Position numbers and translations under genes: made by a program. A DNA stretch of 63,999 bases, the filler included, from Gonapodya sp. JEL0774 (lineage: Eukaryota): the NCBI GenBank assembly GCA_027604505.1. It is 5 parts of 5 records of this genome, joined end to end, with 100 filler letters (N's around TTAATTAATTAA, not from the genome) between each part and the next. Parts side by side here need not be neighbours in the genome. Positions count along the whole stretch, not along the records: positions 13,782 to 27,456 come from JADIIX010000321.1; 4 more parts are not named here. One strand, 5' to 3'. Below the pieces are notes generated by a model that saw nothing but the letters and a program-made list of their open reading frames with translations, was not told the origin of the DNA and did not search any database. Numbering within the stretch: the first letter of the stretch is position 1; each line of letters begins with the position of its first letter. Positions 1-63,999 of this stretch are shown here, piece after piece.

Positions 1-882
1 GGCGAGTCGGGATCTTTGAGCGTGAGAACAGCGAGCGCGGACGAAGGCGTTGCAGGGGTGGCTGGAATCTCTGGAACGGTGAGCGGTGCAATAATGTCAT
101 CACATGAATCTGGAGTGACAGCGGTCGCTGTTTTCTTCTCTGGCGTCTTGCGCGGAGCCTTCGGTCTCTTAGGTGTCTTGGGTGTGGGCGGATCCGCAGC
201 CTTAGTCTTCTCGGGGGTAACGGGAGGATCGATCTCGCCTCTCTCTATCTTCAGATAATATTCCTTTAAAGCCTGAAGGAAATTTGTCAACCCGTAAGGA
301 TTTGGAGTATGATCAAGACGGGAGGGGGATGGACAAATGGCTCACCTCCTCAAACTTGGCTTTCTCAGCGTCGGCTTCCTCTGTATACTTCTTCTTGGAC
401 TCGATATCAATGGCTTTCCATGACTCGCCCAGAAGTTTTGCAATTTCAGTGGCCTTCTTGTCGGGGTTCTTCTCCTTGAGCTCGGCACTGTCACGTGCGA
501 ATGCGTCATCAAACTTGGGTGATCTTAACGAGATCCTGAAGTCAAATACCCACCGCATGGCCTTTGAAAACAGCATGAATGCGCTCAATCCTTGCTTGGG
601 CTTGTTGGGGTCCCTGGGGGTGGACTTCCGCGTCGTCACATCAACATCCTTGACCTCCTTGAGCGCGGAATCGACAGGATCGGTCTTGCATGCGGCCTTG
701 GTCTTTTGGGAGGCTTGGTACGCGATTGGGATGTGGAAGCCGTGGGTTCGGCGGCTGTAGCGGCAGATGGAGAACTCTTCAGAATGCGAACCAAGACAAA
801 GGTGAGTAGGAGGCGGAAAGTGGATTCAGATGGCGGAGTCGAGGAAAAGGGTATCACTACTCACAGCAACAACTGATTTCAT
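1..882 (-). CDS. HMG-box (NHP6/HMGB-like) protein, spliced, 3' end runs off the scaffold
   Basis: PRDPNKPKQGLSAFMLFS...ELKEKNPDKKATEIAKLLGESWKAIDIESKKKYTEEADAEKAKFEE is an HMG box. GT-AG introns interrupt it. The start codon is tentative. Confidence 0.85.
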
Positions 883-1311
883 GTTTTCAATGTTGGAATG
901 GCGTTGGCATATCAGAGTTTACGGCGTCGAACTACATGAAATGTTGTACAGGGTGGGCGGACGTCTGTGGGGTGGGCTCTGCACCAATGAAAGTTTCACG
1001 TGTCGTGGAGTTCACCATGACCTGCCTTCCAACTTCGCACGCACGCACGTTGATAATTGAATCTTGCGGCAAAAGATTTCCGGCCGCCACTGCATTTATT
1101 CCTGAAAATTTCTTAACATCTGAATCGGCGACATTGCTGATTGTTGCCTTTGCGCGCCAGTTTTTAAAAAATTGACTTTCGCGACATTCCCACGCTTCCC
1201 CCTTTCTTTGTATCGGGGGTTTCTCGTTATCAGTGCATAGGCTGTGGGGGTGATCATCCGGAGAAATGCGAAGCTCTGTCCTGCCCCAGCGAGTCCGGCT
1301 CCACAAAAGGG

Positions 1312-4300
1312 ATGTGGATACTTGTTGGAGACTCTGCGGCAACGCAAGGTTCGCTCATTAAAGCAATTGGATATTGACTCGGGGATTTGATGATGCCCAT
1401 ACTCTATGCTGACTTCCCTGCGAATGTGCTTCGTGATATTATTGCTCGTTCTGCATGCACCTATTGCGCATCGTGCCTGAAAGGCACTCGTCTATGGCTT
1501 AAACCGGGGAAAACGTTTTCGATAGGGAGGAAAGGTGCGGTTTCTTCTCCACCAGTCTGTAGCGGTGCTTGGGTATCATCAATTGACGTTTCCTGCACTG
1601 CGAATGAATCAAAACATATGCCTGGTTCCCATAATACCTGAACTATGGTGAATGTTTAAGAGGGTACTCTTTCATATGCGACTGAGAAGAGCATCAGCAG
1701 GAGTCACGCGTACTTTTCCGTTTCGAACGTTACAGATGGAATGGCGGTGAGCGCAACGTCTGCTCGGATTCGTTTTGGCTACTCACATCGACAATGCACA
1801 ACACGTGCATAGGCGGATTTGAGATATCACCCCACAGTCACTCTTACCGATGAATCGAAGTTCTATTACACTTATGTGAACGGAGTGCCTTCTACCGACA
1901 CCAGTCGCGTCAGACAGCTTATAAAAAATGATGCAATAGGATTTGGGAATGCGGCTGCTGACGGGGAAGCACCTGTGCGGTTCAGGTGTGTACTGTGACT
2001 CATGGGATGGCTCCGGGGTGGTCGCTCAAATCCCATCCATTTAGGCTGAAACGCGAACCAGTTGTTATCTGCCTCTCCGGTGTCCCAAAGGTTCTCAAGA
2101 AGGAGCTCACTGCCCTCGCCCATAAACTTGGTTCGTGTTATTCCTGCTCTCATCATTGACTCTTCATCGAATCCTCCACCATCTTAGATATAAAACTAGA
2201 GTCCGATTGGACAGATAGCTGCACCCATCTCGTCATGCAGACGCTTAAGGTCACCTACAAGGCCGTCACCTGCCTCGCTGACTGCCGTCACATCGTTTCG
2301 GACGCGTGGGTACGAGGTATTTTAGCAGTCAACGAAGTAGGGTTCATGCTGCCTACAGAGGCCGAGTAGGTTGTGCCTGTCCAGCGCTGAAAATATCGTA
2401 CTGACTGATGTCCTTGTCTCGAAGATTTCTACCTGAAATCGTCGAGGAGTCAGTAGTCTCTAATGAGATCAACTTTGCGCCTGACCCAAGGCGTCGCACC
2501 CTTTTCAAAGGAAGAACTTTCGTGTTCTTTACCCAGAGTCAAGTTCGCATCAATCTCTTGTGAACCTATCGACATTGTGAACACTCACACTTCCCCTGCA
2601 TTGTGATGTGATTTCTTATGCGACTCAGATCGAAAAGCACTCCCCGTCGATCACACGTTGCTCTGGCAAAGTTCATGCAATGCTCATCCGTCCCACAGAC
2701 AGTGAGGCCGACATTCTTCGAGACGTGAATGACATAGAGGAGCTGACCCTGGTCTCGGCAAAGGACGGGGGCGTGGGTGAGGTGGAAAACAGGATCATCG
2801 CAAGGGTAGCAAAGAGGTTGGGATCACACTCCATTTATGTTCTTAGCGTTACCCTGAGATTTCTCGCGTATTGGTTCTCCGTACAGCCTCGGCACACGTC
2901 TCATAAGTGCTGAGGAGATTGGTTACGCTGTACTTTTTGCCTCCACCGCACAGCACACCAACCCCTCCGATGACATTCTTGACCCTCTCGCCACGCAAAG
3001 AACGCAAAAGACACAAAAAACACAGCAAAAGGCTCAGAGTGATGCAGCCTCCGGTGATGTGTCCGGTTTAGGGAGATCTTCTGGAGCTGCAGTGAAAGTG
3101 GAGCCCGAGCTCGCAAAGGTGGGCATCCATTAGGGCTGTTTGATACAATAACGCGCGCGCACCTCATGAGGCGGATTCAGTTGTTTGGTAGTCATCTGTC
3201 AGGTCTGAACCCTGCCTTCAAGGCAGAGTCTCCGGGAGGACCGGTGAGTGCAACCCTCCGGTGACTGTCACCACCACACTTTGTAAATATTACTCCCTGT
3301 TTGTTTCCTCAGATAATATCGCAGCCAGTGACTGCCTACTCCGCCAGAAAATTGGATGATTTGTTGGATGACATGATGGGTGACGAGGAGGAGCCGGAGC
3401 CGGCTCCACCAGCTGATTTGTCCCAAGTAAGTCGTACGTTGCTTGCCTGCCAAATTGTCGTAGGCTAACATGTATTCCTTCTAGGAGGCCCCAGAATGGA
3501 TAGATGATCCGCCACCAATGCAAGCTCCCCAAACCCTGGGCAAACGCAAATCGCGCGTTGTCGATGATGAAGATGAGCGAGATGTCCTGGGGAAGGCCGC
3601 ACTGTCCACTGTGAACAAGCGAGCGAGAATGGATGTGACTCACCGGGATGCACTCGGATCAAAAGTCGTGGACGCTCTCCCTGTCGGGAGGGTCGCTCCA
3701 GTACGTGAAGACCATGAGGATGATGAAAATTTCGCGAAAGCAAGGCCGAATCGTGCAAAGTTTGAATCCATGATTCCTGCAGCTTCGACCGTCCGTCCGC
3801 AGATTGAAAGCGTAAGATTGGATGAGGATGATGACCTCGATTTCGCTGTCGCTGACGCCAAGCCCGGCTCTGAAAAGTCGAAGAAGGGAGGGGCACGGGC
3901 AAAAAAACTAAAAACAGTGGAGGATGAGGCTATACAAAAACAGGCGGCAGCCTTCAGGAGAGAAAGAATGGCGAAGCAGCAGGAGGACGACGAAATGCAG
4001 GTGCCTGACGGAACCACAACCCTTGTGAAGGTTGAGTTTGCGGACATTGTCGTGGAACCTCAGCTGACTTCGGTCTCAAACGACGGGAGCCGCGGAAAGG
4101 GCAAGGGGAAAGTGTCCGAGCAAAGGCTCAACTTTAAAAGGTTTAAAAAGGTGGGGTTACTCATCACCTTGTAATCTGACTTAATCCATCAAAGTTTTCC
4201 TTTTATACCACCTCAAGCAACTTCTTGCACCCTTTACCAACGGCGCTCCGAATGCAGCCTCGGAAACAGATGCTGGACGGCGGCATGCAATACCCACCAT

Positions 4301-4985
4301 ACCTTTGGACGAGCTTGCTCCATACGAGCGTCGTGGGGAGGAACGCGTGTGGATTAGGCCGAACAATAGCACGAAAGGTGGTAAAGGCAAGGGCCGGCGG
4401 GCTCAGCAAGCTGATCGATGGGGGTTCCCTGTTGTCGACGAGAATTCGGAAGAGGAAAAGGACGATGAATGGGCAGCGGCTGCCCATGCCACCTTTTCCA
4501 GAGGGAGTGGGACGAGTAGAGGCACTACGCCGGTGGTGGCATCTTCCGAGATCCAGGATGTCGATGAAGAGGGTGCAACGGTATCCGGGCTGGTTACTCA
4601 CTCCAAAACGCATTCTGCAGGAACGCACGTTATAAGGGATTCCGACGAAGACGAGGAACAGTCACCACTTCTTGCGCGACATTCTGTTGTCGTCAAGAAA
4701 AAGCCTCGGCTTTTGGAAGACAGTGATGAAGATGCTCCACCTCCTCCACCTCGAGTGGTGGGGACTGAAAAGGGTCCATCAAAGTCCCGTACCAATACAA
4801 TCACCTCAAAAGAATCTCGAGCAACACCTCCTCCTTCCAGTAAACCTTCGGTCAGGGGGAGAGCGACACAAGCCAAAAAGGCGAACAGGTCGCAAAAGTC
4901 GCAATCGCAGTTTGTGCTGCCGAGTGACGACGAGGAAGATGATGCAATGCCAACATTCCAATGGAGGATCGGGGCGAGGAAGTGA
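1312..4985 (+). CDS. NBS1: Nibrin/Nbs1 (FHA-BRCT protein of the MRN complex), multi-exon
   Basis: Starts MWIL. FHA motifs IGRK, KSISRSHA and DESKFYYTYVNG. BRCT motif CTHLVMQTLKVTYKAV. Mre11-binding NFKRFKK at about 4130. Acidic C-terminal tail ending in FQW, resembling the ATM-binding tail. Confidence 0.85.
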
Positions 4986-5093
4986 GGGAAGAGATGAAGA
5001 ATGGTATTGTCAACGGTATTTTTCAGAACTCGCTCATTGTATCATCCACATGTAATTATAGAACCCAACTGCTCCCACCAATCTTCCAAAGCG

Positions 5094-7374
5094 TCACTGC
5101 GTTTTACAGTCCTCGTTGTTTGCAGTGTCCGCACTCACAAACACCTTTTTCGGTCCCTTGCCGCGTTCCAAAAAGGTCCTCATCCCTTTCGCATTCCCTT
5201 TTGCTGGAGCTTCACGCTGCTCCTCAATCATGATGCTAGAGACAGAGCCGAGGGGTGAGTCTGCATATGCCATGCCGCCACCACATGGAGACGAAGGGAG
5301 GAATGAAGTTGATTGAAAGTGGAGGTGTGTCGTTGGGCGTGAGGGAGTGTCATCGGCACTGCTGTGGCGTGCGAGAGAAGAGAAGTCGGAGGTCGTTGAC
5401 GAAGTTGTCGCGTCAGAGATCGAGGGGGACGTCGTGGACGGGAAGGTCGAGGTTGGGGAGGAAGTGCTGAGACGAGTGTTGGGGAAGATGGGGCATGTGG
5501 GGGAGTTTGGGCTAGAAGGCTGAGGGATAGGGGAAGCTACCCGGGAAGGAGTACCGTCAACAAACATGGGATGATTCGCATGTGAGATCTCCTGAGCTGG
5601 AAGGATTGGAAGGAAGTCAGGTGGAACTGGTCCATGGGAGCCCTGCCGCGGAGCAACGCCGGAGAGAGTATGTGTCCCACGCGGACGCCAAGGAGTTGGG
5701 ACCGAAGTGTTTAAACGAGAATCCTTCTGTGGCTCTGCTGCCGGGGCAGCCGCTTCGTCTCTCGTATTACTCCTGGAGAGATCGTTGGCTGGTTCAGTTC
5801 TGTGCTCTCCGATTATCCCTGCCTTAAGTCTTAGTTTCAAATCGTCGAGCTCAAACTTTACGTTGGCAAGTTTTGCCCTTTCCGATTCGAGCTCCGCGTC
5901 TCGTTCGGCGAGTGCCTTCTCTGTGGACCTGAGCTTCTCCGTCTCCCCCAGTCTCATCATCCGGCCCGTCCTGTTCTCCCTCCTAAGGGCTTCATTCTCG
6001 GCCGTAAGATGTTGCAGCCTGAGCCGCATCGTACCCAATGCACTAGCGTCTTCAGGTCCGGGCGACCCCCCACCAAGGTCCATCCGGAAAAGTCCCGGTC
6101 CACCAAGTCCCCGTTCCCGCTCAAGAGCATTGAGTTTAGCGGAGAGTTCCTTGTTCTCGGACTCCCGTTGTGCAAGGGCTGATTCGAGTCTCCTCACACG
6201 CTCCTGGTCGCCCTTTGCAAGGCTGAGCTGGGAGAGTCGGGAGATATGGTTACGCATGCGCTCCTGCTGGTGAATAGACATAGTGTGGGCGCGAACCAAG
6301 CCGGCGTGCTTGGCGGACAAGTCGCGGTGCTTGTTCTCCCACTCTTTGCGTCTGTCCTCGACCTCACTGAAGAGGGACTTGCCGTTAGTGTCCGGACCGT
6401 CGGGTTCTTCGGAATCAGACAAGGGCGCAGAAGCAATGAAGTGTGCTGCCGTGTCGTCCTCACCGCCGAGTCTGCGCACAGTGCTGCGAAGTTGCTCCAC
6501 AGTTTCGCGTTCTTGGGCAACCGCAGCTTCTAGGTCGAGGATACGAGAAAAGCAGGCAGCCTCGCCATCGCGGAGGCTGTCAATCTCGGTACACCGCTCC
6601 TCGAGTTCCCGGCATTGAGCGACCACAGCGTCCAGCTCCTCTGCGCGGAACGAGGCCTCGCGTTCTGCTGCTTCCCGTCCATGCTCGGACTCGACCAAGG
6701 CGTCCTCGAGGTCGCCCACCCTTTTCCGCAGCGCGACAATCTCCTCCGACTCTGCGCGCTTTTCGTCTCGATCCTTCTTGGACTGGTCGACCTTGTCTGT
6801 CCTCATCCTGGCACATTCTTCTTCTAGCTGTTCGATTCTCCTCGCCGCAAAGTCCGCATCCCGTCTGGCCTGTTCCGCAAGCTCCTGCCTCCTCCGCTCA
6901 GCTTTTTCACGTGCAATTTCCGCGGCCTTAAGTTTCGCTTCGGTTGTGTCCAAATTCGACTGGAGCTCGCCTGTGAGTTTCTCCAACCGGACGATATGCG
7001 CCTCGGTGTCTGTAGCGGAAATACCAGGAGCCCTCGAAGCTGAAAGAGCGAGCGCAGCTGATATTGTGTCATCAATCATCTGTGTTTGGTCCGCGGCTCC
7101 GGCTGAAGGTTTACTCGCATTGTCGCAGAGACGGGCAATGTCCAGTTTGAGACGCGCATTCTCCTCGAGAAGCTGCTGGCCGAATTGGGCCGACAAGATG
7201 AGCTCTGTTTGGACGGTCGACGGGACAGGAAGGAAGCGAGAGGAAACCGGTTCGTCACTATGCTACCGTCTTCACTGAGAACATTTCCTCGCACAAGTTG
7301 CGCTCGATTCAATCAGTTCCCCACGATAAAGTCTTACCATTTTGCAGCTCTTCCATCGGGTCCATGGGGTCCAT
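5094..7374 (-). CDS. SPDL1: Spindly-like coiled-coil dynein adaptor
   Basis: CC1-box-like ELILSAQFGQQLLEEN, Spindly-box-like GKSLFSEVEDRR, a long coiled coil and a C-terminal CaaX (CKTQ*). A short first exon MDPMDPMEELQN joins in frame through a predicted intron at about 7206-7337. Confidence 0.75.
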
Positions 7375-7689
7375 CGCCAGACTGTACGCCCGAAATCGGG
7401 GGGATGATCTCTCTCTCTTGCTTGTGCCTTGGCCATTGCGAAGATGGACACACTTCACTGACAAGGGGTATCGTCGATGTTATGCAAAATTTCATACATG
7501 TCAGAAATTACTATGCATGCAAATTTTACCAAGGAAAGTAGAGTTGGAATCGTGTTATTCTATCCTTATATTATACTCACACCTTCCAAATCTCACTCAT
7601 CGTCTGCGCCAAGCACAACAATCGCCAATAGACACGTCAGTTGCTCATTACACAAAACACACCAAAGAGGCCTCAGAAACATGCCCCTC

Positions 7690-9860
7690 ACTTACCCGAA
7701 TCCACGATCCGCTCCTCCGACAGAGCTGATTTCTTCCCCCTCACCGAGCTCCCACCTTGTTCCTCTGAGTCAATGTCTCCATCCGAGGCGCCGGCTCCAC
7801 GACGGCGTCTTTTGCTACTAGATTTGGCAGAGGAGGTAGAGGGAGCCTTGCGTTTTGTGGAGGATCTCTTCTGTGATTGTGCGACGGTGTGTGGATGCAC
7901 AGAAGCACCGCGCCAGAGAAGCACCGCGGTGGCGGGAAATGCATGAAAGCATCCCATGCAATTGCACGAGCACAGTTTGCGACGTGAAATGGTTCAGTCC
8001 TGATGGCAACTTCCATCGACAAACAACACACCTGTGACTTCCGAGCCTTACTCTCATACTCGTCGAATTCATCCTCCGTAATCTCTTCATCTTCTTCCCC
8101 CTCCTCTTCGTCGTCCCCTGCATTGTCGTTCCTCCCAGCAGACATGGTGGCAGGTTTCGGCTTGTCGGTTATGATGCGCTTGGTGGAATTATCAATTTTA
8201 CCCTCTGGCGGTTTAGCAGATTTCTCCTCCACGACCTCCTCTTCCATTTCCTCCTCGGATTTTGACTCCTCGTCATCATCATCACTGTCACTACCCTTCT
8301 TCCCTTTCCCCCTGCCCTTGCTTGACCCAGGCTTCCCATTCTTTCCACTAGTTTTTGCCTTCTTCTTTGACGCCTTCTGTAACAATGCCAAATTACTTCA
8401 GCATACTCTTTCCACGAAATTGAGCAGAAAGCTCACCTTCGAATTGCCCCCGCCACCGCGTGCCGAGACTTGCTTTGGAGACTTCAAGAAGTCCCATAGT
8501 CGGTCCATGAGATCTTCTTTGGTGCCAGAGTGTGGGAGCTAGATTGTGCGGGTTCGAGGGAAACAGAGAGATTGTAGAATCAGTTGATCTGAGGAATACA
8601 CGACGTGCATCGCACGATAGGTCGGCCTTCAATCTAAACACCGTCCATGGCAGCGCAAGTTCTATTCTCAGGCGCTCAGTGAACCACACCATAGCCCTTT
8701 GTAGTGCCAAGAAGCCTCCACCACCATGAAGAACCACTCGTGGTGTGTAGCAACTTTCAACCTCGCGGCCACAACTCACCTGCAGTATTCCCGTCAAATC
8801 TTTCAACCCTTCGAGCTTCCACCCTTCCAATTTCTTCTTCCAACGTTTCTCCACCTCACCTCCCTCTTCTGATGCGACTCCTCGCCATGCCCTAATGTGG
8901 GCCTTGACTTCCATGTGCTTCGAGGGAGCATTGTACAGAAGGCGGTGGAGTCCTTGAAGTGTGTCGGATTTTCCAGGGAGCTTGGACAAGGCTGGGTAGG
9001 TGGGATAGTGGAGGAGTTTAGGAGAGATAAGAGCATGCAGGCACTTTTCTCTCCCAAATCGCAAAAAAACTCTGCCCCAGGACCAACGATTCACCGAACG
9101 GGCCGGGGCGGCGCGGGGGGGCGGGGGCGGGGGCGGGGGGGGGCGGGGGGGGGGGCGGCGGGGGCGGGGGGGGGGGGCGGGCGAGCGGAGGCGCGCCGGG
9201 CGGNNNNNNNNNNTGTCATAGACACAGTATCACGTCCTCTACACTCAAGATGGGTAGTGCTCAGTCCAACTCTAGTTCATTCGATTGGCGTAGGAGTCCC
9301 AACCAATACAATCGCCTTGCCCACGCCGTCACTCCAGTCAATTCACCTTCCTTAATCGCATCAATATCTCCCAGTGCCACTCCCCTCCCCTCTGGCGCCG
9401 ACCACAGCTCTTTGCGCTTAGAGGATTCTGTCTCGGCGGCTCTGGCCGCGCTGGTGCTGCTCGCTGCAGGCTTCCGTGCGCGGGAGGAGGTGCGACGGTC
9501 AGGTTGTGCGTCCAGCTACGAAGAGGTGAGGATGAGCTTATGTGTTCGAATTGGTGGGGATCGCGAGGGGATTCCGAGGTGATTCACCTCGTCGGCCGAG
9601 TGTCCATTCATATCACCTTCCTCGTGCTTGGGTTTTATTTCCACAACAATCTTCAGCTCTGACGCCACCAGACCTTCTTCCACGCCCTCATCCTCGGTCT
9701 TTCCATGCTTCCCGTTGACGACAGAGAGGGCAACATTGCGATTCTCGTCAGATTCGAAGGCGCCCGGCAACGAATGAACGGATCCTTCATCCCTGACAGT
9801 TGAGCTTGCTTCGGGAGGAGATATTTCCTTTTCGCCCGAGGGCAAAAGGGTTTCTGTCAT
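7690..9860 (-). CDS. DEK: DEK-like chromatin protein (SAP-like domain), spliced, contains an assembly gap
   Basis: LQGLHRLLY...KAHIRAWRG...KLEGLKDLTGILQ and SGTKEDLMDRLWDFLKSP match the DEK central/SAP region, with acidic and Lys-rich tracts. The 3' boundary is uncertain. Confidence 0.7.
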
Positions 9861-10233
9861 ATACTTTTTGTTGGGTGTGAGGTAGTAGTACGCTGTTAGT
9901 TCATTACCCCAGACCCTCTGTTCCTATCCACGGCAGGGGAGAGCCCCCCCGTTTAACAATCACCTGTACAATCGCACTGGACCTGTTTTGCTGTCCGCAC
10001 CACTATACTTTTTGTCGTATCACATAAAGAGCTCGGCATCTTATATCTGTTCATGGACAAACGGGTTCGCTGTGACGGAGAAGAAAAGAAAAAAGAACAG
10101 CAACTGATCTTTCTGCCTTGTTTTCAGAATAGTTTGCTGTACTGGGTGCGGTGTATGACGAACAGTTGTACTGGTGACGTCGTCATACTCATTCGGCACG
10201 CAAATAACTCCACGGTTCTTTGAAGTTGTCATC

Positions 10234-12933
10234 ATGCCGCCAACCCGCAGCGGACAAAGGACTGCAGTGACGTGGTCGATCCACTCTTCCCTCTCTTCTG
10301 CTCGATCGAGACGCACTGCTCTCGAATCTCGAAGACGTCGAGAGCGAGAACGACGGCGTGACGATTATGAAGACAAACTCGAAGCCGGTGCGGACGGCGA
10401 AAGCGCGCGGACATTCTCAGTTCTGAGGAACGAGTTTGCAATCGTTTCAGGAGCAGGGAGCGCTGCAGAAGCCGAGAACATCAAGAACTCCGTTGCATCG
10501 GCCTTGAATTTTGGTGTCCTTCCCCACGAGCTCCAGACTCTACTTCTCACACTAGCCCTTGCAACTCTTACACGTCCTGAAACTCAATCGCCTATCGACT
10601 CCCACAAACTACTCGCACTGCTCGCCGCTCAAAGCAACTCCTCGCAAACTTCGATAACCACTAGTTCGGCTTCTCAAACACCCCACATACCCGCGACCCC
10701 CGCCCTCCACGTTTCTCCACCCACCATCGCTGCTCTTGAAGCAGTTCTCCGCGGCTCGGAATCTCGGGGTGACTTGGGTGACGCAGGATGGTCACTCGAC
10801 GTAATCGAAGACCAAAAGGGAACGGACAGAGTTTTACTCACCAGGTTCAACGCACATGGGTGAGCTTGCGGGCCACGTAGAAAGCATGGTGGAGGGACTC
10901 TTAACCATGTTGATATGGAGCATCGTGGGGTTCTGGATCTTACACTGCTGAATTGCCTCCCCACATTCGCACTCTTGTTTCCACCCCGCCAGTCAACCCG
11001 TTATCTCGCCACCCATCTTGCCTCCCTCCCAAAAATTCCCGTCTCCAAGTACTTCCACTACCCCTTCTTCCAGCAAAATCGTACCCAAAAGCCCTGGGAA
11101 ACTCAGCGCTTCCTCCACTTCCGTTGTACATTTGTCTACGGTACCCTCCGATACTCTGGCCTCCCTCACGTCCCTCCTCTCCACACCCTCGGCGCTCACG
11201 CGGGCTGTGCTTGAAAAGGATATGGGCTGGGGGGAACTGTCGAATATGGTGGCACGGCCTAGTGTAGTGGAGAGGTGCCGGGCGGAGAAGGTGGGTTTGC
11301 AGAAGGAAGATGTGGCGTGGGTTGCTGGAACTCGCGATCTCTCTGAGAATCATGCTTTTGTGGATGCGTAGTTGTTGCGGTTCGCGTTATTGTTGTCGCA
11401 AAGCGTAGGGTGTCCGAGGGCGTTCGCCAGGGTCAACGGATTTTGTTGATGTTCTTCTATCTTCCAATCAACCTTACAATCTCATCAACTCCCCTTCTCC
11501 ACCGTTACCATAGCTCAAATCTCACAACCGTGTCTATTTCCGCGAATTCTGTACACATGGTACCAAGGAGGAGTGTCGTCGTAAAAACCGCGCTCAGCGA
11601 GCTTGTGCGAGAGTGAGTGTCTGAATTATCATCTCACGAGATAGTTACCCAAATATCCACCCACGCTCTCTCTTTCCCGTTTCCTCAATCACAATTTTCA
11701 TTTCGTCATTCTTGCACTGCAATGCTCTCAGATCCACTTCCTCCCTACAATTCGCCCCCACACCGACCCTTCCCTCGGGGACTGCTCGTACCTCAATACG
11801 TGCCACAGACCCGATACGTGCAAGTACTTACATTATGAGCTAGACGACGCCGAGGTGGAAGGGAGCAAGGGGAAGGTGACGAGGATGGTATGTGTAATGC
11901 CCGTGTTTGGTGCAAAGCTAGTATTGAAGTCAAAACTCACGAAACCAACATTGTGATTCCTTCCTCTACCTCGTATTATCGAACACCTCGACCTCTGTAT
12001 TTTTTTACCACAAACTGGGCTTTAATCGCATTCCGCCCCTGCCGCAGCCTCTGACACGCCTCTGGCCCGCTCAGTGGGTCAACTGCGACGTCCGGTCGTT
12101 GGATTATAGGGTTTTGGGGAAGTTTTCGGTAATAATGGCAGATCCGCCTTGGGACATTCATATGTCAGTGAGTTTGCAGTTGTTCAAGAAATTGCGGCTA
12201 GGGAACGGGGTACTTTTGGCATTATTTCGCCTGCAGTACTGGTGGAGGCGTTGAAATTGGTGCTGCACACGTTTATACCTCCTTTCCAACCCTTCCTCTC
12301 ACCTCTCGAACCGTCTTTCCAGCTCCCATACGGCACTATGAAAGACGACGAAATGCGCGCAATGCCCCTCCACCACCTCCAGGACGATGGATTCATTTTC
12401 CTATGGGTCACGGGCCGTGCCATGGAACTGGGCCGCGAATGTCTCCAAATTTGGGGTTACGATCGTGTCGAGGAACTGATTTGGGTCAAGACCAACCAGT
12501 TGCAGAGGCTCATCCGCACTGGTCGGACGGGTCACTGGTTGAACCACTCAAAGGAACATTGCCTGGTCGGCATTAAAGGCAACCCCAAGTACAATGGCGG
12601 TATCGATGCGGACGTTTTGGTGGCCGAGGTGAGGGAGACAAGTCGAAAGCCGGACGAAGTGTACAATATTGTGGATAGGCTGGCGCCGTTTTCGAGAAAG
12701 GTGGAGATATTTGGTAGGATGCATAACACAAGGGATGGGTGGGTAACGCTAGGAAATCAGCTCGATGGGGTTCGGCTTTACGAGAAAGATGTGTTGGTGA
12801 GTAGCACGTGCTTACGAATGTTCTTGGAATATGTATTGAGGACACTCGACTCTTTCATTATGGTCATTTGCATCTCTAGGAGCGATGGAACGCGAGGTAT
12901 CCTGATAAAGCGACTACTTTGGCTCGAATATAA
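10234..12933 (+). CDS. METTL3: mRNA m6A methyltransferase catalytic subunit (MT-A70; METTL3/IME4), multi-exon
   Basis: CCCH fingers ([19 protein letters not shown]...CKYLHYE), catalytic [53 protein letters not shown] and RETSRKPDE. Confidence 0.95.
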
Positions 12934-13312
12934 ATTGGTGTGGAATGTAAAGGATTTGTTGGGGTATTAATATTAGCAAACAAACCTAATCATGTGCATT
13001 GTCTCGATATATATGCGTCTCTCCTGGATTCCTTTCTAACAGCGTGCGAAAAGTTTGGGGAATCGGCCTTCGCCACAACGAACCCACTCACTTCCAAACC
13101 CTCATCCGCCTTCCCAAATATCCAAGCTTCTTCGTGAGTTTCACCCAAACCTCCTCCCGCATCGAGCGCTATCTCAGAGGTTGAAGTTTCAACGCCTCCG
13201 CCGTTTCTTTTCGCTCCCCCTGGTATCCTCTCCTTCCTCCTTAGCACCGCGCACCAAGGACTCGCCGACGCCGCAACCTCTGCGAAGCCACTGTCAATCA
13301 ACCCTTGAAGTC

Positions 13313-13681
13313 ATGAAATCAATTGTTGATGTGAGCAGTGATACCCTTTTCCTCGATTCCGCCATCAAAATCCACTTTCCGCCTCTAACTCACCTTCGTG
13401 TTGGTTCGCATTCTCCAGAGTTCTGCATCTGCCGCTACAGCCGCCGAACCCACGGCTTCCACATCCCAATCGCGTACCAAGCCTCCCAAAAAGACCAACG
13501 CCGCACGCAAGACCGATCCTGTCGATTCCGCGCTCAAGGAGGTCAAGGATGGTGGTGTGACGAAGCGGAAGTCCACCCCCAGGGACCCCAGCAAGCCCAA
13601 GCAGGGATTGAGCGCATTCATGCTGTTTTCAAAGGCCATGCGGTGGGTATTTGACTTCAGGATCTCGTTAAGATCACCCAA
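13313..13681 (+). CDS. Second HMG-box gene copy (5' part), inverted relative to 515-882, truncated by the scaffold end
   Basis: Closely similar reverse complement of about 515-882; encodes PRDPSKPKQGLSAFMLFSKAMR. Confidence 0.8.
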
Positions 13682-13781
13682 NNNNNNNNNNNNNNNNNNN
13701 NNNNNNNNNNNNNNNNNNNNNNNNNTTAATTAATTAANNNNNNNNNNNNNNNNNNNNNNNNNNNNNNNNNNNNNNNNNNNN
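13682..13781. other. Artificial scaffold spacer (N44-TTAATTAATTAA-N44)
   Basis: All-frame stop linker between N runs. The same spacer occurs four times in the window. Confidence 0.97.
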
Positions 13782-14405
13782 TGCTACGCAAACGGGGAGG
13801 GCGTGGCAAAGGACTTTGACGAGGCAGTGAAATGGTGGAGGAAGGCCGCGGACCAGGGTCACGCTCTGGCGCAGTACAACGTCGGCTACTGTCTCCGCTA
13901 CAAAAACATGGAGGCCGGTCTCCGCTACAAAACCATGGAGGCCGTGGCGAAAGACTTTGGAGAGGCAGTGAAATGGTTCAGGAAGGCCGCGGACCAGGGT
14001 GACAAGGAGGCGCAGTTCAGCCTCGGCCACTGCTACGCAAACGGGCAGGGCGTGGCGAAGGACTTTGGAGAGGCAGTGAAATGGTTCAGGAAGGCCGCGG
14101 ACCAGGGTGACAAGCAGGCGCAGTTCAGCCTCGGCCACTGCTACGCAAACGGGCAGGGCGTGGCGAAGGACTTTGGAGAGGCAGTGAAATGGTTCAGGAA
14201 GGCCGCGGACCAGGGTCACGCTCAGGCGCAGTTCAACCTCGGCTACTGCTACGACAACGGGCAGGGCGTGGCAAAGGACTTTGGAGAGGCGGTGAAGTGG
14301 TGGAGGAAGGCCGCGGACCAGGGTCACGCTCAGGCGGTTCGAGCATTGCAGGCTTTCAATAAGAGTGCGAGTGGACCACAGAAGAAGGTTTTTGGATTAT
14401 TTTAG
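13782..14405 (+). CDS. Sel1-like repeat protein, 5'-partial
   Basis: Tandem 36-aa units AQFSLGHCYANGQGVAKDFGEAVKWFRKAADQG, encoded by near-identical 108-bp DNA repeats. Confidence 0.95.
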   Translation, partial: CYANGEGVAKDFDEAVKWWRKAADQGHALAQYNVGYCLRYKNMEAGLRYKTMEAVAKDFGEAVKWFRKAADQGDKEAQFSLGHCYANGQGVAKDFGEAVKWFRKAADQGDKQAQFSLGHCYANGQGVAKDFGEAVKWFRKAADQGHAQAQFNLGYCYDNGQGVAKDFGEAVKWWRKAADQGHAQAVRALQAFNKSASGPQKKVFGLF

Positions 14406-15538
14406 GACATTACTTCAGTCAGAAAATGGTATTGTCAGTTCCGTCAAGGCATAGTGCATGTGTTTTCTCAAGTGCACAGGGAATGGCCATGTTATCACTT
14501 CTTCCAGCCCCTCTTATTGCCTTCTTTCAAATCCATTCTGTATTTTCTCTGTTTCTTCCCCCCACCCCCTTTCCCCCGTGGGGTGTTTCAAGAGGATGAG
14601 TGTAGGACAGGGCTGGAAGGTTCTAGAACACTCTTGACTTCGGCAGATTTTTTTGTATTCCTGGTCAATTGTTGAATGCCAATTTGAATAAATGTCTTGC
14701 CATAAAACTGCAACTCATCAAATTGATTTCAAATCAATCTCAGCCGTGAGCTGGTCTTGATGGAGGACCAACCATGCCGTCTCGCCTTGCAGACCAGCCT
14801 CGCTTCTTGACCGAAGACCGTCACACCACACCAAACTCCAACACCCCACAGGATGGCAGCACGCAAGCACACAGACATGATTGCTGCGGTGGAGGCCGAC
14901 AGTCTCACTCTTGTCGGAAAGGCGTTCGCGGAGGGCCAGGAAGAGGGTCACACTCCCGGTCTGAATCAAGTCTGAAACCAAAAAAGAAACCATCCTCGCC
15001 GAGTCTGCCATCACAATCGCTGTCATCAAAGCGTCGACCGATTCTAGACATCATTGTAGACACGCCTTCAAACAAGTGCACAGGCCACTTAGTGCTTGTT
15101 TGTACGGCATTGCTGTCACTATTGAGCTAGGTGACGAATGGAACTCGGTACTGGAGGGATATCCGATACACATTTTAGAACCTTCAAGGCTCCTCAAACG
15201 GGACCGGTAGAGCTTTGGAACTTTCAAAGCCGTTATGTAAGGGCAATATATATTGCGCCTCGCTAGCTTTAGAGACCATTACGTTGACTCCGTTTTTGCC
15301 GTTTTCGAACTCTCAAAACGGCAGATTTTAGAACCTTCATGGCTCAAGAAAACAATCCTGTGCAGCATGTGACTCCAATTCGGATTGATGTAGAATCAGA
15401 TCGAAAAAACTGATCCCAGAAGTACTTGTGGGTGTTGGATGACCACAGCAGACGTATCTCTTTTTAGCCAGCGTTGATCACCCATCACAGGCTATTTAGG
15501 AGTGTGCACTGGCGGTTCATGAAACTCATCCGTCGTGG

Positions 15539-16246
15539 ATGTATATTTTCTCCATGATTTTACTTTTTTATATTCGAAGAGATGGAGCAATGAATTCGAT
15601 GATGACCTCCGATGCTCTCCCTCCTTATACGGTGGTAGCTTCTGAACCGTCACTCTCGGATTTCACAGTCGCACGACTCTCCGAACACGAAAAGGTTCTG
15701 TACGGCAAGCTGAACAGTATTCGTGAGGAGTCCGAGCCGAGTGGCAGGGAGTATCCGGCGGACTTGGTAGCAATCTTCCCACTGGGTGGATATTGGTCTA
15801 AGGAGCACGCTAAAAAAGCCCTGATAGAGCGCTCGGGCCTGGTAGAAAACATAGATTTCAAGATATACAATCCAACCTCTGAGAATGTCGAGGAAGATAT
15901 GTTTACCACAAGTGAGCGGATTCTTCTAACGTGGCACGCCGCTCAAATCTTTGTGATGCAGGGTCCCACCAAGGTTGGTGAAGAAGTCCGCCGTTTCTTT
16001 GTTCACATACTCCAACTTCACCAAGACTACATCATGTTGCAGGCGGAACGTCGCACTGCCAGCGCGGTTGCCGACGTCCGTCACGAGGAGATCCTTGCCG
16101 CCCATGGTGACGAGCAGGGTGCTTATTTGGGAACCATTGGGTGGCAGAGTGTTGAGAGTCATGACAAGCTCTTCAAGTTTGGGTTCGCAAGCAAATTGAA
16201 GGAGGGAGTCCATCGCCAGTGGAGGGAAGTGTTGCGATGCTTATAA
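15539..16246 (+). pseudogene. Giant-virus-like MSV199/antirepressor-type DNA-binding domain plus truncated T5orf172/GIY-YIG-like domain
   Basis: Intronless. YPADL...GYWSKEHAKKAL...ENIDFKI...ILLT...TKVGEEVRRFF is followed by AYLGTI...LFKFGFASKL and then an early stop. Confidence 0.55.
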
Positions 16247-16635
16247 CAAGGCCAACCGGAAGAAAATACCTTCGGTGTGTAACTTGAAGTTCAAATAAGA
16301 GCCTTGCAAAGCGTTGTGTGTCCGTTGCTCACGCGCAAAGTCAAAGGTGTTGTGGAAATGTCAGCTCCGAGCACCTCTGCGCCACTCTTGAACTCTTTAC
16401 GCATTTTTTCGACGTCGTCGTCCCTGACATCCCGTGGAGCATCGTGGCGGACGACACAGTGACCACCCTCGAGGAAACCGGCTGACGAAGACCGCAGCCG
16501 CTCGTTGAACGCGGCGGGGGAGGGTGCAGAAACCTGGACTTTTTTTTCGCCGACGATGACTCTGCCTTCGCGACAGGTTCGTAGGATGGCGGTTTCGAGC
16601 TCTGCGGTTGACGGATCTCATTGATTCTCTGATTC

Positions 16636-16788
16636 GAGCTAGTCTGTTACGATATCCGGTAGAGGTCTTATGGACATTTTGGACATGACCTTTTTATTTG
16701 GCTCTAAGCTTTGAATCGCTAAGCCCGCAGCTACCACTGCGAGGCCCCTCGAAAAAATGACCAAGGGACCATAATTTATGTTTTTGGT
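16636..16788 (-). ncRNA. Predicted omegaRNA: scaffold about 16788-16656 plus flank-derived guide about 16655-16636
   Basis: Four consecutive hairpins at 16770-16743, 16742-16725, 16725-16700 and 16691-16663. Loop GGUAG (16735-16731) is complementary to CUACC (16662-16658) just before the terminal GG, which allows a pseudoknot. Confidence 0.7.
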
Positions 16789-18618
16789 TCAGTCGTCTTC
16801 TTGGAGTTCAACTTCGTCTTCTCCAGTTGAGACTCCTTGCTTCTTCAAATCTTTGACAACATCACCGAAAAACTTTTTGAGCACCAACCATGAACTCTTG
16901 TCAATTGATCCAGTCCATGTTCTGTATGAACGCAGAAAGATATTTCTTGAAGCGTTATTGTCTCGGTCAGCGATGTAACCACAGGTGCACTTGAAAGTCT
17001 TTCTACTTCCAAGAGTTTTGTGGAGGCGGCCACATTCTCCGCATGTTTTGGACGTGTAGTGTTCTGTCGGGTGAAGAACCCCAACACCTCGTTGTTCTGC
17101 TTTCTGTTTCAACTTTTGTCGGAACTCAAAATGGGCAAGGGTGTACAATTGCCTTACAGTCTTCTTCCTCAAACATCGATGTCCGCAAGATGAAATCTCT
17201 TTCACTTTCAATTCAGGCAGGAGTATGATTCTAGCGTGTTTGGTCAAGAAATTGGCCGTTTTGTTGTGAAGGTCTTCTTTCCAGCGCTGCATTTTCTTGC
17301 GAATATTGGCAATTCTCCTCCTTAATCTACGAAAAGACTGTCTATCTCGATCTCTCTGAGCCTGCCGCCGTTGCGCAATCAGCTTGTCCATGTACAAGGC
17401 CTTTCGAAACATTTTTGTCGACGCATCAGTTCCAATCTGATATGCTTCCTGTTTTCCAGCAAAATATGCGGTTTGGAATGTCCTTATTCCGGGATCCAAA
17501 CTGACAACGTCGTCGTCCATTCCTCGATCGCAATGAGGGTCAATTGGTGCAACGAATGGGGCAATCAGGAAATAATCGAACCCATCAAAATGAACCTTGA
17601 AATCATGATCCATCTTTTCAGGAAGAACGTCAGAAGCCTTCGTGAAGAGTGCCTGTCTCTTGTGAACAGAAGGGTATACTGTAAACGATCTGCTATCACA
17701 GAAATGAAAGTCACGTTTCTCGAAATTGAGAGTGAATGAATGCTTGCTCTGCGAATCAATGGGCTTCATTGTGAAATGCGTGATGTTACGTTGTTGCAAG
17801 TTGGTCATGGCCGATTTGAAATTTTTAGCAGCCTCAAGAACAGCCCCTGATCGAACAGTCTTGGGTGTTTCACACACCCAGCGATGCGCCTGACATACCT
17901 CATGTGGTATTATTTTTGCTTTGAGGGCATACTTGTGTGTAATTTTGTCTTCGTTTATGAGTTTTATCGCCTGGTTGTAACTGAATGTTGCCGCCACATT
18001 CCATTTCTTGAGGAGTGCTCTCATTTGGCTGTTCGGATGTATCTTCATTTTTGTTGCTCTTGTTATTTTTGTACCTCCTTTGAATGTTCCAACGAGAACC
18101 AGAAGCTTGGATGACAGAGAGGATATCTTCGACGAACTGTTGTTGCGCAGGCTTGTTTTCACTGTCGAGAACCACGACTCTTGCACCAAACTGTGCGAAG
18201 ATCCATTCAATGATGTCAAAACCGAATCTTGACAATCTGTCGCGCGAAGCGACCACCACTTCCTGTAATCCTCCTCTCTTCGCGAGTTCCAGAAGGGATA
18301 GTAGTCCAGGTCTTTTGAAGTTGAGTCCTGATCCAATGTCGGCGACAATTCTGTGTCTGGGGAACTTGTCAACCATGAAATCTTGTTGTCGCTGTAGATC
18401 ATCTCTCTGTTTTTGTGTAGATACTCGCACATACGCGACACTTTCCCGATAAGTTCTGGTGACCACAGATTGATTGAGTTTTTGGTGAGATGGGTCAACA
18501 AGGATGCGTCGATCACCTGTTGGCGTTCGGAAGGAGTAAACTTTTGAGGAATCACACCACCGGCGGATAGTTCGAGGAGACACTCCAACATGATGGGCTG
18601 CATCTGATGTGGAGACAT
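16789..18618 (-). CDS. tnpB: Fanzor2 (eukaryotic IS607 TnpB-family) RNA-guided RuvC endonuclease
   Basis: RuvC-I VVSLDPGIRTF. Rearranged RuvC-II, with P at the canonical E position in ILLPELKV and an alternative E in TEHYTSK. Zn finger CGEC..CTC. RuvC-III DRDNNASRNI. Intronless and uninterrupted. The start is 18618 (609 aa) or 18726. Confidence 0.93.
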   Translation of the reverse strand: MSPHQMQPIMLECLLELSAGGVIPQKFTPSERQQVIDASLLTHLTKNSINLWSPELIGKVSRMCEYLHKNREMIYSDNKISWLTSSPDTELSPTLDQDSTSKDLDYYPFWNSRREEDYRKWWSLRATDCQDSVLTSLNGSSHSLVQESWFSTVKTSLRNNSSSKISSLSSKLLVLVGTFKGGTKITRATKMKIHPNSQMRALLKKWNVAATFSYNQAIKLINEDKITHKYALKAKIIPHEVCQAHRWVCETPKTVRSGAVLEAAKNFKSAMTNLQQRNITHFTMKPIDSQSKHSFTLNFEKRDFHFCDSRSFTVYPSVHKRQALFTKASDVLPEKMDHDFKVHFDGFDYFLIAPFVAPIDPHCDRGMDDDVVSLDPGIRTFQTAYFAGKQEAYQIGTDASTKMFRKALYMDKLIAQRRQAQRDRDRQSFRRLRRRIANIRKKMQRWKEDLHNKTANFLTKHARIILLPELKVKEISSCGHRCLRKKTVRQLYTLAHFEFRQKLKQKAEQRGVGVLHPTEHYTSKTCGECGRLHKTLGSRKTFKCTCGYIADRDNNASRNIFLRSYRTWTGSIDKSSWLVLKKFFGDVVKDLKKQGVSTGEDEVELQEDD

Positions 18619-18622
18619 GCAT
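17900..18622 (-). CDS. tnpA: IS607-family TnpA serine transposase (MerR-like HTH plus resolvase domain)
   Basis: HTH AAHHVGVSPRTIRRW...RTPTGDRR, catalytic AYVRVST, DIGSGLNFKRPGL and RDRLSRFGF. Confidence 0.95.
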   Translation of the reverse strand: MHVSTSDAAHHVGVSPRTIRRWCDSSKVYSFRTPTGDRRILVDPSHQKLNQSVVTRTYRESVAYVRVSTQKQRDDLQRQQDFMVDKFPRHRIVADIGSGLNFKRPGLLSLLELAKRGGLQEVVVASRDRLSRFGFDIIEWIFAQFGARVVVLDSENKPAQQQFVEDILSVIQASGSRWNIQRRYKNNKSNKNEDTSEQPNESTPQEMECGGNIQLQPGDKTHKRRQNYTQVCPQSKNNTT

Positions 18623-18767
18623 CTGATACTTTTCTTACATCTACGCTCACAAAAAAAATTTATGTCAAATTTTTGAAGACGTGGACGTGGACTTGGACGT
18701 CGACGTCGACGTACAGTTTTGACCATTTTGACAATAAATGTCCGTGGATTTGAGAAGCAGCTGAACC

Positions 18768-20269
18768 CCCCACTCTCAAATCTCACCAGTCTGTCTTTTT
18801 TGGAACTCTGTAACAACCAGCTCACTGGAGAGATCCCCTCTCTCTCGTCTCTTACCAAGCTTCAACAAATCCACCTCTATAGCAACAACCTATCCGGGAA
18901 TGTGGACAGAGTGTTCATACCCGCGTCCGTATATTATTGCTACCTGTACCCCAATCCCGGCTTGTACAGTTGCACCGGTAACGCTTCGGTTTGCACAAGC
19001 TCCGTTCGCGTCGATGCTGCACCCTGCGCAATCGTTTCACCTTCCTCAGCAACTTCCACAACGTCGTCGAACGGCCCCAACGTCGGCGCCATAGCCGGAG
19101 GGACCGCTGCCGCTGTGGCAGCTGCGGTCATGGTCGTGATTCTTGCATGGCGAGCCCGAAGCACGCGCTACCGAAGCGCACCACAAAAGGACGCGATGCC
19201 GCCGGCGGATAAGGAGGTCATAGGGCCAAATATCAGTGCAAGTGAAGATGGTGCAGCTGAGTCAGAGTTACCGGCACCTATAGTGAGTCATACATAGGAC
19301 ACATGGCTGTAAGCCGCACCTTCAATTCCTCAATCATTTTTCGTTTGTTTTTCTTGGAGACTGCATTTCCTGCTGAGCCGCACACGCCCGATCGCCCTTC
19401 ACCGCTACCCACCTCGGCCAATGACATACCGTCTGATACTGTATTCCTCGCTGACTCAATCGAGGCGTCCACCGCATCATCACCTGCTTCATTACCACTC
19501 TCTTCTGAGTCGAATTCAATTGCAGCACTATTGTACCCATCTGCCAGTTTAGCGGATCTTCCTCAAACCCCCAAGGTGGAGACCGTGGCAATTGTGGGAG
19601 GCACACCACAGGTCGAGGCGCCAGTGCCAACTGCAATACCAGTATTGTCCATTCCCGCAATCCAGAGTAATGTGAGAGTGAGATATCGGGGGTGGAGCAC
19701 AGGCACCGGTGATCTGCATTTTCACCTCGCAAATAGTCTCAGGGACCACATGGGGCCTTTGTTGCCTTGGTCGGCCCAATTTTCGGCGCATCGCCCAGAA
19801 TCGAACTGCCTCCAGACACACCGCCATTCCAGGTAGACTACGAGGTGAGGCAACCCACATGTTATTGATTGCGTTTGACTTTTCCTGATGAACCTTGTTG
19901 GACAGTACAATGCGGTGTCCCCCGACGAGGTGTCGATCCGCAGGGGACAATTTGTCAAGCTCAAGGTCGTGTTCAGGGACGGTTGGGCCATGGGACTCAA
20001 CATTGCCACGGAGCAGTATGGACTTTTGCCTCTGTAGGTACTCCCGTTTGACGCAGCTCCTGCAGTTTCTCTCATGCGCTCCCTGTGCCAACTTAAGGGA
20101 ATGCCTTCGTATGACCCCTTATCAACCTGCATTCACGATACCAAGTGTGAGACTGGAGTCGGTCGGGGCATGGGGCAGCCACGGAATGCCATTATTGCAC
20201 CCCTCTGCTCCACCTCCATCGTCAACAGATGTCGGTACGCCAACGACCGTAGCGTACGGCGCTGCGTAG
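18768..20269 (+). pseudogene. LRR-transmembrane-SH3 receptor-like gene, 5' end cut off at the element junction
   Basis: LRRs LSNLTSLSFLELCNNQLTGEIPSLSSLTKLQQIHLYSNNLSG, TM GAIAGGTAAAVAAAVMVVILAW, and a spliced SH3 YNAVSPDEVSIRRGQFVKLKVVFRDGWAMGLNIATEQYGLLPL. Confidence 0.75.
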
Positions 20270-20464
20270 TCAATTGTAACGTTTTGTCAGGAAGGCGACT
20301 ATCAACAATGTCTTGGAAGTGATTGGCGGTGAAGTTTTCGTCAATCGCGTCGGATGTGAACTGTTAGTTAAAAGTACAACTTGTAAAAATTTTGAAGTTT
20401 CTATAAAGTATTCTGGAAGTTCCAGGCCTTCACATATCGGTTCTGTCCAACCTCATGGCAAAGG

Positions 20465-21415
20465 CTAAAAATGTTTATGGATGCGCAACATATTGTACAG
20501 TGAGAGAAAGTCTTTCTCGTACTCCTTTTTGTACTGCTGCAAGTTGCGCATTGTTCCATGGAAGCGTCTCGGGAATGGTTCATCATGCCAGTACTCCAAC
20601 GGCGCCACTGCCAACAGATTGAGCAACCTTGTAGTAGGATGAGTGAACAGTTGGTAACGAGGTTCTCCGTAGTCCAGTCCGGCAAACGAGCTTGGTACGT
20701 GGTAGAGAAGCAGTGGTACATCGACTGGTCGCGTAAAATTGAACACCATTGCCGCAATCTTCATCACCACGCCGTAGCCCAATGTGGATTCCAACGTCCG
20801 CCATACAAGCTCCTCAACATCCGCCGCTTCCCACACAGGGCTCTCGCCAGCAGCTGGCGTCTTCCAGTATATGTACACATCGGTGGAAAATGGAAAATAT
20901 ATGTGAGGCCAGTCATTTTCGGCCGCTCCAGGATGTCCTTCCTTGTGAATAGTTGCGTCATCCGGTCGGTTATGTGGGGTTCCGAGAGGTTGACCTGGTG
21001 CTGAAGTACTCGTGCGATGCATTTCCCGAGGACGTAGGAACGTTTTCCTCGGGATCCTCCTCCTTGTCGGTGCGCTGTCCCATAGGTTCCGTAGTTCTCG
21101 CCCATCAGTAAGAGTCAAGACGTGACCAGACTTCATCACGTTGAATCCATGCTGGTCGTCGGGCAGATGATGAACTACACCTGCAGTATCGACTGGAATG
21201 ATGGTCACGTCGATGGGAACACGGCCTCTGATCAAGAACGTGGCGTCGGTGAGTCTCGCAAAGCGGCGACATGTTCTTCGGAGTTCCTTGTTCCACCAGA
21301 CACGCTGATAATAGTCGAGATTCGGCATATTTCGCAGAAGAATGGCTAATACCTGCAACCACACGTCGTCCGGCAGTTCAGGGATGACAGAGTTTGGACA
21401 AGATTGTTCGCGCAC
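20465..21415 (-). CDS. F-box-like protein, apparently intronless
   Basis: N-terminal IPELPDDVWLQVLAIL...ELRRTCRRFARL in a 316-aa ORF. Confidence 0.55.
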   Translation of the reverse strand: MREQSCPNSVIPELPDDVWLQVLAILLRNMPNLDYYQRVWWNKELRRTCRRFARLTDATFLIRGRVPIDVTIIPVDTAGVVHHLPDDQHGFNVMKSGHVLTLTDGRELRNLWDSAPTRRRIPRKTFLRPREMHRTSTSAPGQPLGTPHNRPDDATIHKEGHPGAAENDWPHIYFPFSTDVYIYWKTPAAGESPVWEAADVEELVWRTLESTLGYGVVMKIAAMVFNFTRPVDVPLLLYHVPSSFAGLDYGEPRYQLFTHPTTRLLNLLAVAPLEYWHDEPFPRRFHGTMRNLQQYKKEYEKDFLSLYNMLRIHKHF

Positions 21416-22385
21416 CAGGCCACACGCTGTGGTATGTGGTGGTAATGGACGGAGGACGGGAGTAGAATGTCGTTTCCTGGGGCTGTGTCCAGAGACGGAG
21501 GTGGATAGAGGTTTCTACAAGCAACCGATTGCGGTCGTTTCAGTTACACGTAGAAAGAGATATTAAGTACGCTCTTCTCACCTTGCAACGCCGATACGGT
21601 TGAGTCCGCGTTCGCTTTTGTTCGATCTCGATGGACGGCGGACGAGAACGTTTTTTCGACTCCGGAACGGTGGTGTGCGACTGGGTCCGCATTCGCATGC
21701 GTTTTAGTTCGATGGTATGGTGGTTATCAGAAGGTGAAAGAGATTGGTTCTTCGCATTCGTGACCTCATGTGTGTTTGGCTGAATGACCGATGTCGTGTC
21801 CAAATGGCTAAGAGAGGGATGGTGACGAGAAACTGTACTCACCTTGCTTCGGCGGTCCGGCCGAGTTCGTCGACTGTGTTCAACTGCGCAGGAACCGGGC
21901 AACTGAGAGTGGGGTGCATTTGGCACGTTGTGAACGGAGACGGAAGAAGCAGGAGCGTCGACATGGACTGGGACTGATATTGACGCAGTGGGTTTTGTGG
22001 GAGATCGACCAGGTCTCTCCCTTTGGTGGGTGGGACGAGAGTATGGTTTCTCTCGAGTGCCGGGTGTGTTGTTCCGCTTTGGGAGTTTGGAACAGACAGT
22101 TGAAACGGCGGTGATGGCTCGTGTGATGATGTCCTTCCCAGCGTCGAGTGCTTTGCGGGCGCCAGCGTAGTTGATTCGAGCCATGTGTGTAGGTGTGTCT
22201 GTGTGGAGGATGCCGAAATGTTGTTCTTGGAGGGATTGCGCAAGTGAGGCTGTGTGAGGCTCCCGCGGATTAACCGCTAAAATTCCGCGGTCGAACACAG
22301 AGTAATCCTGCTCCAGCGGGTAATACAATGTCAGAGGGCAGAGGAGCAAACGCCGAGTGGGTGATCGAGATCCTGTGTTCTGTTC

Positions 22386-23863
22386 ATGACTCACAACTGC
22401 CTCCCGCCTGAAGAGCTGGCTTACCGGACGAACTTACCAAAGCTCTTCGAAAACATGCGAGAAATTCTTTTCTTGAAAGCGGACTTGCAATCGCGGAAGA
22501 TTTCTGTGCTCAAAACGCTAGTGCTGCTGCCGTACAACGAGAAGTTGTTGAGAAAAAGCTCGACGAAATAGTGAAGTCCATAATTGGAGATATCAAGAAC
22601 GGCGACATTGCTGCCGTCGGCTTGAGAATACTAGAAAGTCTGCGTCGTTACTATCCTCGACAGCATGTCGTGTGTAAGCTGTGGGTTATACCATTATCAA
22701 AACCGTTTACAGTTTCACTTCATGCATTCATCCACTATGTCATTGCAGAGCTCTGAACAGAATTCTTGTGGACGCCACGGAGGAGGGCGCAAAACATCCA
22801 CTGACCCAGGTCGGAATTTTTCTTGCGCGAGTCAGGGTTTTGAGGGAGATCCGGCGCGTTCAGTCTGAGCCACAGCCACACGAGAGAGCTGTTATTCGGT
22901 TCGGAGTGACTCTATACAGGACCCAGGGGGTGGGTTTTCCGACTGCCCAGCAGATTGGTCTTTCAGATGAAGATTTCGATTCGAAGTGCGAGGACATACA
23001 TATCATACTCCTTCAAGTCGCCATGTTGTGGGTTTACAATCTCCATCATTGATGCATTGTAGAGTATTGACGTTTTTGTCCTATTTTTCAGGACCAAACT
23101 GATGGGGAACGGTACTCTCACAGCGCAGAACGTGCACCATTCGGAGGCAAAAGCTTTGAAGCTGTGGGACACGTTGATTGATCTAGCGCATCGGTCCGGG
23201 GATCATACTGTTGTGCGCAACAACCAGGTTTCAGTGGATGGTATGCATGGGCGAGAACGGGGCGATGCAACGTGGACAACGACACTTGGGGATCGGAATG
23301 GCGAGATTGTGCATGCATCAACTGCTACTGGAGAAACCAAGTCTGGGCGGAGCATAAGGTCGGATTTCCGAAAGGTTGTGTATTTCATGGCTGAAGCACT
23401 CTGACACCTTGAGGACAATATGCCTGTGGAGGCACGGTTGTACTTGGAGACACATGGGATGCTCACTCGCGGTGCCACAGCAACGCCTTCCGTGTGTCAC
23501 TTTCTAGACGATAGGAGCGACATTGTGATGGTATCAAGACTGTGTGAGCCTGTCACAATTGAGGTCAGGCGCGACGTAGATCCTGAGGATTTGTTCGATG
23601 GCGTGGCGATGGTCAATGCGCTTGCGCGTCATATGGCTGTGTGTCATGAAGATCTTGTCACAAGGTTCTCTGTGGTTGTTGATGGGGCAGCACCATCATC
23701 AGGGGATGAGGTGGAGGGTGGTCCAGTGGCTGAAGTGGAAGCACATTCATCAAAGAGATCGCGGATTGCACTACCAAGTTCAGCTGCTCCAGCGGAAGGG
23801 CCTCAGGCTGCCAGACGGACATCGTCGAGACTCAAGAGGTATGTAAGAGATGGCCTGGTGTGA
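22386..23863 (+). pseudogene. Degenerate gene, possibly PD-(D/E)xK restriction-endonuclease-fold (Crinkler-type)
   Basis: Consecutive ORF fragments separated by in-frame stops (22570, about 23402). RGDATW...ATGETKS...SDFRKV resembles a D..ExK motif. Confidence 0.3.
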
Positions 23864-26505
23864 GAGCGGCTCTTTTGACACTGGCATGTCCTTACAGGTC
23901 CACAGAGAACATTTTCAAGCAATGAGAGATATGGGAGAGATGGCAAGTAAAATATGAGGTGATTGAACTGCCCTTATGAGTGTATATTTATATTACCTTG
24001 GTATGTATATACTTATGATATATCTTGATCAATCACGATTTCACCAAATAGCTGATCAATCACTCTATGGTCTCCATCACCATGAACTGACAGGTTAGTC
24101 AGCTAACTATCTCTCCATACAATCTCTCCAACTTGTCAATAATGTCTCACGACGCTGTGTAATAAGTGCACATGTAAGAGCCTATATATTTCTTGTGGTC
24201 AAGTCGATCCTGCTATCCGTATGAAAACTCCCCATTTCTCATACCCCTGTTCGAATGTTGTATAGAACATCATGATGTGCGCAATAATGAGATGGAAAGT
24301 GGGTCTACCAGTGTGATATAAACAACTCACGTATCGATGCAAAGAAACGGTGGATCTCAGTGTATCAGGCTGGGGATCTAATGGCCGTGCCAAGCGGAGC
24401 CAGGTGTTGTGCCTATTTTCGAATCGAGTCTGTCCTGAGTATATTGGCGTTTTACAGTCTCGCGCGTGTTCATACTCGATAGCACATGTCCACCAACCCA
24501 CTGCCATCTCTACTGTGGGTCCGTCAGATGGAATCCAATTCAAAAAAACAATAATCTCAATCAACGTCTTCATCTATAACTGCATCAGAGGCCTCTGTCG
24601 AGGTCGGTGATCCTGCCCCATACTTGATGGTTTCAGGAGACAGGAATTCACCTGGAAATGTTGGGAGAAACGGGGCTGCACCAAATCCACGCAACCGTTT
24701 GTTCGCAAGGCGCAACTGCTCGGTGTTGTGTTGATTCCTTCAAAAATGAACAGTTACGGTATACAAACATGAACACACAAGATAAAAAAAAACACTTTAC
24801 TTACATAATTGTAGCTTCAGATGCCTTCCGGATTGCACCAAAGTATAGCGAGCGCCAGTGGCGAAGGCGATTACGAAGACTGGTGGCTGGTGGCGACGCT
24901 TCACGTTCCTCCGACAACTCCTGGAGGAGGGCACCTTTCAATTCGTTGAACTCATCACGAGCGTCCTTGTACCCCTTTTGAAGCAAAGTCCAGTTTACAC
25001 AATCTCCATCTTGCAACCTCGAGATAACACGTTGTTTCTCATGGAGCTCCTTGGTCTTCTCCTGCAAGAGTACTGCTTGCCGTTCAGAAAGTTCTCGCAA
25101 GCGGACAACTTCGGGTTGAACATCCAATCGTTTCTGTAGGACACTCAAAACAGATGTCGCAAAAGCATCGACGTCTGATTGAACATTTTCTTCTGGTGGA
25201 TCATCATATGCTGTTGCAACAGTTGATGGTTGAATGCGATTGCGTTTTTCAAGGTTGATAGGTGGACCTCCGTTGCTCCTGCTGACATTGGTTCCCTTGT
25301 TCCGCTCTTGTTTACCAAGACGATCTGCAAAATGAAAAGACGGTGAGCGAAAGTATAAACCCTGCACATAGAGCGATGATGAAATCCCAATTGGGATTTC
25401 AACGCTCTCCATTCCAAGTGCTCCCATACGAGAACACCAACGGAAAAGCGCATCTGCATTTGATGGATTACGCCACAAGAACCACGTCTCTCACAATGCG
25501 AATGGGATGAACCACACACATTGATCGATCGATTTACGTTCTGCAGAACACGTCTCTCACAATGCAAAGGCACGGGGGGTTCCACGTTCCAGAGCGCAGC
25601 CATTTGCATTGATCGATCGATTTACAACTGCGGTCAACGTCGCATGCAGATGTCATCGCGCACAAGTGAGGAGCGACATGCGCCCATAGGTTTCCCCATG
25701 CAAAGCACAATGCACACACACATCCGCTCAATCACCGTGCTTAAAATACAAAGGCTGGAAACTGTTTCTCCGCCTTCCTTGCTCACCTGATTTTGTTTTT
25801 CGTGGGACATCCGCCTCGCGCCCCGGCGACAAGTCCCGATAAGGCATACTGGTCATTCTTCGTAATTGTTTCTGCAAAGCGAAGGCACATTGTAAAAACA
25901 ATTACGAAGAATGAGCAGGAGAATGCTCAAGACACACCGCGACATGTGTTCCCGCGGAACACTATCGGGAGACAACGTACGTCATTTCCATCCATTGGAG
26001 CTTTTGGCATCTCTTCAATTGTTGTGTCAGCGGCGACAGTGTTAGAAAGTGTGTTTTTCTCGATGGGTCGATGCGGGCAAGGTGCGGTTTGGCCGACATA
26101 AGGGAGTCAATGTGGGTAGCAGCATCAGCACAGGGGGCAGCAGATCAAGCAGGTCTAAAGACGATGTTTCTGCTGCGATATCATCAGCAACGGTTGAAAC
26201 ACCACGTCCGTGATGACACATTCTACCGAGTAAGTTGGTCGCGTCCGACAGAAGACCCACTCTCCTTCCAGATCCGGAAAGCGAGCGCCACTGTATTCAC
26301 CTTTGTAAAAACCTTTGAGAAGACTCCAGGCGCGATGCTGATAGAAGGGAAGTCATCGCTTGAGGGGAGATAAACTTTTTATTGCCAGCACGACCATCTG
26401 TGGCGGTGCAGTTGCGTAGCCCCTGTGCCACACCCAGGATGGTCAGGGCAAATAAGTTTGCAAGGACTACAAATATATATTGACTATTCCATTGTTCGCC
26501 CTTGC

Positions 26506-27246
26506 TTAAAATTGCCTTCCGAATTGCTTACTGATGCTGTATTGCTTGTGATGCTCAAGCGGAATTCCTATCATCCGCTGAACACGGGTCTCGAGAGTTC
26601 TATCAACGGGAAACTCGTGTTTCAGAGGGTCACAATAAACTCCCTCGGACCTGCTCATGAAAGGGATGATGACTATCCTTGGGACATGAGCCTTTTTGCG
26701 TCCATCAATCTTTGGCATGTCGTTGGAACACGTGAACATTTTCGCAGTGTTCTCGACTTCACGCATCTCTTTGAAGAGCTCACGCGTCTGAAGACGGTCA
26801 CTACCACTGAGCCGCTTTAGTGGCTCCTCGTTGATTCTTGCGCCATCCTGAACTTCCGACATATAGGCAAACCGCCTGTTCACCATCATGGTGAGCTGCG
26901 GAGTGGCCGCATTGGCGTCGCCAGACTTCCCACATATCAGAGCAGAGTTCACAGAAACCCCGTATTTCCCTTGTGTCTGGTCCATGATTTTCATGAGCAC
27001 TCGACTAACCCACCCCTCGACATCGTCAATATCCAGGACAATGATTCCAGACGCAGAGTCAGTCTGAATGGCGATAGCGGTTCTGAGAGGAAAGGTCTTG
27101 GCTGCTTCGACGTCGAGATTCTGCCATCCCTTTGGCGCCGGCGCCTGCAGCTCCTTGCTCTCGCGCTCTACATTCCAAGCGAGCGAGATAGGGAAGGCAA
27201 TCCAGCCTAGTTCCAAGTACTTTGCGAGTTGCTCCTGTTTCGTCAT
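26506..27246 (-). pseudogene. Internally deleted viral-type PrimPol plus D5/SF3 helicase
   Basis: N-terminal bifunctional primase-polymerase motifs (YLELGWIAFPI, PKGWQ, IAIQT..SGIIVLDID) join directly to the D5 helicase part (RRFAYMSEV...KRLSGSDRLQTRELF...SNDMPKID...RIVIIPF). Walker A is absent. Confidence 0.8.
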
Positions 27247-27312
27247 GATTGGTTGGAAAAACGAACAGAAAACACAAAGTTTGAGTAGGTCGTGGAATAT
27301 AGTGGAAGAATC

Positions 27313-27456
27313 GATGGATGGGATGAGGATGGGACGATAATTCTGTAAAATTTTCGAATATTCTCTCAGGATGGGATGAGAGATTCTGTAAACTTTTCGA
27401 AACTTTGTTCGGGATGGGGATGAGGATGGGATGAGAGATTCTGTAAACTTTTCGAA
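27313..27456. repeat. Three copies of GGATGGGATGAGAGATTCTGTAAACTTTTCGAA-like units
   Basis: Direct repeats upstream of the PrimPol-D5 ORF that run into the scaffold end. Confidence 0.85.
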
Positions 27457-27556
27457 NNNNNNNNNNNNNNNNNNNNNNNNNNNNNNNNNNNNNNNNNNNN
27501 TTAATTAATTAANNNNNNNNNNNNNNNNNNNNNNNNNNNNNNNNNNNNNNNNNNNN
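27457..27556. other. Artificial scaffold spacer
   Basis: N run, TTAATTAATTAA, N run. Confidence 0.97.
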
Positions 27557-28461
27557 AAAGCCAGTTCATTGTTCTGTTGGCGATCGATGGACGCCTATGA
27601 ATTCAGCAAAGGTGGGTGGAGTGTGTGTGTGTGGGGGGGTTATAAATGGGGATCCACTCCTGGCCCTTCCTGAGGCAAACTGAGGCCGCGCCTGGGGTCG
27701 CCCAACCACAGCATGAGGCGAAGACGGCGGAGAACAAGAACGAGTCTGCAATCAAAGCGAGCCTTAAAATTGTTTGACCCATGCAGGCGTTTGAATATTC
27801 GCCCGGTTGCTTCGATAAGTTTAACGAGAACTCCAATGTAATGTGGTCCATCTATGTACGTAAGGGTAAATTGCGTGGCAAATTTTTCACCGTAGGTGGA
27901 GTCATCATAATTTATTGGAACGACTGCTCGCACTCGGTTTGTGGTGCGCTCGTGGGGTTGATCAAGTGGGTCTCAAACAATAGGTAGAGATAGGGTTTGG
28001 CGGCGTCAACGACTGTTGAGTTCACCAACACGTTGGAAGGAGAAATTGCTCTACATGACGCATTTCATATCCCATGTTGCACCTGCAGGCCGTCTCCTGA
28101 TCTCCATCAGAAGTTCTGGGGGACACACTCGAGGAAGATTTTATTAGAGCGCCAACGCTACGAAATTTCGACTTCAACATGTTCTTGGCGCAAGCATGGC
28201 GGGTTTTGCAAAATGGACACCGAGGGCCTCTAAGAGGTAGCTCAATGGGGCCAGCGACAACTGATGTGCACGGATATGGTTTGGACCCCGCGGGCAGTGA
28301 TGTCGATTGCATTAATTGATGGATGATCATGAGTACATTAAAACCCTTGGAGGATACTTTTCTGTCACAGAGCAACAGAGACTTGAGTGGAAAATGAACG
28401 GCACTAGATACTATTCCTTGATAATGAACTGTCACGGAGTTGGGCATCATCCCATTGCCGA

Positions 28462-29618
28462 TCACTTCACTCGCATAATAAACGCAAGAGCATACCATGA
28501 CGGCATGATATGAAGCTTATCGGTTCCAGTCTGGTCAATCTGAATGAGATGGTGGTGCGATCCACTACGTCCTGTTTGTCGGCCTCTCACTTCCACACCT
28601 CCAGTGTCGAGGAACGTTTGAGTGTAGCCAAGCTGATTTGCACCCTCTAAAGTGTCCGTCCCTGGAGGCAAATTGAATGAGACCACAAACGCAAAGTTGG
28701 CACGGCAACAACGGTGCTCACCTTGAGGGAACCTCCTTGTGTACGCTGAAACCCCGTCCATTGGATCATGACGATGCTCCCCAGCATCGTTGGTCGTGCC
28801 AGAAAACTGGAGCTCTGCACCTCCCGATGTATTAGCGAGTCGATTGTCCGAGAAACCGCATATGAATTTGTCTGTCAAGTCTGGAACACCAGGATGCCTG
28901 CCGTCACAGAGTTTCCAGTTTTCAGGAAGGTCGAGTGGATTGCCACTGTACATGACAATTCCATGCAGTGGAACTGAAAAGAGAGAAGCTCATGTAAACC
29001 GCGCAGTGTGTGAACGACTTGAATGATCGCAGTCCGACCTTGACCAAGCCTATCCCTTGAAATTGGTGACGACATGAGTATAAAACATAAAGCCGTAGCC
29101 ACGAGACATGTGATCACAATCTTGTCCTCAGAAAGAGTTCGGAGCAACACCCATGGATTCGACGCATTGTGCACAACGTTGGCCCTCAGACACAGCACGG
29201 TGATGAGACAAATGAACACCATGATCTCCCGAAAAATCTTCCTGATTTCCCGGATGGTCCTTTCGAAGACAACAAGCCAATCTGATGCAATGGCGTTGTT
29301 TGTCTGGGAAGATGTCTCGTCAATCACAGTTGACAGTTCGACCCTTGACATCTTCTGTGTACTCACATTCCGCACTGCCCTGGGCAAAGCTTGAACGCCC
29401 GCTCCCACATCCGCGATCACTTCGTTGCGCAGCCCGCCGTCGACGTGTACGTCGACGTTGACGCCTCCCGATGCTTCCACTCTCATGTCACTATGCTGGT
29501 GCCTGACATCAATGGTGAAGAAGTCTTTGATAGCCTTTGTGATATCAGGCAGGAGGTTCCCCATATGAGCGTTTCTCCTGGAAAGTTTGCTCGTTGTGAT
29601 ACGGCGTGGGCTTTTCAA
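28462..29618 (-). CDS. Membrane protein fused to a phage/virus tail-collar-like domain; one predicted intron (28974-29038)
   Basis: VPLHGIVMYSG...LPENWKLCDG..GVPDLTDKFICG...HIMPSWYALAFIMRVK is a tail-collar/fibre signature. The upstream ORF has two hydrophobic helices, and a GT..TTTTCAG intron joins the two parts in frame. Confidence 0.7.
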
Positions 29619-29980
29619 TGGTAACGGTGCTGTGGTACTGTGTTAGCCGACTGTGGATGCTTGTTTTGCGCCTCCGCAGCAGCCAATTCCCCCGTTTTGG
29701 CAGGGGAACATCCGAACTCCGCGAGTTCATTCAACTAATAACTTCCATCATCAAAAAATTGCTTCATTTTACGTGGCCTCCGAATGGCTGAGTTCCCTGT
29801 TTCCACGCTCTTGCACCCTAGTCAGCGGGTGAATCCACCTGGACTCGACGCGAAACTCAATGCCATGATTCAGGTGAGCCGCCATTGCAATCTACATGGA
29901 AGCATCTACGAAATCTGAAAGCTTCTGCGTGCCGAAATCTCTGATGGTCTCAGGCCTTTTGGGAGAACCAACAGCGACAC

Positions 29981-30709
29981 ATGGCAGCAACATCTCAAGA
30001 GGACTTGAAGAGTCACAACGTGCCCGTAGCACGGGTCAAAAAGGTGATGCGGAGTGATGATACGGTGAAAAGCCTGGTGCGGGCCTTGTCGTTATACAGA
30101 ACACCGAGCCCCACGGTGAAGAGCTCACAAAACACGTCGGATTTCCAATGCGCAGATGATTTCTGGGGAAACTCCCATCCTCCTCGCCAAGGCCGCCGAA
30201 ATATTCATCGAAGAACTGACTCTCCGCGCGTGGTTGCACACAGAGGAAGACAGGAGGCGGACTCTGCACCGGCCCGATGTGGCTCAAGCCGTCGCACAGA
30301 ACGAAATGTTTGACTTTTTGATTGACATTGTACCGAGGGATGCGGAGTGGGTCAGGGGCAACTCGATGTCTGCGGAAGCTCACGGGGGGGCTCCGAGCCA
30401 ACTCAGCCCGAATGAGCACTTCTTTGGAGCTCCACAAGTGAGTAATAACTCAATTATCGACTTGTGCCTTCACTGTTCATTCAGTTTATCGTTTGTGTCT
30501 CGTCTCTCTTGCGATCTTCTCGTTGCCAGGTCTCGAATCCTGCAGGTTCTTTAGCAGGTGCATCTTTGGACACGCCTCCACCCCCTGCTGCTCACCTGCA
30601 ACCGCAGCTAGGTCATTCAATTGAGCACGATCTCATGTCACAGCTTGCGATGCAAGCCGCGGATCACATCAAGTCTGGACAGGACGAGCACCGGCGAGGA
30701 AGTGCATGA
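29981..30709 (+). CDS. HAP5: CCAAT-binding factor subunit NF-YC/HAP5-like histone-fold protein, spliced
   Basis: [13 protein letters not shown], intron, then [26 protein letters not shown]...[10 protein letters not shown]. Confidence 0.85.
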
Positions 30710-31615
30710 GAGTCATCGCACCCTACATATAAGACCGAGATAAAGGCAATGAAATGCCAGTCGGTTGTGGACCAGAGTAGGAGAAATGGCTGGCAATGGA
30801 TGTCTACAATGGCGATAGTTGGACCCTCGGAATCACGTCTCTCGTGTCTTCACACTTGAAACTGCCCTCTTCGCCATCGTGCAGCCCGATGATTTGTTGT
30901 GTAGATTCTTATTTGATCTCGTCGGAGTGTGTTGTGAGCCTCCACGCTGTGATAGTGGAGGTCGAAATCGGCATTCCGGGAGATTCTACATCCGTCTGAA
31001 CGATCATTGGAGCACATTGGGACGTATCGTAGTAAATTTCACTTCTTTGTGTATATTCCTCAATTGGGAATGGTTGCAAGTGAGCACGTCTCCCATGACT
31101 GTCAAATGGCAGGTGAATTGATGCTGGGGAGTGTCGGCAACACACGCAAAACGCGGGGCAAAGTCAGTAGCGAAAAGAGGAGGGGCAGCGGAAGTGGGCA
31201 AGGGTTGTGCGGGATTGTATTGCGACCTCCAAGCGCTGGTCTATCCAGGGAGGTATCAGGTACATGAGGTTGCCCCGGCTGGCAACGCATTGGCGTTGCA
31301 CCGTGGACCAGGCTTTCGCTTGTTTCCTCTTTCCCATAATTAGGGAATTCGAATGACGGAATCTCAGTCGATAGCTCAGATGCGCGGCAAGAGTAGTCCG
31401 ACGGTGTGCTGCTGTTGCTCTTAAGGGTCTCCCTTTATTAGTCAATCCGTAGAAGTCTTGGCGACACAATTTTACCCTCAAACAAACGTTACTCCCAATT
31501 ACCCAATCTTTTCATCATACGAACTCCACCGGCGACAGCTTTACCCCTTCCAAAACCTGTTAGCTTTCTTTCGCTGAATTTCCATCTTACGACATAACCT
31601 ATCTCACAACCAACA

Positions 31616-34352
31616 ATGAATCGAACGGAAACCCGCTGCATGACGGACGTTCTACCCGGCGAGATCTTGACAAGAGTTCTTACTTTTCTTCCGGCAGCTG
31701 ACATAGCACGAGCTGCTCGGACTTGTAGGATCCTTGCCGCCATCTCTCTCCAGTCCACATTCTGGGCATCGCTGTTGGCGACTGGAATACCACTAAGCGA
31801 TACGAAACTCTCGGTCTCGAATCAAGCTGACTATCCGAATGACGACAAAGATTTTAGCTATCCTGACACAACTGACATTTGGCCCACGGTTACAAGGTTG
31901 TCCAGAAGTTATCGTTGGCCGAAGCTCATCCGACTTCCCGCGGTACTGGTCAAGGTACCTCCTTTCGAGACACTGGAAGTTGTTAAGGAGAGTAGTGGTG
32001 TGGAAACCGGAGGAGCGATCAGTTTGGTTGAAGACGAAATGTGGACAGGAAGCGCTGTCGCTCTACCATTTTATGACATTGTGTCTCCTGGAAAAGAGAA
32101 GGAACTTGTTCGCGCATTATGTGAGCTCATAATTCAATTCAAATCTCACCACTCCCTTGCGTGCCGAGACTCAATTGCAGGGCCTCTTCTCCGGATCATG
32201 CAGATGCTTTATCCACATCGCCACCACTCCCAGTGGACATAATTGCCACCGGAGAGTTTGCATCCACGACCGACGATCCGTCTCAATCTATCCAACGGAC
32301 TCTTGACGGATCTATCTACTCATTTTGGTCTTCGACTGGATCTCACCTATCGGATCCTGGGAAAGCTCCACCGGAGACCCTCATTTTCAGTCTCGTCGGA
32401 ACCAACTGCATTATTCAAGAAATATCGTTGCGTTGGTTTACAGCGTTTTTCTTACCAGGCTTACCCTGGTTTGGTCCGAAATGGGTCCGATTCTCCGTTG
32501 GATTTCACCGTACAAAGACGGCGAGTGGAGATGAACACGGCTTGTCACCGCTTCGTCTTCCTGCGCATTATGTCTCTCCATACGTTAGTGTGGATTCAAG
32601 ACAGCGTGAGTGACAAAGGGTTGATCTATGTGGTCAAAAATCGCACTTAATGCTTCTCGCGCATTATACCTATGGTAGCTGTTACCATTTTCCGCCCTCC
32701 AATACTCGTCGCGGGATCATATCTCCGTATCGACATGTTTGGTCGTTGCGGAATGCAAACTTCGGACGAACTATTTTATATCGGAGTTGGCAAAGTTGAA
32801 TGCCTCGGCTGGGGTGAGCATGTGTGCCTCTTGAGTCACGGATACCAACTTGCAACAATATTGTCAAAGCTGATTCTCGATTATCTGTCTTGAAGCCTCA
32901 GATGCGCTCAACCCTGATGACTCTAACGACGTCTACCGTTCCATCCAAACTGCACTTCAAAGTGTACACAGCCGGCTCCTCTTCGCCGCCGATGAGACCT
33001 CCGCGACCACAATTCAAGTACCGAGTTCGGAACAACCTCCTGTTTTTATGTCGAATGCGGAAATAATGCAGCGACGACGTGCAGATACGGAGATTCTGGC
33101 GCGCCAGTTGCAAGAGGTCGCAAAGGTGATGGCGAAGGCAAAAAGCACCGAGGGCTTGAAAGAGAGGCGCGAAATGTGGATTTATGCTGCCGAGAAGGTG
33201 CCTCGGGTACGTTGCCGGCAGTCAGGGCGTTGGAAATTAACGTGTTTTCCGTGGCTATACTTTCTTGGGCTTACTACCAGGTTTCTCCGACTGTTCGCGC
33301 GACGCATCTCCTCCCCATCTTTCTCTTGGCTCGCAGGCGTGAGCTGAACCGTTTGAGATCGATAATTGAACAAGGTGATGCAGATGACCGCAATCAGGAA
33401 GCTTCGACGTTGCCGTCAGAGAGGCGCAACATCACTAATGAGGCAGAAAATCTATCGATCAATTGCTCTAAGCAACGCGTGTTGTCGCCGGAGAACGACC
33501 CAGCCGAGTACTACTTCAGAATGATGGATGATTCAGGTCGAGATATCGATGAAAGGGAAGGAGTTGCAATGGGTGAGGGAAGCAGGCTGTCTCTGGTTCA
33601 GATATCAGCACGCATACTTACCTACTGCGTCGTTTCTTTCCCTCCTCATATTTAGTGCATCTTATAGAATCTAGTTCGTCGTTAGCCGCCGTGCACTCTA
33701 ACGGCATCGAGACCGCTCCCATGGCTACTCGATTTGATCGTCTACTGTCGGAAAATAGAATAAACTGTGGGTTGGACCTCGGGCAGGCGCTGTGGGATGC
33801 AGGAGATCGAAAGACTGCGGCGGCGGTGTGGTCCAAAGGGAATGTTGCCGACAAGGTCAGTTCAGGCATATGTTGCGCTACCTTCCGCTTTTCGATGACA
33901 AAGACGTTATTACTGGTATTTCTTAACAGATTATCTTCTCCCACCTACGACTCCATTTATACGCTCCACTTGTTGACTACATTCTCGGGGCCCTTCCATC
34001 TCCTACGGCAGAGCTGGGAAACATCATTCGTGACCTTGCGGCAGAGCAAGGCCACGAAGAGGCTTGCCGATTTGGCGCAGCAGCCATCAACGTCTATTGG
34101 AACTTGAGAACCACGGTGTGCGAAGCATTAAAATTGGAAGTAACAGAATTGGAAAGAATCGTACAGAGTGGGAGTGGAAGTGGGAGTGGCGGAGGGTATT
34201 CAACTGGTGCGTTATCCTTAATGTTCGGTGGAGCTGGTGTTTCGATGACAAAAGAAGCAGAGACATGGATGGTTGAAGAAGGGACTAGGCGGGATTTAAT
34301 GGAAGGAAGAATGAGAACCAATGGTGATGACGGTGACGGGATTGTGCGGTGA
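31616..34352 (+). CDS. F-box protein with a beta-sandwich C-domain, multi-exon
   Basis: F-box DVLPGEILTRVLTFLPAADIARAARTCR, then SFWSSTGS...ETLIFSL..NCIIQEISLRWF...VRFSVG. Exon structure and 3' end are approximate. Confidence 0.7.
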
Positions 34353-34599
34353 TAGCATCGATTATATGTCGGACGACTGCAATGAGTTTTCGGTGAAAGT
34401 TGGCACTGCGACTGACCCAGCGTGAATAACACGAGCGAAGTCTGTAATGCATTACTGTTATTGTATATATTTTGCTACTGGACACGGTCACAGTTTCCCA
34501 AGGTTGTGGTTCAATCACGAAATCTCTGAGAGCATCGCCTGGCAAAATCTCGTTGAGCGTCAACCGAGTCGACTCATCCATTGTGGTTTCGGAGGTGGA

Positions 34600-34930
34600 A
34601 TTGTTGTGAAAAGCCCAGACTCCCAAGCACGGCGCACCCAAAACTTTGTGCATATAGGCCACCTCTTGAACGAGCTGAACAAACACGCGGTCTATCTCGC
34701 TCTGATTAACAAAAGCACCGGCACTGATGGCGGTGTACATGTCTCCACCATGGATATTGGCATCGTCGTATTCAAGGTCGTAGACGCGGAGGTTGTTCGA
34801 ATGTCGAGAAAGCCCAATTCAAAATTCCACTAGGCATCGCTGCATGTAGCAGTCGGGATAGGCCTCGTTGCTATCCTTGTGCCGGAATACCTTCAAAGCG
34901 AAACGCCTCCGGTCGCCAACCCGTCAAACC
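34600..34930 (-). pseudogene. Degenerate Ser/Thr kinase fragment (HAL/Sat4-like N-lobe)
   Basis: LKVFRH...YMQRCLVEF*IGLSRHSNNLRVYDL...GGDMY..I...EIDRVFVQLVQEVAYMH, with an internal stop and no HRD/DFG. Confidence 0.5.
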
Positions 34931-35980
34931 AACGCCACATTCCCCCAGCCGCCAGTCCCAAGAGGTTTCTCCAGTTCTATGTAGTTCTTTCTGAAAAGTC
35001 TTTGTGGTCCCTCCAGGTTTACGCTGTCGGTTCCCGAGGCGGAATCATCACTGTCCCACGACGGACGGAGGCAATGAAACTGCTACGGTCGAGTCAACGG
35101 CTGGTCATGGTCGACGGCACTGTTGCCTCTCTGTCGAATTGGGCTGACAAGGGATGGCGATGAATTCGAACGTGGTTGCCCGGGTGCTCGCGCATGGCCT
35201 TAACGGTACCGTCCCCCCGCCGCCATTATGGGTCACGCCGCACTCCCACCAGTGGACACCTGACAACTCAGTTTTGTTCGATCAGTATCTGAGCGACGCG
35301 GAGCTGACGAAAACCTGCGAGGATGCAAATTGAACTCCTAATTGTGAGGTGGGAAGCACGCGGAAACTGGAGAACTCACTGGTTGCCATATTCACTCCTA
35401 AGAAGACTGGTTTGACCTGCGCTTTGAAGCCCACTCGTCACGATCGTGAACCTGTTGGCAATATGGTTGAGCAATGACACAGTCAAGCATGAACGGGTGG
35501 TTTCTCCCGATCGACCACAGTCCAGGTCATCGAACACTCCCAACATTCATTACCGAGAAACATTTTGTTGACAGCAGACGGAGAGTCCGCGATTGATTCT
35601 TCTGGCGTTTCCATTCAATTCAAGACCAAGACTCTGTTGCTTGTCTGGCTTTCGTGTGCGCGCGTGGTTCTGGACCATCTTTCGCACAACTGATCTATCA
35701 GCGATTGCAAGGGCCCAGCGTATCACTTGCAACATGGCGTGCAAATGTTTGAACTTCACTCTGCTGCTAGTTTGTGATACGACCGTTGAGAGACCTGTTG
35801 GCCTTCACTCGTCACCTCTCTCTTGCAAGTGTTTCTATGCTTGTTCTTGTGCCTGGGGAGACGGGGCAACGACGCATCCCTTTCACAGGCAATGATTTGC
35901 ACCCTGGCTTCTCCATAGTTCATCCGGTGCCGAAGACAGTTCCGTAGAATTTGGTTCCCTCACGCTCCGCGTCCCTCGAT

Positions 35981-36683
35981 CTACCTCGAAATGAAGCAAT
36001 CTGCCGCTTCGGCGGGAATTATTATTTCATCATCAAAGAGAAGCAAAAATCCGGGAGGTGGTTTAGCTTTGTCACTGGTCGCGAACACTCTGCGGCACCT
36101 GTTCATGGTTCGGGACTTGGCAGACCAGAATACACCAAGAGGGACTTTATAAAATGAAGGCAGATAAATTGATAATGCTTGATATGCTTGATGAATGTTT
36201 TTTTGATGCAGATTCAGTGATGAGATCCTCACAACCTCCCGACTATTCACATGCTTTTAAAGTACTTCGATCGGACAAGTTGTACCGCTGAAAACAGAGA
36301 GCTCAGTGAATGAAACGAAGCTACGCCAATTGAGGTGCTACGTACCTTCAATAAAGAAGGCTTGGGTCAAGAATGCCCCATTCGCAAGCTCACGTGCCCG
36401 CATGCATAACGCTTTCAAGTGCGGTCTTCCGAAATCCTTGCACAACTCTGCAATGCCGACGAAGTCTATTCCTTCTTCCAATTCATAATGTCGGGAATAC
36501 TTTCGGAGAGTGCTCATGATGGATTCCGATTGTGTCTGCCCGAACCCAGTCTGGTAACAACATGGAATGTTCAATTACTTTGAGAAGAATGAACACGGCA
36601 CTTAATTCACGGATACTCACTATCTGGCATGTGCCATTCGTAGTCAGATGTTCCAACGTTTTCTTCTCCTCCTCGATCACCAC
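35981..36683 (-). pseudogene. Fragmented virus-like MSV199/antirepressor-type gene
   Basis: TLRKYSRHYELEEGIDFV...LKALCMRA resembles the domain at 15539-16246. Multiple stops and frameshifts. Confidence 0.35.
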
Positions 36684-36763
36684 TTCTGCTATCTGTGTCG
36701 ACGCTCGGATGAGCTCAGAAGCTTATGAACGAAAATCTCATCATCCTATGAAGCAAGACATCT

Positions 36764-39190
36764 TCAAGCGGCTTGTCTCTCACCATCTGTGAATTGTCTC
36801 GGCGGTAGTTCTCCATCCCCGAGATGGTACTCATTCATTTCCACTATTTCTCCTTCCTCAAGGAAGGACCAGTCAGGTTTGGCCAGTTCTCCATCCTCCA
36901 GGTAACACTCCCTCAAGTCAGTCGTTTTGACGCCATCCATGTCAGGACACCGAGTTTGAATTACCGCCGCTATGCTTTCATTGGGTGGATCACGGCTCAT
37001 TTGAGCGATAGCGCCTTCTTTTGCAGGGTCGTGGCTGATTGTGCTTGGACGTGCAGGCTTCCAACCGCTTTGAGGTAGTTTTGGGAGATTCGATCCCGGA
37101 ACGGTCCATCCCAGCGCCCAAGTATGTCCTTTTCTTGCAAAATCTTGGCGAACCACATCCATCAAGATCATTATCGCTTGAAGAGAAAGTACGGCATCAT
37201 TGCCGGCATTGTGTGCGGTCTCGCCAGTGAGCCCTAGGGAGGGCAAAATTGCCTTGCAGTAGGAATGTCAGAATTGTTCCTTGCATCCTGCTCTCAAAAG
37301 AAGGTAAAGCAGAACAAAGCTTACTTTATCAAGCGACACTTTCCGCAAGCCTGTTCCACCCCGCAACTGGAACTGAGTCCGTTGGAGGTCAATCCACCTG
37401 CGGAATGAGTAATGAGGGTGTTCGCGCCTGTTTAAAACTGCGAAAAGATTTCAAAGCCAATTCATAGCATTATTTCCTCTCACCATTCGCCAGATCCTTC
37501 GCTGTCTGGGGAACAGAGTTGCCCCGTCCCACGCAGCAACCTTCCCAAATCCACTGCACACTCGAGATTTCGGGTCAAAGAGATCACATCGTCTTCAAAG
37601 CTATGCGCAGCTACGATTATTCTCTTCAATGTTGCACCCGGCTTGGGAGATATCAAAAGGCCTTGCACTGTGCCTCGGTCAGGCTCTTGCATGTCGCGAA
37701 CTGATCCACACACCTCAAGACCGGCAGCACCAAAGCACTCGGTCAAAAAATGTTGAAATCCCTGACAAAATGGGAGAACTAGTGATCTGTTTGCTGCGAA
37801 GGATTGGAAAGTGGCCTGAGGAATTTTGGCTTTCTGATCATGAGATGACGGGTGTCCCGTGCACGGCAAGGTGTGTGCAAATCCTCCATAGCTGAATTGA
37901 GTCGCGGTCCTTTTGGTTTTTCTTTCAAACAAAAGTTCCTCGACAACATGGTGCATCGTCCTATAATCACCACTCGAGGTGTCGAGCCATACACCTCCAA
38001 CCTCGGTGACCCTAACATTAGGATCGGTCAAGTGTTCCAAGTCCATTCCAACCACGATCGCATCTCCTAGCGGCTCTTTCAACCCATATCTTGCGAGCAC
38101 CCCTGTTGGGACGCGACCAGTTATTGCTGAAAGCTTGTCTACCAACGATATCTGAGCTGTTGGCGATAAAGTGTCGAAATTTTGCGGCGTGAAAGGTGTA
38201 GTGGGGATTGTGTTCCTCTGTTGGCATTTAACCATGACGATGTTGTTCGTTCCGCTCAAAAAATGAGTGTCAGGTTCAATTAACGCCGCTGCGTCCCGAA
38301 CCTCACTGGAGCTTGCGTTGTGGCTGATGTCAAAGCGGTGCAAGGAGCAGGAAATAGGGTTCTCATTGAGGCATTTCTCTAGGATAGTGGCGCTGAACGA
38401 TTCACAAGTTCGCTCCAGCGAGTTGCATTTGTGATTGTGAATTTCAAATATTCCAGATAATAAACCAATGGAGTTACTCGAATCTCTTGTGAAGATGCTT
38501 TCCAGACTTCGAGGATTGAGTTTGGAGATGTTGCTATACCGAACTCCATTAAATTTGATAGCAGGAAGCAATACCCTGATGGAGCCTATAGCTTTGTGCA
38601 AATGCTGAGAGATCAATGCCACAAATTGATTTTGGTTCAGCAGATACTCTAGCCATACTGAAGGAGGAAACACAAAGATGAGAGTAGCACCTTCAAAATT
38701 TTGAGAAACAAATCATACCTTCAATACAGTGTCGAAAGCAAGTAGCACCATAACCATCTAATATAAGATGCTCGCCTACCCTAGAGCTTTTGGTGGCTGT
38801 GAATAGGTGTCCAGCGCATGCCTTTTCGTCTCTACAAGTATCAGGTGCATCTGTGGTATCTACTTCCCGACGCTTTGCTGCGGGCAATACCTCAGTATGG
38901 ATAAAGAACTCCTTTAAAATCAGTCGCATTATACCGAGAGCCGCCGGCTTTGTTCCAAAAGCACTCTTGAGACCGTGAAGGAGGGAACATTCAACGTTTC
39001 GAGGAAACGAAAGAGAAACAATCCATCGTACGACTGTTACAAGAATGGATGGGATGGAAAAGTAGCGTTGGCTGGTCGGGCAGGACGTGACGGGGGTGTC
39101 GTTGGCCGATGACTGAATTGCAGATTGAGCCAATCCTGTGACAGCGGTTGATCCGTGGCGCCCAGAACCCGCTCGTTTCCTCTTCCCCAT
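36764..39190 (-). CDS. DEDDh 3'-5' exonuclease (Gfd2/YDR514C/QIP-like), spliced
   Basis: ExoI VVGMDLEH...VTEVG, ExoII VAAHSFEDD, ExoIII AHNAGNDAVLSLQA. The 5' boundary is uncertain. Confidence 0.75.
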
Positions 39191-40236
39191 AATCAAGCGC
39201 GGGCGATGTTGACTCAGCCAATGGTTCAGATGGGCGGTAAGATTTGTCGGATGGTTTGTGCTCACACAAGAATGTGTCACCAGATGCGCAGCCCGCTGTT
39301 TGAGTGTGACCTCCTTTTCCTTCCAGCGACAAAATGGAACTGCAACGACAAAGCGACCGCGTCAGACCCAGGCACAACAACTCCGAGCAGAATCCACTAA
39401 TTTGATATCCTTTTTAGCTATTTCCCTCCCTTCCCCCCCTTTGTCCCTCAGGTTCGCAGACAGGAGTATTTGATATATGGCAATGCCGGCCTGACTGGTC
39501 GTGGTCGACACAGTACCCTGATGGCGATCCAATAAGAGTGAGGCAGTTGAAGCGGGAGCGCTCCGTGCCCAATGGCGGACCTCGCGCCAAGGTCAAGACC
39601 ATGGCTTTGTCGCCGGTCCCGGAAACGAGACCAAGGGGAATCAACACGACAGTGGGCGCCCGATGGGCATTGCACAAGCGCCGCGACTTCATTTGACGCG
39701 TGAGTCGCTCTTCAAAAGCTCGCTGGAATCGTCTAAAGCGGGACTCACCAGTTCATAACTCGAAATGGCGCAATCCTCCGCAACTCAAACCTCACCTGGT
39801 CAACTCGAAATTATTCCCTTCACGCTGTACCATCATCAAGGGGCAGCTGTAATGGAGAGGAGCGAGGTCACCGGGGATTCCGGCGTGGGTGGGGGATGCC
39901 CACCACGTGGAGCACACTTGCCACCCACCTCTACGTGGTGTGCTCTAGAAACGTCCAGCCCAGTGGGGGCAGGCGGCCAAGAGGTGGCATTCCGACTACC
40001 ATTTTGACTTTGATCAAGTGGTGGTGGCGGGAGAGAATCAGCGGAATAGCGAAGGTCACATTTTGCCATCTCTACATTGCAGTCTCGATAAAATTCTGTG
40101 TTCTTTGGGCATCCAACTGACGAATCGTACTTTGAACAGCGGAAACGAAGATGTATCCTCCTACATGCAGTCCCATGGTTATGAACCGGTCGAAGAAACA
40201 AATATCGAATTACGTGTTGTACGCGCAGCCCCTCTC

Positions 40237-41088
40237 TCATATTGGAATTCGTTTGATTATCATCCTTCTACGACCTGAATTCCATCGTTCTACGATTATC
40301 TGAAGCGCCTTCCCGTGCTCCCGCTTGTACTCGTTCCCAGCAGACATACAGAGCACCGGCTTTAGTCGCTCACCATCGACAGTCTCCCCAGTGTCCATCC
40401 TAACGTATCCATGTTCCCCCGTGGCTTCCCATATCACTGAGCTGCGTTCCAAGTCCGTTGTTTCCTCACTCGAGCCGGACACCACCTCCACAAACTTGCC
40501 ACGGCTCACGCGCACGGTCTCGTGGATATGCCCACACACGGCGAAATCGATCAAACAGGCGCAATATGACTCTTCGAGGAAACCTCGCACTGCCACGGAT
40601 CCGACGTGACCCGTCGCAATGCGGTCGAGACACGTGTCGTAAGGAGGGGAATGGAGCAACGCCATGGATGTTATGGGGGTGGGGGTGGCAGAGATTGAAT
40701 TGTGATGTTCATTTGTTGGTTGGAAGACTGCAGTGGAGGAGGTTGCAACGGATCCCATATCAGGGACATGTGAGGGGCACGGGTCAGAGTTTTCAAAGTT
40801 TGCTGGCATTCCCTTGCGCTGCTTCAACAGCTGGACGCCACGATTTACAGACGCCTCAAGAGAGCTCTCGAGATTCAAAGGAATGCCACCGTTCACTATT
40901 CCCAGAGATGCGGCGTCTGAGATACGTCCACGCGGATCAAACTGTCGGCAAACGTGAGCCGCGTCAGTTGGCATCGTTGCCAGAACAAAGTCATGAACGC
41001 CACAGGTACGTTGCGTTTCCGAGAGGTCAGGGAAGCATACTGAGCACTGGAGGTCTCCCACGAGATCCACGCGCTCCCTGTCACACAA
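40237..41088 (-). CDS. Hypothetical protein with SWIM-like CxC-x6-CxH motif (partial)
   Basis: 283-aa ORF containing YCACLIDFAVCGHIH. Confidence 0.35.
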   Translation of the reverse strand: MCDRERVDLVGDLQCSVCFPDLSETQRTCGVHDFVLATMPTDAAHVCRQFDPRGRISDAASLGIVNGGIPLNLESSLEASVNRGVQLLKQRKGMPANFENSDPCPSHVPDMGSVATSSTAVFQPTNEHHNSISATPTPITSMALLHSPPYDTCLDRIATGHVGSVAVRGFLEESYCACLIDFAVCGHIHETVRVSRGKFVEVVSGSSEETTDLERSSVIWEATGEHGYVRMDTGETVDGERLKPVLCMSAGNEYKREHGKALQIIVERWNSGRRRMIIKRIPI

Positions 41089-41213
41089 TCAGACAGGGTC
41101 GGAGTCTATCGGGCACTGTGCCTCCAACAATCCACGCACCTATCCTTCAAACCATGAGGAGAAGCGACTACCTCTGGCATCCCAAACACTCGAATCCATT
41201 CCGTGACCTCTGT

Positions 41214-41313
41214 NNNNNNNNNNNNNNNNNNNNNNNNNNNNNNNNNNNNNNNNNNNNTTAATTAATTAANNNNNNNNNNNNNNNNNNNNNNNNNNNNNNN
41301 NNNNNNNNNNNNN
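41214..41313. other. Artificial scaffold spacer
   Basis: N run, TTAATTAATTAA, N run. Confidence 0.97.
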
Positions 41314-42336
41314 ACCCGACCCCACCCTCCTCGCCACCGTCCTCCAACTCCGCGAAGATCTCGACGACGCAGAGACGCAGGAAGATGTGGACCGGGTGGC
41401 GGGACGGAACGAAGGTGGGTACGGGGGCACCGGTGTACGGGGGTACGCGAGATTGCACGACGGTGGACGAGCGGGCGGGCGGGCAGGCGCTGGTGGCAGG
41501 GGCGGTGTGTCGGCGCCGGTAAAAAGGTGCCGGTCCGGAGGGGGGTCGGGCCAACACCATGACTCGACGACGACGCCGACTCCGCTCGCACGGCACGGCT
41601 CTGTCGCGTCTCCATCTCTCCCTCTTTTCCTCCTTTCTTAATCCCTCCTTCCCTTTCCCCCAATCCCCACCTTGCCTCCCCCTCCCCCTCCCCGCCCCCC
41701 CCGCCAGCCGCCATCCCCCCCCTCCTGGCGCACATCTCGTCCGCGTTCCGGACCAACGGGGACCCCGGGCGGATCAGACGGTTGGTGGAGGAACTGCAGT
41801 ACCGCGTGACGGTGGCCGAGGCGTGTAAGGAGTGGAGTGGAAGGGGGGTAGGGGGATAGGTGTAGGAGGGTAGAGAAGTGGAGGGGTAGAGCGGATAGAG
41901 CGGGCATTGGTGGAAAGGGGAGCGTGTGGAGGGTTGTGAGATGAACCCTCTCGCTCTCAATGAAACACCACCTATTTTCAATGGGGGAGCACCGTCCGCA
42001 CCCGGCGCCCGCACGGTGTTTTGTGCATTAAAAGACTCAACGTATCAAAGTTGCGTGTTGCTGGTCGTGCATGCCGGAGTGAGCTCCATTGCCCCTTTCA
42101 GAGATGAGCTGAAGAGCTGAAACCCCGACGATACCACTTCTCGGTTTGCGAAAGATAAGAAGATGATGGTTAAATACTGCAGGTACAATTCTACCATGTA
42201 GAAGACTAGGCTATTCGAGAGTTCCTGCGTTAGTGTCGTGTGCGCCGTGAAAACCGCCCAGTTCCACGGTGAGACCGGATTCCAACACTGTTTCATGTCC
42301 CTCAACCGGCACCGTCAAGCGCACAAAGTTTCGCGA

Positions 42337-42597
42337 TTAGTAAAGACCGACACACATTTTGCATTCCCAAGCACTGTCCCGGCACAGGGCTCCAGTTGGC
42401 AACCCACCAGGCTTGAGGCAAGTGTTGCAAGGAATCGTGTCCACCACGTCACAGCAGTTTGCGCAGTTGACGGTCAATTTTTGACGGCGCTCCAGGGGAA
42501 CCGCCTGCGATATCATGGTGGTGGACAGGACCGCGAGAAGGACGACACAAAGGAGGATGGAACGCCAGCGTGTCGGACGAGTCGTACGAGGAGTCAT
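42337..42597 (-). CDS. Small secreted cysteine-rich peptide
   Basis: Signal peptide (ILLCVVLLAVLSTTMISQA), Kex2-like site VPLERR, and a mature 48-aa peptide with 8 Cys. Confidence 0.7.
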   Translation of the reverse strand: MTPRTTRPTRWRSILLCVVLLAVLSTTMISQAVPLERRQKLTVNCANCCDVVDTIPCNTCLKPGGLPTGALCRDSAWECKMCVGLY

Positions 42598-43499
42598 TAG
42601 AGATTTTCAAACCAGGGGGGCAGAGAACACACGGCTTTTTTTCGGATGCTGTATTGCAGAGCTCTGTAGGATGGCGGATTGAGGCCATTGTGAAAAGGCA
42701 AGGAGGGGGGGGGGCACAACAGAGCCCGGTTCATCGCAAACGCGAACCTGCGACAAAGGTTTTCCACAAAATGTGCAGCAGTGAGGGCAGGCAAGCGATG
42801 GAGGAAACTGGAAGCGGGATATCAAATCAGACGCTTTCTGGGGGGTGGCTTGTTCTGGGCGGCCTATTTGTGGGGGCAAAAACTTGTATGGGTATGGCCC
42901 AATACGGTTATAACAATCCTCTCCCTGGATGCGCCCGTCCGGCTGGCTTCGGGGACTCACCACAGGTATACATCACACCGAACTTTGCTCTGTTTGAACT
43001 CCGAGAGAGGTTCCGCACTCTCTCTCGGACCGCTGTCATTGGAACTTCCGGACTCTTCTGACGAATTCCCTTGGGACAATTCGCTGGACGCACGGAGGAC
43101 AACGGTGCAGCATATCTCTAAGTTGCTGATAGATTGCTAGTGACTGGTTCATCCTCTACTAATATATGTCTTTAATCATCCGTGCTCAAGTAGTGATGAA
43201 GTTTTGCCGACACCCTGACAACAACAACATATTTGACGCCACTCTACGAGACCCGCCTTCCTCCTCCGCGCCTGGGGACGGCACAAAAGACGATTCCCAA
43301 CTAGATCTTACTTCTAACGTCCCAATCTCGCGGACCCGGTGTGTTCACGTACACCTTTGGTCACTCCAGGGCGCCAAAGCCAAAAGCTACCCCCTTCTCC
43401 ACCCTCCCGCTCCGTTCCGCACGGCTGTCACGATTACACTGCGTATACATTCGCGCGTACTTTACACCATGTGCCACCGCCACTCCACCTTAGGTTCTT

Positions 43500-43970
43500 T
43501 CCTCCCCCCTACGTCCCCTCGGCTAGGTCTTCCCCTCCCTACTCCCTCCACTGCTCTCGTCATGGAGGTGGGTCCTATCACACAACGGGTATCAAAGGTA
43601 AGCGAGGGCGGGGATCTGACTAAGACCCGAATCACAATCGATATTCGATACACTACACCACCGTAATACACCCCTCCTCTCCCATCGAAACCCGAGCACT
43701 ACAAGCAACGCCCCCCTCTCACTCCAGCCCAACTTACCCCCTCCCCTCCCCGCCCCCCGCTTTCCACTCCCTATCCATCGCCACACCAGTCATCATCGCC
43801 CTCGCAGAACGCACGGCGAGATCTCCAGGTGCGGTGTGTTCCTTGCCCGCACCAAATGTTGAGCGGAGTGTGGCAAGGTCGAGGGGGGCGGGGTCAGCGA
43901 GGGTAGGGGGGGTTGGCTGTGGTATTGGATGAGGGGGACAATAAAGCGGTGGGGTGTGGGCCGGGCAATG
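43500..43970 (+). repeat. Dispersed repeat of about 470 bp, copy 1
   Basis: Aligns in direct orientation with about 48310-48770 (shared GTGGGTCCTATCACACAAC and GCACGGCGAGATCTCCAGGTGCG). Confidence 0.85.
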
Positions 43971-45326
43971 AACACCACGGTATGGAAACATCCAAGACTC
44001 GTCCGCAGCCATGGCTATGTGATTGCCACTGCAGAGTGCAGCCTAGCACGGCCCATACAATACACAACACACACACAACCTCCCTCGTCCGTGACAAAAA
44101 CACCCACCACGAACCTCCCCACGTTCGGAAACTCTCCCGCGTCCACGTCAGCCTTCTTTCCTGCCTTTCTTTCTCCTCTCTGGCCTCCTTGGTACCCTCT
44201 CCCGACATCGACCCGCTGGCCCCGGTCCCTGCCGTCGTGGGGTACTTGGCCGCGAACGCATCCGTCTCTGGTACACGAGGCGCACTCGCTACATACTGGG
44301 TGTCGGGGAGGATGGGCTAGAATGGGCGGTGGGTTGCGGAAACGGGGCAGGTGGGATGCGAGTGAGAGCGGACGTGAGATGACGGGGCATGCATGATGGG
44401 CTTGGATGACGGATGGGCTTCACCGTAATGGGGATATGAGAAGGATCGGTCATTGACTTTCTTGCCTTTATCGTGGTCAATTTTATTTGGATGGAAACGG
44501 GAACGTGGTGGATCGGGAATGTGAGGGAAGTGATGTCATCGATAGCGCTACGCTGTGGTCTTGTTTCACAAGCCCAAACAAGGTAGAGGGAACAAAAGTT
44601 ACTGTTTCTAGAACCACCAACTCCATCACCAGTCTCAAAATGCCGATCCAAGTCGGAACGTTATTTTTCTTTAGTTGGTCACATTGTGTGTCCGTAAAGT
44701 CTGTACGTGGGAATGGAAGCAGCAAAGGACCACGGAACAGGACAAATGTGGTGACGGCCAAAGCGTGCTTGTAGTTCTTCTGCAACAGCACTGCCAACGG
44801 ATTCGACATGTTTTGTGGAGGGTATGGTGATGGGCTGTTCTCGTTATTTGAGACCTTTCCCCCGGTCACAGGACACATTTGATCAACAAGAAAGCACAAC
44901 AGTGCCGGCTCCTTACATAATCGGCTCGGGCCTTTGGAGGGTTTGTTTGTGTACTCTTAAAAAATTTTTGGGGGGATCTTTTAGTTTGGGTGGGGAGGTG
45001 GGCACGATTATGGGCAATCCACACAGGGGGATTGCCACTTCGGGCTTCGGCCTTGTTCTGTATTACTACATCGTAATAATCTTCAGGGCTTGAGTCCGTA
45101 TTTCTACTCTTCTTCTTCAGTAGAATCGCTGCATTTTCAATTCGAGTATGCACCTGCACGACGTCACAATATGACTTCCGAAACCTGCTTCGATCAATTG
45201 GATTCATACTAGGAGTGGCAATTGACTCATTGATTCTTAGCATTTGGAAAGTGTATGATCGGCAAGGGTGATCGGAAGTCAGATTTATTTGGCGAAGGCC
45301 GGTTGAGATATCCAGATTGTGGAATC

Positions 45327-47693
45327 ATGTACAAACGTCAATCCACCGCTGCTGCCACAAAGCGCTCTTCCAAGCTTGCCTCGGGAATAAAACGAAAAGT
45401 TCGGGCAGCCGCGGGTGCGGTTGTTTCGGCTCTCCTCTTTCTTGTCCCATGTCGTCCGGTGCGATCGCAGTCCGGAGACGAAGAAGAGGAACAATCAGGA
45501 ATTGTACACAGTCTCCACTCGACTCTGACGACAGGAACCTTGAACCCTTCGGACGCTGTGACGTCAAATTCGAGTTTCGGAAATGCCCCAGTCACATCGG
45601 ACGTCACTGGTCAATCGAACTATGGCAGTAAGTGTCACGACTTGCAATTGTCTTTTTGATGCTGCATGTCTGCTTGATGCTGCGTGCCTCCTTCATTCCC
45701 ACAGCTGGTACTGCCGCGAGACCTTCGGCTCTTCAAATTGTTGACATAGAGTGTGAACTGCGCGGACCCCTCAAAATTTCTACCGACGCAACAGACGAAT
45801 TCAATTTGTCTCAAAAGACACCCACTGATATCTGTAGTGGCACCGTTATAAACCAAACAGGAGCTGGGGAACAAACTATCTGCCGAAGCTCAGTTGAGAT
45901 AAACGATTTGTGTACGTGCACGCACTGTCGACTTCGGAGGATCCTACTTGTAATGTTAATGAGTCGAATTAGCTTTACTTCCTGGCACCATATCTTTCGA
46001 GTCTGGTGTCAATGCGTCTCACATTCATGTTCCTCAACCCCCACTCTCGAACGAAGCAAACTCAATCATCAACATCAAAGAATCAGTTATTCGTACAGAA
46101 ACTCTGCAGTTGGACGGGGATCAAAACGGCTCACATTCCTCAACGGTCCAGGATGACACCAGCGCACCTGTTGCAGGATCACCGCGAGTCGTAACAGAAC
46201 CACCTTTACCCACGAAAAGAGCCACTTCACTGTGCGCCAATGAAATTTCGCATTCAAAGAAACATACGGTGCTCACAGAAACTGCAACCGATCCTTTCGA
46301 AGCTTGCAAACAGTTGGAAACAGCCCCCGGCGAACTGCGAAACACGGAATGTGATACCTCCACCGCAACCATTCAGAGCTCCGTGCCCACAATCAACTGG
46401 TGCAAGTCAAAACTCAGTGATTTTGAAATTGTAAAACGGCTGGGTGTGGGAATGTCAGGTGAGCATCTCCAGCGGAACTCTTCCACAGTGACGTAGACGT
46501 CAATCAAACACACCCATTCAAATTTTAAAAGGCACGGTCTACCAAGTTTGTCACAAACAAACATGCACACTCCTTGCTTTAAAAGTTCTCTCGCATGACG
46601 CCAACCAAGATGCGAGCGTACTCGCTGAATGGGAGTACACGGTCTCCGAACGTTGCCGGGATAACAGCCATTCAGATCAGGTGATTCATATTCTCGGATG
46701 GTTTTCTGATTTAGATGCAGCGTGAGTCTGCGTTGAAAAGGAAGATCACCATGTGCGACTTAGATTCTCTCCCCGATAAGATTTGTGATCATGCCTCTTG
46801 CGAGGATGGATCTCAGAACAAAATTCACAAAATCAATGAAAGCAGGGACATTCTCTGCCTCTAGTGTTGAGGAAACGCGATTGATGTTCACGCAAATTTT
46901 GAAAGGTGTCACGGCGTTGCATGACTCGTCACTTGCGCATCGTGACATAAAAGCACAGAATATATTCATAATCGATGAAGATCTGCCAGGAGTGTGGATA
47001 GGAGACTTCGGTAAGTTTGTTTCTCACATGGTGGAATAATTGGTTTTTTCTCGAGTCACTCCTCCATCAGGTATATCGACCGAAGTTGAGGTGAATAAAA
47101 AAGGAGTGGTTCTGCGATCGAATGAGTTTTGCGGAACTGCGCTGTATCAGTCGCCTGAGCTCAAGGTGAATTCCCAGCAGGGAAGGAGGCTCCAAACGTT
47201 CTTTCATCGACATTTACAATTCTAGAAACGGTGCTTGTACGACCCATATCTCAACGACATGTACGCCCTCGGCGTACTTCTCTGGTTCATGCTCCATCAT
47301 GGCAAATACCCGCCTGTGGATTTGAAAGGCCGGGTTCACCATCCTGTTATGAATACTTTGAAGGATTTCGACATACAACTCGCGGATTTACTCTCACGAT
47401 TAATATGTCCTGAAGAAATCCGATTGACCGTGAGAGTCCTGTAAAGTGTCGATGTATTGTCAATTCTCCGTGGTTGAATAATCTTTCAACATCAGGCAAA
47501 AGAGGCTCTGAGTCACCCTTGGCTCAATGCGTCCACACATGCAAACGAACCCGAGCAGTTGAAACACGTAAATACGGTCGCGAATGAGGAGAGGGACGAA
47601 AACCAAATGAGTGCTTCCGAACCGGTAGCTACTGGATTCCGATACAACTTCGCTGCGAATCAAACGAAAAAAAAGAAGCGCTCAATAGTGTGA
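45327..47693 (+). CDS. Ser/Thr protein kinase, multi-exon
   Basis: G-loop LGVGMSG, HRDIKAQN, DFG, FCGTALYQSPE, DMYALG and ALSHPWL. Confidence 0.85.
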
Positions 47694-48309
47694 ACATTCG
47701 TTATTTGAGAAATCAACTTAGTATTTTACCGGGGAGAACTGAAATAATTGAAAATCAATTTTGAAGATCGTCGAACCCCACGGGTTCCTGTCTCACGGTA
47801 CTTGGTACTCGGTACTTGGCATCCATTGCTCGGTACCACCCAGTGATGCTCCGCAGTACATTGTGTTCATCCCGCACGTGGGGACGGCCAAAAAGACAAT
47901 TCTCAACAATGAAATCTTACTCCTCCGGGCGCAATCTCACAATTTCGCAGTCTCGCGGACTCGGGCCAGACACGTACACGTCTGATCACTCCCGCCAAAC
48001 GGTACCCACTTCTCGACCTCTCGGTCCGTTCCGCACAAGGCGATCAGGTACAGTCATCACATTACACTGCGCATAATCCACGCTACTTGTGCCACCACAC
48101 GTTCTTCCATTCCCCGTACGCCCCCTCCGCCAGCAACTCCCCAGGCCCCCCCCCCCCCCCCCCCCGCCCCCCAGCCCCCCAGGGGCAGCAAAACCCGGGC
48201 GGGGGAGTANNNNNNNNNNATTTGCCCCCACACGTTTGTGCATTCCCCCTCCGCCCCCCCCGCCCTCAAAACCCCCCCCCCCCCCCCCCCCCCATCCCAC
48301 AACCCCGCC

Positions 48310-48770
48310 GCAGTCCGGTTCCTACTCCCTACCCCTACTCCCTACTCCCTCCCCTGGTCCCGTCATGGACGTGGGTCCTATCACACAACTGGTATCAACG
48401 GTATGCGAGGGCAGGGATCACAGCAAGACACGATCAAAATCGATGCACCACTCCAATCTAATCCACCCCTCCTCTCCCATCAAAAACCGAGTGCTGCAAG
48501 CAACATCCCCCTCTCATCCCAACCCACCTCACTCCCTCCCTGCCCCCTCCCCCCGTGCTTTCCACTCCCTATCCACCGTCACACCGCTCATCATAGCCCT
48601 CGCAGAATGCACGGCGAGATCTCCAGGTGCGTTGTGTTCCTTGCCCGGGCCAACCGTTGAGCGGAGTGTGGCAGGGTCGAGGGGGGCAGGATCGGTGGGG
48701 GTAGGGGGGGTGTGCTGTGGGAGTGGATGGGGGGGGACGATCAAGCGGTAGGGTGTGGGCAGGGATGTGG
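48310..48770 (+). repeat. Dispersed repeat of about 470 bp, copy 2
   Basis: Diverged direct copy of 43500-43970. Confidence 0.85.
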
Positions 48771-51589
48771 CCAGCAGTTCGACTTGTAACTCAACAGGAT
48801 GAAGACATGCAAAGAGAGCGGACCACACAGAGCTCGTGATGATCGGGTGCACCCACCGTCAACATTCCCACATTTGGGCCCTCCAACGCGTCCATCTGTT
48901 GTACAGTAAGCTCGACCGACCTCTCGTCTCCGCTCCCCTCCGCTGAGGAGCCACCACTTGGCTCACTTGAATCGGCGTGTTCAAGGAAATGTCTCAGTTG
49001 CTGCTTGATTTTCTGCGCAGAAGAGAGTTCTGCGGAACTGGAAATCGGGGCCTTCGCATGATTCAACACAATTGCGTGTTCAACGTTTTGTGAGTAACGA
49101 ATGTTGCTCCGATGAAGCACCTACTTCAAAACCATTCATACTAGCGATCTCCAGGAACGTTGTCCAAGATGCATTCATGGATGCTGACGCTGTGCGGTAC
49201 GACGATAGTATCATGTTGAAGGGCACTGACACTTTCCCTTGAATCTTCTTGTCCGAGCTTTCCTTGTCAATGTACCGAACAACGTTGCCGACATACCTAA
49301 AACACAGCAAATGGATTACTTCTGCCATTGTTGGATCATGTGATGAAACACTCACAACCGCGCTTTCAGAAATCGAACGGCACATCGGACCAGATCAGTT
49401 CTTAGTGTGACCGGCAACCCCTTGGGAATAGATCCAGATGGCAAGATTGGTCGTCTGCAACTCAAATGCCAATGAACAACAGAACAAGCTTGGACCGAAG
49501 GGTTTCACAACGTTGCTCACTTCAGCGCTTCATCATCATCGCATCTGCAACTATAATTCCATATAATAATCATTGCAGGTGCAAAACATTGCACGTACTC
49601 ACTTAGCCGCAACAATTTTCCGGAAGTTCTCGTTGACATACTTTTCCAAGCCCCCGTAGTTCTCCTTGGCTGGGCTGAGCCGTCGTTCGTCGCCTTTGCT
49701 GTAACGGCGAATATCCATCCAGTCCAATCAAGCAGCAGACGCAAGGTTCTACCAAACAGATTAACTCACCGGTTCTTGGAAGGAGAGACTGACGCCAAAG
49801 AGATGGAGAGAAAAAATTGCAAAACTGCCAGTTGCAAGGGGCTGCAAAGGGGCAAGTATAATCTCACCACTACGCGACTTGGGAACTTGGGTTCTCGGAG
49901 CTTGTGTTGCGGTTTGCTTGCCGGTCACAGCCAAGGAAACTTCTCGCGAGTTGACGGCGGGCTTCGATCGGGTAAACTTGTTCTGTGAGCAAAGTAATGG
50001 CATTAATTTTCCCTGATAATAGCGTTCATGCACCATATAAGTCACTGTCGTGCCTCGTACCTCCCCCTTTCCGTCCGTTCTCTTCTCAAGAGTCCCAGAA
50101 GCGCTCCAGAGGGTGTCCTTGAGGACACCCATAGCACCAAACATCCGGTGCACAAGTTGGGAGGCTTGCTGTTCCATTATGGAGGTACTTGACGTTGCGG
50201 TGGGGTGCATGTGAAAGAATTGAAGAACGTCTTCAAAAGACCTTCCAAAACCATTACAGTAAACAGTGACGTGAATGACGAATCGCCAAAACTCTGAAAA
50301 GCTGCCTCTCACTGGTTTATCTGTACATCAAGAAAATAAACGACAATTATACTCTTTTGTATTCTTTTGAGGCCGCCGAAGTTGGGAGTCACAAAGTCGA
50401 CAGCGCTGAATGGTGAGTGGGAAACTAGATCGAGAACAGAAAGCTGGTGGCAAAGTTGAAGCTGAATTACGTGCCTTTTCGGTAGCCTGTGCAGGAAGGA
50501 CGTAGAGTGAGCAATGCATTCAACGTGGGGAACACACCCCAACCCTATCGAAAGATGGTTTTTCTCGGAACAAGAGTAGGACTGCACCACAACATGTTTT
50601 TCCGCTCCAATATAGAGCTTTACCTAATGTTATGGACTGTACTCACTGCAGCTCCTCTAGAATGACGTCAACGAAAGAGTGGCTCGGAATAGTGGGGAGG
50701 AGGGGACCTGTCGATCCATCGAGGGAATTACGATCTCGTGAGGAGAAAATCCTTGTCCAAACGTTATCGGTATCTGGATTACTTTGTTCTTCGGGTGCTT
50801 CTGGTTCTTGGGAGAGGCCCGTGGGCTGGAATGACGTTGGAGCAAAAGCGATCAAGGAGAACAGTGGGATGGACGGAGAAGGGTCAATGCAATGATGGCC
50901 AAAGCTTGCTTGTAGTGCTATAATTACCAGCGCGGCCATTTCACCGGACATATTTTGTGGTGAGGTGTTTTGGGTTGCAGGAGAAAGACGTCATCTCTTG
51001 TTCAGTGTCATTGAGACCTGGTCACCGAACCCATTTACATTGTAATGTAATCAACAAGAAAGTACACCAGTGTTCCCTTTTTATCAGTAAAAATTTCTAC
51101 ATTTAAAGTGACTGCACGACGCAAAAGGTCGCTTCCGAAATAAGCATTCGATTTCGACATAATAAATGAGCGTCATTCATACTACTAGGATTGGGCGATG
51201 GATTACATACCCGCGGAGCCTTCAAGTGCGCATGAGCGCAGGGAAGACCGTCGATTTGAATGAAATAGGCCGACAATTCAGAACAGTCTTTCAGCTTGTT
51301 GAATTCATTTACGTTAAATACAATAGAAACTAATAATGGGGAAGATTGATTGACGTGTTTGGCAATTTAATAAAGCACTCAGAGATTTGCGCTGTTTATT
51401 AGTCAAGCCCATCTGATTTGCATGAATGACAAAGCTGTGTAGAGTTTCTGGGTTGAACGATTGTTGTCAGTCTTTGTGCGACAAGAGTGAAGATTTGGTT
51501 TTGTGTGTTCGCAGGAGGGAACAACTGAAGGCTGTGCATTCGTTGTCCTTGCTTCTTCAGTCTGTGGTTCCCATGTACTTGCTTCCCCT

Positions 51590-52620
51590 TTCTCACTTAG
51601 TCCCTGCGGTTTCCCCCCGTCGTTGCTTCCCTGTTCTCGCTTACTCCTTACTTGCTTCCACGGTTCTCACTTTTCTCGTAATTGGCTCCAGTGTCCTTGC
51701 TTCTACCGTCCTCGACTTTCCAGTGCTCGCTTCCCCCGTCCGTGTTTCCCCCGTCATCGCTTTTGACGTACCTACTTCCGGTGTCCCTGCGTATCCCTGT
51801 CCTCGTTTCTTCCATTCTTGCTTCTAACGTACCGACTTCGCATGTCCTTGCTTACCCCGTCCTCGTTTCTCCCGTCCTCGCTCTTAACTTCCCTGTTTCC
51901 GTGTCCTCGCCTCTCCCGTCCTCGCTTCTAACTCACCTGCTTGCCGTGTCCGTTCTCACCACGTTCCCGCTTCTAACATACCTCTTTGCCGTCTCCATAC
52001 TTACCACGTCCTCGCTTCTCCCGTACCATTTTCCCATATGCTCGCTTCCAACGTACCTACTTCCCGTGTCCTTGCTACTACCGTCCTCCCTGCGCCAGTA
52101 CCTGCTTCCCATGTCCCCGCTCTGTCCGTCCTCGCTTCTCCCGAACTTCCTTCCCCTGACCTTGCTGTTCTCGTTCTCGCTTCTCCTATATGCTTTTGCC
52201 GTCCTCGCGTCTCCCATAATTGCTTCCCGTGTCCTTGTTTCTAGCGTAACCCCTTCCCGTTTTCTTGCTTTTGTGTTCTCGCTTTCCCCGTCCTTGCCGC
52301 ACTTGTTCGTGCTACTCTGGTCCTCGTTTCTCCCATCCTATTCTCTCCCGTACTCGCTGTTCCTGTCCTCGCTTCTTTGGTCCTTGCGTACCCCACCCTG
52401 CTTCTCGCGTCATGGCTTCCCCTGTCTTTGGTGTCGTATCTCCCGACGTCACATCTCCTGCTGTGCTCTCCCGTCGTTGCTTTTCCTGTCTCTCCTGTCT
52501 CCCATCTCTGGTTCGTTCCCGTTATACATTTCCTCCCTGTCTCTTATATCACGCGTCTCTTCTCCCTTTTGCTCCTCCCTACTTCCTTCCGACCTCCTGT
52601 CCCACTGGCCCGTGCTTCCA
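51590..52620. repeat. Degenerate 15-bp minisatellite in a pyrimidine-skewed tract
   Basis: CTCGCTTCCCCCGTC-like units (VLASP pentapeptide periodicity) with strong C/T bias on the + strand. Confidence 0.8.
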
Positions 52621-53549
52621 CTCTCCTCTGACAGTGAAAAATGTTCGGCGAACTTCACTTTTCATTGTGCGAGGCATTTGACGAGGAAACGGAAGTTTCC
52701 TCGTGGTTGACGGTTCTTATGTTTCATTTCCGAAGGGGATGCTTCGAGAGACGAGAAACCCGTTGGTAGCAGAGGGAGTACAGTTTGTTGTGTATCCTCT
52801 CTAGAATGCAAAATAAAAGAGTGGCACGAGGAGACGTAACGTGTATGAAATTTGAGAGGCTCAACCGTACATCTGGTCGGGGGGAAGAACCAGTCAAGGA
52901 TAAAACGAAGCCACAGATGCGACCCAAAAGGCTCGAAGATGTCCATTAGGGGCGTAGAAGTGGTCCGCCGTTTCCCGAGAACATCCTGCGTGATTTTGGA
53001 TCCACACCAACTCCAGCGACACAGGCGGTGACCAACTGGGGTACGGGAACGCTCGCTGAAGAGCAAACCACATTCTTGGGTCCATTGGCTTGGCGCGAGA
53101 GAAATTTGGCGTTAGATCGAGTCGAAATGGAGTTTTGCGGTTTCTGGGTTGAACGATAGTGGTGAGTGCTCATCAGTTGCATGCTGCAGTCCAACCTGAG
53201 CTTCGCAAATCAATGAAGAAAAGTCGACACTGAAACTCTGAAAGCAGAAAAGATGACGCTAAAAACGGGCCTTCACATTGCGTGCAATAGACTATAGTCC
53301 ACAGAAATGTCTCGAACAAGATACCGGTGGCTCTCTGAACATTCAACATGCAGCTTTATGTTGTGAAACGTCGCCCTAACAGGGAGGAGACGTGCCAGAA
53401 CATCTTATACACGTAGCCGTCATAGTATTTCCCGGTGAAAACAAAAATCTCTATCTGGAAAGCGCGTTCACTCTCGTGTAGGAGAAACGATTTGAATGTT
53501 TCAGAAGCGATTTGAATTAACATTCAAATCGACATTCAAATCGACATAA

Positions 53550-54953
53550 TTGACTCTTATCATTTGGTACTCGACAAAATAATATCTGGTGTGATCGTAG
53601 GCAGATGTTGGCGAAGACCGGTTGAGAAGCTCCAGCACCACCCAAAGTATCCAGATTGTGGAATCATGTACAAACGTCAATCCACCGCTGCTGCCACAAA
53701 GCGCTCTTCCAAGCTTGCCTCGGGAATAAAACGAAAAGTTCGGGCAGCCGCGGGTGCGGTTGTTTCGGCTCTCCTCTTTCTTGTCCCATGTCTTCCCGTG
53801 CGATCGCAGTCCGGAGACGAAGAAGAGGAACAATCGGGGATTGTACACAGTCTCCACTCAACTCCGACGACAGGAACCTTGAACCCTTCGGACGCTGTGA
53901 CGTCAAATTCGAGTTTCGGAAATGCCCCAGTCACATCGGACGTCACTGGTCAATCGAACTATGGCAGTAAGGGTCACGACTTGCAATTGTCTTTTTGATG
54001 CTGCATGTCTGCTTGATGCTGCGTGCCTCCCTCATTCCCACAGCTGGTACTGCCGCGAGACCTTCGGCTCTTCAAATTGTTGACATAGAGTGTGAACTGC
54101 GCCCCCTCAAAATTTCTACCGACGCAACAGACGAATTCAATTTGTCTCAAAAAACACCCACTGATATCTGTGGTGGCACCTTTATAAACCAAACAGGAGC
54201 TGGGGAACAAACTATCTGCCGAAGCTCTGTTGAGATAAACGATTTGTGTAGGTGCACGCACTGTCGACTTCGGAGGATCCTACTTGTGATGTTAATGGGT
54301 CGAATTAGCTTTACTTCCTGGCACCATATCTTTCGAGTCAGGTGTTAATGAGTCTCACATTCATGTTCCTAAACCCCCACTCTCGAACGAAGCAAACTCA
54401 ATTATCAACATCAAAGAATCAGTTATTCGTACAGTAACTCTGCAGTTGGACGGGGATCAAAACGGCTCACATTCCTCAACGGTCCAGGATGACACCAGTG
54501 CACCTGTTACAGGATCATCGCGAGTCGTAACAGAACCACGTTTATCCACGAAAAGAGCCGCTTCACTGTGCGCCAATGAAATTTCGCATTCAAAGAAACA
54601 TACGGTGCTCACAGAAACTGCAACCGATCCTTTCGAAGCTTGCAAAAAGTTGGAAACATGCCCCGGCGAACTGCGAAACACGGAATGTGATACCTCCACC
54701 GCAACCATTCAGAGCTCCGTGCCCGCAATCAACTGGTGCAAGTCAAAACTCAGTGATTTTGAAATTGTAAAACGGCTGGGTGTGGGAATGTCAGGTGAGC
54801 ATCTCCAGTGGAACTCTTCCACAGTGACGCAGACGTCAGTCAAACACACCCATTCAAATTTTAAAAGGCACGGTCTACCAAGTTTGTCACAAACAAACAT
54901 GCACACTCCTTGCTTTAAAAGTTCTCTCGCATGACGCCAACCAAGATGCGAGC
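53550..54953 (+). repeat. Recent direct duplication of the kinase gene 5' half (copy of about 45220-46617), truncated by the scaffold end
   Basis: Near-identical exons and introns with scattered substitutions and small indels. Confidence 0.93.
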
Positions 54954-55053
54954 NNNNNNNNNNNNNNNNNNNNNNNNNNNNNNNNNNNNNNNNNNNNTTA
55001 ATTAATTAANNNNNNNNNNNNNNNNNNNNNNNNNNNNNNNNNNNNNNNNNNNN
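54954..55053. other. Artificial scaffold spacer
   Basis: N run, TTAATTAATTAA, N run. Confidence 0.97.
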
Positions 55054-56371
55054 AGCTAACGGCAGGTCGAATGTTGTCTCAAATAGCGAACAAGCCGCAC
55101 CGCTCGGTGACAAGCAAAACGGATCTCCGGCAGTACATATTAGTCCCACAGCGTCCGTAGCTCTTCTCCAAGAGGTCATGAAGGATGATCACCCGAAGTC
55201 GCCTCAACACAACGATTCACCCCCCGATCCTGCCGAAGATGATCCCGCCGACGAAGCTTCTGATGATGAACCCGTCATCCGCCGGCGACCAACAGGCGAC
55301 GACGACAGCGATTCATGCGCTGAATCGGCTGACTCGGGTGATGAAGACGGACACAGGCAGAGAAAGGCGGCGACTGCATGGAACAACGCCGACGAAGAGG
55401 AGGAGATGAAGCCGAGGGCGCGGTGGCATTTTTGGCTCGATTTGGATCCGCCAAAGATGCTGGGGGATGTGGTTGAAGCGTGCATCGGAGCGTACGTTGC
55501 GAGTTTCCGTTCTGACGAAGCGACCGTTGGTATTGAACAACTCCCAAATCCATACCCCAACAGCGTCTTTGTTGACTCGGGCTTTTCCCTCCCCACTGTG
55601 CAAGCTGTTCTCTCGCGAGTGCTCATAGAGCCTCTCGTTGACTTGTACGTGACGCCGAATAGGATGCCCAGACACCCCGTCACGGCGCTGCATGAACTCG
55701 CACAGGCGAGGGGATGTTCGGCGATGAGAATAGAGTGAGTGGTCATGGCATCGTGGAGTAATGGTGTATTTTGGATGGTTGGGAATCACATTCACCTATT
55801 GGTCTCTGCTGCAACCTTTCCCTCCCTCACATCCAGTCTCATCGAACCTCCTCACATGCACACCACGTTTTCCACCACTGCCACGTCGCAGAAATTTTCC
55901 CTCCTGCCCGATGTCACCGCCAATGTTCTGATACACGGCACGCTCATCGCCACGAGCAAGGCTCGTAACCAGAAAGATGCTCGCAAACAGGCAGCTGAAA
56001 TGGCGCTTGAGGAACTGTGTACAAAAGATCAATGGTGGGAGACTGTGTGTACGTGTTGGGAGGAGAGGACGGCTGAGAAGGAGGCCCAACGTGCCAAAAT
56101 TGAGGGGGCCGGCGAGGACAACGAAGAGGAGGAAGTTGTGGAAGAGAGTGGAGGACAAATGGACGGGGAAGGTGATGAGGCAACGGTTGAGGAAATTCCG
56201 GCAGCGGAGGGGTTGGTGAAGAGAGTGGAGATTACGGGTAATATCTTAATGGCACAGGAAGGGTTTGAAGATCCTGATTCGAATATGAATCGAAAACTGG
56301 CAGGGAAAGAACCGGGAAATGGTATTGTGGCTCCCGATTTGGAAGAAGACATTGATGTTGTGGGACTATGA
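55054..56371 (+). CDS. Dicer-like RNase III, 3' portion (end of RNase IIIb plus dsRBD)
   Basis: PPKMLGDVVEACIGA, intron 55493-55563, VFVDSGF, HPVTALHEL, and dsRBD tail ARNQKDARKQAAEMALEEL. Confidence 0.85.
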
Positions 56372-57186
56372 AGTTCTACCACGTTTGTTTTGGTTGTCTT
56401 GTAATGACCCTCTGCCGATCATATCCCAAATTGACTCATATCATGTAGTATACAGAGTATTCAGTGTTCTGATAATAGCGTCATTGTTGCTATTGACGAG
56501 TTAATTTTACATTGGGGTCTGTACTCCTTTCGAGTGCGAGGGGACATGTAGGCCTCGCTGCACCCCCTCTTCTTCCAGCCCAATATGATCAGCTCTCTCA
56601 ATGACGACGCTTGCTACTTTGAAAAGGATGCTTTCTATCCAGTCGTAGATGCTGTTCAGAAATACAACTGTCGCAGTCATCGTGTTTCACACACAGGAGT
56701 TTGTACATAAGTCCGTGAAGCTTGGAGAATATAGCTAGATGCTCACAATCAGGCGTTCCATTCAAATCAACTGATCGTGTTCTATGATGGTGATGGATAT
56801 CATTCTCACCTCCTGACCGACAGAATGTGTTCCTCGTGTTACTGTGGTCCATCTCTTGAGGATTGAGGACTGTTCAAGGAGGTTCAGGGGAATCCTTTCT
56901 CGATCAGGGTTCTATCTTATTTGTAAGGAGGTCTCATCACGCCTTCCGCGGCTTTTTGGTGTCTCCAGAATTACAGGAGTTTCTCATTAGCTGTAGCACT
57001 GTACGGCACCTGGGACTAATCATCGGTTGCCGGTGATCGTTTATTTCTGAATGTCGGTGGTTCTGGCTGCTGACCCCATGTTATAGGTATGTACAGAAGC
57101 TTGCTTGCTCCACAACGCTTCATGATATTAGAAGTCTCAGCTCTATGTACACAATAATCGAATCTCTTTTGGTCGCTTTTTAACAC

Positions 57187-58716
57187 CTAATAATCTCCCT
57201 TGCCTCCAGACCGGGAAGTCCCCGGCCCCCACGGCCTCTTCACAAACACATCTCGCTCGATAAACTCGGCAACAGTCTTGATTTCATCAGGATGTGCGGT
57301 TTTCAAAGGAGGTGGAGCGGCAATCGGAGGATCTGGAGCGTCGGAAGCGGGAGTTGCAGTGGACGAAGGTGGTAGTGGTGTCGAGGTGAAGGTAATGGGT
57401 GGGAGAGGGGGTAAAGAAGGCAGGAGCGCCGAAGGGTGAGGGCGGAGGAAAAACTGGGGGCGGATGTGGAGTGGGAAAGATCTTTCGTGAACCACGATGC
57501 AATGTGGAGACGCGTCAGCAACACCTTCACTCACTGGCATGCTTATCCGTGCTTTACCCATTTCCCTCTCGTCCACATAATGCAGGCCAGGTGGAAGGGG
57601 TCGAATACCGTCACCACCTTTGGTCTCACCGCGCTCACTCCGCCTCACATGGTCCCTGATTCGCAACCTTCTCACCACCTCACTGAGCGTATCGCCCACC
57701 ATAACCAGCACCACCTCGTCCTCCACACCTTCCTTCCCGCAGACCAAGTCCTTCTCCACATCGACCCATCCGTCGCAACTGGGTCTTAAACCCACTAAGC
57801 CCGCCAAATTGCTCACTGGGCTGACTGTGATGAACCCCATGTCCGCGTGTAGGCCTGTGGCCGCACCACTGAGTCCGGGTACCCTTGATCCCGGCGGGCG
57901 GTAGTACTTGTACACTCTGAGTACCGACGGGCCCGGAAGAGTGACACCGTCTTCAGTCTTCTTTGGGGTTGGTTTGTCGATGGGATCGACCATGGCCAGC
58001 ACGATGGCAGCGTCATCGGGGGGTACAGACAGTCCGTGGAGGACGGAGGTGAGGAGGGTGTGCGAGAGGTGGTTGAGGGCGTCATGGAGTGCGGTGAGTG
58101 CAGTACGAAAGGTTTGGGGCTGAGTGGAAGTGGCAGGAGAGGATGAGTTGGTGTCATGAAGTTGGAAGTCGGGCCATGGAATGAGGGAGAATGGGTCGCG
58201 GGAACCGGTAGGAGGTATAAAAGGTGGAGATTCGGCTCGGGATTCGGTCGCAAATGCCTCCACCACTGACTCTGGGTTCGAATGTCGATCTTCGTCGGCA
58301 GAAGCACCTTTCACACCACTATCAGTCTGCGTCCGTGCGTTGCCAGCATCTGCAGCCACATCGTCACCTCCGGCTACATCCACACCCGCAGCTGGCGTGG
58401 TCCTCACTTGAAACCACTCCCTCGCCCCACTCCTCGCGTACCCCACGAACTTCCCCGTATCACCAAACTCCCTTCTCAACTTCTTCTTTTCGTCTTCGGG
58501 CGTTGCACCAAAGTACGCAAGCGCCGCCCTCCGAGCGGTTTGGAAAACGTCGGCGTAGTGAGGGTCGGTGCGAATGAGGGCATAACCGTGGGTGGCGAGT
58601 TCGTCGGCCAAGGTGCGAGATGCAGCGTTATAGTGGTCGGGTGGTGCAGAGGTAGGAGAAAGGTGGGCCAAGGGAATGCCCAAAGGCCCGTACTGAGAGG
58701 GAGGAGGGGGTGGCAA
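57187..58716 (-). CDS. 2-oxoglutarate/Fe(II) dioxygenase (isopenicillin N synthase-like)
   Basis: LATHGYALI, LRVYKY, HADMGFIT (HxD), distal H in LHYV and RIS; one probable intron near 57453-57533. Confidence 0.85.
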   Translation of the reverse strand: MPPPPPSQYGPLGIPLAHLSPTSAPPDHYNAASRTLADELATHGYALIRTDPHYADVFQTARRAALAYFGATPEDEKKKLRREFGDTGKFVGYARSGAREWFQVRTTPAAGVDVAGGDDVAADAGNARTQTDSGVKGASADEDRHSNPESVVEAFATESRAESPPFIPPTGSRDPFSLIPWPDFQLHDTNSSSPATSTQPQTFRTALTALHDALNHLSHTLLTSVLHGLSVPPDDAAIVLAMVDPIDKPTPKKTEDGVTLPGPSVLRVYKYYRPPGSRVPGLSGAATGLHADMGFITVSPVSNLAGLVGLRPSCDGWVDVEKDLVCGKEGVEDEVVLVMVGDTLSEVVRRLRIRDHVRRSERGETKGGDGIRPLPPGLHYVDEREMGKARISMPVSEGVADASPHCIVVHERSFPLHIRPQFFLRPHPSALLPSLPPLPPITFTSTPLPPSSTATPASDAPDPPIAAPPPLKTAHPDEIKTVAEFIERDVFVKRPWGPGTSRSGGKGDY

Positions 58717-60505
58717 GATGGGCGGAGAGCGGAGGAGGGTTGGAGGAAAGGAGGGGACGAGGATAGGTTCGTAAATGTCCCACTAGAACAAATCATAAGA
58801 GTAAGGGTACGTTAGTGTCACCGCCTTTACCACGTTGATCGAGCAGACCCAAATTTCCACGACATTTAAGCTTATGCGGGGGGTCTCCTTGGAGCGGTAA
58901 TTTTTGCTTGTGACCACACAGTCTCAATCCACCGTGTCTGCCAGGACACCTCATAGGTCATTCCAATCGTCCAATATAACCGCCCTTGTTTGATTGACTT
59001 TCTGGGGGTATACAGTTCGTCACTACCTCACCTCCCACCAAAGGCTCATCCAACAGATCCCAAATATTCTGATACTGAAATAACAGAAAGCGGCTCGTCT
59101 GGTGAAACATCACCCTCCGTCTCTCATTTGAGCGAATATCGCGGACAGTTGCAGCGCTTCACTTGGGCCCATTCACCGACAACTAGAACCAGCAAGACAG
59201 GTAACCAACTCACAGGAGGCAATCTTGGCAAGTGAAAGAATGGGAAATAGATCCCGGACCCAATCTTCACCCCAGTGATCGTCGTGTTTTCATCCAATCC
59301 GAGCCCATCTCGCAACTGCTTATGGACCGTCTCGATTTTGGCCAGCGGGAGCTCCACAGGTATTCTGAACACTTTTTCATCGTAGAGCAGGTTGTAGAAG
59401 CAGAACAGCGGTGGCGGCTGCACTCGCAAATTGTCCATGATTGACTCGGCCGGTGGTGGGTAAACTGGTTGACGCTGGTGAGGTGTTGATGAGGGGGTAG
59501 CATCGCCTGCTTGCGGGTCCTGCATCGGTGGAGTGGGTGGTGCTGGAGACATCATGGATGAATGGTGGAATTCGAAGCTGGGCTGACTCAACCCACAGCC
59601 ACAGCAAACATACAAATGAGCAATGCACTATTACAAACGGTGAGCAGCACGATGCCGAACAAGGCATCTTGTATCATGTCGAATACCAGAATTTTAGAGA
59701 GTGACCTCCAAGGTCGTCATCTGTTGAGTGAACCGGCGGCTGAGAGAGCGACCTTCGTCATGTTGTGCTCCGACGTTCAAGGTCAATTCGTCGTTCGTCG
59801 AGTTCAACTTTCGCCAAGAAGGATATGAAAATTTATGCCCTACAGCATCTGAGTGACTGCTTGTTATTCGTTACTACAAGTTGTCTAACTCTCACAACAC
59901 TGCCGGACCCGAGTACACTAAACGGCGAGCCTTTCGCCGCCACCCACGTTTCAAGAACGCGAGCAGCGTTTCCAGGGTGCGCGACGTGGACGCCGCTCGC
60001 CTTGGCACCCCGTCCTGCGTAATCCTCGGTCCTGCGTCTCCCCAGTCCCGCGTTTCCCCAGTCCCGTCCAGAACCCCCTCCTGATGGCAACGTGCACTGA
60101 CGCACGCAGTGGATGGCGCCGCGGACACCCAGGGGCCCGTGCGGACAGGTGCTTAAGAAGCGGCCACAACCGAGGCCAGACCGCCCCTCTCAGACACCTA
60201 GCCACCCACCGTTCCCTCCGACGGGAATGGCCTACTCCATACTTGCCCTTGCTTTGAAATTGGACAGTTCTTCGATGGTATCGTTGCGGCAGTGTGGGTG
60301 ATTTGCGGTCTGGAGAAGTGGGCGAATACACACGACAGGCGCCATGAGTTCTGCACGACTAACGGCTGAGAGGTAAAGGCGAAGCCAAGAAGAAGCGCGC
60401 ACTCTCACGCACTTGTGCTGTTGTTCGGGTTGCGCAGTCGAGGGCGTGGAATTCTGAAGAGCATGAAATGGTTTTGATGGTTGGATATGTTCGGTTTTGA
60501 GTACC

Positions 60506-62204
60506 CGCGTCTGGAAACCTGGGTCCCAAGTTAAGTGACCTTAAGTGCCATTAAGTGCCACGGTCACTTCACAACACTTGAATGGCATTTAAATGCATGG
60601 TCTGGAGTTCCAGTGTCACTTGAGTGGTCGCCGTTGCACTTAATTTGGGTTTGAGTGACATTCAAGTGACATGAGTGGCAGAGTGGCATGATCACCATTA
60701 CATGCCACTTCAGTATCTTTAAGTGCCTTTTAAGTGGCGCTGAGGATGCCAAGTGTACTCAATTTTAGTTTCCAGCACAGCCTGAGACTCGGGCCGCTGA
60801 ACTGACTAACTGCAAGCACATCACACACTTCCAGAGAGCTTATATATCGACCCCAAAGAACGTGGTTTAATGTGAAACTGTGAAAAATAATGCGCTCAAG
60901 CTGTTATGTCACTCAAGGCACGTTCAGTTTGCCTGCATATATTTGGTTTGTTTCGCATGTGAGTGAGTCATGTTGGCTTCCAACACCACACCACTTTTGC
61001 CGCAACACCAATCCCGGCGCAATCGAGCTTCGACGCCTCGAAATTGATATCCACCTCACTCAAAATATATGCTGGAGTGGGACTGTGGGGTGTCCCTGTC
61101 TCGGCAGCTTCTCATCCTCCCGTCTTCCACCAATCTTCCACGATTTTCTATTCTTCCATTTCCCCTCTATGCACCCGTATGCCGGCTCTTCTGTCTCGTT
61201 TCCTCATTCCCGAGCTGGCTATGTCCTATCTTTGCCGTATTCCGAGCGTAGGAACGACTTTCTCGCTCGCAGTGTTTGCTGGATCGAATCAACTGTTTCT
61301 CTTCTCCATTCCAGGTACAATCCGTTCTCAAACCGCCCGCGTCTGAACATATCTCTACACACGAGTAATTTTTCTGATTATGCCCATGCCTACTGTGCTA
61401 CCACGTGGTCTTTTGTTCGCGATTTTCGACCACTCGCCGTTTCCAATTGACAAGCAGAGTTTTACCCACGGGCACCGGAGTTTCCGGCTAAGGGAAGGAG
61501 AACTATGGTTGGTGATTTCATTCAGCCCTCTGCACCGTGTTCTTGTTTTGCCGTTTGCTTCTGTGATATCCTTTCGGCCTTCCCAATCCCCCATCTCGGA
61601 ACGCCGACAGAGTCTTACCATCCCCGTTCACACCCCTATCTGGAAGTTTGTGATCAATCGAGGCGATTTTCTCTCGCACTGGATTCAATTTCTTTAGGTG
61701 AGTTGAATGCCCCTCCAGCAGTTGTCTTGGAATTGGCATGGGAATTTCCCATAGTAGCACGGTGCCACTTGGTGGTTTTCTGGAACTTGAGACAGTTCGG
61801 TATGGAGGGTTTTGATTCATGGCCGTGGAGGATGGTTAGGCTGAAGCCTGGAGACGGAATAATTTGATGGTGCCCCGGATGGAGGTCTGAAACGCGAAAG
61901 ACCGCTCGTTATGGCTCTCTCTCCACGCTCCATGTACACTAGGTAGTAAACCAAGAACACATATTGACAATATATTAGCATTAAGTATAGTAGAGTACAA
62001 CTTGAGTACAAATTAAGTGCTCAGTTGTCTGGAACTTGAGGGGCACCACCGAGTGTCACTCAAGCGCCACGAGTCCACTTATGGTAGTTGAGTGGTAACC
62101 GCGGTCTTTAAGTGCCAATTAACTCCGGAGGGAGACACCTATGCCACTTAGGCTTTTAATGGCACTCAGTGGCACTTAAGGCCACTTACCAGTTTCCAGA
62201 CGCG
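60506..62204. mobile_element. Non-autonomous TIR element, or a pair of MITEs
   Basis: The left end CGCGTCTGGAAAC..TAAGTGACCTTAAGTGCCA is an inverted repeat of the right end TGGCACTTAAGGCCACTTACCAGTTTCCAGACGCG. Both arms carry many AAGTGCCA/TGGCACTT motifs. Confidence 0.7.
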
Positions 62205-62697
62205 CTAAGACTTTTCCCTGATTGGCTTCTTCAAATCGCTGGATCACAAACCGTTTTGGGACTTTCACTAATTTTTAGGAGTTCTCTAACTTGGAGAAAC
62301 AAGTTAGTTGGTGTTGTATCTTGTTCCATATATGTATCAGTTGAAACGGAGAGTTGATCGCTGGGGTAGAGACATCTTTCGTCATCAATTACTGCCCCTT
62401 TCGACATAAAAATGTTGTTAGAACAAGCTATAGCTTCTCCTGGTGTACCTGTCATTTGTGCAGCAACAGAATGATATTCCGGCGAGCAATATTCCGCAAC
62501 CGTGCAATCTCAACACCACTGTGGAAGGCTGCTGTGTGACACCGGCAGACAAACCCTATGATTTCTTTAGTCTATCGTTTAACAATGTCCTCATGGCAGC
62601 CTGAATATAGACAAGAGCAGGCACGTCTGGTCAGCTTGAATGACATAGATTTATCCTTTGCTGGAATATCATCCACCCCATGTATTGCTTTTTACAA

Positions 62698-63660
62698 TTA
62701 CTTGAAATTGGTAAGTCTCGGACGGTCGCTTGGCTGAGTACCTAAGTGTTTATCGTACTTTCCAGTGAAGCCAGCACAGGTAGCAAAATGGTCTGCCAAA
62801 GCATTCGCATTCATATAATTCTGTGAGGCCGAACAGAATGGGCAAATGTAGTGAAAGTTTGCAGGATATCCCTGTCTTTCGAAACCTTTCCAGTATCCAT
62901 ATTCCACACAGATGGAAGCCAGGCTCGTCATGAACTCTTTGATCCCAATGAACGGCCCCTTTGTTCTTTTGAGAAGGACGTTGACGAGCGTTTGACGGTG
63001 GAGGTTTTGAAAAATCTCGGCAACTTTCTTGTGTTCCTCGGGCTTTGAAGAGGTCCAAAAGAACTTCAGCGCACTGGCTTTGGTTCTCTCCAAGAGGACC
63101 TCGAAACCATATCGATCAGCCAGTAACAACAAATCGACTTCATCCAAAGGCATAGAGAGCTCGAGGTACATTCGGATGTAGTTCAGCAGTGCTGGAATAT
63201 CATACTTGTCAGCAAACGCCAGAAGGGATTGAAAGTCTGCCGTCTCGCAAGAGAACTCTGGATCACTGTGGACAAACTTTAGGTAGGAAAGGACGATTGA
63301 TTTCTCTTCTGGAAGGGGCACGATCTTTGGGAGATGACGTATGTTATAGTTGGTGCAGGGAGAACGTGTTGTGGGTCCTCAAAGTGTCCCACTCACGATG
63401 GGCTCCTGAGCGGTTCCCGCAGCAGCCATGTTAGCCATCATCTCTCTAAAAAACTTGGACCCTCTTTTTATGAGGAAGGAGCTTGTCCGAAAGTGGATCA
63501 CGGCATCAGTCAATGGGGTGGAGTTGTGGAGATGAGGTTCCGTTGGGAATGGCAATTCGGAGTCTGCACTTGCGGCAGCAGAGGGATACTCATGCTTGCA
63601 CGCGAAGATAAAATCTCCCATAGAATCGTAGAAGTCTTCGGAAGGGATGATGGTGGCCAT
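62698..63660 (-). CDS. BTB/POZ-domain protein with a C-terminal zinc-finger-like motif; intron 63325-63396
   Basis: DFYDSMGDFIF...HFRTSSFLIKRGSKFFREM, LLAFADKYDIPAL and CPFC...HFATC. Confidence 0.85.
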
Positions 63661-63876
63661 CGTTGTGGATTGCTGGTTCTTGTAAAGAGAGGGCAGGTTG
63701 CTCCGCACAGCAGGAATGACGTAAGTTGATCTTCAGACTTCAGAACGCATATACCTCCCCGCGTTCTATTTGCCCAGTTTTAACTTTTAACATTGACTTG
63801 TGTAATAAACGTTTAAACCCAGGAAGTTTTTCTGCAATAGTTGTTTCGAATGGTGCCTCGCGTGAACTCCTCCAAC

Positions 63877-63999
63877 ATGTCATCAGTCTTCCCCTCCAAG
63901 GACTTCTACGACCCCTCCGGTGATGTCATCATCTCGTGCAGAAAGGAAAGGATGGTGATCTCAGCCAGATCTTCCCCCAATTCCGGATTTGGCCTTGAC
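63877..63999 (+). CDS. Start of a second, divergently oriented BTB paralog (partial)
   Basis: MSSVFPSKDFYDPSGDVIISC parallels MATIIPSEDFYDSMGDFIFAC. Confidence 0.65.
   Translation, partial: MSSVFPSKDFYDPSGDVIISCRKERMVISARSSPNSGFGLD

What the first reader, a model, noticed from the sequence alone, without database searches (positions are those of the whole stretch)
16636..18767. Complete eukaryotic RNA-guided nuclease locus: IS607 TnpA, Fanzor2/TnpB and omegaRNA in a fungal genome
Seen: an intronless 2.1-kb unit with an uninterrupted serine transposase (YVRVS, DRLSR), an uninterrupted RuvC nuclease (D in SLDPG, E in TEHYTS, Zn finger, D in DRDNNAS) and a structured non-coding 3' end, flanked by an intron-containing host gene. 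Known: TnpB and Fanzor proteins are programmable DNA endonucleases guided by an RNA from the transposon right end. Fanzor2 derives from IS607 elements and has the rearranged RuvC-II glutamate seen here. Inference: this is a potentially active, compact (about 609 aa) RNA-guided system with all parts present. I cannot tell whether this particular locus has been described.
Basis: partly seen in the sequence, partly recalled or inferred. Interest (0 to 1): 0.95.

Follow-up and report, generated by a model that had tools for sequence, protein, structure and literature searches.

The report
Fungal Fanzor2 transposon with nested genes
This is an intact IS607-type jumping gene in a chytrid-like fungus whose Fanzor2-type nuclease gene runs, in a second reading frame, right across its transposase gene; such elements are already known in fungi, and the nuclease is only predicted to be RNA-guided here.

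Summary
On the minus strand lie an intact IS607 serine transposase gene (tnpA, 17900-18622, 240 aa) and an intact TnpB/Fanzor2-type nuclease. The nuclease has the DPG motif, the Glu shifted to six residues before the zinc finger, and the DRD motif. Its best solved relative is mimivirus Fanzor2 (9B0L). A structured non-coding tail follows.

The neighbouring multi-exon gene matches a Gonapodya (zoosporic fungus) protein, so "fungal" is supported. Fanzor2 in IS607-like elements of fungi has been in print since 2013, so the locus itself is a new, divergent member (39% identity at most to any protein found) of a known kind.

The nuclease ORF does not start after tnpA. It is one 645-aa frame (609 aa from ATG 18618) that covers all of tnpA in the +1 frame.
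- This frame is open in 45 of 52 co-directional relatives from bacteria, giant-virus-like contigs and metagenomes.
- It constrains tnpA wobble positions.
- It survives in relatives whose tnpA has decayed.
- In the model it superposes on the Fanzor2-specific N-terminal domain.

I did not find this layout in the papers I could search. Guide RNA, element ends, mobility and expression remain untested.

The parts
16789..18726 (-). Long Fanzor2-type ORF, 645 aa from ATG 18726 (609 aa from ATG 18618). Layout: a predicted disordered N-terminus, an N-terminal domain (about residues 141-220), then the TnpB core.
   Evidence: ORF. ATG positions and contexts. Model. Best structural match is 9b0l_P: Z 22.9, model 141-606 against chain 53-518.
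17900..18622 (-). tnpA: IS607-family serine transposase, 240 aa, MerR-like HTH plus resolvase catalytic domain, Ser68. It is nested in the long ORF, one base out of frame.
   Evidence: Pfam Resolvase E 9.3e-20. NCBIfam transpos_IS607 139.3 bits, cut-off 110. PDB relatives are the ISC1904/ISC1926/IS1535 TnpA catalytic domains.
16789..18048 (-). TnpB core (WED, REC, RuvC, zinc finger), 419 aa from Met227. Catalytic Asp411, Glu555, Asp589. Pro504 sits at the canonical Glu position. Zinc finger Cys562/565/580/582.
   Evidence: phmmer against 9b0l_P E 3.5e-27. Invariant columns. NCBIfam guided_TnpB 97.9 bits, cut-off 100. pLDDT 75-94.
18067..18306 (-). The stretch that codes for the N-terminal domain of the nuclease (residues 141-220; motifs YPFWN, WWSL, SWFST). 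In the other frame it codes for TnpA residues about 106-186.
   Evidence: Motifs conserved in relatives. hhalign to non-overlapping N-extensions: 97.4%, E 1.2e-11. Partly ordered in the model, pLDDT 52-67. Within the range aligned to the ApmFz2 NTD.
16640..16830 (-). The 3' end of the ORF plus the non-coding tail: candidate omega-RNA scaffold (predicted only). Three hairpins.
   Evidence: Fold z -2.5. No Rfam family. No similar sequence in related loci.
18683..18715 (-). Left-end hexamer repeats, GTCGAC x2 then GTCCA(A/C) x3: candidate TnpA binding motifs. They also encode the Arg-rich stretch RRRRRPSPRPR of the 645-aa form.
   Evidence: Positions. Palindromes I10/I11. Function inferred from passages of PMC6188088.
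16671..16690 (-). Right-end repeats, ATGTCCA x2 nine bases apart, followed by the last GG (16657-16656) before the G+C-rich flank: candidate right end.
   Evidence: and the sequence. The GG rule comes from passages of PMC6188088 and PMC13565253. The end itself was not verified.
18900..23401 (+). Context, not part of the element: a multi-exon host gene lying head to head with the element. An unannotated LRR-like stretch lies at 18740-18890.
   Evidence: P0293 maps in 7 pieces at 69-100% identity. Named row. LRR_4.

Best explanation
This is an intact IS607-type transposon in a zoosporic fungus in which the serine transposase gene lies entirely inside, and one base out of frame with, a long Fanzor2-type nuclease ORF that is predicted to yield an RNA-guided DNA endonuclease.

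Shown:
- Both frames are open and carry all catalytic residues.
- The nuclease has the Fanzor signature (DPG, and Glu six residues before the zinc finger).
- Its closest solved relative is mimivirus Fanzor2.
- In relatives the overlapping frame is kept open, constrains tnpA wobble positions, and outlives tnpA.

Inferred:
- One transcript likely gives two proteins from start codons that lie four bases apart (18622 for TnpA, 18618 for the nuclease) or from the upstream ATG 18726. In a eukaryote this would work by leaky scanning.
- TnpA would excise and insert the element at GG dinucleotides.
- The nuclease would bind an RNA made from its own 3' end and the right end of the element. It would cut the emptied site next to a G-rich motif, so that repair copies the element back.
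- About 80 residues encoded over the transposase's catalytic domain are predicted to form the N-terminal domain that in mimivirus Fanzor2 props up the RuvC fold and clasps the DNA.
For: Identity of the two proteins:
- tnpA passes NCBIfam's IS607 equivalog.
- The nuclease core matches 9b0l_P by sequence (E 3.5e-27) and by fold (Foldseek E 1.1e-22; VIA Z 22.9, rmsd 5.0, 416 aligned).
- Asp411-Pro-Gly, Glu555 and Asp589 are invariant, and Pro504 replaces the canonical Glu. These are the features given as the Fanzor/pro-Fanzor signature in section 21 of 10.1101/2023.08.09.552727.

Nesting:
- The +1 frame over tnpA has 0 stops in the window, against a mean of 5.2 in 300 synonymous shuffles, none of which reached 0.
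- Among 242 sources, 57 have a co-directional tnpA. Of the 52 with at least 100 tnpA codons, 45 have at most 2 stops in that frame; the third frame has a median of 6-9 stops per 100 codons.
- 0 of 6 divergent loci are open. Non-nested co-directional loci of similar G+C have 5-11 stops per 100 codons.
- The first ATG of the long frame lies within 32 nt upstream to 22 nt downstream of the tnpA ATG in 14 of 23 loci with both starts.
- 8 of 26 aligned relatives have no Met within 100 residues upstream of the core.
- tnpA third positions diverge less than tnpB third positions outside the overlap in 11 of 13 pairs; in 5 of 5 pairs tested, p was 6e-3 to 5e-7.

The extension has a life of its own:
- Seven loci without an overlapping tnpA keep the PFWN..WLP motif.
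- hhalign of nested against free extensions gives 97.4%, E 1.2e-11.
- In these loci the tnpA-equivalent frame holds 2-69 stops, yet still shows TnpA remnants in L167 (E 1.3e-19) and L035 (E 5e-10).
- Only 9b0l aligns from model residue 141 (its residue 53, the start of its NTD). Nearly all other TnpB/Cas12 chains start at about 216-222, and a few start at 171-203.

Host.
Against: - Amino-acid identity in the overlapping frame is only slightly above control: 22.2% against 18.3% shuffled, while the unused frame gives 18.6% against 16.1%.
- Residues 1-143 of the model are below pLDDT 50, and the presumed domain reaches only 52-67.
- Profiles of the extension do not hit 9b0l by sequence. The aligned range gives only the first and last residue.
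- This copy does have a Met at the core start (Met227), so a 419-aa product is possible.
- 7 of 52 co-directional relatives are not nested.
- Two pairs (L018-L030 and L007-L184) show no wobble constraint.
- Tree support for the window's neighbours is weak: SH-aLRT 89-92, none at 95 or above.
- For the RNA and for mobility there is no direct evidence: no Rfam match, no conserved sequence, no second copy, no verified ends, no expression data.
Confidence: 0.7

Rival explanations
1. There are two ordinary, separately translated genes: tnpA, and a 419-aa TnpB that starts at ATG 18048. On this view the open frame upstream is an untranslated by-product of tnpA's sequence.
For: - Met227 sits exactly at the start of the TnpB core, and Pfam/NCBIfam matches begin at 222-226.
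- The first 143 residues of the long form are predicted disordered.
- Alt-frame identity is only modestly above the control frame.
Against: - The frame is open in 45 of 52 relatives but not in non-nested ones of similar G+C.
- 8 of 26 relatives have no Met within 100 residues of the core.
- tnpA wobble positions are constrained.
- The extension and its motif are kept where tnpA has decayed.
- The model superposes on the Fanzor2 NTD.
Confidence: 0.12
2. A programmed +1 ribosomal frameshift, or transcriptional slippage, fuses an N-terminal part of TnpA to TnpB, as in IS1/IS3-type OrfAB fusions.
For: The frame relation tnpB = tnpA + 1 holds in 22 of 25 metagenome, 6 of 6 genome and 18 of 20 viral-collection loci.
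Against: - The open frame reaches back to the tnpA start, not to an internal site.
- A start codon of the long frame lies next to the tnpA start.
- Relatives without tnpA keep the extension with an ATG of its own.
- I did not look for a slippery site.
Confidence: 0.05
3. The copy is intact by sequence but no longer a working transposon. It would be a recent, single, immobile arrival (perhaps from giant-virus DNA) or a domesticated gene, and no guide RNA is made.
For: - There is a single copy in the window.
- G+C is 0.44 against 0.50-0.53.
- Giant-virus-like neighbours lie on the same contig piece.
- The ends are not verified, and the RNA has no homologue.
Against: - Two overlapping frames totalling 885 codons are without a stop, and every catalytic residue is kept.
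- End repeats sit at both sides.
- A stable 3' fold is present.
- None of this shows activity.
Confidence: 0.13

Closest known systems
ApmFz2 / ApmFNuc (Acanthamoeba polyphaga mimivirus L79, PDB 9B0L), Fanzor2 in an IS607-like element
   Same: - It is the best sequence and fold match.
- DPG motif, Glu shifted to six residues before the zinc finger, and the DRD motif.
- An N-terminal extension ahead of the WED domain that aligns in the model from residue 141 to its residue 53.
- An IS607 TnpA partner.
   Different: - About 24% identity over the structural alignment.
- The N-terminal domains show no sequence match.
- Here that domain is encoded over tnpA in a second frame, whereas giant-virus-like relatives with tnpA on the other strand have no open +1 frame.
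- RNA-guided cutting is shown for ApmFz2 (passages of PMC10530073 and PMC11832414) and not for this protein.
Pro-Fanzor IS607 TnpBs, mostly of Cyanobacteria (10.1101/2023.08.09.552727)
   Same: - The same active-site signature and the same IS607 TnpA.
- The same nested layout in Oscillatoria, Lyngbya, Chloroflexota and Pseudomonadota loci and in Microcoleus phage My-WqHQDG, where GenBank annotates the 561-aa long ORF and not the nested tnpA.
   Different: - The hosts are bacterial or phage.
- 26-31% identity.
- They fall in another subclade of the tree.
- The window's copy has an extra upstream ATG (18726), followed by an Arg-rich stretch.
Classical IS607 family (IS607 of Helicobacter pylori, IS1535, ISC1926)
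   Same: - A serine transposase with an N-terminal MerR-like HTH.
- tnpB downstream on the same strand.
- No terminal inverted repeats pairing the two ends.
- Subterminal repeats and GG candidates at the ends.
   Different: - The passages I read describe two ORFs that 'often overlap' (PMC6188088; PMC3673617), not a tnpA wholly inside tnpB.
- Canonical TnpBs keep the Glu about 50 residues before the zinc finger.
- RAGATH-18, the RNA named for IS607 TnpB in PMC13565253, is not found here.
Fungal Fanzors already in print: Fanzor2 of Saccharomycetes (Ashbya, Eremothecium, S. cerevisiae EC1118, Torulaspora) and SpuFz1 of the chytrid Spizellomyces
   Same: The host is a fungus and the protein is a TnpB-derived nuclease (table in PMC3627910; PMC10432273).
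   Different: - I did not compare sequences with the yeast copies.
- SpuFz1 is Fanzor1, sits in an element with inverted repeats, and is a far weaker structural match (Foldseek E 1.3e-5).

Membership tests
Fanzor2 (eukaryotic/viral TnpB of IS607-like elements) | TnpB-type split RuvC with an Asp-Glu-Asp triad and a zinc finger between RuvC-II and RuvC-III | tested here: met
   Asp411, Glu555 and Asp589 are invariant in 27 sequences. Cys562/565/580/582 are in the sequence. Fold match to TnpB/Fanzor2/Cas12f chains at Z 15-23.
Fanzor2 (eukaryotic/viral TnpB of IS607-like elements) | DPG motif in RuvC-I and the RuvC-II Glu shifted to six residues before the zinc finger (signature given in 10.1101/2023.08.09.552727, section 21) | tested here: met
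   SLDPG is present. Glu555 is followed by HYTSKT and then Cys562. Pro504 sits at the canonical Glu position and is invariant.
Fanzor2 (eukaryotic/viral TnpB of IS607-like elements) | Encoded in a eukaryotic or eukaryotic-virus genome | tested here: met
   On the same contig piece, 174 bases from ATG 18726, starts a gene of six or more exons that matches a protein listed for a Gonapodya species. Another piece of the window carries a METTL3 exon nearest to chytrids. A chimeric contig was not excluded.
Fanzor2 (eukaryotic/viral TnpB of IS607-like elements) | Placement inside the Fanzor2 clade in a phylogeny with named references | tested here: inconclusive
   The tree of 69 rows holds no named Fanzor2 except a dinoflagellate 'A625R' protein. 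The window groups with unnamed metagenome proteins at SH-aLRT 89-92. The best PDB relative is ApmFz2.
Fanzor2 (eukaryotic/viral TnpB of IS607-like elements) | Omega RNA from the 3' end of the gene and the right end, and guide- and TAM-dependent DNA cleavage | not testable with these tools
   Only a stable fold (z -2.5). No Rfam match, no homologous sequence, and no RNA run listed.
IS607 family of insertion sequences | Serine-recombinase TnpA with an N-terminal MerR-like HTH | tested here: met
   NCBIfam transpos_IS607 covers residues 7-186 over profile 2-186 of 187, 139.3 bits. Resolvase E 9.3e-20; MerR 20.9 bits, below its cut-off. Ser68 lies in YVRVS.
IS607 family of insertion sequences | No terminal inverted repeats and no target-site duplication; GG at the termini and at the target | tested here: inconclusive
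   No inverted pair joins the two presumed ends; one 15-nt pair (16409-16423 with 18695-18709) lies in the G+C-rich flank and is a low-complexity repeat. GG candidates lie at 18770-18765, 18743-18742 and 18724-18723 on the left, and at 16657-16656 on the right. The ends could not be fixed without a second copy or an empty site.
IS607 family of insertion sequences | Multiple subterminal repeat motifs at the ends | tested here: inconclusive
   GTCGAC x2 plus GTCCA x3 at 18710-18686, and ATGTCCA x2 at 16686/16677, against about one GTCCA per kb per strand. This was seen after the fact, and binding was not tested.

The most novel reading that the evidence does not exclude
The N-terminal domain that sets Fanzor2 apart from TnpB was born by overprinting, inside the transposase gene of a bacterial IS607. 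The resulting design is one transcript with two start codions a few bases apart giving two proteins. That design is what let this one IS607 lineage work in eukaryotes and their giant viruses, where a second cistron is not translated. The fungal copy here, with both frames intact and an added upstream ATG followed by an Arg-rich, NLS-like stretch, would be a living intermediate.
Probability: 0.35. Interest if true: 0.75.

Novelty: new member of a known kind. Interest (0 to 1): 0.5.

Why it matters
As a locus it adds a divergent, apparently intact Fanzor2/IS607 element from a little-studied fungal lineage to a family that is being mined for compact genome editors. That is useful but expected.

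The layout matters more.
- If the nuclease really is made as a 609- or 645-aa protein whose first third is read from the transposase gene, then gene callers that allow one gene per stretch will report either a truncated nuclease or no transposase. The Microcoleus phage record shows the second case.
- Constructs that start at the 'core' Met would lack the domain that in mimivirus Fanzor2 contacts the RuvC fold, the RNA and the DNA.
- It would give a concrete origin for that domain.
- It would give a testable reason why only this IS607 lineage colonised eukaryotes.

Tried and rejected
**Data that were not available**
- Whole-genome search for further copies and empty sites: no genome is held for this window.
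- Sequencing runs: none was listed, and no RNA holder was listed.
- Profile search of the N-extension against 1.84 billion representatives: the queue was full at four tries, so it never ran. How widespread the extension is remains uncounted.

**The RNA**
- Rfam at E up to 1 over 14000-22000 gave two weak matches outside the element and nothing in it.
- blastn and nhmmer of the 3' tail against all fetched loci found only the window itself. No alignment for covariation could be made, and I built no covariance model.

**Copies, repeats and ends**
- blastn and tblastn of the element and of the LRR stretch against the window found no paralogue and no second copy.
- I considered a 15-nt inverted repeat (16409-16423 with 18695-18709) as a possible terminal repeat. 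I rejected it because the inner 230 bases are G+C-rich like the flank and the repeat is a CGA/CGT run.
- I tried to continue the LRR frame across a reconstructed empty site. The frames upstream of 16640 show nothing LRR-like, so I cannot say whether the element split a gene.

**Other searches**
- The single-protein scan of viral contigs gave one locus; the alignment scan replaced it.
- Profiles of the N-extension against PDB sequences gave only unrelated hits at E 0.14-2.
- The plasmid collection gave three distant cyanobacterial TnpBs covering 30% of the query.
- The sigma-70 promoter and terminator scan is not meaningful for a fungus and found no more than shuffles.

**Literature**
- Searches were. 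I read passages or sections only.
- None of the passages describes tnpA nested in the tnpB ORF.
- I saw no figures or supplements and read no paper in full, so it may be in print.
Full report
**What is there**

On the minus strand the window holds two overlapping open frames. One runs 17900-18622 (240 aa). The other runs 16789-18726 (645 aa).

The short frame is an IS607-family serine transposase:
- Pfam Resolvase, E 9.3e-20; a MerR-type HTH scores below its cut-off.
- NCBIfam's IS607 transposase equivalog scores 139.3 bits against a cut-off of 110, and covers the profile end to end.
- The nearest solved chains are the catalytic domains of ISC1904, ISC1926 and IS1535 TnpA.
- The catalytic Ser68 lies in YVRVS.

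The last 419 residues of the long frame are a TnpB core:
- Pfam Cas12f1-like_TNB, E 8e-18.
- NCBIfam guided_TnpB, 97.9 bits, just under its cut-off of 100.
- The best solved relative is mimivirus L79, the Fanzor2 ApmFz2 (9b0l_P). By sequence E is 3.5e-27 over residues 2-378. By fold, Foldseek gives E 1.1e-22 and VIA gives Z 22.9, rmsd 5.0, 416 residues aligned.

Asp411-Pro-Gly, Glu555 and Asp589 are invariant in alignments of 14 and 27 sequences. Pro504 occupies the position of the canonical RuvC-II Glu. Glu555 lies six residues before Cys562 of the zinc finger. This is the signature that section 21 of 10.1101/2023.08.09.552727 gives for Fanzors and their bacterial 'pro-Fanzor' kin.

**The host**

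The window is not one molecule. Five pieces are joined by linkers of 44 N, TTAATTAATTAA and 44 N. The element lies inside the piece 13782-27456.

On that piece a plus-strand gene model of six or more exons starts at 18900, 174 bases from ATG 18726. It runs to 23401. It matches P0293, a protein that NCBI lists for a Gonapodya species. Gonapodya is a zoosporic fungus of the Monoblepharidomycetes.

A METTL3 exon on another piece is closest to chytrid proteins, 81% to Fimicolochytrium. The pieces resemble each other in tetranucleotide use (r 0.72-0.88). The element stands apart at 0.44 G+C against 0.50-0.53. 'Fungal genome' and 'intron-containing neighbour' are supported.

An LRR-like stretch (LRR_4, 27.8 bits) lies between the element and the annotated start. 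I could not tell whether the element split an older, longer gene.

**How new the locus is**

Among 5.8 billion clustered proteins, no protein found is more than 39% identical to the core. The nearest ones are unnamed metagenome or read-archive proteins.

The kind, however, is in print:
- Fanzor2 occurs only in IS607-like elements and is listed for several yeasts (passages and table of PMC3627910).
- 'Fz2 is found broadly in fungi' (passage of PMC10432273).
- IS607-like sequences in eukaryotes were surveyed in PMC3673617.

So the locus is a new member of a known kind.

**The gene layout**

The nuclease frame does not begin after tnpA. It is open across all of tnpA, one base out of frame. Its N-terminal part carries motifs (YPFWN, KLWLP-like, SWFST) that recur in the N-termini of database relatives.

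I fetched 241 related loci: 80 from metagenomes, 80 from prokaryote genomes and 81 from the viral collection. Counts, with the window included (242 sources):
- 179 sources show no tnpA, 57 have a co-directional tnpA and 6 a divergent one.
- Of the 52 co-directional ones with at least 100 tnpA codons, 45 have at most two stops in the +1 frame. By collection: metagenomes 25 of 25, genomes 4 of 6, viral 15 of 20, window 1 of 1.
- The third frame carries a median of 6-9 stops per 100 codons.
- The seven exceptions (L089, L147, L178, L182, L203, L206, L216) have 3-22 stops.
- All six divergent loci have 17-19 stops per 100 codons, but they are very A+T-rich. The fairer controls are L147, L203 and L206, with G+C 0.38-0.49 and 5-11 stops per 100 codons.
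- Shuffling synonymous codons within tnpA keeps the already skewed codon usage. It still gives 1.0-7.6 stops on average where 0-2 are seen. In the window none of 300 shuffles reached zero.

The layout occurs in Oscillatoria, Lyngbya, Chloroflexota and Pseudomonadota genomes and in giant-virus bins. It also occurs in Microcoleus phage My-WqHQDG, where GenBank annotates the 561-aa long ORF as hypothetical and leaves the nested tnpA unannotated.

**Is the overlapping frame translated?**

Four lines of evidence say yes.
1. **Start codons.** The first ATG of the long frame lies within 32 nt upstream to 22 nt downstream of the tnpA ATG in 14 of 23 loci where both starts could be placed. Three loci and the window have ATGnATG. 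In 8 of 26 aligned relatives there is no Met within 100 residues upstream of the core (GTG or TTG starts in bacteria were not excluded).
2. **Wobble constraint.** In close pairs, tnpA third positions (second positions of the long frame) differ less than tnpB third positions outside the overlap. Of 13 pairs, 11 are lower, one is equal and one is higher. In five pairs tested p was 6e-3 to 5e-7. The pairs are not independent.
3. **Survival without tnpA.** Seven loci without an overlapping tnpA still carry the extension with the PFWN..WLP motif. A profile of 15 nested extensions matches a profile of these 7 at 97.4%, E 1.2e-11, over 65 columns. In these loci the tnpA-equivalent frame has 2-69 stops. 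It still shows TnpA remnants in L167 (E 1.3e-19) and L035 (E 5e-10), faint ones in L168 and L176, and none in L043, L034 and L016. So tnpA decays while the extension is kept.
4. **Structure.** In an AlphaFold2 model of the 645-aa form (27 sequences; mean pLDDT 65, core 75-94) residues 1-143 are below 50. A helix at 148-156 and strands at 165-170 and 187-193, which are exactly the conserved motifs, reach 52-67. Only 9b0l_P aligns from model residue 141, to its residue 53. Nearly all other TnpB and Cas12 chains start at about 216-222, and a few start at 171-203. According to passages of PMC11832414, ApmFz2 residues 53-130 form an N-terminal domain seen in no other TnpB structure. It completes the RuvC fold and clasps the DNA.

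Against this reading:
- Amino-acid identity in the overlapping frame (22.2%) exceeds shuffles (18.3%) only a little more than the unused frame does (18.6% against 16.1%).
- The extension profiles do not find 9b0l by sequence.
- The aligned range gives end points only.
- Confidence of the model in this part is modest.
- This copy has a Met at the core start.

I had reached the layout before seeing it and tested it independently. It is not independent evidence.

**Likely mechanism**

By analogy with IS607 and Fanzor2, and not shown here:
- TnpA would move the element between GG dinucleotides.
- The nuclease would bind an RNA from its own 3' end and cut the emptied site next to a G-rich motif, so that repair restores the element. 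This rests on passages of PMC6188088, PMC13565253 and 10.1101/2023.08.09.552727.

In the window the 3' tail folds into three hairpins (z -2.5). GTCCA-type repeats cluster at both sides: 18710-18686, and 16686 and 16677. The last GG before the G+C-rich flank is at 16657-16656. On the left three GGs are candidates.

For expression in a fungus, one transcript with leaky scanning is the simplest reading. ATG 18726 is in a strong context (A at -3, G at +4) and opens the long frame with MVKTVRRRRRPSPRPR. ATG 18640 is followed at once by TAA. ATG 18622 (tnpA) and ATG 18618 (long frame) are both in weak contexts. Whether 18726 lies inside the element is open.

**What remains untested**

- The RNA: no Rfam match and no homologue.
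- The ends.
- Mobility: no second copy in the window and no genome held.
- Expression: no run listed.
- Placement among named Fanzor2 proteins: the tree has weak support.

**Verdict**

The locus is an intact, divergent Fanzor2/IS607 element in a zoosporic fungus, a known kind. Its interest lies in the nested two-frame design, which it shares with bacterial, phage and giant-virus relatives. I did not find that design described in the texts I could search.

Noticed in passing
window 13682-13781, 27457-27556, 41214-41313, 54954-55053: The window is a chain of separate contigs joined by linkers of 44 N, TTAATTAATTAA and 44 N. The pieces shrink slightly in length from 13,675 to 13,640 bases. Genes on different pieces are therefore not shown to be neighbours.
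   Followed up: yes
window 15542-16246 (+): The ORF next to the presumed right end has no Pfam hit. In the protein atlas its nearest clusters are MSV199/T5orf172/Bro-N proteins of giant viruses (score 0.92, 170 shared features). This is a lead that the element may have arrived with giant-virus DNA.
   Followed up: partly
window 26509-27456 (-): An ORF at the end of the same contig piece gives sub-threshold matches to DUF5906 (E 4e-5, 24.8 bits, cut-off 27.6) and Prim-Pol (E 0.18). This is the make-up of D5-type primase-helicases of large DNA viruses and mobile elements.
   Followed up: partly
L242 1336-3021 (Microcoleus phage My-WqHQDG, OR578706.1): GenBank annotates the 561-aa long ORF as 'hypothetical protein'. 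It does not annotate the IS607 transposase nested inside it (ORF 1377-1916 of the locus). This is an example of how nested pairs get lost in annotation.
   Followed up: yes
window 18683-18715 (-): The same 33 bases are a run of hexamer repeats (candidate transposase binding sites). In the long frame they also encode the Arg-rich stretch RRRRRPSPRPR, which resembles a nuclear localisation signal.
   Followed up: no
window 14000-14323 (+): Three tandem 108-base units (99% and 87% identical to the first) encode Sel1 repeats (Pfam Sel1 E 9.8e-46) at the start of the contig piece.
   Followed up: no
window 15251-15390 (-): A weak Rfam match to RT-11 RNA: 30.3 bits against a gathering score of 143.5, E 0.002. 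Most likely chance.
   Followed up: no
P0122 (database protein): The highest-scoring hit of the METTL3 exon is a protein filed under a firefly assembly. It consists of two tandem copies of the methyltransferase domain, on a 39-kb contig. It may be a misassembled or foreign contig in that assembly.
   Followed up: no

Follow-up and report, generated by a model that had tools for sequence, protein, structure and literature searches.

A predicted omegaRNA scaffold with a terminal pseudoknot at the right end of an IS607-type element carrying a Fanzor2-like TnpB in Gonapodya sp. JEL0774

The window, meaning the whole stretch of DNA that was analysed, comprises 63,999 nucleotides, and all positions count along it. 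It is gene-poor, with only 11 open reading frames (ORFs) of at least 250 aa, and this was among the grounds on which the host was taken as eukaryote-like. The coding features at the locus were as follows.

17900..18622, minus strand: tnpA, 240 aa plus stop, an IS607-type serine recombinase with an HTH at its N-terminus (Pfam)
16789..18048, minus strand: core ORF of the TnpB/Fanzor2 nuclease, 419 aa plus stop, counted from the Met of MKIHPNSQ (Pfam, PDB and signature residues)
18049..18726, minus strand: in-frame N-terminal extension of the nuclease, 226 aa from the ATG at 18726 (open frame, homologue alignment and AF2)

The codons of tnpA without its stop occupy 18622-17903, in a frame different from that of the nuclease. 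The Pfam Resolvase domain (PF00239) was matched at residues 62-191 with an E-value of 9.3e-20. MerR/HTH matches were found at residues 2-39, with 3.1e-4 for the MerR HTH, under the curated cut-offs. The identity to tnpA of related loci was 30-44%. The gene order, tnpA followed by tnpB on one strand, is that expected of a member of the IS607 group, and the same order was found in 26 related loci.

The nuclease was matched by PF07282 (E 4.3e-18) and by PF01385 (E 8.3e-4, under its cut-off). Among solved structures, mimivirus Fanzor2 (PDB 9B0L) was the best sequence match with an E-value of 1.4e-27. It was also the top match in the profile search (E 4.3e-49) and in the fold search with the AlphaFold model (E 4.5e-24, TM 0.69, 22% identity), and the second-best fold match was the IS607 TnpB of ISFba1 (8IAZ). 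The model was built from 44 sequences, with a mean pLDDT of 70.8 and a pTM of 0.65, and the nuclease core was modelled confidently at mostly pLDDT >85.

The signature residues were compared in the numbering of the long form. The RuvC1 motif DPG was present as LDPGIRT (D411), and the alternative RuvC2 Glu was present as E555-HYTSKT-CGEC, six residues ahead of the first CxxC. According to PMC10711439, DPG at RuvC1 and a Glu six residues before the first CxxC set Fanzors apart from ordinary TnpBs. A C4 zinc finger was present, with four Cys followed by DRD. The literal pattern given in PMC10711439, CxxC...CxxC, fails on this nuclease because the second Cys pair is CxC, and a relaxed pattern matches. 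The catalytic D, E and D were unchanged in 44/44 sequences; E555 was invariant across these sequences, and the canonical position 505 varied. Judged from its sequence, the upstream nuclease is a TnpB of the Fanzor2/IS607 kind. The element itself looks intact as an IS607-type transposon, with the tnpA and TnpB ORFs both whole.

The nearest proteins (P0001-P0007) among 5.8 billion sequences were just 38% identical to the nuclease. Among the matches listed from a metagenome scan, relatives were 24-58% identical over their best segments. P0001 was absent from the viral contigs in which it was sought.

The nuclease frame is open from the ATG at 18726, which gives a protein of 645 aa, and its first 226 residues cover the whole of tnpA in the other frame. 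The extension carries an NLS-like RRRRRPSPRPR at residues 6-16. P0002, P0016, P0004 and P0007 are among the proteins whose own N-terminal extensions could be aligned with it, and the motifs YPFW and SWF(S/T) are common to the N-terminal extensions of the homologues. The frame offset between tnpA and the nuclease was constant across 26 loci. Across the tnpA span of 26 loci including the window, the nuclease frame held 1.08 stops on average compared to 15.4 in the third frame, and it was stop-free in 13 of the 26 loci compared to none for the third frame. Pairwise identity in a 17-locus codon alignment was 41.7% in the tnpA frame, 25.9% in the nuclease frame and 23.1% in the third frame; the values for its C-terminal half were 39.8%, 29.5% and 23.8%, respectively.

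In the AF2 model, extension residues 1-141 were disordered, and a helix (148-156) and a beta-hairpin (176-193) were placed at pLDDT 65-76. A structured N-terminal domain of ApmFz2 touches the pseudoknot of its guide RNA (PMC11832414). The profile search for homology between the two regions gave an alignment that stopped at ApmFz2 residue 121, and the sequence of the N-terminal domain was not alignable.

The nuclease stop codon, TGA, lies at 16791-16789 on the minus strand. The features that follow it were assigned as below.

16770-16761 / 16752-16743, minus strand: hairpin 1 (SL1), 10 bp, G+C-rich with a U-rich loop; pair probability 0.95-0.99 and -15.7 kcal/mol alone
16741-16736 / 16731-16726, minus strand: hairpin 2 (SL2), loop GGUA; pair probability 0.97-1.0
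16725-16718 / 16709-16700, minus strand: hairpin 3 (SL3), bulged; pair probability 0.86-1.0 and -8.6 kcal/mol alone
16691-16687 / 16667-16663, minus strand: hairpin 4 (SL4), a weak 5-bp stem with inner pairs; pair probability 0.82-0.92 when the RNA ends at 16656
16735-16731, minus strand: predicted 5' strand of the pseudoknot, GGUA(G), apical loop of hairpin 2
16658..16662, minus strand: predicted 3' strand of the pseudoknot, CUACC, the exact complement of 16735-16731
16656..16657, minus strand: GG, predicted to be the IS607 crossover core and to close the scaffold at the right end as its last two nucleotides (sequence and relatives)
16636..16655, minus strand: predicted native guide, ATATCGTAACAGACTAGCTC, the first 20 nt of the right flank (GG boundary rule and relatives that diverge after GG)

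The four stems that the initial annotation had drawn on the minus strand after the stop codon were all found where it had placed them. The stem of SL2 was present as 6 bp, but the extra U:G pair proposed for it competes with the first pair of SL3. SL1-3 were part of the minimum free energy (MFE) structure in every folded construct, and SL4 was missing from the fold that included the flank. When the RNA was ended at 16656, all four hairpins appeared in the MFE structure, and SL1-3 had pair probabilities of at least 0.86. The fold z-score was -2.5, with 3 of 200 shuffles as good, and that of the other construct was -3.0 (1/200). On the same strand, the sequence from the tnpB stop to the right end is therefore structured, as expected for a reRNA/omegaRNA. 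SL2 is analogous to the loop-bearing hairpins of the related loci L033, L093 and L096. SL4 is weak, and it was not conserved among the relatives.

The loop GGUAG had been described as the exact complement of CUACC, and we confirmed this in the sequence (16735-16731 vs 16662-16658). The energy of this duplex was -4.8 kcal/mol. For the GG that follows CUACC, nothing more than a possible G:U pair was seen. It is the sole match between a loop and a 5-mer in the native sequence, whatever dinucleotide follows. For the chance level, we counted dinucleotide shuffles of 16788-16630 in which any hairpin loop 5-mer on a stem of at least 5 bp had a complementary 5-mer downstream followed by GG, and 8 of 2000 shuffles held such a match. 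This low count argues against a coincidental complementarity, in which the true scaffold would consist of hairpins 1-3 or would reach into the ORF, with the tertiary contact elsewhere. A pairing of just 5 bp is compatible with coincidence, and omega RNAs often begin within the ORF, where extra stems are predicted at this locus also. The position directly before GG, as described for ISXfa1 and ApmFz2, points to a real pairing.

The relatives bear on the same point. The set comprised at least 160 loci with nuclease relatives, collected from two scans, and at least 53 with a tnpA-like match. Sequence homologues of the scaffold were found in none of the 161 loci retrieved (blastn-short and nhmmer). 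The Rfam search covered 16000-19500 with E-values up to 10. It gave no match at 16636-16788, and its four matches in the searched range were at chance level, all with E-values of at least 2.9 and none of them RAGATH-18.

The clearest right ends came from giant-virus bins. L096 and L098, from two such bins, were 96.6% identical over 1750 bp, and this identity stopped exactly after ...GUAGCGG. A right-end search of the giant-virus bins G002 and G003 returned 11 matches, 10 of which ended in ...TAGTAGCGG and continued into 10 unrelated flanks. L168 contributed two of these 10 ends, as the two arms of a single palindromic solo end, and the remaining match, in L172, was without the terminus. In the L096 family, these 10 ends show that the scaffold ends with GG and that a variable flank comes after it. 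A hairpin lies just past the stop codon in this family, and its loop GCUAC is the complement of the GUAGC before the terminal GG. The initial annotation had named covariation across homologous right ends as a check. Six right ends of this family, four of them distinct, were aligned; the stem displayed three compensatory pairs, but the five pseudoknot pairs were invariant.

Changes of the pseudoknot letters were observed between families. The loop and tail were GCUAU/AUAGC-GG in L033 and L021, GCUAG/CUAGC-GG in L093, and GCUAC/GUAGC-GG in L124 and L039. In L010 they were GGUAG/CUACC-GG, the same letters as in the window. At pair 2, the C:G of the GCUAN form is replaced by G:C in the window and in L010; pair 5 can be G:C, C:G or U:A. 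The different loop and tail letters among the relatives amount to compensatory changes. The terminal heptamer CUACCGG was identical in L010 and L076, and it has the N-UA-[GC]-C-GG form of L021, L033, L039, L093, L096 and L124. The 5' partner was located at stop+11 to +24 in six relatives, at stop+92 in L039, and at stop+54 in the window, where it stands behind an extra hairpin. No further copy of the L093 element besides itself was found within its own record.

The frequency of this arrangement was then counted. The 3' flanks of the relatives contained 16 N-TA[GC]CGG motifs, of which 7 had a complementary 5-mer, compared to 1.45 expected (binomial p 2.7e-4), and 9 were without a partner. The partner was sought from stop-30 to stop+110, the expectation was taken from permuted 5-mers of the same composition, three near-duplicate loci were left out, and the count presupposes no pairing. 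Of 159 loci, just 19 contained TA[GC]CGG, compared to about 14 expected; among the 45 full-length relatives, 6 contained it. Because the motif is scarce and 9/16 lack a partner, most relatives use other termini or escape the scan. A permissive pseudoknot scan of 144 loci was noisy and gave no enrichment of GG (ratio 0.98). A strict scan of 39 relatives for a loop 5-mer and GG gave 8 matches compared to 3.8 expected, and this 2.1-fold value was no better than that for CG (2.5-fold) or GC (2.1-fold). The weakness of this general enrichment is a point in favour of coincidence, and the 7 matching loops among the 16 terminal motifs are a point against it. On balance, we regard a coincidental GGUAG/CUACC match as very unlikely. 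The pseudoknot between GGUAG and CUACC is predicted here from a complementarity above chance and from the same design in the relatives.

The right boundary was set by analogy with the relatives because no second copy of the element was found within the 64-kb window. IS607 elements recombine between GG dinucleotides (PMC10711439). The initial annotation had ended the scaffold at 16656 and begun the guide at 16655, and this placement is supported because the ends of the relatives match the published IS607 rule, with a GG crossover and a pseudoknot beside the guide. By this analogy, the scaffold probably ends at 16656 and the guide probably starts at 16655. The other candidate features of the two ends were as follows.

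16685-16668, minus strand: two adjacent 9-nt repeats, TGTCCAAAA/TGTCCATAA, in the loop of hairpin 4; candidate TnpA-binding motifs that end 10 nt before GG
18742..18743, minus strand: tentative left-end GG (candidate crossover core), placed 16 nt ahead of the start codon of the long nuclease ORF
18733-18717, minus strand: left-end motifs TGTCAAAA/TGGTCAAAA, which start 9 nt inside the candidate left-end GG

Tandem pairs of TGKYC(C)AWAA sit 9-10 nt inside both candidate GGs, a motif that was defined post hoc. Counting both strands of the window, the regular expression for it matched 19 times, and the two ends accounted for 4 of these matches. The repeat motif is only suggestive because it was defined after the sites had been seen. 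Subterminal direct repeats of short length, together with a lack of TIR and TSD, characterise the IS607 family. IS607 termini and targets carry GG, and IS1535 has short direct repeats 10-28 bp from its right end (PMC6188088). The similarity of the left and right ends was not above that of shuffled sequences, with 76/300 for the direct and 30/300 for the inverted comparison. The L096 family does not place the left end of the window because no GG was present at its own left end. A host LRR-like ORF on the plus strand (18719-19297) stays open for a few codons across both candidate excision joints, by eye, and this is uninformative as to the ends.

In one alternative, the element and its scaffold end at another GG, 16690-16689. 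The guide would then start with UCAUGUCC..., hairpin 4 and CUACC would belong to the flanking host DNA, and any pseudoknot would form between a U-run and an A-run. The U-rich loop of hairpin 1 and an A-run before this GG are both present, and 9/10 letters of AAAAAGGTCA (16695-16686) match AAAATGGTCA, which lies near the left end at 18729-18720. However, the direct match between the two ends was at the chance level given above. The duplex of the U-loop and A-run is unfavourable, at +1.0 kcal/mol vs -4.8 for GGUAG/CUACC. The sequence AAAAAGG misfits the N-UA-[GC]-C-GG terminus of the relatives, which CUACCGG fits. With this end, the element would no longer include the 9-nt repeats matching the motifs of the left end, and the corresponding GG on the left, 18724-18723, would interrupt the start codon ATG of the long nuclease ORF. 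Alignments of the relatives' copies gave this GG no support. We consider an end at 16690-16689 highly improbable.

A further alternative accepts the boundary at 16656 and takes the structure to act at the DNA level only, as TnpA sites and transposon end, or as a transcription stop of the mRNA. There would be no functional guide RNA, for example because the copy is silent in its eukaryotic host. The likeness of the hairpin 4 repeats to those of the left end and the single copy in the window are consistent with this. Against it, neither ORF is disrupted and the nuclease retains every catalytic residue. Moreover, the complementarity between a loop and the 5-mer next to GG recurs in relatives with compensatory changes, which DNA binding alone does not predict. 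The published IS607 TnpB and Fanzor2 systems use such an RNA, as described in PMC10711439 and PMC11832414. A purely DNA-level role is unlikely in our estimate.

Taken together, we put the probability at roughly three in four that the minus-strand stretch 16788-16656 forms the right end of an IS607-type element and would be transcribed, as predicted here, as the scaffold of an omegaRNA/reRNA for the Fanzor2-like TnpB directly upstream. In this model, the GG at 16657-16656 would serve as the recombination core and as the last dinucleotide of the scaffold. GGUAG and CUACC would form a pseudoknot lying against the nuclease. The RNA would continue into the flank, and about 16-20 nt from 16655 (ATATCGTAAC...) would act as the guide. 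After excision, the nuclease may cut the empty site, which consists of the left flank, GG and the right flank, and re-copying of the element would be favoured by such a cut. On the DNA, the pair of 9-nt repeats in hairpin 4 would likely serve also as TnpA-binding sites.

It is well supported that the predicted guide RNA at this locus is a further example of the known IS607 TnpB/Fanzor2 reRNA type, whose design is already published. The biological surprise is small because the principle has been published. The value of the locus lies in a concrete and testable boundary between scaffold and guide for an apparently intact Fanzor2-type nuclease with an NLS-like motif in a eukaryote-like genome. 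There is demand for Fanzor2-type systems as compact genome editors. As a natural variant with compensatory changes relative to the GCUAN/N'UAGC of the relatives, GGUAG/CUACC supports the published pseudoknot rule. Its variant letters also suggest pairs of scaffold and nuclease that may be orthogonal.

The side finding that tnpA and the nuclease N-terminus are dually coded, and that this is conserved, may prove more interesting than the scaffold itself. The odds are even, in our judgement, that the two genes are interlocked: the N-terminal domain of the nuclease would be encoded in the second frame of tnpA, conserved from metagenomic and giant-virus copies to this eukaryote-like copy, and the last hairpin of the guide RNA would double as a TnpA binding site. 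If this is true, protein/protein and RNA/DNA codes would overlap, and loss or change of either gene would harm the other. The word 'overlap' was absent from the main text of PMC10711439 and PMC11832414. Within the literature searched, no report linked Fanzor or TnpB with overprinting or overlapping genes, but the arrangement may already be implicit in supplements or gene maps.

Several known systems resemble the locus. The IS607 TnpB of ISFba1 (PDB 8IAZ) reportedly uses a reRNA derived from RAGATH-18 (PMC11061315). It is similar to the present nuclease as an IS607 TnpB and as the second fold match, and differs in that the site in the window has no Rfam match to RAGATH-18.

The ISDra2 TnpB omegaRNA of the IS200/IS605 group, which is named in PMC10711439 and PMC11832414, is alike in its guide-adjacent pseudoknot, which forms the core of the scaffold. 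ISDra2 is unlike the present element in that it uses a Y1 transposase and its scaffold ends at the transposon boundary with no fixed flanking nucleotides. The initial annotation had ascribed this pseudoknot to TnpB and Fanzor guide RNAs in general. That holds for TnpB and Fanzor2, but Fanzor1 is presented without a pseudoknot of this kind in the passages of PMC11832414 and PMC10711439 that deal with it.

ISXfa1 of Xylella fastidiosa shares the order of the serine-recombinase tnpA and tnpB, an RNA that spans the 3' end of tnpB and the right end, and several stem-loops (PMC10711439). Its GG crossover is also comparable, and the flanking G counts as scaffold. The pseudoknot of ISXfa1 joins an apical loop to the 5 nt beside the guide; it is needed, as indicated by mutation and partial rescue, and a loop/guide-adjacent pseudoknot is also predicted in Fanzor2 (PMC10711439). 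ISXfa1 differs in being bacterial and in having three reported stem-loops, compared to the four predicted in the window (PMC10711439). With regard to the TAM, ISXfa1 depletes GGG (PMC10711439), whereas the left flank in the window reads ...C before the candidate GG.

The giant-virus family of L096/L098, which carries TnpB only, has a nuclease that is 29% identical to that of the window. In both, a loop 5-mer complements the 5-mer before the terminal GG, and a further hairpin lies just ahead of the terminal 5-mer; copies of the family diverge right after GG. The family differs in the absence of tnpA, in its 86 nt from stop to GG, in its GCUAC/GUAGC letters and in a left end without GG.

ApmFz2 of Acanthamoeba polyphaga mimivirus (9B0L) is the closest solved protein and has an IS607 context (PMC11832414, PMC10530073). 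It also has a pseudoknot on the last scaffold nucleotides and an NLS-bearing N-terminal extension before the TnpB core (PMC11832414, PMC10530073). Its scaffold differs in its length of 205 nt and in a 5' partner that lies close to the 5' end of the RNA (PMC11832414, PMC10530073). In the ApmFz2 structure, the pseudoknot uses nucleotides -4 to 0, with the pairs G(-192):C(-2) and C(-191):G(-3) (PMC11832414). From these pairs we infer that ApmFz2 is compatible with a terminus of the ...GC-GG type found in the relatives described here, whereas the window has ...CC-GG and a loop changed to match it.

The long nuclease ORF, the 645-aa frame of the Fanzor2-like TnpB opening at ATG 18726, contains the whole of the serine-recombinase gene tnpA in a different frame. 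The following positions of the element and its surroundings were considered.

17900-18726, minus strand: part of the long nuclease ORF in which the whole of tnpA lies
18679-18711, minus strand: NLS-like basic run RRRRRPSPRPR, spanning residues 6-16 in the 645-aa nuclease frame
16846-16854, minus strand: second cysteine pair of the nuclease zinc finger, Cys580 and Cys582 (long form)
18719-19297 (plus strand) and 16397-16655: receptor-like ORF with LRR and transmembrane segments

The nesting of tnpA in a second frame of the nuclease ORF was also observed at other loci with nuclease relatives, including L005, L007, L011, L037, L085 and L090. Within the span of tnpA, stops averaged 1.08 in the nuclease frame across 26 loci, compared to 15.4 in the third frame. 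The N-terminal extension of the nuclease contains the conserved motifs YPFW and SWF, and small structured elements were predicted in it. The overlap between tnpA and this extension looks like conserved dual coding.

The basic run is encoded by successive GTCSAC hexamers, close to the element's left end. In the zinc finger, the second cysteine pair has CxC rather than CxxC spacing, which was also found in the protein relative P0011 by alignment.

The transposon lies antisense to the receptor-like ORF, adjoining it or within it. This ORF gave an LRR_4 match with an E value of 2.8e-6, and a host gene may have been interrupted by the transposon insertion.

Further features of the window are as follows.

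13782-14405: Sel1-like units (KDFGEAVKWFRKAADQG) encoded by tandem repeats of 108 nt; their ORF extends into an N block
13682-13781, 27457-27556, 41214-41313 and 54954-55053: four N blocks of the same layout, in which 12 bases separate two stretches of 44 N, spaced by ~13.75 kb
9204 and 48210: two runs of 10 N

The N blocks and runs look like masking or scaffolding marks, not biology.

Further observations concern the ends of the L096 family, a TnpB-only family of giant viruses. Locus L168 (about 1490-1535, giant-virus bin G002) is a palindromic solo right end. In its AT-rich hairpin, one arm consists of the terminal ~17 nt of the right end (…CTAGTAGCGG) and the other is the reverse complement of this sequence, each arm carrying the ...TAGCGG terminus. 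This solo end is MITE-like. Three left ends of the family (L173, L174 and L175), whose copies are without tnpA, share similarity starting only at CTGTTTTAA, and in these three no GG directly precedes the start of similarity. The right ends of the L096 family stop at GG whereas these three left ends are without a preceding GG, which is odd for an IS607-type crossover.
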